Source of the DNA: Saccostrea cucullata
Lineage: Eukaryota
NCBI RefSeq assembly: GCF_032062105.1
Contig: NW_026925976.1
Location: forward strand, 806,001 to 870,000
Direction of reading: 5' to 3'
DNA: 64,000 nt
Position numbers and translations under genes: made by a program. The notes under the pieces were generated by a model, which did not search any database, had not been told where the DNA came from, and saw only the letters and a program-made list of their open reading frames with translations. Each line of letters begins with the position of its first letter. Within the stretch, counting starts at the first letter, position 1. Shown here piece after piece: positions 1 through 64,000 of this stretch.

Positions 1-98
1 CTGCATTTGCATATATGGTAATGATGGTGGTCTTGTATGTCAGTGAGTCTTTGTGATGTATCTTCATTGATTTGCCTTATTTTACAGTGAAGTGGAAT

Positions 99-3000
99 AT
101 GAGTTACAACACAAGATCTCGAGGGAAGGTGTATGGAGGAACTGTAACGTCTGTTGCAGCAGTGCCTAAAGATCCAGACACGGGGGGAATTGGACCTCGC
201 TCGAAACAGGGAAAGGTGTTCTCATACCCTCAGATTGGGTCCCCGACTTCACCATTTTATGACATCTTTGATAAATTTGGACTTCAAGGTACTTTTTTTA
301 ATTCTTGACTTATAATATTGATAAAGTTAGATAATATGCACTCTTTGATTCTTAACCCTTGTCCTGCCGGTCGTCGCATTATCGACGACCCAGATAACAC
401 CATCACAGTGCCGGTCGTCGATAAAGTGAGAGCCGCCATGTTTTCCGTTCAGTGCCGGTCGTCACTATATCGACTTTACACACATGACGTTTTCTTTCGT
501 ATTTTAACCAATGAAATAAAGGGAATCCATTCATTTCATTGTTGTTTACTAAAAATAGATAGATTTTTCAGTAGTTTAATGATATGATTGGCTCTTGATG
601 GGAAATTCCTTTATGTATTCTTAGAAAATGAAACTTGTTGATCGCGTGCTTTGGGGAAAGTTTGAAAACAAGATGGAGGTCAACGGAGAAGATGGTATTC
701 TAAAATTGGAAATACAATTTTTACAATGATAGCAAGCAGAAAATAAAAGTTTTATTTGGTAAAATATATCTAATTAAACTTCCAATGAAGAATTCTGATG
801 ATTTGATTCCATGGACATGAATATTACGTGGGAGCAATAACTTTTCAGAGGACACATGGATTTAAAAACATTGATGCGCGTCACCAGTTTCAAAGGTGAA
901 AAAAAATCGATACAACTGTGTCAAATGATCGCAAACTGATTGACATTTAAAGTTTATTATTTCTAATAACTGTTTGGAAGACGATTTGGTTAAAAAAATT
1001 ACTTTACGGCAGATATATTCCAATATTTCACAAGAAAGAAACGGGGCTACAAAATTGGATTTCCATGTCCATTAAACAGATGTCAAAAAAGGACTTGTAG
1101 CAATCATAATTTTATGTTTAAAAATGTGAAAGTATAGCCAGTAGTAACATGAAGGACTCTTACAATATAGTAATCGCAAAAAGCTACTATAAAATAAATA
1201 ATGACATTAAAATACCAATAATTTCTTATTTTAATTATTTTCAATGTAAAATTTTACTTTAAAGCTTTTGTAGTTTTTTACTGAGATGAAATATTAAAAA
1301 AATTTCTTCACAATTTTCTTCTTTTTTTTTCTGAAAAAAAGTTGTGCAGATTGTTATCAGAAAAGGCAATTATAAAATGGTGATAATTAAGATAATCTAC
1401 AGCATATGCAATTTGAGAGAAATTTATAAATAAGCCTGGCACAGTCAGCGGCTGGAGCTCCTTATCAGCTCGGCACTCACAGATGCTGTTATCTGTAGAA
1501 TCCCTGGCAGGACAAGGGTTAAAGTCAATGGTGCCTCAGTGTATAACAACTAAACTTAATTGATATATCATTATTGTTTCAATGAGCAAAACAGAATGCT
1601 ATTTTATTCCCAGAAAATTATTACATTATAAGCAGATGTATAGAGTGATTGACTACTAAATGGAAAGTACCAAATATTTGCTTATATATCTGAATGTAAT
1701 GGTATATTCTAGAAAGTACAAGTATGTTGGTAAACATTAATACTGAAACTTAAGAGGATAATATTCCTTAATTTTTTTAATTAACAGATGAACCCCCTGA
1801 TTGTATTAAGAAAGCTGATACGCCAAAGAAGAATGGCACATCTTGTGTCATCACTGTCAACACACCAGGAAAAAATAAAGTCATGGCTCCCAGAAATGAG
1901 GACCTCTCAGCCAAACTGCAAGAGAAAGAATTGTTCGAGATATAGAAAAGATAGAAGAGATAGAGGATTTCAAACTGACAACCAATGTCACAATAAAGCT
2001 ATTGGATGAGATGATGAATGATCATGGCATTGCATCAATTAGAAGTCCACAGTTGGATGTCAGGGTAGCAGACACAGGGTTTTTGTCACAGCAGCCAATC
2101 CAAGTTGCACAAAATCAGAACCAAGAGGTAGAGACACAGGCAGTTCCTATTGGAAACTTGGCCCTCTTTGATGACCAGCCCTTTATAGATCATAATCTAC
2201 CTGGTCTAGAATACTGTCCTAGCATTGGTAACTGTCAGACACAGGGTGTGGGTTACCAGGTGGAAGATGAGAGATTGGACATAGATACTTCTACCTACCT
2301 CTCAGAGGCCAACAAAGCCCTGCATGATGATGTTGACCTGATGAATACTCCTATAGATACTGATACAGAGCTGACAGAGTACCTGATGGGATTGGACTGC
2401 ACCACAGACCAGGAGATGACCTGTGGGGATTTGATGTCAGAATTACCCCAGGACAATGTTGTTCTTAAGTAAGTGTTACTGTGGAATCATATTAATTTGT
2501 GTGGGTCAATTTTCATGGGTAAGCAAAATTTTGTTGGTTCTTGGGGACTTAATTTTGTGGATAACTCGTATATTCACACAATTCAGTGAAAAAATCTGTT
2601 GACAAAATTATTGTTCGTAGGGGTGTAATTTTTTATTCCCAGTGATAATACATTGTCTATAATGCCTTTATAATCAATTGACAAAATAACCTTTTTTTCT
2701 TTTCAGTGCCATTATCTACGGAACAGAGAAAGCTGTTGGTGAACTGGCAAACAATCATGAAAATGAATTGTTGAAAACTGGTGTTCATGGAGTGTATACT
2801 GACCAAGTAAGACTGAATATCACTGGCATGGCAATGATGATATGTTTAAACCCTGACCTATAGGTTTTCTGTTAAATTATGACCTCCCCATGATTTTATT
2901 TTGTGTTATTAATTCCCCATGAAACAAGTGAAAATTGACAAAAAATATCATTCTTTCGGAGGTACAAATTTAAGTAATGTTCAAATTACAAATTACCAGT

Positions 3001-6000
3001 GAACTTTCAAAATATATGCCCACCAAAATTTTTACTGGTCCCCATAAAAAATAAAATAAATACAATAATTGTTTTTTACATGTTTTACACTTTTAGTTTA
3101 TTTTCATTTTTAAGTTGAAGAAGTGTTTAGTGTTAATAAAACAGTTATACCATGTTATAATAGGGTTATACTCATACCTGCTCCTGACTTTATTAACTTT
3201 TATTTTTTTACAGAGATTTGAGGTTTTAAAATCAGAGACGCAGGATACCCCCAGTTTTTACTCCACACTCTTGGGAAAGGGCACATTTGGGGTGGCCATT
3301 AAGTGCATTGTGTCAGATGACTTTGTGTTTGTTAAAAAGAAGGTTAGTACATTTCCAAAATATTCTGTTATTCTTAAAAAAAAAACAAAAAAATGTTGTA
3401 TGTTAATATATCTTGGTAAAAATCTTTTAATTTAAAAAATCAACCAAGAAAGCAAGCTTGTTTACAGTTTCTACAGAAATTGGAAGAAAAGAGAAGTAGT
3501 TCCGGCACATTTTTGTCTTGTAGGTGACACAGAAGTTTCATCCAGAGGAGGCAATGTTTACACTTAGTAACACACATCCAAACATCATTAAGTCCTATGC
3601 ACTGGTGCTGAGGCATGGAACCCCAGAAATCATTATGGAATATGCTGGTAGGTTATTGTGTTATCCAGTACATGTTTTCACAAAATTCAAAGATATCATT
3701 AGGGCCATGTTGTTGATTTGTAGTTTAATTGCACAGTGACAGTTGTGGAATAAAATTTATTGACATTTAATGAAACGATTGTAATTTATGCAACAGACAG
3801 GCAATATAGTCAGTTCCCAGTAAAAAATAAAAACTGTATCTCTCTGTAAAAAGTGAATTTTAGACTGTAGGTCATTCACACAGACAATAAAGTCCGTACC
3901 CAGTATAAATCTGTCTCTTTGTAAACCATGAGTTTTTTTTATTGTAGGTCAGTCCCTGTTGAGCCTGGTCAATGAGAAGAAGAGCCTCCCTGAAGCCACT
4001 ATCTGGTCCTTGACCTGGGAGTTCTGTAATGGCCTGTCTTATCTGGACTCCAAAAATGTCATTCACTTCGATATCAAGCGTAAGTATGCTGCCTCAGTAT
4101 AACATTTGTCTGTTCCAGTATACTTCCGTGTTAAGATTTATACATTGATACATTAGTATGCATATTGTAGTAATATTAAATCAAGTTATTTTACATATGC
4201 AATTATTATTCTATTAATAGAATGTAAACAATATGCTCTTCTGAATATTTTCTCATTTCTTTTATTTGCAGTTATACATGTGTATTAAGAATGCATAGAA
4301 AATTTTCAGAAATGTACATGTATTATTCAATGTAAATTTTACTTTTCAGCTGAAAATATTTTTGTGATGGAGGATGGAGAAGGGAGTTATCTTCTGAAGA
4401 TTGGTGACTTTGGCTCTGCCAGAATGCCCGGGGGCCCCATAGAAATGACAGCCTGGACGCCTGAATACCTGGCCCCAGAGATGGCTAAGCTCTTCCTCAG
4501 AAAGAACTTCCCCCCTCATGTACTGAGAATTAAACAGACAGAACAGGAAATAGAGGCCAGTCTCCAGCCGAAGACAGACATGTTTCCTGCGGGTCTCGTG
4601 GTGGGCTTTATGTACGTCGGGGAGCACCTTCTCCTGCAGTACATCAGGCGAGCTAAGCCAGAGGTTACAGACGAAAAACAGCAACGATTGGCTGTCATTG
4701 GACATGTAAGTATAGATAGCTAAATATAGATACAAGTCTTCAATAAACCTAGAAATATCTACAGACTGAAACAATATATTTTGTAAAGCGATTCTTATAT
4801 AAACTATAATCTAAAAATTGAAGCATTTTTTGTGTGACATATATCTTGTGTGTTGTACAGGTGTCCCATGAGACAGAGTTGGGGGTAAATCTGATTCCAG
4901 AAGGTGCTGGACTAGAGATGAAGGCCGTCTTGCAGGCAATGCTGCAGTATGATGTGAATAAGCGTGTCTCTGCCCAAAAAACACTTGAACTCATGAAAAG
5001 TAAGCAAACAGGCCACAAGGCCATAAACTGAGAACAGACTTTATTCATTTTAAAAAAAATTGAGAGAAAAATCTGTCTTAGGCAGTAGAAAGGGGGTGGG
5101 GTTAAAGAATACATTTTACAAGTATTCCTTATTTATGAAAAAAAATTCTTGAATTTAAGAACTTTCTGAAATCAATTTAAAAGAGACATTAAAAGAAAAC
5201 TCGAATTACATTTAACATATGCTTTTTTTATGTAGCCCTCTCAGCTCAGAAGGGAAATAAAGACAAAAGTCCAATGATGACAGGAATAAAACCACAAGTA
5301 CTTAAAATTCCTGTCAGCTCGGAAGGGATAAACAGTAAAGAAAAGAGAATACTGCCTGTCAAATCCAAGGCAAGAAACAGGAGGTCAAGGTCAAAGAAGG
5401 AAGCAGAACCCGTGGCTTCACAGGTAAAGAATCTTAATGATGAAGACTTTAATTGGGGAAATTTAATTTTGAAAAGAATAGAATAGATATTAAGCGCATT
5501 CATTTCAAAGAAAACAGACAGCAAAGATAGCATTGTTGATCACTGATATAGTTGTTCTCAATGGATTTTCTACCATATTTAACATCCTGTAGTCAAATCC
5601 TATAGAAGATTTTTTTCCAGCAAAGTGGCAAGTTCTACAGAAATTAATAATGCATAAAATTCAAATTAATTAGCTTTTCTTTTCACAAAGTTTTCATCTG
5701 AAGAAATTATCTATTAATCAGTGTTATCTGTTTATGTTAATAAATAAAAAAAAGTTCAATCTTTTCACAGATGCCAAAAATGTCAATGAAGGCAGAGGAA
5801 ATCATGAGTGAAAACCAGCAACTCCGGAAACGCATCGTTAGAAGTGAACTGAAGAGAAAGTTGCAAACCCGCCCAACCACAGCCGTGGCGGCAAAAGTCG
5901 TGAGAACTGCTGAGGCAAAGGAAGACGTCATGGAAAATAGCCAGGGAGGGGCCAGCGATGGGGGATTCAGTGAGCAGTTTGTCCCCCTGGAGCACCCCTT

Positions 6001-6124
6001 CCCAGAGATCCAGATCAGTGAGCACCAACACCCCGTCTGTCAGGCCGAAGATGATTGGTCAATTCAGGAGTCCGCCGCACCTGGCAATATGCCAGACTTT
6101 GGATGTCTTGGGATTGATGATTAA
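99..6124 (+). CDS. Ser/Thr protein kinase, MAP3K8(Tpl2)/MAP3K14(NIK)-like, 10 exons, apparent frameshift near 1921-1930
   Basis: GT-AG exons with consistent phases: 88/99-288, 1788-2468, 2707-2806, 3214-3342, 3524-3647, 3948-4079, 4350-4705, 4861-4999, 5236-5423, 5771-6124. Motifs LGKGTFG, FVKKK, HPNII, IHFDIKPEN, KIGDFG, YLAPE, TDMF, KRVSA. The stretch VKKKVTQKFHPEEAM...YALVL...IIMEY resembles NIK/Tpl2 subdomains II-V. The subfamily call is by eye. Confidence 0.85.
356..1518. mobile_element. non-autonomous piggyBac-type DNA transposon in kinase intron 1
   Basis: 13-bp TIR CCCTTGTCCTGCC / GGCAGGACAAGGG flanked by TTAA (352-355 and 1519-1522); three subterminal TGCCGGTCGTC direct repeats near the left end; no transposase ORF. 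Confidence 0.85.
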
Positions 6125-7745
6125 ACTGACAGAATTTTTTTGTATTGACTTATTTATTTATTATTAAAAAATGTTTTGTAAAGTAGTATGAATTGAATCT
6201 CTTGAAATTTTTTATGTGTTTTTGTATTTTCTAAATGTATTGTCTTTTGTTGTTTAATACATTTTTAATATAAAAATGATAAGTCTACATGGTTTAAAAC
6301 ATTTGTTAGCATGAAATAACAGATCTCTTAGAGATATTTATCAGAAAATGTTCAGAATTGTATTTTGTCTTCTAACCTTATTCAGATATATGCATTTAAT
6401 TGACTCAAGGATGCCTGACACAAACAAAATTTTGATGCAGGCATTAATATGTATTTTTTGACTGATTTTGAATAGTCTGTAAATTATTAAGAAATTGTAT
6501 GTAAAGCTTTATTTAATGCTTAGATATGCAACATTGTGTCTTTTTCTATGTTAAATTTTGTGACAAAAATATATGAATTTTACTTAATAATCAGATTTAT
6601 CATTTACCACATTTTTAGAATGGTTGCTTTGTATTGAAAACTGTGTTTTCCAATGAGTTTGCCAATCGTTTAAAAAAATAATCTTTTCCTTTGTATTAAT
6701 TATTAGAGCATGGAATGAAACGTACGTGTATCTTTAAATTTTCTGTGAACAGAATTATTTAGACAAAAAGTATTTGTAATCTTTCGTATGGAGATATATT
6801 GGATGAAACTTAAGTTTTATGTCAGAATCATTTTATATTATATGCACTTTTATAATTTAAATCGTTTTATCTGTGTCATGTTCTCAATAAAAAAAGAAAA
6901 CGAATTTGTAAATTTTTATAAGTATTATTTAATGATTAAATTTCAGTCAGGTGAATTATTTGGAGGCTTATGGCAAAAATTAAAGTTTCTCAAATACCAG
7001 TCAAGATCAATGCCTATAACAATACAATTTGCGTTACCCCAGGAAAGAACTTGTCTTAATCAATATATCTGTGAAATATAAAATCTTCAGAGCGTGCATG
7101 TACTAACCACTCAAATGTTATAGCCAAGGTTAAAATTTTTAAAAAGTGGGTCAAACTCCAAGGTCAATATGGAGACTCCACCACTTGCCTGCCGAGTCTT
7201 GCAAATCTTAGACCTATACTTGGCACCCATTGAGCAGTGAGGGGTCTTATTTGTGTCAGTACCTACTACTGAGAAAGACACTGGACCTCGATTTAAACTC
7301 TCTCATCCTAACGAAACCCTCAACTCCTGCAGCTGAATTCGAACCAGGAGTGAAATGGTACAGTGGCCACTGGAGAGAAATAACCAACAAGAGAGAGGGT
7401 TTTAAGAGTTATGACCTGACATGAAATTGAGAAAGGAGTAGGTTCGAATTCATTCTTCATGGGAATTGTTTTTGCGAGTTAGAATTTTTATCTGATTAAG
7501 ATTTTTTTTCTTGGATGTCAATGATTATACTAGTACATACATGTTGTAAACGCATGTAATCCAAAAATTTCAAGTCATTATTTTAAGCGTTTATTGGCCT
7601 AGGAGCTCGGTAGATAAAGCTATTTTTAAAGCTGTTATTGAAATATCGAGGCTTTTGCTAAGGTCTTATTTCAGGACGCGGGAAAATGAACAGTTTTTTA
7701 TCTCTCGTGATACGACCTTGGCCAAAATGGTTCTATGTGCACATG

Positions 7746-7754
7746 TATATAAAA
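7746..7754 (+). promoter_or_regulatory. TATA box of cystatin gene
   Basis: TATATAAAA about 65-70 bp upstream of the cystatin ATG at 7818. Confidence 0.55.
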
Positions 7755-7817
7755 GTAAGGAATTGTCAGAATTCACCTTTTCATTGTCTTTAGTTTGATA
7801 CGAGGAGAATTGTAATT

Positions 7818-10805
7818 ATGAGAACTTTATTGATAACATGTGCCTTGGTGGCGTCTGTGTCCGCAGCGTGTATTCCTGGCGGATATTGTCCAGTTACTGA
7901 TCCCAGTTCTAACGCCGACGTACAAGAAATGGCCCAGTTTGCTCTGACTGCGTATGCAGCCAAATCACACGACGTCTCGGCATGTGATGGAACTTTCTCA
8001 GTCAAACATGCTAGTAGACAGGTAAAAGCTATTCCATTGTGCCGTGTGGTCATATTTTCCAAATTACGTGTTTTTCAAACTATTTTGGTGATGGTGATGT
8101 TAAAAGACGTTTCTAAAAAAGTTTAAATAATAATTAAAAACTAATTATCATGAGGATATCTTATCAGAGGTTAAGTACGTATGGCCACAAATTCACGTGG
8201 TCAGTGGATGTACTTTTAGTAAATCTAAATAAGTGTTGCACACGTACATCTTAATTAATTACCATTAAACTTATTAACTAAAAATTTCTTGGCCATATTC
8301 TCTTTAGAAAGGAAAAAATACTAGATTTTCAACCTCAAACGTAAAGTTATTGAAAACCGGAAAAGATCTACGCGTCATTATTCTAATGTGTCCACTGTCT
8401 ATGATTATTGTGTTGCTTTTTTTAGTGTAGTGTCAACCATTATTGTTGCCTTTTCATTGTAATGTATGAAGACAAAACCAAAACGTACTTAAACCCTTAA
8501 TCCCGCCTGCATTTCAATACCACTGTAGAAGAGTAAAGACTGATATTTCTAACTAGTATTTATCGCTCAGTATAAGTACACACATTAGAAATTGATTATA
8601 TTGCACTTTTACAATTTTTGTGTGAATATTTACAGACAGTTGCGGGTTTTAACTACAGAATGACTGTGGAAGCCACCTGTGATGGACAAGTAAGTACAGT
8701 GTACCATCATGTTTTCTGAAGCAATGAAATCTCACACAGCCTTCTCATTTCCACAAAAATTCTTTTGAGATCCCATGGCAATTTTGCAGAAAACCGTGTG
8801 CGAGTTTACTGTGTTTGACCAGTCCTGGACCAAAACAAGGGAACTGACCTATGACCACTGTACTACTAGTCATAAGCGGGCAGCACTGGCCGGAGGCTTA
8901 TCTCACGCGGACACCAGTAGCGACCAGTTCCAGGACGCCATGGAATATGCAGCGTCCCAAGTCGACATGCAGAGAAATAGCATGTACAAAACAACTCCTG
9001 TTCACTACAGCCATTGCTTCCAGCAGGTCAGTTCAAACTAAAAACTAGGTGTTTTAACCTTTCTCAAAACAATTAAGTTGATTGGGCTATGGCTTTTATA
9101 TTTCATAGGTGTACTATTCCTTATGACAAGACCTATTTTTGAGTACCACACCACTAAATGTCCTCTTTACTTTGACCTTTGAGGTTTACCTTTTACAAAA
9201 AAAAAAATCCCAAATTTTTACATTGGCCATAACTGTTGAACTGTTGGTGCTAGAACGGTCATGAATACTTCACATGCATATTTATTGTGACAAGACTTCT
9301 CAGTGGGTATAAATATTTTTGAACTTGACCTTAGAGATTGACCTATTTTAAAAATCATATTTTACAGATGTATTTATTGTGAAAAGAACTTCCTTTGGGT
9401 ACCAACAATTTTGACCTTTTGACCTTGACCTTATGAGTTTGAACTGCATTTGAAAAACTTCAAGCCTCACCGTAAGCTACCTGCATACAGGGGCATCAAT
9501 GTTTCACAAACGCACATCTTATTAAGAAGGTTTCAGTGTTTTTAAGCCCCTTTTGTCATTTGATAAATTTGTACTAGTTAAACTACCTTTTTAAATACAG
9601 AAAAACATAATGTATTCTGTTGATTTGACTTTACTTCGCATGTAAATGAAAAGTGAAGATAGCGAGTAATGGTCGATTTAAAACAAATCAACGACCAATA
9701 CTAATCTGTAGACATATAAATGGAGCCCTTGAAATATCAGAGGTTGGATCTGGTGCTGAGGAGGAGAAAGCTTTCCCTGTTGACCGGTCTAACCTCTGCC
9801 AGTCCTGGGTATTGATCAATTTGTCGAGCACTCATAATCTTGTAAACATTTTTCTTATAAGAAAGTAGTAATACTGATATAATTTGTACAATATGTATTA
9901 AAAAGAAATATACAATAAGATTTTTGATTTTCAATTAAGTGTACCAAGCTCCAACAGTAGCTTTAATTGCCGTACACGTTCGTTTGATATTTTTTGTATT
10001 GGTTTAGGTTGTAGCTGGTATAAGATATGTTTGTGATGTTACCCTCACCGAGAACTCGTGTTTGAAAGGAGACACGAGAGATCTTTCTCTATGTGCAGTA
10101 AAAAGCAATGGGGAAGTGAGTATCATTATAATCAATGTTTATATTCCTTTGTTTTAGCTTTGTTAATACCATACAATTTAAAAAAAAAGATATTAGAAAT
10201 TTTAAGGAGATTATTTCTTGATGTATTTGATTTCTTTTCATACAATATACATTATTTATTGATGTACACATTTGTTCTAGATGTTTTTTAAAACATGTAA
10301 CAAAACGAGTCAATTTTTAAACACTGTGACGATAAATTTCAAATCAACATAAGAACAGATTAATTTCGATTGCCTCTTAATTAAAACTCTAAAGAATATG
10401 TTTCCCTTTTGAGAATCATTGAAAATTGAAAAAACTTAATTAAATGCAGGCTTAAATATCTCAATTTTGATTTTATGCCTATGTTCATTATAATAATTAA
10501 ATGACATCAATGTTGTCTGTGTCTTTCAGTCCACCACCTGGCACGTGGATATCGTGTCTCAGCCCTGGATGTCTAACAAGTACACAATCCAAACACTCAC
10601 AATGAAGGTAGAACAAGTAAACCAATCTGCTGTATCTGTGATTTGTATTGAGGGATATGGGGGGATTTCACTTAATATTTAACCAGTTTTCAGTTTTGTG
10701 AACCACCTTTTTTTCCTTTGTCCACTTGTCCCTCACCTTTATCACATGTACCTTTTTTTTATTTCATGAGTTTTAAACGTTCTTCTTCCTCATTTTCAGC
10801 AGTAA
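7818..10805 (+). CDS. secreted two-domain cystatin (cysteine protease inhibitor), about 228 aa
   Basis: Signal peptide MRTLLITCALVASVSA. Exons 7818-8021, 8636-8689, 8790-9026, 10008-10115, 10530-10607, 10800-10805 (last exon tentative). Domain 1: PGG, QTVAG (across a splice), DQSW. Domain 2: AGG, QVVAG, QPW. Confidence 0.88.
9055..9525 (+). mobile_element. degenerate HINE/satellite-bearing repeat in cystatin intron 3
   Basis: Internal repeats rich in TTGACCTT and a terminal GGGCATC..GTTTCACAAAC..ATCTT motif typical of mollusc Helentron-associated repeats. Confidence 0.4.
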
Positions 10806-11858
10806 AATGGCATCTTCATTTAACAACCTTCGTGGCATGGAAGCTATCACATTTGATTATAACTCATCTACTCAAAGTGATCCTGCTGTATGAGATCAAG
10901 TTAATTTAATGTATTGACATTTGATATTTACATGTAGTAAAGCTTTTCTACTTTGTTTTATTTCAAATCCTGCTTTGTTTTCTATGGACGGCTATCATTT
11001 CTTAAAGTCGATTCAAAAGTAATAGCACTAAATCTGGTTTGCATATATCTGACATACAAGCAAAGTATGTCCTTATTTCTTTGCTGATAGATATAAATTT
11101 GATTTTTTTTCGTTTTGCTCAATCTTAATTAACTAAACATGCTAAAAGAAAGATTGCAGCATACATTTACAAGTAATTTGACATCAAACAACAAAATCGT
11201 TTCTAAATTTTTGAAAGTTCGTTAGAAATTTTCACAGCTGTGCCAAATAATCAATAAAAACAAACGCTGTCTTGGTAAGTATTATTCATGTTATTGCTAA
11301 ACTTAAATGAAATGTTTATCCAGAGATGATGTTACAAATTAATTAGGTTTATCTCATATGGATAAGCCGGGTTATTTCGAGCACAATATTTTTATATATT
11401 ATTTTTATTATGGGTCAAGAAGGATAACTCTAATTTTGGTGCAACCAACTTAGCGTCATTGCGCATGCTCATCTTCAGCTTCCTTTTCCGTCATTCTCCG
11501 AAGGTGTAGGCCGGGAAAATTTTGGTGAAGAATCATATCTCGATCATCATCAAATTAAGGAAAGTATTTTCACAACAAGTGAAGTAAGTAAATAAAAGTA
11601 TTGTTTATACGAATTATTTCTTACTAATTTTCCGGTGTATCAGTGATTGTTGAGCAGATAAAGTACATTTAGATCTTGTAAAAATTTGCATTTGCTGTCG
11701 ACCATCTTGAATAAATTTTGGTTTTAAATATAGGCTTAAACAAAATGCATAAATAAATAACTCTAATTTGCCAATAATCATATTTAATGATAATAATAAT
11801 AAATAATTATGAATAATACAATAATTAAATAAAAAATGTAATAATATATTTTTATTTT

Positions 11859-13769
11859 ATGAGCGGCAGAGTCATGTTACGAGTTAACAAGTCGAGGGCC
11901 TCAAAGGGGAGGAGCCCTTACGCAAGGACCAGATCTGGTGTAGCCATCGCGACCTCCGCAACTCAATCGCAAGCAGGGCCGTCACTCCCCTCAAATTTGG
12001 ACCGAATATCGGACCCATTCCCAATGGCACAAAGTGCTAGATTTTCCCAATTTCATCAATAAAATTTCCCAAACACGTCTTTTCTTGTATATACGACCTA
12101 ATATCCCACACATACACCCTTTATTTGATCCATTTAGCAGTAATGCACGCTTAATTTTAATCTGCAACAACCCTGTCATGATCGTTTATTTCTAGTTCGA
12201 ATTTCCTCTGTCATGGAATAAAGATCTATAGATAAGCCATACGTAGATTGAGATGGGGAACTCATTTTCATTATTAAACAAGGATAACCATTATGAGTTA
12301 GTTCATAAAATAAATATATATATTTTAAAGTGAATTATGAATTAAAATAAAATCTTGGACACTATCTATTTCATTTGCATGAGTCATATGACCAGAAAAA
12401 AAAGAAATAAATTTTAGGCAATTTTTTGCTAACCTTTTAAATATAGTAACTTGATCATTTCAATAAAATTATTCATTATATTCTAAATATTTTATTTATT
12501 TAAGGTGCAAATAAACAGTAAGAAATATCCCCCTCCCCACATTTTTTTCAGTCTCTGTATCATATGAAAATAACAGAAAAAAGTACCTGTCTAGCAAGTA
12601 AATGTTTGGTCTGTTAAATGCAGATTTTATCAGACCTTATGTCCTGTATATTTTAGCGTTTCAAGTATATTTTTTAAAGTGATAAATGGCTTTCATGATT
12701 AAATATTTTGCTGGGGAGGTTAATACATACATGTTAATAATTTTCCCAATTTAACAAAAATGTCGAGGATTTTTCCCAATATAGAGGGACCCGGTCCCTG
12801 TACCAAAAGGTGCTGTGACAGCCCTGGCAAGACGTCAGAACGCCCATGCAGCCAGAGGCTCCAGTGGTAGTCCCCATCCCCATACGTACACTAAGTGCGA
12901 CTTCCTTATCATCGGTCGCCGGAATTGCCTCTACTGCAGGACCGAGTTCATTTACAGCCCAGCAGACAAATCCTGAAGCCATTCCAGTATCTGTCGCTTC
13001 AGTTATTGAGACAGTTGCATCCCAACAGTCAACAACTCCATCAGCTGCAACAGGTACAAGCAATTATGATATAGAAAAGCCTATGTCTTTTCATAGTGTT
13101 GTATCCCCATTAGGGGCTCATGTCCTCCAAGCTATGAAAGATAAGATATGGAATAATGAATATGTTCAATTAAGTAAATTGTTGATCAAAGAACCAATAT
13201 CAGAGGTTCAACATCAGGTTATATTTCAGGAGGGTTCATTTCAAATCAAACCAAAACATAAAGAAGAAAAAATTCAAAGTATTTCGCAGTGGACGGATGC
13301 ATTTTTAATATATGCATCGGTCTATTGCATCAAACATCAAACAGATGCTATGGGTTTATTTCGTTACATTGCCACCATCAGAAAAGCAGCTGAGAGGTCA
13401 CCTAACAGTTTAGGTTGGAGGGAATATGATGTTCAGTTTAGACTCAAAAAGTCCATTGAGTCTTCTTTGAATTGGGGTTCAGTAGATGCAGAATTGTGGC
13501 TCTTTTATATGCAGCCAGTTAATCAATCAAAGTCAGGTCTCAACCAACAAAAACAATTTAAGTGCTATTCATACAACTTTCAGGGCCTTTGTGAGAAACC
13601 TAATTGCAAGTATTTACATGTTTGTTTACAATGTAATGGGGCTCACCCTTCTATAAATTGCAGGTTTGGCCACAACATCGTCAGAAGCCAACCTAATCTC
13701 CCTGCCCAACAAGTACAATACAGGCCTAGATTCCCACAGCAGCGCCCACGTCAGAAATTCATGTACTAG
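11859..13769 (+). pseudogene. gag-like ORF1 of YR retrotransposon (350 aa when restored), interrupted by nested transposon
   Basis: 11859-11973 joins 12832-13769 in frame (..TQSQ-D-VRTPMQPE..) after removing the insertion plus one TSD. Motifs WREYDVQFR, W..VDAELW and C-terminal zinc fingers CYSYNFQGLC-C-H / CLQCNGAH. Confidence 0.85.
11974..12826. mobile_element. 853-bp non-autonomous TIR transposon with 5-bp TSD (hAT5-like)
   Basis: TIRs CAGGGCCGTCAC / GTGACAGCCCTG (1 mismatch); TSD GCAAG at 11969-11973 and 12827-12831; subterminal TTTTCCCAA repeats; excision restores the gag frame. Confidence 0.88.
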
Positions 13770-15396
13770 TAATTTATCAAATAGATTATGGGACCTGGGT
13801 AATACCCCTGTAAAAGTCAACACTCTGCTATCACTTTTACATCATTAGTGTCATTATCCAGATAAAAATGTGGCACATTTGTTAGCTAATGGCTTTAGAA
13901 AAGGTTTTTCATTACAATATCAGGGATGTAGGAAAAATGTTGAATACAAGAATATGAAATCTGCTTCAGAACAGAGTGCAGAATTGGGAAAGAAAATAGA
14001 GAAAGACATTCAATTAGGGCGTATATTAGGTCCTTTTCCTTCATTACCTATTACAAATTTACGCTGTAGTCCTGTCGGTTTATTACCAAAGAAACAGGGA
14101 GGGTGGCGCATGATAACAAATCTTTCGTATCCACTTGGCCAAAGTGTCAATGATTTCATAGATCAACAAGATTGCTCAGTTAAGTATGCCTCATTTGACA
14201 AGGCCTTAGATGTTATACAACAGAAAGGTCAGGGAGCCCTTATGGCTAAAATGGATATATCAAGTGCTTTTAGGCTTTTACCCATAGCTCCAGAAGATTT
14301 TTGTTTACTGGGTTTCAAGTTTCAAGATTCTTATTACATTGACAAGTGTCTGCCCATGGGCTGCTCAGTTTCTTGCTCCTTATTTGAAAAATTTTCATCC
14401 TTTCTACACTGGGAATTGGAACATAGGTGAAGTCTAGAAAGCATTGTGCATTATTTAGATGACTTTTTCTTTGTAGGAGTTGCAGGTGTAGAAGAATGTA
14501 GGCAATTAATGATTCAGTTTGAAAAACTGTGTCAGTATGTAGGTGTTCCATTGGCTAATGAGAAAACAGAAGGACCTTGTACTAGGTTGTCATTTTTAGG
14601 TTTGGGTATAGATTCAATAGCTAGAACAGTTTTTGTTCCACAGGATAAAGTTTCTGAATTGTTAGGGAAAATTGAGTTTGTATTAGGAAGTAAGAAAGTA
14701 ACAAAAAAGGAAATGGAATCACTTTTAGGTTCACTGGCCTTTGTAACGAAAGCCCTTCCTGCTGGCAGGGCATTTTGTCGTAGGTTGTATGGGGCTCTTG
14801 TAGGTGTATGCAAGTCTTTTCATTTAATTAGAGTTTCAAAAGAAATGAGACTTGACCTTGAAATGTGGATAGAATTCCTTACAAAATTTAATGGTTTATC
14901 TCCCTTTCCGTCATTAATTTGGCTTGATAATGAGATACTAGAGTTTTACACAGATAGTTCTGGCTCTCATGGCTGCGGGGTGTTGTATGGTGATAAATGG
15001 AGTTTCATGGCCTGGCCTGAGAATTGGTCCTCAGAGATCAGAAAGGACATTACCTTGCTAGAACTTATACCAATATTACTGGGTATTTACATTTGGGGTG
15101 TAGAGTTGTCTTCTCAAAAACTTTTGCTTCATGTGGATAACATGTCCCTTGTTCACATAGTAAATAATAAGACATCAAAAAACCCAAAAGTTATGATTTT
15201 GTTGAGGGCATTAGTATTATTCACACTGCAGCATAATATTCAGTTAAAGTGTCAACATATACCTGGTGCACAAAATAGTAAGGCAGATGCTATTTCTCGT
15301 TTGCAGTGGTCGCGGTTTCGTCAACTAGCACCTGGGGCTCAACAGTATCCTTGTCAAGTTCCTACACAATTTTGGGAGATTATCAGTCAACTGTAA
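13770..15396 (+). pseudogene. reverse transcriptase / RNase H of YR retrotransposon with two in-frame stops
   Basis: One frame with SPVGLLPKK, WRMITNLS, KMDISSAFR, LPMG, HYLDDF, FLG, FYTDSSG, LLELIPI, VDNMS, ADAISR. Stops TAG 13846-13848 and TGA 14428-14430. Start approximate; the frame is open from within gag. Confidence 0.9.
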
Positions 15397-16250
15397 ATTC
15401 CCTTCTTGATGCAAGCCTTTCAGTAAATACAAGCAAAGTGTATAAGCAGGGCTTGCAAGCATTCTACAGGTTCCGGTCAGAGACATCATTTGAGCAAGTA
15501 TGGCCACCCCCTATCGATCATATAATTAATTTCATCGCATACATGTCTGAAAACGGGTGTTCATTTTCTACTGTCAAGTCTTACTTGGCAGGTATAAGTT
15601 TTTCTATTAATGTACACGGTTGGTTTAATCCCATAGATTCCTTTTTAGTTAGGAAGTTGTTGGCAGGTTACAAAAAATCGAAAGTAGTTGCAGACACCAG
15701 AAGACCTATAACACTTCAGCTGTTGCAAAGTATCCTACTCATATTGCCGAATGTAACATATTCATCCTATGAAGCCGAATTATTCAAATCAGCCTTCGTA
15801 TTAGCATTTTTTGCTTTGTTAAGAGTAAGCGAGGTAGTGGCTTTGGAAGAGAACTGTATTCAAATGTTGGAATCAGAAATTTTCGTACACATCAAAAGCT
15901 CTAAAACTGATCAATTAGGCTTGGGGATGTCTGTTAGAATTAATAAGGATCAGGATTCTGCAATTTTATTCTCCACTTTACAAGGTTTTCAAAAAATGCG
16001 ACAAAAAACACAGGGTAGCCAATTCTTGGTCCATTTTAACTCCAAACCAATAACTCAATATCAATTTTCAGCCATGCTGAACAAATGTTTAAATTTTCTC
16101 AATATTCAAACAGCATCCTTCAAATCACATTCTTTCAGAATTGGTGGAGCCACACAGCTATATATTAGGGGTCTTTCCGAAACACAAATTAAAGAAAGGG
16201 GGAGATGGAATTCGTCAGCTTATAAATCTTACATAAGACCTATTGTGTGA
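15306..16250 (+). CDS. tyrosine recombinase of YR retrotransposon (intact ORF)
   Basis: Catalytic set present: FALLRVSE (R), SSKTDQ (K), HSFRIGGA (HxxR), GRWNSSAYKSY (W, Y); overlaps the RNase H end as in DIRS/Ngaro elements. Confidence 0.92.
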   Translation: MVAVSSTSTWGSTVSLSSSYTILGDYQSTVNSLLDASLSVNTSKVYKQGLQAFYRFRSETSFEQVWPPPIDHIINFIAYMSENGCSFSTVKSYLAGISFSINVHGWFNPIDSFLVRKLLAGYKKSKVVADTRRPITLQLLQSILLILPNVTYSSYEAELFKSAFVLAFFALLRVSEVVALEENCIQMLESEIFVHIKSSKTDQLGLGMSVRINKDQDSAILFSTLQGFQKMRQKTQGSQFLVHFNSKPITQYQFSAMLNKCLNFLNIQTASFKSHSFRIGGATQLYIRGLSETQIKERGRWNSSAYKSYIRPIV

Positions 16251-16292
16251 ATTTATCCAATACAGATCTTTCTCAATTAGTAATATTTTCAG

Positions 16293-16883
16293 AATGTATT
16301 TGGATTGTTGGATCCTCTATTATACACTGGGCACAGAAATATGCAGCTGATAACATGAACCAGAACTTGAGTCTGTTCTCACATGAACTTGTTTGGAAAG
16401 GAGTTAGAGGAATGGTTTGGGACCAGATATATCCTACAATTAAATCTTTACTTCGAAAATATAAATCGCCAGCATTTCTTATCTTACATTGCGGAGGTAA
16501 TGACATAGGCAATCCTTACAGTACACTATTGGGTACACAAAAGTACATGAAATACATTGTTGTTAAGCTACATGAATTGTTACCAAGATCCGTAATTGTA
16601 TGGTCCCACATATTACCAAGGAGAAATTGGATACACTCTTTATCCAATTCTGAGGGCGAAAAATGCAGAAGAAGGATTAATAGTTCTTTGGCAACATTTG
16701 TTTTAAAAATGGGGGGGTGCTTCAATCAAATATCCCGACATAGTAGATAGTCATAAAAGTTTATTCAGAAGTGATGGGGTGCACTTATCTGACCTTGGTA
16801 ATAGTATATTTGTAAATTCATTAAAAAATGCGATAAGGCAGTTCACAGAAACTTCAGATATGTTGTATCCTTCTGTCCTTTAG
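16293..16883 (+). pseudogene. SGNH/GDSL hydrolase ORF of Ngaro-like element, +1 frameshift in G7 run near 16711-16717
   Basis: WIVGSSIIHW (block I), GVRGM (II), HCGGND (III). Removing one G continues the frame into GGASIKYPDI..LFRSDGVHLSDLGN (block V), ending at TAG 16881-16883. Confidence 0.85.
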
Positions 16884-17619
16884 TTGCTTGTCGTGTGCCG
16901 CAGTGATGATTTGTACATATGAATTTGACTGATATGGAATATTGATCTGATTTGATATATGAATTTGATGTTGTTGAAAGAATATTGATTTGATTTGATA
17001 TAACAAAGGGCAAAATTGGCCACCTTCATTTGGTATTGATGGCGGATGTTCCATGAGATGCGATATCATCGCATCTCATGGAACATTTGGCAGAATTTTG
17101 CATAGAATACCATCTCCGGGGGGCACTGTTTTTTCCAGGTCCCTCGGGCCAAGATGGTAGTTCTACTGCTTGTGTATATGTTTGTGTGTATGCTGCCATA
17201 TCTTTGTATGATCGGCGAATAATTTGTTATTGATATTATTTGAATTATTTGCAATAAACGGCCATGACAAGCTCGCCAAACAATAAGTATAGTTTCTCAA
17301 TTATCCAAAAGAATTACATGTATTAACGTCCATGCTTTATGCACTATCTACGCATTGATTTACATGTAGGTTATAGGTACATTCCTATTTAGGTTAATAT
17401 ACAGTCTCGAAATAACCGTTGAACGGGTTTACATCATGTAGCTGAATGCAATTGACAAAGGTCTTTTGCCCTGCTTCCATAAATGTACTTAAGTTGAAAC
17501 AAATTTCTCAGGAATAATTTGTGACCACGTCTATTGCGTAAATTAATGCTACGCTCAAAAGTAATTAATATACAGTTTTAATAATACATGGCTTAGTTTA
17601 AATCCACATGAAGCCCTGT

Positions 17620-18075
17620 ATAAAACAGGTCAAGTAGATGAAACATAAGGAGATAACGAACAATATTCAAGCTCAAAAGCCCATATAACAATACAAAATT
17701 GTTAGAGTAAATACTGACCACCAAAATATTTGAGGTGGGATCAGGTGCCATCGAGGAGTGAGCATCCCTTGCCGACCGTTCACACGTACCTGCTATGTGC
17801 TCTTTGTCATGATAGGAAAATAACGGAAAAAACCGTCGTCAGTTTATCAAGGTTAAATGAAACGTGAAGATAATGAACAGTATTTAGATTAAAAGTCCAT
17901 AAAACAATACAAAATAGTACCTGCTATGTGCTCTTTGTCCTGATTGGAAAATAACGGGAAAAAACCGTCGTCAATTTATCAGAGGTTAAATGAAACGTGA
18001 ATATAATGAACAGTATTTAGATCAAAAGTCCATAAAACAATACAAAATAGGAGCAGTGCAGACACGGACCTCCAA
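17620..18075. repeat. Penelope-associated dispersed repeat containing a tandem duplication of about 131 bp (17786-18049)
   Basis: GAGGTGGGATCAGGTGCC..GGAGTGAGCATCCC motif shared with the remnants at 28.4, 33.4 and 37.8 kb; two adjacent near-identical copies starting GTACCTGCTATGTGCTCTTTGTC. Confidence 0.65.
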
Positions 18076-18224
18076 CTTGAAAACATAGGAGGCATGAAAA
18101 TTGAAGATTAACAAAAAAAATATGACTCAAAAACTATTAAACATTTATTTGGTGATTACACCAAAAGATCTTAATCACCACACATGGAATAAAACAACGA
18201 ATATAGTGAAAGATTCTGTAAGAA

Positions 18225-18359
18225 NNNNNNNNNNNNNNNNNNNNNNNNNNNNNNNNNNNNNNNNNNNNNNNNNNNNNNNNNNNNNNNNNNNNNNNNNNNN
18301 NNNNNNNNNNNNNNNNNNNNNNNNNNNNNNNNNNNNNNNNNNNNNNNNNNNNNNNNNNN
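18225..18359. other. assembly gap (135 N)
   Basis: Run of N. Confidence 1.
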
Positions 18360-18630
18360 ATTCATTCCAAACATCGATCAGTTATATAAGCCATGTACAA
18401 AAAACAAAAGCACCAAATCATAATATAAAATACATCTAACACAGCAGCAAACAAAAAATGTAAATTTGCATTTAAATATTTGTATTTTTTGCCCATTTAC
18501 AATGTACGTGTACGTTTTGAAATACTGTAGTTAAGCAAGTAGACTTAGACCATGGAAGTAATTTTCACTCTCTTCTCACTTTCTAATTGGATAATGTTAT
18601 GTACTAATTAATTATATATGAAATTAGTTA

Positions 18631-19574
18631 TTACAAACAGAAATTAAGCCCGGCCCTATGAAGCCCCGGGAATCCTTCCTTGCACCCATGCTTACAAACA
18701 GGAACGCTTTGATCACAACTGCCATCACCCCCACAGTTGGGGGAGCAGGTGCCTCTACATGTAGTCCCCGTGTACCCAGGCCTGCACCCATCCAAACAAT
18801 GCCCATAATCCCGTGAACAGCCCCCGTCACCCCCGCAGTTAACTGGACAGGTTATGTTACACCCTGGACCAGTGTACCCTAACTGACAAGTGTGTTCACA
18901 AATAAATCCTGTCATCCCGGGCAGTTTGCAGCCTTGTAGACACCACTTTGTGGCAATGTGACAACTTCCGTCCCCTCCACATTTTGGAGGACAGGGGTCT
19001 TTACATGTAAATCCTGTGTACCCTGCCCTGCATCCATGCCGACAAAAACCAATCCTGCTACAGCTCCCATCGCCTCCACAGTTCGGTGAGCAGGTGTCCT
19101 CACATTTCATGCCTATATATCCTGTCTTGCACCCATACCGACACGTATCATCTGTTCGTCTACAGCTCCCATCGCCTCCACAGTTTGGTGGACAGGTGCC
19201 ATTACATTTAAGGCCAGTGTGTCCTATCTTGCATCTACTCCAACAATAGCCACTGTATTTTTTACAGGACCCATCTCCACCACAGTTAGAAGGACATGGA
19301 AGATCACAGTTAACACCGTGATATCCTGGCAAACATTCCGTGGTATTAGATATAATAGCAGCATCAGTGGGAATCGCCGAGGACTACACACCTATTGTAT
19401 ATAGAAACAATGAAATTTAAATGTTTACATTAATTTTCTAATTATATCATTAGGAAAAGTGGTTTTATTGTAACTCAACAATTGATATCATTGAGAAAAA
19501 ACTTTATATATAATATAGTACATGCCTTTATAAACCATTTCAGCAGAGACAAACATAAATACCAGCATCGCCAT
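18631..19574 (-). pseudogene. secreted multi-EGF (MEGF10/SREC-like) repeat protein, about six CPxNCGGDGSC repeats; probable pseudogene
   Basis: Signal exon 19574-19526 (MAMLVFMFVSAEMVYKG, GC donor) and large exon 19391-18631 with tandem Cys-rich repeats of about 33 aa. In-frame TAG at 19386-19384; no transmembrane segment seen. Confidence 0.75.
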
Positions 19575-20846
19575 CGTGAGACGTAATTATTCTAAATGAA
19601 AAAAAAAATAATAAAAGTAATCTTGATATAATACTTTTGGTTATATATTCTCATATTTGACCGAAAAAGGTAACACATGTACATGGCAGATCTCAAGAAT
19701 ATTATTTCATAGTCTGGTAAGCTTTAGCGGAGATGTTTATAAAATTTAATTTACAACTGTTAAAAAACTTAATATTAAAAAAAAATTGTACTGAATAGAT
19801 AGGTATTGAACGTGTAAAATTTCTGAAATGTGCAAATCATTTAACTACTGAATTTTTAAAATCGAAAATCGGGATTAGACATGCAAAAATATAAAAGAGA
19901 ACAAAAGCTTGGGATCTTGATAACAATTGCAAGTTTTGCACACTTGAAATAAAAAGAAATTGTCCAACCCGTGAAATAGATTCCTGAATCTAATTTCAAG
20001 ACAGGGAAAATCCTTATGTATTTCATTTTTATAATACATGTACAATAAAGGGTGTTAGACAAGTGTAATAATTAAGGAATTAAACAAGCATTCAAAAACG
20101 AAGAGTACACAGTTAACGTAATGTAATATTTGAGGATCATACATCAAAATAAACGGTATTTGACTATTTGTATAATTCATTTTCTTTAGTTATATTATAT
20201 TGTAGTTTTTATTACTTTTATAATCAGTTAATAAGACATGTAAGTGATCAATTATATCATATCTTCATTAGATAATTTAAGGCTTCGACATCGCTATAAT
20301 ATAAAAAAAATTATATTGTGCTAAATTTCTACACCAACATTCTATTTTCTGTTGAATTGATTTTTATGCCCAGAAGGACATTGCACTGCATCTTAGTTTA
20401 AGGCTAAAATAATAAAATACGAGGTTTAATCATTATATATGAGGTTCAATAATTAACGATAACCTTTTATCTTACCGCTTTACGAAGTTTTGTTCAGTTC
20501 TATTGTAAAGCCCTGTATATAAATACCATATGGAATGTTTTTCAAATCAATTACGCGGTTATAGTCACGTATGTTCCAACAGGATACTTTTCCTACTGTG
20601 CGAGAATTGAAGCAGGTGTGCTACAACGAATATCAAAATAAAATGAAGTGCGTACTTCAATGTACTTTGTCTTAGTACAAGTGTAGGTAAAGATTCATTG
20701 TGATAAAGTTTGGTCCGATCCAGATTACAGTCAATAAAATAAAAAAAGGAATAAAATAACTTTTCGTTGAAAAATCATGGAAATTTTGTGAGTGAAATTG
20801 AATAAAAGTAACGAAATTTTTTTCTTTATTATTTTATTAAAAATCA

Positions 20847-22221
20847 TCATGCATCACAAATTGTTCTTTCACAGATGTATCCCATCCTAGGGGTCGGACG
20901 AGAAGCAATATAACCCCATTGCAAATCACTTTTGAAAATGACAGCAAAGTTTCTGACCACGGTTTGAGGGATAATCCTGCTTGTTGATCTTTCGATGGGA
21001 AAACTGTTATAAATCATTTCAGAGCCATCTGCCCAGGACCAGGCGCCATTTTCTGATTGTCCGCCGATAAACCAACCGTCACCACCCATATCTGTTTAAA
21101 ATAATTACCAAATTTTAAACAAAAGAAATTTGAGAAATAAAATAAGTGATTTAATTCGTCAAATGTACATAGCCGTAAGCATATTTCTGTTCATTTTTTA
21201 TTTTAACGATCGGCAAACTAAGCTCTTTTTTCTAATTAAAATTCCAATCTTTTTTATAGGTTGGAATTCCTGCATACAATGTACATCAAAATATCTTTTT
21301 TGATCTTATTCAAAATGCATGTATAATCTTCATTTAAGACTCGGGAAAGATTTTTATGGGTTTTAGGCATCTTTATAAATTCCACATCAACAAACTTAAT
21401 GTTTATTGTTTTAAATACCATCCGTAAATAATTAATCAGTGAAGTTTCTCATTTTCAACTTCTTGTTTGAAAAATTAAACTTACTGCACTCTCCGGCAAG
21501 AAAGGTTTTCAGAGCTTGGTCTTCGTTTCTGTTCTCAATTTTGACCAGGTCCCAACCTCTGGTTCTGCGACACTCATCTCGAGCCTGGGTCCAGCTGGTG
21601 ACAAAACTGGTATAATCCACGATACGGTATCGGCTACTGCCTCTTGTAGTGTCTGCAAAAATGTTTTAAATACATTATAAGTATAGTAATTTAAATTATA
21701 CATGTACATAACAAATATAAACACCGAAAAACATAAAAAAAAATCTTAAACATTATTTTGTTCTCCGTTTAAAACGTTGATTTCATTTTTCAAAATGATA
21801 ATTAAAAAGAAAAAAAACACATGCATTCTCCTTTCATTTTGAAAATTCAAGAAGGTATTTATTCTTTTATTCGTTTTCTTTTATGTTTAACAATTAAATG
21901 ATTAAAATTGTCGACTCTCAAATTAATGATTTTTGTTTAACGTGTCATTTGCAAGGTACAAATGCTAAAATCTATTGAAATCAGCATTATTTAATTGATC
22001 TGGTAAACACTTAACATGAAACATTGTAGAAAGAATGCATGTACATGTATAATTTAAATTACTATACTTTAGTATACTTATTGTACATTGTATTTGTAGA
22101 AGTCAGGGAGTTATCCAAAAGCAACAGAGTGTTTGCTAGTAAGACTACCCAACACTATTAAGAGTAGCTTACCTATCATAAATACAGCAAAGAAAACGAC
22201 AAGGAGAACCCTGGACTTCAT
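20847..22221 (-). CDS. secreted C-type lectin-like protein, copy A (153 aa)
   Basis: Exons 22221-22173 (signal MKSRVLLVVFFAVFMI), 21652-21485 (SWTQARDEC..WDLVKIENRNED), 21091-20847 (WFIGG..WSWADGS..YICE); phases consistent, ORF intact. Confidence 0.88.
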
Positions 22222-23905
22222 CTGATAGTAAAAAGTGACATGTATATATCAAAATGATTAAATTATTAGGAAAAATACAGCTTATCATACGTTTGAATTT
22301 TTAAGGTGATAATCTCTAAAAAAAAAAATACCTAAGGGACACAATGGTATTTGAAAATTACGTGCAGTAATCAAGCTAACAGTCTAATTAAACTAAGATT
22401 AAGTGCAATAAAGAAGTAAGTATTCTCTGAAGACAAAACACATCTGTAGTACGTACAAGTGTTCATTAGTACAGATTGTATGCGTTTATGCATAGTCGAG
22501 TAAACGGGGAAAATCCACAGACAATAGAGTTTGAAAATAATTGTATACTGATATATTGAAATCTCAATCAACATTATAGTAAAGATAGATTGTTTTTCCT
22601 CACATGGACATTGTATCATCAATAGAATTTGCAAACTATTGATCTTAAGCGAAACTTTTTATCCGTGCATCGTCAACTTATTTGTCCACATGTCGCTTAA
22701 TAATATTTTTTCAACCTTTTACATCAAAACATTGTAGAGAAATACTAGAATACTAGTACTTTGATTCACATTATATTAAAATGTTGCTGTATTTACAGCG
22801 TAACAATTTAGAAGCATTTTTTGTTTTAGATTATGAAAATTAGAAAATACAATTGTTACCTTTCAAATAAAGTCCAAAAGTATACAAATAGGACAAAACG
22901 GTCTCATCCTACTCTAATATTAGACAAGTTGTTTAAGACATGTTTAAATTAAAACATCAATTATACCCTTTGCTATTTGTGCTTGACAAGGTTTTACCTC
23001 TATGAGATTCTTGCAATCAAGAAATTAATGGAAATTTGCTACTTATAATTATAACAACAAATTAGTTATTTATGAGTTCATATAACAATTCAATTAAAAT
23101 ACTCTCAAGATATTTCGTTGACATACCTCAGTATCTTCTAAATCCTAGACAACATTGTAATATTTCAAAATTTCTTTTATATATATCTGAGAGAGACAGC
23201 TACTCCTTTGCGCACGTGATCTGAAATCCAATAACTGGCACAATTAATTAATTAGATCATAATAAACACCATGATTTATCTCTCGAAAAACACAAAATAA
23301 GAATGCACACTTCGCACTTTTACGATTTTTGGAAATTTGATTCGGAAATCCAATGTCACCTAAGGGATATATTTTTTCTTTGTTTTTCACGTTTCATTAT
23401 TAAACATCTGCATTTTATATTTCAAAATATCAAGTTACACATGTTCTTTGTCTTTCATAAATTTGTTCGAGAACCAAAGAAGACAGATTCTTATTAATTA
23501 TGTTAATTAAATAAGATTCAGTTTTCTCTGTACAATTAACATGGATAGCAGTTAAGATAAGTCTTGATTTGTTTTGAGAGGTGTAATTAATTTGCTTAGG
23601 CTACTCGAGGCATTTTTCTCTGTGATTTTGTAAAATTTTGCGAGCATCTTTAAATTTATTTTTGACTCAAGTTATCATTCATTCTTTAAAAAGTTTTTTT
23701 ATATAGACGGAGAATTTTTAAGGCAAGATATGACTAAATAATTCATGATGAAAAATAAAAAGATTTCCATTTAATTCGCGATACTTCTTACAAAAATATT
23801 TTCATATTTAAGTTATTTTTTTTTCAAATCTTGAACGCAAAAATATGACAATTTTAATTTCTAAACTAAGATTTATACATCAAGGGTAAGATAATTATGC
23901 AATTT

Positions 23906-24004
23906 TCAATCTGATTGAAATTAGATCCTTTGATCCGCTCACGTAAATCGCTACACAAGCGATTTATGTGAACGGATCAAAGGATCTAATTTCAATCAGA
24001 TTGA
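23906..24004. mobile_element. 99-bp foldback MITE
   Basis: Near-perfect palindrome (arms about 47 bp, 2 mismatches) flanked by the direct repeat TGCAATTT (23898-23905, 24005-24012). Confidence 0.8.
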
Positions 24005-24876
24005 TGCAATTTGAAAAAAAAAAAAAAAAACTTTAAAACTTGTTTATATTCTGTGATTTTTATTTTGATATATTGATAATCAAACTTCTTGGGCTTTTAA
24101 TTTGCCTGTAATAACAAGTGGATTTAATTCAAACTTTCTCATCCAATGTCATATACCGGTATATGATTTAGTAAGGCGTTATTCTCTTAAAAGTTACTTA
24201 ATTTTACATAAGAAAATAAATACTTTAGTTTGATATATTTAAAAAAACTATAACCACTGTCCCTATCAATGAATTAAGAATATACGGTATTTGCTAATCG
24301 TCTTTCACATATTGTTATTGCATTAAAACGTCCTGAACAAATAAAAATAGCTTTAATCACAACTTTGTAATTGGACAGGTGATGTTTTCTTCCTATTCTT
24401 TATATGCTTATTTTGTGTTACGGAATTGTTCTGCTTATATAATTAATTGCTGTTGTTGTAAGCTTTATATGTTTATTCTAATATCTACGTGTTTTTTTTC
24501 ATGAAAATGTAAATTATTTTCAATGATTTTTTTTTTTATAGGATATTATAAGTTTATCTTTCATTTCTCTATAAGATAACTGGAAGTTAAGTACGCAAAA
24601 TTACACCTTTAAATGAAGGAATATATACATCTTGTTTCAGTAGCTGATAGAAAGAAAAAAATCCTCTCACTCTCTGAAGGTTGCAAGCACTGAGTCTGAA
24701 AACTGCAGTTGTCCACCGGCAAGTGGTTTACTGTACTCAATATTAGTATATAATTCTCGAAACAAACTTCAACAAACAAACGAAAACCTATTTAAAAACG
24801 TATGTATATAGGGTCATTTGCATATCTATTTACTGTACATTTCATTCGTTTTATGGCTTCAAATACCAAGCAGATA

Positions 24877-25085
24877 CTGTAAACAAACTATTATTCGAGT
24901 CGTCTTTTATTCGCGAACCATCAATTGTATTGAAATCAATCCGCGACGATTAATTTTCACGATTACGGAAACATTTTCTACAAATTTTATTTTAAATAAA
25001 TGATTTGCAGCGATTAATATTCGCGGTTTAACACAGGTCGAGAAACTCGCGGATATTTCTCGCGCGAATGAAAGTTGGTTTATAG
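24877..25085. mobile_element. Tc1/mariner-type MITE (TA TSD)
   Basis: Imperfect TIRs CTGTAAACAAACT / AGTTGGTTTATAG with TA on both sides; the paralogous empty site is visible near 40580 (CCAAGCAGA-TA-TTTAAAA). Confidence 0.75.
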
Positions 25086-25294
25086 TATTCAGAGAACACA
25101 TCAAGAGAGACAGATTAAGTTTTTATTACATGTTTACAGCATTCGTGTCATCCTTTAAAAATATTCTTAGAATTGCTAAAACTGAACGATATCTTCTTAA
25201 ATATTTTATCGGCTCTTAGAAAATACAAAGAAAATCTTATTCTTGAAATGTAGTTTAAAAACTGTTTGAATAAACTATTCTAAAAAAGTTTTTT

Positions 25295-25957
25295 TCAAAA
25301 GCAGAAGTACGTAGAGGAACCAGGTTTGCATCCATCATCACAAAATGAAGTATACCTGTTTAAAACAAGAAATATCGATCAATCATAAAATGCTGGAGTA
25401 GACAAAAATAGATCTGAAAATTATGTGTTCCATGATACGGATGAGATGGCGATTGAAAAAAGATTCAAAATTATCATAAGGATTAGAAACCTAATCCTAG
25501 ATGCTACATGCCTGTTACACTTTCCTGATCCGGCACAGTAACGAGAGCAGGCCTTGTCACATTCAAAACCCCAGTACTTTGGCAAGCAACCGCTAGAGCA
25601 GAATCCAGTGTATTTGCCACAAGCGCCGTTTCCTCCACAGAATTCACTACATTTCTTGTCACAGCTCCATCCATAGAACCCCACCGGGCATGCTAGTATC
25701 ACAAATACATGTTATGGTATTGTGCTTAGAATTTTTATATATCAACACTAAAATTGTCCAATGTGTGCATAAATTATCTTTGGGTACAGGAAAATTGTAA
25801 ATATAATTCGAAAATTCATTCTACGTAAGGCGTATGGTTTATCGGTAAGCGTACCTGCAAGTGGATTTAAAAATAAATATCAAAATTTCATTGATAACCT
25901 AACTTCGGAAACAAAAATGGCGGTAAGGAGCAGGAAAGATACTGGTAGCAGTATCAT
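25295..25957 (-). pseudogene. small secreted EGF-repeat protein, copy 1 (degenerate)
   Basis: Exons 25957-25903 (donor GT>TT), exon 2 acceptor deleted, 25692-25512 (donor GT>GC), 25355-25295 (one repeat deleted, TGG>TGA), all relative to copy 2. Confidence 0.8.
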
Positions 25958-26360
25958 TCTTCACTTGTTGCTTTGATTTCTTGTAATCTAAAAGCCTAAG
26001 AAATATAATTATTAAAGTGACTTTACGTTCAAAATATCTTGAAATATTCAAATTTGTTCAAGTTCTGCTAAAAATAACCCAATTAGTGATGCATACACTC
26101 CTAAATCACTTGTATCCACCTTCGAAATTTTGGGAGGGGGGGGGGGCTTTAAAATTTGTGTCAATAATTATTGCAGATTTTTTTTAAAGTTGATTGTTCA
26201 ATGTTTTCTATCTTTACTTTTTTATATTTTAAGAAAATATGCCCATTCATTTAGAATAAAAATTATCTATTCTAACAATCATTTTTGTGGAACGACCTTC
26301 CTAATGACGTAAAACAGGCCCAGTCCATGGACATATTTTGTGGAAGTATTTTGTTAACAC

Positions 26361-26542
26361 ATATGATTGGCCCCATGAGAAAAGGTCCGCGATAAAGGCT
26401 AGACGTGTCAAAACGTATAACACGTGTAAAAAAAAAAAATCTGCGACGACGCTCACCGTCTGCAACGTCACGTCTTTATGACGTTATTTCTCTGTTCTAG
26501 AAAAATTGCCATAAGGACCTTTTGTCGTGGTGGCAATCATAT
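26361..26542. mobile_element. MITE nested in a larger insertion (about 26275-27045)
   Basis: Imperfect 28-bp TIR ATATGATTGGCCCCATGAGAAAAGGTCC / GGACCTTTTGTCGTGGTGGCAATCATAT; the surrounding block is absent at the paralogous position near 36440. Confidence 0.65.
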
Positions 26543-27050
26543 AGAACAAAAGAAGTCTAGAATTCTAAGATCTTTCAAATGATATCACGAAAAAAGGGTT
26601 GGCCTCTAAAATAAGGGATCTAGAGGGACCAGAATTTTTTTCCTGATATCTTTTAAAGTATTGAGAATTTGTAAAACATTAAAGAAGCAAATTTGTTCAA
26701 AACGTCAAGCTAAATCTATTGGGGTCAACGGAATACGCCCGAGGACATCACTTTCGACCAAACCGGAAGTAGTCAAAAATGAATATTTTTCCAATTCTTG
26801 ACAGGTTTTAGGGTAACATATGTCACTGAAAACATAAAACTTTATTTTCCTTCCGTCGACGTTACTTTTGGTCAAATCGGAAGTAGCAAAAATGGCTTAC
26901 TTTTGCACTAATTAACATATATTTAGAGGATTAAAACATTTTTGGACGCTATTACTTTTTTATTCTTAAATGAAAATTACTTCCGGTCAAACAGGACGGA
27001 AGACCTACTCGTTGTTTTGCAACGAACTTTGCTGTAGTTATTATAATTAT

Positions 27051-27333
27051 TGCGTCGCCCGCGTAGCGTCTGCTCTATAGTCGCAAAGTAAGGAGTTGAT
27101 CCTTACGTCGCGGGTTCAAATCCAATTGTGGGAAGAAGAGACCGGCCCTTTGGCTGGGACCTTATAAACCGAGGTCCCGTGTCGCAGTAGGTGCTGGTAC
27201 AAAAAAGATCCCTCGCTGCTCAATGGCGCTGAGTGCCGAGTATAGGACAGAATTCTACACCGGCACGTGGATGCGTCTCCATAGGAGTGAACAATTCTCG
27301 AGAGGGACATTAAACAATATACAACCAACCGAC
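27051..27333 (+). mobile_element. tRNA-derived SINE
   Basis: B box GGTTCAAATCC, core CGAGGTCCCGTGTCGCAGTAGGT..AAAGATCCCTC, tail TAAACAATATACAACCAACC; homologous to the copies at 36449 and 63446. Confidence 0.8.
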
Positions 27334-28339
27334 TATCATTGCCTTTACGAGACGTGGGTTTTCCATTACTCTTAGACGTATTTTCTTCGCTTTTCTTTTT
27401 TGTAGGAAAGGGGGTATTGATAAAACACAATTTTGTTTAGATATATGATCATGGACCATATGCTTGAATGATGTAAAATGATATGCATGTTCAAAATCTA
27501 AGTACTCATTTTATTTCTTACACGGATGTATGTCAACGTTTGAATGTTAATGTTTGATAGATAGAGATGAATATAAGAACGGGTTCATTTAAAATGCTTA
27601 TTTGTTTAGCAGAGTTAGTGAAGTATAAAATTATAGCATCATCGCGTTTGAACAATAAGAAATCATTCTTTTTCAAATTTAATTTTTCCATAAAATATAA
27701 GTAAATTTTAAAGCCCATGATCAATAGGAAACTGCACTGAACATTTGAAATTTCAAACTTTATACTTAAAAAAAGAGAACACTTTTTACATATATTTAAT
27801 ATTGCTCATTAAACCCATTTCTTAGTGACAAAAAGATTATTTGATCCTCATTATAACCTTACAAGTCCTGAAGGAGAAGAGTATTACACTTACTAATCAC
27901 GAATCTAGACCACTAAATTTCGGATACATTTTTAATTCTCTTCAGAATTATAAATTGGGAAAAAATAAATTTTCAATGAAAATCATTACTAAGTTACTTC
28001 TTGAAACTTAAAGCAAACTTATCTGAAACATTCAGCCGTTAAAAGTAAATGCTTCAGTGTAGATAAAACTTACCTTCCGTCTTGCTTGTCTACTCTTTGG
28101 ACAAATGATGTTAAACGTTGCTTTAAGTACTACTGAACATTATTAGTACCAACTAGTTCCGGGATGAATAGATGATTTTGATATGGAATCCTTGAAATGA
28201 ATTTCTTTCGTAAATTAAAAAAAATGCTTTTGTAGACAGTCTACTCTTCTGAAAGTTTCTTCAAATTCAAATTATCGTAAGGTCGAACTTTATTTTTAAA
28301 TGAGATTGAAATGAAATTCGAGATAAAAAATCCAGTAAT

Positions 28340-30200
28340 CATATCAAAAAAGAAGTGGAACAAACACGGATCTCAAAAACAACAAAGGAGTGGAACAAAC
28401 ACGGACCTCAAAAACATCAGAGATTGGTTAAGAGACATGGAGGAGTGAGCATCTCCTGCAAAAGCGTATAAATCTGCCGTATGTTTCTTGTCATGATAGG
28501 GAAATAATCGGATAAAAATACGTGTACAACTCAGTGTGTAAATAATGGCAATCAATATGACAAACCGTATTTGCTGACAAGGTCATTGTATCGACCATAA
28601 AAGTTGAAATGAAGACTTTAAAAGAGACTGCTGATATTCTTCCTTCATCAGTTTGTTTGTCAATAATTTAATACATGCACCTTGTTTGTTAGAAATTTGT
28701 TCATACGTAGAACATGCTTTTTCCTTTTCGAATCAACTGAAAGTTACATGTATGTACTCTGATTTCAAGTGACAAAGATAAATTACTGCATACGTAAGGG
28801 AAACTGACGATTGAAAAGTTAAAGTCATCACGTTTATCATAAAGCTTTGTTGTTAGACAGCCATTAACGTCTTTTTCAAGTAGCAGATCCAAAACTGAAA
28901 CAGATGTGTCAGACTCTGTGGTATCTTTTATTTCAATTTCACCGGGATATATCATGTCGACATAGGAATGGAAATAACTATTGATAAATATCAAACATTT
29001 GTATATGAAATGTTCAACAGTAAATCACCAAAAATGGCAAATCCAATACAAAAAGACATTTGCAATATCCTAGTGCAAAAGATTTTAAGAACATCTACAT
29101 CCAGAAATTTATTTGTAGACAAACATCTCGTTTTCTTCAAAACATTTGTACATGAACGAGGTAGATCCATTCCAGGAATGTTAAAAAATATATTCAACGG
29201 CAATTTCAATTTTAAAAGAGAAAGACATATTTTCTGATGAAATGACCATATCGTTAGATGCATTGCTTGAGTCCTCATGTTTGGGACAGGGATCACAAAC
29301 TTTCATCTCTTTCATACACTTGCCTTCACCTGAATCCCCCATATTCCCATGATTTTTTTTTCAATTATTCTATGCTGCTGTTCATTGTTTGTTCAATTGT
29401 AGGATCAAAATGTAATAGATTTGCGGCATGTTCTTCTCGGTTATTAGCTCTTCCTCAATCTCAGCTTCATACAAGCAGATCGCCTCTGTTTTTTCCAAAG
29501 AATGGTTCGTATAGTGTCCCTTAAATCCTGATTGTTCACAAAGATTTGTGATAGCTTTTGTCAATACTTGATCACCAACTTCAGAATCTGCATATCTGGA
29601 GGTTTCTGTTTGTGCCTACCTTCCTCAGAGTATTTACCACTTTTTGGTCTGTATTTTCAATTAAGAAATATATGCAGCCATCAGATGAGGACATCTTTAC
29701 TCATTACGGGTTAGATGGAAGAAGTCAAAAATCAAGTGATATATTTCAATCTAAATTTACCTGACACTATCTATTCAGTTCAACAATATATATATTTTTC
29801 ACCCTTTTGTTTTCATCTCTCACTCTCCAGACAATCAGGTGCGATACATTACCATGAAAAAGAACCATCACCTGGGACAGTTTATAAAGTAAACAATAAA
29901 AAAAATGTTTTTAGTAGGATAAAGCCCCAAACCTGTTCTTTCTGTGAGAGAAAAAACTATTCTCGACCCTCAGGGCCTCAAATAGTGTTTTACTTTTATA
30001 GAAAGGACAGTTTACTTAATTGACAATCCGTCGTCTATATATGTTAATGTCGAGTTGAATGCCACAACAAGCATTTTCTTTTTTCACGTATAAAACAAAG
30101 TTGCACTAGTAGAACAAATTCTGCTTCATATGAATGAAAAAAAGGTCTGCTTATAAATTTAAAAAGAACAAAATAAAAAGAAAACGGCAGAAAAGGCAAA
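28340..30200 (-). mobile_element. Penelope-like retroelement remnant, split by a Crypton-like insertion
   Basis: Translation IYPGEIEIKDTTESDTSVSVLDLLL..LTTKLYDKRDDFNFSIVSFP..SN matches the C-terminal part of Penelope-type RT; uninterrupted paralog at 37730-38345. Confidence 0.7.
28985..30021 (-). mobile_element. Crypton-type (DUF3504-like) tyrosine recombinase element remnant
   Basis: Minus-strand fragments RCPHLMAAYIS and LCEQSGFKGHYTNHSLEKTEAICLYEAEIEEELITEK resemble the Crypton YR G..TNHSLR.T....LY.A...E..I region. The block is absent from the paralogous site near 38230 and begins AATTAAG followed by a foldback. Confidence 0.65.
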
Positions 30201-31525
30201 TGAAATTCCAGATGAGTGCTTGTTACTTGCAAGAATAAATAACCGAACAAAATTGAATTTAATTTGTCACATAGGCTGACATCTGCTCAAAAATTGAAAC
30301 ATACAAATGGGATTTGTACAGCAGCTTTCGTTGTTCCGGCATAGATTGATTTTTATTTGAGTACTTCAATATTGTTTTAATTTATAATTAAAAAAAATTG
30401 CGATTTTTGTGGACAGACTACCTTGTAGGGAGTTATTACAGATCTTAGCGATAAATAAATGATCATCACGAGGTCGAGATTTATTCTAAAATAATTATTA
30501 GCACTAAAATAAAGAGAAAATGCAATTCAAATTCCAGATGGATATATTTTATTTGCAAGAATGGATGATATGAGAAAAAAAATAAATTTCAACCTTAGTT
30601 TTTACCAGGATTGTTATATGCAGAGATTGTAAGTTTCAAAATTGATTTACACAAATGTATATAGGTTGTTTACACCTGTGCGGTAGTTGATATATGTAAA
30701 CTACAGTTAGATCATAGGAAAAATTTTCATTGTATCGAAAAGCTAGGAAACAAGTACATGCAGATTTCTCTTGTTGTAGAAGACATTAGCATTATAAATT
30801 CTGAGTTACATCCACTAAGATAGAAAAAGTTCTCTTTGTCACAGTTCATTTGTCCAGGTTGGTTGTTTCTTCGACTGATAAACAGCTAACATATCACTTC
30901 AAAATATATTCTTCATAGACTTTAAGAAAATTACATAATTTCGAGAAGTTTTTTTTTAATGTTATGAAAATTTAATAAACCATATGCGAATACAAAGCTA
31001 GGTGCATATACTGTAATTGCTTTCATGGTATTGTTATATATCACTTAATCTTAAAAGACAAAAACTTGTTTCATATTCGATTTTATTTTATTTACAAATT
31101 ATAGGTGGTAAGATATTATCCATTCAAAGAAGTATCCCGTCCTTGGGGTTGGACGAGGTCACTTAATCCTAGTGGAGAACATCATGTATGTTAAGGCAGC
31201 ACACAGATCAGAATGCGGCAAATTAACAGTCTTTTTGCTATATGTAACACTGATAAATCGGAAAAGTCATGGATAAAACTTGTGCTATCATTATGCATTC
31301 TATAGGCTTCAATGGGACTAATGCTACAGGAAGCACTACACCAGGAAGTCATCATGTGACGTCTATAAATAGAAAAAAGTTTGCCTTGATGAAAAAGTGA
31401 AAAGTTCAACACTACCCCGGGGATAATAACAGAGTCTGGCACTTTCCAAAAGCAATAGAATAAGAACGTTCGACATAAGGAAAAACTAAGTTTCAGAGTA
31501 TGCGGCGTAGTGTTGAACTTTTCCA

Positions 31526-32660
31526 TTTTTAGCTCACCAGGGGCCCGTTTTACAAAAGAACTTACGACTAAGACCAAAAACTTCAGATTATTGTAAAATT
31601 GATAATTCTCTTTGAAATTGTTTGTGTAAAAATATCTTACCATATTCCTTTTAAAAAGTTAAAAATAATGTTCGATATAATGTTAATTAAAAAGGTATAT
31701 GAAGAATCAAATTTGGTCGTAAGTCGTAAGTCCTTTTGTTAAACGGGCCCCTGAGCCGAAGGCTCCAGTGATTCAGCTCAAGTAAGCTTTCTGATCAAAA
31801 TTTGTCCATTGTCGGTCGTCGTCGTAGTAAACTTTTCACATTTTATTCTTCTTCTTAAGAGCCACTGGGCTAATTTCAACCAAATTTGCCACAAGGTATC
31901 TTTTGGTAAGGGGTATTGTAATATGTTCAAATGAATGACAAGACCCTCTTTCTAGGCGAGATAATTATGAATTCGGGAAAATTAATCTTTTAAAAATCTT
32001 CTTCTCAAAAGCCAAGGGGCAAAAAAAAACATCCTCAGGTAGCGTAGATTCACGTTGGTTCAAATCATGACCACTAGGGGAAAGGGTGGGGCCACAATAG
32101 GGTATCAAAGTTAAACATAGGAACACCTAGGAAAATCTTTTGAAAATCTTCTCAAGAATAGCCTGGGCAGTGGTGGAAGCATCCTCTAGTAGAGCAGATT
32201 CAAGTTTGTTCAAATCGTCACCCCCGGGGGTAGGGTGGGGCCAAAAAGGGATATCAAAGTTTATCATAGGAAAACACGTACATACGAAAAATCTTTGAAA
32301 ATATTCTTCTCAAGAACAGCAAAGCATTGATTGGTCATAGTTATATGAAGGCATGCTGTGGTAGTGTAGATTCACGTTTATTCAAATCTTGACCCCAAGG
32401 GGTAGAATGGGGCCACAATGGGTGATCAAGCTTTTATGTAGGAAAACATAGGTAAAATAATAAAAATCATTTTCAAGAACAACAAAGCCATTGTTTATCA
32501 TTAATATAAAAGCATAAAAAAGTATAGACTAAAGTTTATTCAAGTACCCCTTTCCCCACCCTGAATCCACTTTCACTAGAATATTCAAACTTTTCAATAC
32601 TGAACTGATTTTTGCTTAGCTAGTTGATCAGGTGAGCGATGTGGCCCCTAGGCCTCTTGG
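31526..32660 (+). mobile_element. HINE/CvA-like (Helentron-associated) element with internal satellite units of about 165 bp
   Basis: Starts TTTTTAGCTCAC..TGAGCCGAAGGCTC, has a (GTC)n tract and tandem internal units, ends CAGGTGAGCGATGTGGCCCCTAGGCCTCTTG. Confidence 0.75.
31541..31750. mobile_element. PIF/Harbinger-type MITE nested in the HINE 5' end
   Basis: 29-bp TIR GGGCCCGTTTTACAAAAGAACTTACGACT (2 mismatches), flanked by CAG/CTG (CWG); related degenerate copy at 63268-63392. Confidence 0.8.
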
Positions 32661-33399
32661 TTTGTTACGAACAACGAAGGTAAAGGCTGATCGGGGGTTA
32701 ATACACTGTATGCTTTTATTGTACGAAGAAATTGTAGAGTGATATTAGCATTCCTTACTCATTAGCCTTTTTCCAACATAAATCACAAATGATAATCATT
32801 CTAGACATGTTTTGATTCATTTCTATAACCTCAAAGCAATCTTTAAATATAGATTTTAAGAAATTATTATTATAATATATAACGTTCACGTCATATAACT
32901 TACTAGGACGTCATATTGTATAAGCAAGTTGAATATTTAGTTGTAGCCTTAACATACTATTCCTTTGTATATGAATCTTTCGATTGGAAAATTATTACAA
33001 ATCATTTCAGAGCCCTCTGCTCAGGACCAGGCGCCATTCTCTGATTTTCCGCCAATAAACCAGTCGTTGGCAACGCTATCTGTAAAAAACGAAAGTAAGA
33101 GATACAGACAAAAATCACAATGAAATGGATAGCTAACATATCTCATCATTCTTACCTTTTTTTATCTTTTAAGCAAACTTGAAGGACAGAGAGCGATTGA
33201 GAGAAAGTTACATGTATGTACTAAAGGATTTATTCGTCTTAGTGTACAAAATGTTCTTTGATTTGATATATAGATAATCAACCGGAGGGGGATCAACCGA
33301 GATTTGAAGAAGCTAACTATTTTTTGTAATGAAATATAAGGGAAAAAATGAACAGTGTTCAAGCTAAAAAGTTGATTGGACAATACACATTTAGGAGCA

Positions 33400-34130
33400 G
33401 AACAAACACACGGACATCTAAACATAAAAATTAAAGGTAGAATCCTGTGCAGTCTCCCCTTCACCGATCATACCCACCTTGTGTTCCTTGTCATGATCGG
33501 GAAATAACGGTCAAATCCGTCGAAAATTCGGTTTGTATATAATTGCCTAACAATTGTTATCAAAAAGTCAGCCAACATATGACTTATAAGAATGTATTTT
33601 CCGACAAGGTCATTGTATATATCTATCATCAAATTTACGAAATGACTTTAAACAAGACTGCTGATGTTCTTTTTTATCATCTTCCGTGTAAATATTTTAC
33701 CTCGTTTTAGAAATCGTTTAGACTTAGAGCATGCTCTAAGCATTGATATAAACCCTCTCATACAAGTTAGTGATGGAGGTTAGTTGCTGCATAATGAAGG
33801 GAAGTTGACGATTGGAGTAAAATATCTAAATATGAAATTAATGTGTCAGATTCTGCGGTATCTTTTATTTCAACCATACCTGGATATATCGTATCAACGT
33901 AAGAAAGAAAGTAACCATTGTTTATTGATAATTAGTCGGTGAGATATCTAAATGTCGAATTGTTGCCCAAACCAAGTGTCTTTTACGTACAAGATTTTGA
34001 AATAAAGAAATCTGTTTCATATGAATGCACAAACAGATCTGATCCGCAAATAACGGGGTCCAGCTGGTATCAATGGGAATTCCAATAGATTGTTGGAATT
34101 AAAACCTGTTCTCCAAAAACCACATACTAG
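33400..34130 (-). mobile_element. Penelope-like remnant
   Basis: Colinear similarity to 28340-28985 (ACAAACAC.GGAC, GACAAGGTCATTGTAT, GTGTCAGA.TCTG.GGTATCTTT). Confidence 0.55.
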
Positions 34131-35217
34131 TTATTTTCAATCGGAAAACAACGTTATTTATATCAAAGTGATTATCATTTCAGAAGAAAGAGACAAGTAG
34201 AAAAAAAAGTTATTTAGTTTTTATATTAAAAAAGATCATTTTAAATTTGCTAAAATATTGATAACTTTTGCATGTAGTATAAACGCACATCATGATTTTT
34301 GTTTTAGAATATTGGAGTAACGAGTCAATCTACAATCTTCACGTCAAAGAACAAATATGACATGGAAAGCAATTCTTCGGATAAGACTGTATAAATCAAA
34401 GTATCTTGCTGCAGTAGCTGAAAGAAAGAAAAACATTCTCTTACTCCTTTAAGGTCTTAAGTGCCGAGTATACGTCTGAAAATTGCAGCCGTCGACCGGC
34501 AAGTGGCTGTACTCAATATAAGTTAATAATTCCCGAAAGAAATTTAAACAACAAACAAACAAAAACCTACTAACCAATTTATGTGTGTACATGTACATCT
34601 ATGGTCATTTGCCTCTTCATTTACTGTAGATTTCATTTATACTGAGCTGTTTCGTTTTACATGATTTTTTGGAATTATAAAGTTCTTGATCATACACGTT
34701 ACACTCAGAGACAAATTCAGAATTTCGTTTACCAAAACATAAAACAAATTAATATTTTTTTTTACAATATTCAGGGGTTATTTTCTTGAATGAGTTGCCA
34801 ATTCGTATTAGGAATTCTCAATCCCTTGCAATATTTATAAAAGTAGTGTTGAAATTTTTTTTAATTATGAAGCGTACTGGTTCTACATGAAAATATGTTT
34901 TTCCTTTCCTTTCAATGAAATGTCAATATTAAATTTATTTTGTTGTAACATAGTGTTCATATTTTATTGCTTCATGTTTGTGATTATTGTCTTTGTTGAA
35001 TAAAACATTGTATATGTGTTATAAAGAAAGCTCCGAGGAAGACTCTGGCTTGCACTAATCGGATAACCTTCTATAAATAAAATAAATAAAGTATTATTAT
35101 TATTACATTCGTCTCATCCTTTGAAAATATTCTTGGAATTGCTAAAACTAAACGATATCTTCTTAAATATTTTATTGGCTCTTAGGAAGCAGCAAACTGT
35201 TTGAATAAACAATTCTA

Positions 35218-36140
35218 TTACAAGTTTTTCCAAGAACATGTGTACCCAGAGAAACCAGGTTTGCATCCTTGAAGACAAAAAGTAGTCACTTTATCACAAC
35301 TTCCGTTTCCCCCGCAGTTTGGGGGACATGTGTCATCACATGAGAACCCAGCATATCCTGGCTTACATCCATCATCACAAAATGAATTATACCTGTGTAA
35401 AACAAGAAATATCGATTGATCATAAACTGCTGGAGTAGACAAAACTAGATTTGAAAATTGTGTATTATATGATACTTTGAATGGTTGTGATGGCGATTCA
35501 TAAAAGATTTACACTTATCATTAGGATAAGAAATTTAATCCCAGATGCTACATACCTATTACACTTTCCTGATCCGGCACAGTTACGAGAGCAGTTCTTA
35601 TCACACTCCAAATCCCAGTACGTTGGCAAACAACCGCTAGAACAGTATCCAGTGTATTTGCCACAGGCGCCGTTACCTTCGCAGAAATCACTACACTTCT
35701 TGTCACAGTTCCATCCATAGAACCCCACGGGGCATGCTAATAACACAAATACATGTGATGGTATTGTGTGTTTAATTTTTTTAATTAAAGCTGCTAAAAA
35801 TTATCCCGTGTGTGCATAACGTATCTTTGGGTAAAGGACCATTGTTATTTCAATGAGAAAATCTATTCTACATAAGTCGTATGATTTACCGGTAAGCGTA
35901 CCTGCAAGTGGATTATGAATAAGATTTTTTGTTTTTATTATTTGCGTTTGACATACTGAGAATCTTCATCTCTTTCTATCTTAAAAATAAGTATGCAATG
36001 ATAAATTAATAAATAATACGTTTTCCTTCTATTGCAATTTTGGCTTAGTTTTACAATAACTATTAAATACAAAATTTCCTTGATAACCCACCTTCAGAAA
36101 CAAAAATGGCGGCAAGGAGCAGGAAAGATAGCAGTATCAT
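35218..36140 (-). CDS. small secreted EGF-repeat protein, copy 2 (152 aa, intact)
   Basis: Exons 36140-36092 (MILLSFLLLAAIFVSE), 35955-35902, 35736-35556, 35392-35218; all GT-AG and phase-consistent; about three Cys-rich C..NC.G.G.C..C..GC.PG..G..C repeats; probable 5' UTR exon donor near 37380. Confidence 0.88.
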
Positions 36141-36448
36141 TCTTCACTAGTTGCTTTAATTTCATATAATCTAGAAATTAAGAAAATTAAATTAAAGTAA
36201 TTTTACGTTCAAAATATCGTTAAATATTCACATTTGCTAAAGTTGTGCTAGGAGTAACCTAATTAGAGATGCCTACACCCATTAATCACTTATTTTCCAC
36301 CTCTGGAATTTCGGGGAAGGGGACTGTCAAATTTGTATCACTTGCAGAATTTTTAAGTCGATTGTTCAATGTTTCTTATCTTCACTTTTTTCATACTTTA
36401 AGAAAACATGCCCATTAATTTAGTATAAAACTTATCTAGCAATCAATG

Positions 36449-36727
36449 CGTCGCTCGCGTGGCGTAGTGGTTAAAGTTGAGTTGATCCTTAAATGACGGG
36501 TTCGAATCCCACTGTGGGACATGTAGACCGTTCCTTCGGATGAGACCGTATAAACTGAGGCTCCGTGTCGCAGTAGGTACTGGCACGACAAAGATTCCTC
36601 CCAGCTCAATGGCCCTCAGTGCCGAAAACAAAATTTGCAGCCTTCCAGTGTCAGTTGGTGGCGTCTCCATATGAGTGAAAATTTTCGAGAGGGACGTTAA
36701 ACAATATACAATCAAACAACCAACAAT
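36449..36727 (+). mobile_element. tRNA-derived SINE
   Basis: A box TGGCGTAGTGG, B box GGTTCGAATCCC, conserved core and (CAA) tail; flanked by CAATCA(A/T)TGC. Confidence 0.85.
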
Positions 36728-37729
36728 CATTGCCTTTACGAGATGCAGGTTTTCGATTAATTTTAGACCCCGACTTTCCGCTTTTCTAATTTGAAGGAGA
36801 GGGGGTATTAATAAAACACACTTTGTACAGATACAGTGTACATGATCATTAAACGTTTTAATTTTAAAATGTGATATATTGAGATCGATATAAGAACGGT
36901 TCATTGAAAATGCTTATTTGTTTCGCAGGGTTAGTAAAGTAAAGAATTATAGCATCAACGCGTTTTTTTTACATTTCATTTTTCCACAAAGTATAAGGAG
37001 ATTTTAAAGCCATTGATTAAAAGGAAATTGCACTGCACACTTAAAATTTCGAACTTTACACTTTTATTTTAAATAAGAAGACACAAATTTTTATGTTAAA
37101 TTAATATTGCTCTTAAATTCTTTTTAAGTGACTAAAAGAATACTTGATTCTCATAATAACCTTGTTGGTCCTGAAGGAGAAACTAGTATTACAGTTACTA
37201 AACACGTGTCTTGATCACTGAATTTGGAATACATTTTTTATTTTTCATTAGAATTTGAAATTGGGGAAAAAATAAAGTTTCAATGCAAATTATTATTAAA
37301 TTACTTCCTGAGATTCAAAGCAAACTTATGTAAAACATTCAGCCATTATAAGTAAATGCCTCAATGGGGATAAAAATTACCTTCCGTCTGGCTTGTTATT
37401 AACTTGTTGGACAAATAATGTTGCTTTAAGTACTACTGAACATTATTAGTTCCAACCTACTATAGTTAGAATTTGTCACGTAGGTTGACAATGATACATG
37501 AACATCTGCTCAAAAATTGAAGCATATAATGGGATTTGTATAACAGCTTTTCAAGAAAAAAAACCCATATTGTTCCGTCACAGTTTCTGATATGGAATCC
37601 TTCAATACTGTTTTTGATTCATAATTTGTTTTTTACAAAGTGCATTTGTAGATAGTCTACTCTTTAAGAAATTTCTTCAAATTCTTGTCGTAAAGAAATG
37701 ACCGCGAGGTCGAACTTTATTTTTAAATA

Positions 37730-38345
37730 AAATATATGGTGACAACGAACAGTATTCGAGCTCAAAAGTCCAGTAAACATTACAAAAAAGGAGCGGAGCA
37801 AACAAGGACCTCAAAAACATCACAGGTTGGTACCATGGAAGAGTGAGCATCTCCTGCCAAGCGGTCAAATCCGCCGCATGCTTCTCGTCATGATTGGAAA
37901 ATAATGGAAAAAAAATCCGTGGACAACACAATGTGTAAATACTCCAGTAATGGCCTAATAATCAATATTATTTATATTTGCTGAAAGGTCATTGCATCGA
38001 CCTTAGAACTTACGAAATGATGACTTAATTAAACGAAACTGTTAACAAAGGTATGTTACTGACTATCTAATGGAAGGTAACAATTGAAAAGTTAAAGTCA
38101 TCACGTTTATCATAAGGCTTTGCTATTAGATTACCATATGTCTTTTCCTAGCAGATGTGTCAGACTCTGTGGTACCTTTTATTTCAAGCTCACCGGAATA
38201 ATTCGTGTCAACATGAAAATGGAAATAACCTTGTTAATTGACAATCCGTCTTCAATATATCTAAATTTCGAGTTGAAAGCCACAACAAGCGTTTCTCTTG
38301 TTCACGTATACAATTTTAAACAAATTCTGTTTCATATTAATACGA
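37730..38345 (-). mobile_element. Penelope-like remnant (paralog of 28340-30200 without the Crypton insert)
   Basis: Shared TTGAAAAGTTAAAGTCATCACGTTTATCATA and AGATGTGTCAGACTCTGTGGTA blocks. Confidence 0.65.
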
Positions 38346-39244
38346 AAATAGAACTGCTGATAACTTTAAAAAAGGCCAAAAAAAAAAAGATTGAGAAAGC
38401 AAATCAGATTCCAGATTGGTGATTGTTACTTGCAAGAATGGATTATATAACAAAATTGAATTTAATTTGTCACAGGTTGATATCTGCTCAAATATTGAAA
38501 CATACATATGTGATCTGTATAACAGCTTGTGCTGTTCCGGCATAGATTGATTTTTATTTTGATTCCTTCAATGTTGTTTACAATTCATAATTTTAAAAGA
38601 TCCGATTTTTGTGGACAGACAACTTTGTAAGGAGTACTACAGATCTTAGCGGTAAAGAAATTTGAACACGAGGTCGATATTTATTCTTAAAATAATTATT
38701 AGCACTAAAATAAAGAGAAAATGCAATTCAAATTTCAGATGGATATATTTTATTTGCAAGAATGGATGATATGAGAAAAAAAAAATAAATTTCAACCTTA
38801 GTTTTTACCAGGATTGTTATATGCAGAGATTGTAAGTTTCAAAATTGATTTACACAAATGTATATAGGTTGTTTACACCTGTGCAGTAGTTGATATATGT
38901 AAATTACATTAATATCATAGGAAAAAAATTTCAAAAAGCAAATAAAGAAAACAAGTATGTCTTTTGCAGATTTTTCTTGTTGTAGAAGACCTTTGCATTA
39001 TAAACTCAGAGTTACATCACTATGAAAGAGAAAGTTCTCTTTGTCACAGGTCATTTGTCAAGGTTGCAATTGATTGGTTCTTCGACTGATAAACAGCTAA
39101 CATATCACTTCAATATATTCTTCAGAGACATTCAGAGAATCACATAGGTTTGAAAAAATTTTTTAGAATGTCATGAAAGTTTTATAAACCATATGCGAAT
39201 GAAATGCTTGGTGCATAAAATAGCTTTCATGATATTGTTATTTT

Positions 39245-39397
39245 CTCACCACGATTTGAGGGTTTATCCCAGTGATTGTGGATTTTTCTTATGTGTTTCT
39301 ATTGGAAAAAAAAGTTATAAATCATTTCAGAGACGTCTGTCCAGGACCAGGCGCCATTTTCTGATTGTCCGCCAATAAACCAGCCGTCACCCCATAT
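39245..39397 (-). pseudogene. C-type lectin exon-3 remnant
   Basis: GTTATAAATCATTTCAGAG..CCAGGACCAGGCGCCATTTTCTGATTGTCCGCCAATAAACCA.CCGTCACC is nearly identical to 21005-21090 but has indels and is truncated. Confidence 0.8.
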
Positions 39398-40769
39398 CTA
39401 TTTAAAAGAAATGCTAGAGTTCCAGACAAAAATCATAATGAAATTTTAGTGCATAATAAATATTTTTTCCCCTATAATATTTTTCCGTATATCATACTTT
39501 GTCTTTCCTTTCAAGCAGAGATTTATAGTAATGATGGTCTCCCCTCATTATAAACACTGTCAGTGAGAATTAAATTGTTCATTGTATATTGTTAATTAAT
39601 GATAAAATATGCCACAGCATAATAAAACATAACACTACTTTCATTAGATTGTTTTTAATTAGCCTGTGAAAACTAAATGACATTCATTTGTCATCTTACC
39701 TTTGTGTGGCATAACATTCAGCATTTTGTTGTTGATATTTTTAAAGAAAAAAAATGTTTTATAATACTCTCGATAATTTTATGCAAAGAAGTATTTATAA
39801 TCAAATCACCATTTCTTTCATCCTTATAAATGTTATCAATGCATCATCTATTAAAGAGAATAAATCTACATATCCTGTGTCTAATTCACTCGAATTGTAC
39901 TGCATATAAACCTACTTTACCAAATATTCTGAAATGATTCAGACAGCCTTCCAACTTGGATAAATTTACCTTGACATTTTTTCTGAACTGTTGCCTGACG
40001 CATTTAACCTATTTATTTTTTATATAATCTAAACTGGTATGATAAGTGTTTCAAATTCGTTGGAACACATTTGTGATCTATATTATGTCAAATGGAAGAT
40101 CATTTCAGAATAAAGAGACAAATAGAAAAAAATATTTAGTTTTCATCAAAGAGCGTTAATTTTAAATTTGTTTAAATATCGATTACTGTTGCTTGTCGAA
40201 TAAACGTACATGATGATTGTTATGCCAAAGTGGTACAAAACAGGAACCCTAGAGTCGTGCAGTAATGAGTCGATCTTGACGTCGAAAGAATGAATCTCAC
40301 ATAGAGACCGTTTCGTATTGCCGTAGATGCTAAAAAGAAAAAAAAGCATCTTACTTCTTAATGGACACAAGTGCCGAGTGTATGTTTGAAAATTGCAGCC
40401 GTCTATTGGCAAGTGGTGGTACTCAATATAAGAAAATTATTCCCAAAATGTACTTAGACAAATAAAAACCTATGTATCAAATTAAGTGTTTACAGTTATA
40501 GGGTAATTTGCTTCTTCATTTACTGTGAAATTCATTTGTAATAAGCTTGTTTGTTCTTCAGTCTCAAAATACCAAGCAGATATTTAAAAAAAACACATAT
40601 AGAGAGACGGGTATAATTTTTTTTATTACATGTATACAACATTCTTTTCATCTTTGAAAATATTCTTGAAATTGATAAAATTGTACAGTATATAATAAAA
40701 CATTTTATTGTTTCTTAGGAAGCGGGTATAAATGTAGTTAAAATGCTGCTTGGATAAATAATTTTCTTA

Positions 40770-43700
40770 TTAGTTTTTCCAAGAACAGTTGTACCCAGAG
40801 TAACCAGGTTTGCATCCATGAAGACAAAACGTAGTAGTTATGTCACAACTTCCGTCTCCCCCGCAGTTTCTGGGACAGGTGCCTCTACATGAGAACCCCC
40901 TGTATCCTGGCTTACATCCATCATCACAAAACGAAGTATACCTATGACACAACAACAAAAATAAGATGCTCATGGACCCTAACCGCAGATTTCTTCTCCT
41001 ATATTTTCATATGTAAAGCTGTCATATGCAAAGCTTTGATCACCTGTTCTTTGCACAACAGGTGCCATGTTTTGGAGAAAATTGAATCTAAACGTTCTGA
41101 AGATAGATGCTTCTATATTCATATGACATATTTTGGCTTAGTATGTTCTTGAAAATAGACTTTAAAAGATGTCTGAAACTCTACCCTGTGGCGTGGGGGG
41201 TTGGAGTTGATTTGAGCAAAATTGAACCTACACTACCTGGGTATGCTTCCATATTCATTTAACAAATGCATGACTATTGTTCTGGAGAAGAAGAATTTCA
41301 ATGATGTTTCATATACGGTTTATTTGTATAATTTTGACCCATCCAACTACTGGGGAATGCCTTGAACAAATGTGAATCGCCAATACTTGGGGATGCTTCC
41401 ATGTCAGTTTGACTTATTGCTTTGTTTTTGAAAATATTTTTCCTGCACTTTCCTATGTAAGACTTTGATCCTCCACTGTGGCTCCACCCTACCTCAAGGG
41501 GTCATGATTTGAGCATTATTGAATATTCACTACCTAGGAATAATTCCGCATCAAATTGACTATAATAGTAACTTTGTTTTTTTTTTTTAAGTTTGTTAAT
41601 TTAAAATGATTAATATTTTATAGAAAACTTTTATTGTGGTTCCACCATACCCACGGGAGTCATGATTTGAACAAACTTGAATCTTATAACAGTACATGAG
41701 GATGCTTCAGATTGAACATGACTAATTCCGACTTTGTTGTGCTTAAGATTTTTAAAGATGATTCCATTTATTATACTTCTGTTAAAATGTTTCCTTTATA
41801 AAGTTCAGAAGTTAAAATAGCTATCCTTTATAGTTCACGCATAGCAAAGCTATACCCCGGGGTATAGTTTTAATTTGCTATCCACCCTCGGAAAATTTTC
41901 ATACAATTGTTGCCTCCAAATTTTGATTTCCAGCGATAAATCTATTGACTGATGATAAATCTTTAAATGATGATGTCATAATGACTTAAGTAGCATTGTG
42001 ACGTCACCAGGATTTCAGATTATTCTTGCAGAATAATCTTAATTCAAAAAAATTCAAACCTCAGAAATTATATTATACATCAGTATAAAAAGCGCTTATG
42101 CACTGGTTGTGAGTAGGATAGCTCTTTTATCAAACCCTTGACAGGAACTATTCCCCTCGGGCAAGCCCTCGGGGAATAGTTCTCTGTCGCGGGTTTGATA
42201 AAAGAGCTATCCCACTCACACCCAGTGGACGTATAATATCTTATATTTGCATATCCACTGCTCTCTCTCACTATGAACCTGCAGACTTTAACTGCATTCA
42301 TAGCTCTATGAACGCAACTGCTCTTGCTATGAGTGCTCTCATTGCTCTTTAGCACTCGTGTAGTACAAGCTCTTCTACACTCCTAAGTCGTGTTGAGAAG
42401 TATATATACGAAGTGTTTAGTCAAAGGAATAAATGTAAACTTTTTAATAATAATTTTTGGAAAAAAAGAAATTCAGAACAATTTAGAATTGCTGTTTTAT
42501 ATCTTTAAAAATTTAATTTTTGCCAATGTATTTAATTGTATAATAAAATTTTTTTAAAATTGAAAAGAATTGCCATATTTTTATTTTTTCTTATCATATT
42601 TTTGCATATTTGTACAAAGAACGATAACTCTTCACACAAGGGTGATAAAACATTCAGGAAAAGCAAAATTTCTTTAATTTAATAGTTTGTCTATTTCAAG
42701 AACAGTTTCAGCTCTTAAAAATAAATAGGAAAAAAAACATATAGAAAAACATTCTGGAGTTATAATGATTATTAAAGCATTCTCTTTTCATCAAACGGCT
42801 GTATTATTGATTTTTGTCAGAGGGTTTCAATAACGTTGATCGATGACGTCACATCTGCATCAAAACAAAAATTAAGAGAATGTAACGACGGCGCAGATTG
42901 TATCTAGATAACTGTGTTTTAAAAGAGGCTACTACTTTATAAATTGTTTGTGATTTATTAGAGAAAAGGTGCAATGATCAGGTATACTAATTTTAAAGCC
43001 GTGTGTTTTTCTTTACTGAAGACAACAAGCCACATCCTTACGTAAGCCAGGATTTCCTCTGATATTCTTGACAACATCAAAGAATGCAAATATAAGTAAT
43101 AAACAACGATTATTTAGTGAACATGGCGTTATGAATAGCAATAGCTCTGCTGGCATATTATCCATGATGCGCTAACGCGCATCATGGAATATGCCAGCAG
43201 AGCAATTGCTATTCATAACGCCATGTTCACTAAATAATGTTGTTTATTTCTTAAATGTAAAACTTAATCCTCCATTGTGACCCAATCTTATGCTTGAGTT
43301 CCTGATTTGAACAAACTTCATTCTTCAAGTTTCTAGTCCATTATTTCTTGAGAGGATGATTTAAAAAAGTTTACATCTAATTCTTATTAATTTTTAATTA
43401 TTTCCATTCATTTCAACTGAAAAATTTGAATATCCCTTCACACAAGGATGCTTTTTGACAACGTTGGTCAAAATTGGCCCAGTAGTTCTTAAGACGATGA
43501 CCCAAAAATGTTTTACAGACAGACAAATTAACAGACGGACGCCAGATAAAATGTAGTCAGAAAAGGAGAGCTAAAAATCACTGATTATAAAATACTGTAG
43601 CAATTCAAATGGATTTGTGTCCCCATGAAATTTTATTATTAATGATTATGATTCATGTTTATAATAAGGATTATAATTCCAATTTACATACCTGCTACAA

Positions 43701-44587
43701 TTTCCAGATCCAGCACAGTTAGGAGAACAGGTCTTCTTACACTTTAAACCCCAGTACTTTGGCAAACAATCACTAGAACAGTATCCAGTGTATTTGCCAC
43801 ATGCACCGTCTCCTCCACAAAAACCACATTCCTGGTCGCATCTCCAGCCATAGAATCCCACCTGACAGGCTAAACAATCAAATTTACACAAACAATGTTT
43901 CTCTGTGTTACTGATTATTCATTTAAAACGCTACTAAAATTATATAATGTATACATAGATAATATTTACATATATGATGCAATATGCCATGCAGGATGCA
44001 TGGACTAACAACTTCAAAGTAATATAAGGTGGAAAAAAGTATCCAATGCTTGTATGCATTTTCTCAATTCTTTTTGTTTTTTAGGAATGAAGTTTAGAAA
44101 ATTATTGTACGAGTTTTGTAATTGTTAATGATTTTTGTTAAAAAATAATTATTAAGGGTTTAGTAGTGTTACGTTTTAACACGTCTCTTCTCAATCATAT
44201 CTTCATTTCTTTGATAAATGTTTATAAAGAAACCTATTTCGAATTATACATGTGTATATATAAGTTATAAAATTGTAATTATTTAATTTAATTTCCTTTT
44301 CTACGGAATACATTCGGTTGGGATTATAACTTACAATTACTAACATTTTTTTCAGCATTTGTCATACTGAGAAAATACATATATATACATGTACACATCA
44401 TAATGATTTATTGCTTCACCTCTTCTATTTGAAAAAATGGTATGCAATTTATTAAAAAAAAAATAATTATTCCAATTTTTTCTTTAGTTTGTTATTTTTG
44501 TTTAGTTGTAAGAATACAAACTCTTATTGATAACCTACCTTCAGAAACAAAAATAGCGGAAAGGAGGAGGAAAGATAGCAGTATCAT
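40770..44587 (-). CDS. small secreted EGF-repeat protein, copy 3 (intact only if exon 2 is skipped)
   Basis: Exons 44587-44539, 43869-43692 and 40941-40770 form an open frame. The exon-2 homolog starting 44366 has TGA at 44364-44362. The last intron is expanded to 2.7 kb by nested repeats (163 bp in copy 2). Confidence 0.75.
42070..42245 (-). repeat. long foldback at the terminus of a Crypton-like non-autonomous element
   Basis: Arms of about 60 bp (42101-42227) around GGGC-AA-GCCC; the minus strand gives a CTTG loop, a tandem GA/GA mismatch and the terminus ATATAAG. Confidence 0.7.
43098..43256 (-). repeat. long foldback at the terminus of a Crypton-like non-autonomous element
   Basis: Arms of about 73 bp with one mismatch and two bulges; loop TAAC (GTTA on the minus strand); terminus ATTTAAGAAATAAA on minus, identical to 59045 on plus. 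Confidence 0.75.
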
Positions 44588-47263
44588 TCTTCTCTAGTTG
44601 CTTTGATCTCTTAATATCTAAAAATAAAGAAAATAATTACAGTGATTTTACGATTAAACTATTTTGAAATATTCATATTTGCCAAAGCTCTGTCAATAGT
44701 AGCGTAATTAGGGATAAACAGGTAGTTTGTAATTTATTAAGGTTGATATTCTATTACATCAATTGTAAAAAATACACAGTAAAAAGCTTAAGGGAAGATG
44801 TACGTTAACCACGAAAGAAAAATTTACATAAAAGCAACGCCATTGTTTTCTGAGAAAATAATAAAGTGACATATGATTTAAACAAACAAAAACATAACTT
44901 TGTTTTCATTTTCTTACATATTTAAAAGTTTATCAGGTTAGAATAGAAAGAGCAAGACATTGATTATAAAATTGATATACATGCACATCCTATTCAGTTT
45001 ATGTCTACGTTTCATTTAACTGAGCAGTATAAATGAGTGACGGACATCATGCACCGGCCTAAACTGAAACATCTCTAGCATCGAAAGAACAAGTAAATAT
45101 TTAGACTGTTTCAGTTTTATGTCAATTCTTGAACATAAGCTATGACAAACATGACTTAGAAACAGAAGATGTTTACACTTTCTAGGCATTTGATTCCACT
45201 TATGGAATTTCGGGGTTGGGTGGTGATTTTAACTTTACAGAGATTTATGTTTTCCGTAGATTTTTTTTAGGTTGAACACATTTTGTTATCCTTTTTTTTT
45301 TTATTTCATAAATTTTAGAAATATGACTATTCATCAAGTATCAAATGTATCTCTTATTGCAGTTGACTTTTCGGGATGCAGGTTTTGAAATGACTTTTAG
45401 ACTACATCTCCTGCTTTCCTTTGGGGGAAGGAGGAATAAAACTCATTTTCACTGATACTTGATCATGGACTATTTTCTTAAATGATTTTAAATGACATGC
45501 ATGATAAAATCTGAGCACTCATGCAGTTTATTTATTACTGATATATGTCAAAATTGAGTGTTGATATTTAATAAGTATAAATGGATAAAATCACTGTTCA
45601 TGTAGAATGCTTGTTTGGTTATTGATGATTTATAATAACATCATCATGTTAGAAACATATTGAATCATTAAAATATTTTTTAAAATTTTTAACAAAATAT
45701 AAGGATATTTTAAAGCCAATCATTTTTAAGATTTTTCACTGCAGAATTGAAGTTCTAGTAGACATAATTTTCGAACTTTAAACTTTAAAAAAAGAAGAAT
45801 GGTACATATTTTATGTAATAATGTCCTCCTTCAAATCCAGTATATGACTAAAAGAATGTTTTATAACCATTATAGCGGTAGATGTCCTGAAGGAAAAATC
45901 GTTATCAGACTTTCAGAAGACGTCTTGGTCATTGAATTATAAATACAGTTTGAGATTTCTGCAGAATTTCAAATGGAAAAAATATAAAGCTTCAACTATT
46001 CTAGTACTTACTATAACCGCTGACATTACTTTCTGGGACGCAAAGCAAACTCACCTGAAACATTCAGCTGTTAAAGGCAAATGCTTCAATGGTGGTAAAA
46101 CTTACCTTACCTCCTGGCTAGTGTACTCTTCGGACAAATAATTTTGCTTTAAGTCACAGACAAATTATTAGTACCTACCCACCGTAAATATGATTTGTCA
46201 CGTAGGTTGACAATGATACATGAACAACTGCTCAAAAACTGAAGCATACGTATGGGATTCTGTATAACAGCTTGTCTAAAAAATACTTGTTGTTTTGGCA
46301 TAGATTGATTTTGAGTTTTTCTCAATATTGTTTTCACTATAAATTCTGTCGTTAAAAGAGGATCATAAGGTCGAGATTTTTTTCTCAAAATAATAACAAT
46401 TTAGCACTTAAAGAGAGCATTTGTCCTTCATTGCCCTCACAAAATAAAATTAAAAAACGGCAGAAAAATTAAAGCAATATGAGCTGGAAATTTGACATGG
46501 GAAAATTTTGCTGCAAATTTGTAATTAAATATTTCAATGATAGAAAAAAAGAACATTTATAAACTTCTATTGTTCACATTTGCGATGGGAAAACTTTTCA
46601 TAAGCTTTAATTGAAACAAAATTACATTTAGAATGGATTAGATGTCAAATTTTAATTTCTGCTAAAGTTTTCACTAGGATTTTTCTGTGCTGAGATTGAA
46701 TGTTTAAAAATTGATTACGAATGCTTGTTTACATCTGTGCAGTTGATATATGTAAATTGCACTTAGATAATAGGAAAATTTTTCAATATGTCGAAAAGCC
46801 AGCAAACGATCGCGAATTATGTCTGTTGCAATATTTTTTTGTTGTAGATGACATTCGCGTTATAAAGTCTGTGTAACATCAACACAAATATTTACTGTAG
46901 GTCGTCTGAATCAGAGATTCGACTGAAAAACAGCTTTCATACCATATTAAAATCATACATTCTAAAGATTTTTTGAGAATTTACCAGGTTCAAAAAACGT
47001 CTTGTTTAAATCTTATGAAAGTCTCAGAAACCATATGCTTAACTAGCTATCATATATCAGTTTAGTAATATAAAGACCAACGTACATGTAGGGTCTGATT
47101 TTGCAACTTTAACATTATGGTATAAATTAAAGCATGTCAACATAATAAAGGGTACACAATTTAAAAAGATAATACACGTAATATTAAATTTCATCTTTGA
47201 TATCTACTGAAGAAGAAAAGAAAAAATGTATTTTGTTTTTATTTTATTTAAAAATCACACATG

Positions 47264-48719
47264 TTAACATGTTGTTCTTTCACAGATGTATCCCATCCTT
47301 GGGATTGGACGAGAAGTCACATAGCCCCACTGGAGATCGCTTTTGAAAATGACAGCAAAGTTTTTGACCACGGTTTGGGGTATTATTCCAGTGCGTGTTG
47401 ATCTTTCGATGGGAAAATTGTTATAAATCATTTCAGAGCCATCTGCCCAGGACCAAGCGCCATTTTCTGATTGTCCACCGATAAACCAACCGTCACCACC
47501 GCTATCTGTAAAAATCAAATGCAAAATTACAGACAAAAAATCACAAGGATGTGTAAGAGTGCCTAATGAAATAATTTCCCTTTATAATATACAAATTTTT
47601 TTTTTTATGCAGGGGTATAAAGAGATGAGGGTGTCCTTATTTCCTTGCATCTGTAACACTTAGGGGTATCCATTTCCATTCCGCAACTACACTTAAACAA
47701 CTGATTAAAATTTTACGAGATTTTCACAAAATCATCTTCCTTTTCAGTGCAATTGTGATTTCATTTTTTTTTCTTTTGATCCGATAGATAATTGGAATAT
47801 TAATTTGCAAGACCTGGATGCTCCTGATTTTTCCTGTAACTTATAGCAATCTTTATTTGTATTTCCTCCAATAACAATGTAAATTTTATTTAATGAAGCT
47901 TTACATCTCATTTATTATATAAAGTGCCATTTTTGTTTTCATCTAACAGATCTAGAGATTTGGAGTTGCCTATACCAAATGAACTTTGCCATTACATTCT
48001 GATATGTATTGGAGCGCGTGAAGAGATAATTTGTTTTCAGAGGACAATTCTTACAGAATCTCTTGATTTCATTGTTTTAAATGATTTATCATCTAAAGTT
48101 TATATTGCGTCAAAGAAGTAGAATTCAATATGTTCAGAAAGATGTTTTATATTTGACATAACAGTGTATTATTATTTATTTAAAAGAACCTCTACAACTG
48201 GTTATATTCTACAAAAATATTTCAGGAAATGCAAATATTTTGTTGACATTTTTAAAAGAAGTTATCCCACTTATGAAACAACTAAAAAAATTGATTAACG
48301 TTTAACTTACTGCACTCTCCGGCGAGAAAGGTTTTCAGAGCTTGGTCCTCGTTTCTGTTTTCAATTTTAACTAGGTCCCAGCCTCTTGTTCTTCGACACT
48401 CATCCCGAGCCTGTTCCCAGGTTAGAGGTCTGTTGAAATCAATGATACGGTAGCGGCTACTGGCTCTGGTGGTGTCTTAAATAGAAATGACCTAATAGTC
48501 TAAACAATTCAAATATAACAGACAATGATGAAAAAAGTGACAATAACAACTAGTGATGGATCTTTATTTAAAAATCTGATCTTTCATAAGATGTATGCAT
48601 TTTCTGAATAATTAATGCAATTATGAGTGTATAGGTAAGGCAGTGCAGTGTTGTTTTCTATTAAACTTACCTATCACAAACACAGCAAACAAAACAACAA
48701 GGAAAGCTGAGGAACTCAT
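47264..48719 (-). CDS. secreted C-type lectin-like protein, copy B (151 aa)
   Basis: Exons 48719-48671 (MSSSAFLVVLFAVFVI), 48475-48311, 47505-47264; intact and closely similar to copy A. Confidence 0.88.
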
Positions 48720-50454
48720 CTGTCAATTTATAAATAAATGATGTGAATTAAACATTGAAAAATACAAAATACATCACACAAGATAAGGCATTGGTTCTAT
48801 TCAAATGTTATTTTTATTTTTTATTATTTAAATTAAGTCTATGTGACTCTCCTTCTCTCTCTCTAATTCTTTTTAAAGAAAAAAAAACTTTATTGATTGA
48901 TTAACTCTAAAGAAATCTTTGTTTCTGCCTTTATATAAGCGGCTAACATCAACTACATACCTTATTTTGTTTCTTCCAAATTGACAAAAAAATCAAAAAT
49001 TGCCAAATATATATACAACCAAATGGTGGAATTCCCCAAGCCTGCGGTTTTTGAAATCTTAATATTAAACATATTTCATTTAATCATAAGAAGTTATCAT
49101 TAATAATTTATTTAGCGACAAGAAAATAACATTCTGAATATTAAAGATCTAAACGGCGCATTAAAGTTTGTTTATTTGGAAATCTGTACTTTAAGTCCAT
49201 TGTAATCTACATAAAAGAAATCCGATGCATTTTCCGTAAACCAGGTTCTTTGGTCTTAGCATATATCCGGTTGATTTACATCATATATGTAATGGGGTTT
49301 TGGAGGAAGCTAATTAATAATAAATATCTTCTCATGCTTCTGTTGGGTACATGTAGTTTTATAATTATCTAGTGTTTCTCATAAATTGAAAAAATAAAAA
49401 TTCGTCAGATTATCTGTCAATGACTTATATTTTCTTTTAGACAACATATTCACTTGTTTTCAATTTTAACAAGGTAAGAAGTACTATTGCGAAATATATG
49501 CATTTGGACACTATCAGTTGTTTACTTATTTCATTGTGCAAAATATTTTTTGAATATTAATTGGGATTTCCAAACCGAACTATTTTTAAATTGAATTAGT
49601 GTTCATTATTCAAATGCTGTTATTGAATAACACCTGTTAACAGGTAAGCAGTGAAAATATATGCTACATAAAAATTCAATGTTCCTCACCTCAAGTCTGT
49701 AAATCTACATAGCACTGATTTAATTACTCAATTTTGTGAAAGAAAAAAATCAACTTTAAAACTTTTGCGTGTTACTATCTTTTACTTTAAAAAACAGGAG
49801 TCCATTGATTCGTAAACTGAGCTTCATTATACGCATTTTCTCCCAACAATCGTTAAGGTCCTATTTTTATATAACTATTGTCAGCAGACAGACAAATAAA
49901 GGTAAAAATTACAAATTTTTCCTCTTTTCATTTTCTCCTTTTGATAAAATGTATAATGCATTCCAGTTTTGTTAAATAATTGTACTGTATTATTTCATTT
50001 GTGAAGGGAGTTGCCATTATTCAGAAGTATACTTACTGGAGTTTCATATTCATGTATGACTGTATATTGTTAAAACATAATTGTATAAGGGATCTATCGT
50101 TGTCGACAAGTTATGCGTTATCAATTATAAATAATCAAATTAATAATTGATAATATTCGATCCTTTTGGTTCGAATAGATAAGTATGGTGTGTATCTAAT
50201 TTGCTTTGATCCATTTTTTTTTATCTCAGTACTCAATAAGACATATTTGCCATTGCTTTTTTATTTCTTTCCTTTGCCTTATATTTCCTCGAAAAATCAT
50301 TTTTTTTTTTTTAAAAAGCGGAAATTGTTTACATTAAAAAACGAATACAATAAACATGTATCAGTAGGCAGGTGATTAACGTACATTAATTGTCCATTTC
50401 TTTTTTATTATTATTATTATTATTTTTGTTGTTGTATTAAGATATACTGTCAAC

Positions 50455-50600
50455 TTTTTTTTTTAATTTTTTTTATTTTATTATTTATACCAATTGTCAC
50501 AATATATACATGTTTATAATATCTTATTAACATCAAAACATCATTAATACATATTATAAATAAATACAAAAAATATAATAGTGACAATTGAGAGAGAGAG

Positions 50601-50655
<55 letters not shown>

Positions 50656-51697
50656 AAGAGGGATGAGAAATGGTGAAAGAAGAACAGAAAAGCATGTTCA
50701 TAGAAATAAATAGTGGTATATGTATGTCCAAGCATTGCAAAAGGTCTTAGGGCGTCTGGTTTCAGGGTCTTACATGAGTAGAAGCCAGTCTTTCCATTTT
50801 TCATTAAAATCATTAATTTGATTACTTTTTGTTGCACTATATTTCATAGTAGATAGCAATGTTTTAATATCTCCACGTAATGCTTGTAATTTTAAAACCT
50901 CATTCCGACATTTAGTTCTGTATATAAATGATTTAATACTTAAAAATATTGTATTTAATTCAGTATTGTTGGGTTTTGGATTCCCAAATATGAAATTACA
51001 ACTATCTTTTGGAAAGTCTATATTATGAGATTCACAAAGAATAGTAAAACTATGTAAAAGCTCCTGAACCTTCTGGCATTCCCACATAATATGAAAAATT
51101 GTTTCCTCACATGTCTCACAGAAGCTACATAGTTAAGTATCCCTCAAACCTATTTTATATAACATTTTATTTGTAACTAAGATATGTTGATTTATTCTGA
51201 ATTGTAGCCATTGTAATTTAGAACTTTTTGTACATTGAAAAGGAATTTTGTATATCATTTCCCATAGGGAATCTTGAATGTCAAAATGTTTACTCCATTT
51301 TACTTTTGAAACAGGCACTATGTGTTCTGTATTCAAAATATTATACATAGCTTTTGTTCCCTTTTTACATAGACAGAATAATTTTAAATAAAAAGGTAGA
51401 ATGGGCCTTGGGTTTAATCTTTCTTTGTTTACTTTTTCTACGGCCATTGCTTCTTTTACTGCTTTCTGTAAACTTGCATATGTTAAAAAGATGGTTTCTA
51501 TATTAAATTTTTGCTTTTAGATCCTTTAATCCTAGAAAAGTTCCCTTTTCATCTAACAAGTCTGAGATAAAAACTACACCATTAATAAACCATTTGGAAT
51601 AAAAAAAATGGGCTTATTGTCAATTTTAAGTTTTTTATTGTACCATAATGGTTGGGAGATAAAATCTTCCCATGATTCTATTCTCATTTTGTCTTCC
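50455..51697 (-). mobile_element. 5'-truncated L1/Tx1-like LINE (C-terminal zf-RVT region, 3' UTR, A-rich tail)
   Basis: KLQWLQFRINQHILVTNKMLYKIGL..*LCSFCETCEETIFHIMWEC (CCHC finger), upstream QPLWYN motif, (TC)n in the 3' UTR, A-rich tail at 50455-50490. Confidence 0.8.
50590..50660. repeat. (GA)n microsatellite
   Basis: About 30 GA units with minor interruptions, inside the LINE 3' UTR. Confidence 0.95.
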
Positions 51698-52133
51698 CAT
51701 TTGGGAAAAATTGATTAAAGGAATAATTGTCTGATTTTTTGTGATCAAACAGAAGGCGTTTTTGCATAAAACAATCCTCTGAGGACCTCTGATCATTTTT
51801 ATATAAAATAAATCAAGAAATACATGGAACCCTTAGTGTGTCCGTTGCATGCTGTTATTAAGCTGAAAAATAGGCAAAATGGGGTAAATTTTGTATTAAG
51901 CTCTGAATTCATAATTGGGTCTCTTTCTAGCTGTATGGCAAAGTCTCCCTTTTGCGCTTAATCGAAATATATATTACGTATAATGGACATTCAATACTCT
52001 TATTATTCAGACTTCTTTCTTTGGAAATAAACAAATCCTGTACATCAAAACATTTATTCAAAGCAAACAATCATTCTGTCAGTATTACCCTTTTTACAAA
52101 TCAAAATTTCTGGTGTACACTGTTATTTAATAA

Positions 52134-64000: not shown

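Follow-up and report, generated by a model that had tools for sequence, protein, structure and literature searches.

The question raised by this locus is whether the ends of an animal tyrosine recombinase (YR) transposon are built to recombine as duplex DNA or as a folded single strand. The window, by which we mean the whole 64,000-nucleotide stretch of Saccostrea cucullata DNA that was analyzed, carries an insertion in which a degenerate fold-back lies next to fragments of a YR gene, and an earlier note on this DNA had read the two together as a Crypton that may recombine through a folded strand. The insertion is a dead, truncated, non-autonomous copy of a CryptonA transposon. From its relatives we conclude that the ends of these elements are likely arranged so that one DNA strand folds into a YR recombination site. 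The element class is known, while the design of its ends appears to be undescribed.

The limits of the copy were set by the empty paralogues and by alignment with full copies of its family, here called family W:

28984..30015, minus strand: decayed, 3'-truncated copy of family W, a non-autonomous CryptonA of about 1.3 kb
38222..38245, minus strand: empty paralogous site
30016..30019, minus strand: host target TTAA, with the same TTAA at the empty site; the crossover lies between 30016 and 30015
28978..28984, minus strand: truncated right junction, where the element ends at an internal TTAT and the host restarts at the crossover with no loss

Alignment within the window shows the insertion to be missing at 38233/38234, which bears out the absence near 38230 given in the earlier note, and at a second empty paralogue near 33920. 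The limits of 28985..30021 proposed there are corrected to 28984-30015, since the TTAA belongs to the host target and the first base of the element is a G. The copy corresponds to positions 34-1071 of a full family W copy. At least 29 further loci of this family, 74-77% identical, are present in the same genome (40 of 222 candidates scored), and 23 of the 24 copies in which both ends were found measure 1241-1364 nt. The window copy therefore lacks the last ~260 nt, with which the second palindrome and the true far terminus are gone, as well as 16 nt of the outer hairpin arm. At 28984 the stop at an internal TTAT fits the target consensus described below and all host bases are kept; in this single case the YR could have made the deletion at a cryptic site, or microhomology repair could have done so. 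The target itself lies in a decayed fragment (28701-28983, minus strand), whose translation we take to resemble the C-terminal part of a Penelope-type reverse transcriptase. The surrounding minus-strand region (17000-48000) is a tandem array of 8-10 kb units, and its exons, judging from their translations, presumably encode Cys-rich EGF-like repeats and a C-type-lectin-like domain.

Three pieces of a YR gene were recognized within the copy:

29433..29546, minus strand: YR C-terminal remnant with box II, the His retained and the Arg gone (protein match)
29366..29434, minus strand: YR remnant covering the second His and the region of the catalytic Tyr, read in a different frame and interrupted by a stop (weak match, E 0.04; sister copies E 1e-22)
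29678..29694, minus strand: YR start remnant MSSSDG (weak match to the N-terminus of family A; 6 of 8 copies tested)

The remnant is genuine: it shares 25 of 38 residues with exon 2 of the intact family A element (pairwise E 2e-16), and tblastn matches it to a DUF3504 open reading frame of the same genome (E 3e-13). In a Pfam search the 77-residue window peptide alone matched no YR model, whereas its intact genomic relatives matched both DUF3504 and Phage_integrase. The string RCP..YIS, taken earlier for a YR motif, had to be rejected as such: it uses the same bases as the MSSSDG start, read in a different frame, and is probably the start codon region out of frame. In the parent the real RCP motif comes ~320 residues after the start, and it was not detected in the short copies. 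The short family is thus an internal deletion derivative, in which the MSSSDG start is fused to box II and the His and Tyr region. Families A and W are 72-83% identical in the hairpin, the 3' palindrome and the terminus, which makes family A, on sequence grounds, a close relative and a plausible mobilizer of family W rather than its direct parent.

A search of the genome with DUF3504 gave 151 matches, and 100 regions around such matches were taken for study. Intact autonomous elements were among them and bear the hairpin, so that the link between hairpin and tyrosine recombinase made in the earlier note holds. The intact parent reading frames retain the R-K-HxxR-H-Y residues, two of them with Thr at the box II His position. 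The four that were scanned match PF12012, PF25561 and PF00589, the first and last of these above cut-off, and no other Pfam family. A structural model of the YR (mean pLDDT 92, from a 94-sequence alignment) is nearest to Cre (Z 20.1, rmsd 4.9 over 291 aligned residues) and scores lower against the integron integrase 2a3v (Z 15.2), both values being whole-fold scores only. Integron integrases read extrahelical bases by means of an I2 helix insertion. The autonomous elements are 1.9-2.7 kb long and their long reading frames are YR exons; reverse transcriptase, RNase H, gag and a C-terminal GCR1_C domain are absent from the full-length elements (review of reading frames; Pfam for four of them). 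No Rep/helicase HUH transposase was noticed, and the full-length elements have no room for one. The two ends of an element are not inverted copies of each other. We use the label CryptonA on the strength of a DUF3504-type YR, intact R-H-R-Y residues in autonomous members and the lack of both terminal inverted repeats and target duplication, the only tree being one of our own reading frames, apart from Repbase CryptonI, V and H.

These elements agree with the published description of CryptonA, as far as the available text of PMC3212892 goes, in the single DUF3504-type YR gene with no C-terminal domain, in the animal host, in the abundance of non-autonomous copies and in the absence of terminal inverted repeats and target duplications. 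That account (Kojima & Jurka 2011, PMC3212892) gives animal Cryptons no terminal repeats, direct or inverted; the present elements differ in having a long terminal hairpin and an internal complement of the joined ends.

The hairpin in the window copy consists of the following parts:

29914..30015, minus strand: terminal hairpin, the outer 5' arm short by 16 nt that include a 2-nt bulge and the outer GA
29960..29982, minus strand: hairpin tip, with tandem GA/GA (29979-29978 with 29964-29963), a 5-bp stem and a 3-nt loop

The fold-back with GA opposite GA beside the loop, as first noticed from the letters, is therefore present on the minus strand at 29914-30015. The tip loop, GAA in family W, has decayed to TGA here. 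The fold-back of this one copy is weak when scored by itself (z from -1.0 to -1.7 for the minus strand and from -1.7 to -2.6 for the plus strand), so the case depends on the family and not on this copy.

For this reason families were compared. Clustering of 98 loci gave 22 multi-copy groups, 13 of which were used together with family W, making 14 families; the other nine were dropped for want of an end or because their copies had arisen by segmental duplication. Ends were set where independent copies cease to align, the hairpin end of family E coming from one copy. The hairpin lies 5' of the gene and on the coding strand in 8 of the 14 families and 3' of the gene, on the non-coding strand and with other end sequences, in the remaining six. 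The expectation that it would always sit on the coding strand just inside a TAAG end was consequently abandoned. A tree of 24 partial reading frames places one change in the side of the hairpin, with weak support (67/91), and a strict scan of 40 loci for GA-stem-loop-stem-GA placed the motif ahead of the YR, on the coding strand, in 15 and behind it, on the opposite strand, in 2. Among 80 metagenome loci, too, long palindromes ahead of the YR are common.

Mismatches within the stems point to the folding of one strand. An A·G mismatch on one strand is a C·T on the other, and neutral decay in duplex DNA should produce both equally. Among 93 mismatches read on the hairpin strand, there were 56 A·G, 13 G·T, 7 T·T, 6 A·C, 5 G·G, 4 C·T and 2 A·A. 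The excess of A·G over C·T (binomial 9e-13, families not being independent) thus argues for selection on the fold of one strand; the corresponding comparison of G·T with A·C (13 to 6, p 0.17) is not significant. Tandem GA pairs are stable in a Py-GA-Pu context, and they occur in RNA as well. The loops on the hairpin strand are C-GNA-G or C-GNNA-G in 11 of the 14 families, and the other three have loops of the types C-TT-G, G-CTTG-C or C-TTT-G, which are also stable in DNA. Mini-hairpins of the C-GNA-G and C-GNNA-G kind are far stabler in DNA than in RNA and are found at single-strand origins and priming sites, according to the part of PMC13037366 that treats them. All eight 5'-hairpin families have a 2-nt bulge 2-4 nt beyond the crossover, and in six of them a second GA/GA stands exactly 16 nt in; families L and Q have no GA/GA, and K has no outer GA/GA. 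An imperfect palindrome with strand-specific marks around the crossover is therefore present. Calculated fold energies favor the hairpin strand only slightly and are reversed in 2 of the 14 families (M and Q). Folding parameters probably give no credit for sheared G·A pairs.

Several other palindromes were observed. A second one, without GA/GA marks, occurs ~70-200 nt before the far end in L002 and family W and also in families A, C and E. Elsewhere in the window, a long plus-strand hairpin at 59050-59219, with two GA/GA mismatches and a GTTA loop, is likely the end of a different Crypton derivative. Long minus-strand hairpins occur at 42101-42227 (GA/GA and a CTTG loop) and 43109-43238 (GTTA loop on that strand), and a similar element is inserted in L011. 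A 47-bp near-perfect palindrome at 23906-24004 does not have the GA/GA design. The metagenome families L174, L182, L183, L197, L220 and L225 have hairpins of 200-250 nt with many mismatches and ends GAC or AAC, and apparently use a different target.

A further result concerns a short segment at the base of the hairpin, which we call the foot:

29902..29913, minus strand: foot, 12 nt complementary to the far terminus of family W; 11 of 12 positions carry the family majority base, with a column conservation of 0.99 over 26 copies

Along the strand that opens with the hairpin, the initial 45-80 nt are paired with an internal arm, after which comes the foot, 10-13 nt that pair with the terminal bases at the other end of the element, so that foot and adjoining arm are together an internal complement of the joined ends. 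Pairing of end and foot was found in all 14 families tested, with 10-13 Watson-Crick pairs of 13 (mean 12.1), compared with a mean of 5.4 and a maximum of 11 in a cross-family control of 170 pairs. The foot is also the best complement of the end among ~1,250-2,700 positions per element, with one tie. One end type is common to four families, and the 14 families thus represent 11 distinct types. Since the far end pairs with the foot, the joined ends would form one stem around the crossover, and in folding calculations they do fold into a single stem with the crossover inside. Among the dropped groups, a matching foot is visible by eye in H and P, and no hairpin was seen in the stretches of R, U and V that were inspected. 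In metagenome data 8 of 9 multi-copy groups tested gave 6-12 pairs of 13, several with G·T wobbles, the foot or the end having been placed by hand in five of these eight families (the end of L207 was reset) and two of them sharing one end; an exact-match search located the foot in three of the eight.

Insertion junctions provide another line of evidence. Among 64 distinct left flanks, collected by start motifs and hence a biased set, the three bases ahead of the element were T in 58, A in 62 and then A in 28, T in 26, C in 10 and G in none, the next base being G in 61; the target consensus from these junctions is TA[ACT]^. All of 25 distinct family W flanks, which were chosen by body similarity, retain the element start. 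In 60 right flanks the element ends in TAA (CAA in family D), the last base is A in every case, and host-like bases follow. At 36 of the 64 junctions the third base of the target is not that of the element, and family D, ending in CAA, inserts at TA[AT]. Bases of the element start were seen at none of the 60 right junctions, one head-to-tail tandem excepted. In one locus, removal of a nested copy exactly restores the reading frame of a host YR gene with no duplication. This junction pattern indicates one crossover, no duplication and no requirement for homology. A staggered double exchange without homology would be expected to leave element-start bases at the right end of some copies. The junctions fit a single exchange, and biased repair could produce the same pattern.

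The locus with this nested copy, L068 (G000:C16673:15401-25400), is a three-deep nest: a Crypton derivative sits within a YR gene, and its foot is in turn interrupted by a ~1 kb element, which has inverted ends of 13 bp and a TTAA duplication. Recombination at the foot was considered for this locus and rejected, the arrangement being a nested inverted copy plus a separate element inside the foot. Tandem copies were also looked for. A pattern search for the exact family W head-to-tail junction found none, and a looser pattern hit three places against two in a reversed control, two of the three being real and one a chance match. Copies are joined head to tail in L065 and L241, and L189 and L183 apparently have such junctions too. 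Paired autonomous copies, inverted or direct and from a few hundred bases to a few kb apart, occur at L064 (G000:C20375) and L074, and DUF3504 pairs at C3634 and C6158; such close pairs suggest local hopping.

Based on these observations we lean towards a model in which the element moves as a folded single-strand circle by one strand exchange with replicative resolution. The hairpin strand would be exposed, probably at a replication fork, a guess by analogy with attC and IS608 that is made because the elements encode neither a helicase nor a Rep. Both ends would be splinted by the foot and joined by the YR into a single-strand circle, which in its folded state would exchange one strand with a duplex TA[ACT] target. 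Host replication would then resolve the junction, as it does at CTXphi attP(+) and integron attC. Choosing the strand and blocking a second exchange would fall to the GA/GA pairs, together with the 2-nt bulge and the loops of the mini-hairpins, and the hairpin tip may prime second-strand synthesis. The folded-strand idea of the earlier note thereby gains indirect support from the covariation of end and foot, the strand-biased mismatches and the one-point junctions. Several points count against this model: no joint of element end to element start appeared in the reads surveyed for family A, fold energies favor the hairpin strand only slightly, G·T and A·C mismatches show no significant bias, some families have no GA/GA or no outer one, the lack of base preference past the right junction means that the strand would be exchanged without homology, the modeled YR is nearer to Cre than to the integron integrase, and the window copy folds no better on the predicted strand.

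The best surviving alternative, which we consider unlikely, is a splint like that of DIRS elements, where foot and arm close a single-stranded circle that is then made duplex and integrates by an ordinary two-step YR reaction. An internal region complementary to the joined termini, a DIRS feature, is present here, and in DIRS-1 such a region (ICR) is complementary to both joined termini and essential for retrotransposition, as reported in the text available from PMC7192593. The same source, in what it covers, describes further likenesses, namely single-stranded DNA intermediates, a YR and insertion beside existing copies, and models DIRS integration as that of a duplex circle with trinucleotide homology, which differs from the junctions found here. 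The present elements also differ from DIRS-1 in having no reverse transcriptase, gag or long inverted LTRs, and in their complement, a short one, 10-13 nt correspond to the far end, at a distance of ~100-170 nt from one end of the element. A splint of this kind accounts for all the strand-specific folding features, and mini-hairpins are known at priming sites (PMC13037366, in part). However, the third base differs between target and element in more than half of the junctions and in family D, carried-over overlap bases would be expected in a part of the copies and none are seen at the junctions, and the fixed bulge and the GA spacing beside the crossover are left without a role. A single-strand intermediate closed on the foot is common to this alternative and to the model that we prefer, and we consider such an intermediate highly probable.

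A second alternative dispenses with free single-stranded DNA: a duplex circle excises, its palindrome extrudes as a cruciform under supercoiling and the YR uses one arm. The palindrome in such a circle would be 55-95 bp long, attC sites are described in the portion of PMC8946536 at hand as forming by either route, and a duplex circle is the standing model in the review text available (PMC13565253). Formation of the circle is nevertheless left unexplained by this route, whereas pairing of foot and end is a direct one-strand splint, and no circle junction was seen in the reads surveyed for family A. We regard it as improbable. In that survey, the joint of element end to element start was absent from 629 raw reads (organism D run) and from the contigs of three more runs, and neither a single-strand nor a circular form was seen. 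Two DNA runs covered the hairpin end ~5-20 times more deeply than the gene, which fits many short derivatives, and an RNA run gave a 1610-nt contig across the gene, from a library that may include DNA.

Hardly probable, finally, is the view that the repeats are duplex protein-binding sites or RNA structures (asymmetric terminal repeats, a promoter or a silencing hairpin), which the occurrence of tandem G·A pairs in RNA would suit, because duplex sites offer no reason for the 56 to 4 bias, six of the 14 families have the favored strand antisense to the gene and the loops are of a DNA-stable type. Helentron-type Helitrons too have short asymmetric terminal repeats and hairpins (PMC8969392, in the sections seen), but the long reading frame of each autonomous element examined here is a YR and no HUH reading frame was noticed.

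Comparison with other systems places the preferred model, the folded circle with one strand exchange, among known reactions. In the description of CTXphi attP(+) and XerCD given in the available part of PMC3442271, a stem is formed by two inverted copies of the site and has unpaired bases next to the crossover, a single strand is exchanged and head-to-tail tandem copies arise, all as proposed or seen here. The elements differ from CTXphi in having their own YR, a target limited to TA[ACT], no Rep or virion and a site that arises only once the ends join; the overlap region of CTX is partly homologous (PMC3442271, same part), and no overlap homology is seen here. The attC sites used by IntI, as far as described in the text seen of PMC8946536, are likewise imperfect palindromes of variable sequence with structural marks on one strand and a crossover near the stem base, and share the replicative resolution proposed here. 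In contrast, the marks of the present elements are tandem GA/GA and a 2-nt bulge, and the YR fold is nearer to Cre than to IntI. Helentron/Helitron2 and IS200/IS605 elements resemble them in asymmetric terminal repeats, strand-specific hairpins, single-stranded DNA intermediates and the lack of target duplication (PMC8969392 and PMC13565253, both in part), but use an HUH nuclease where a tyrosine recombinase and much longer hairpins are found here. Strand-biased SE elements (PMC9345347) and Replitrons (PMC10288648) are described in the parts available of two further papers.

Our literature search found no paper on Crypton hairpins, on this end architecture or on single-strand Crypton recombination; it covered publications, and the hairpins may be catalogued already in Repbase, in Dfam or in reviews. 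A 2026 review (PMC13565253), in the text available, takes a duplex circle for granted and notes that experimental proof of Crypton transposition is lacking. The accessible portion of the 2026 Glomhopper paper never mentions hairpins, palindromes or single strands (PMC13465315), and that of Kojima 2018, which ties Eulor5/6 to Crypton termini, leaves hairpins unmentioned (PMC5753468).

Taken together, the results lead us to suggest that the animal CryptonA elements are eukaryotic single-strand transposons driven by a Cre-like YR, self-splinted, moving as a folded circle and inserting by a homology-free single exchange at a three-base target, a proposal that we hold to be evenly balanced between right and wrong. 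Since substrate, strand, crossover base and target all follow from the end design, the proposal is testable with oligonucleotides and one small enzyme. If true, folded-strand recombination by a YR, a route familiar from bacteria through CTXphi attP and attC, would extend to animals as a eukaryotic counterpart of the integron and CTX systems. It would also tie Crypton ends to the DIRS ICR, which is suggested to work alike, and would supply a rule for locating Crypton boundaries. It would further suggest a compact integrase, made of one protein, that accepts single-stranded donors, and would provide context for the human DUF3504 genes and the Crypton-derived Eulor5/6 repeats.
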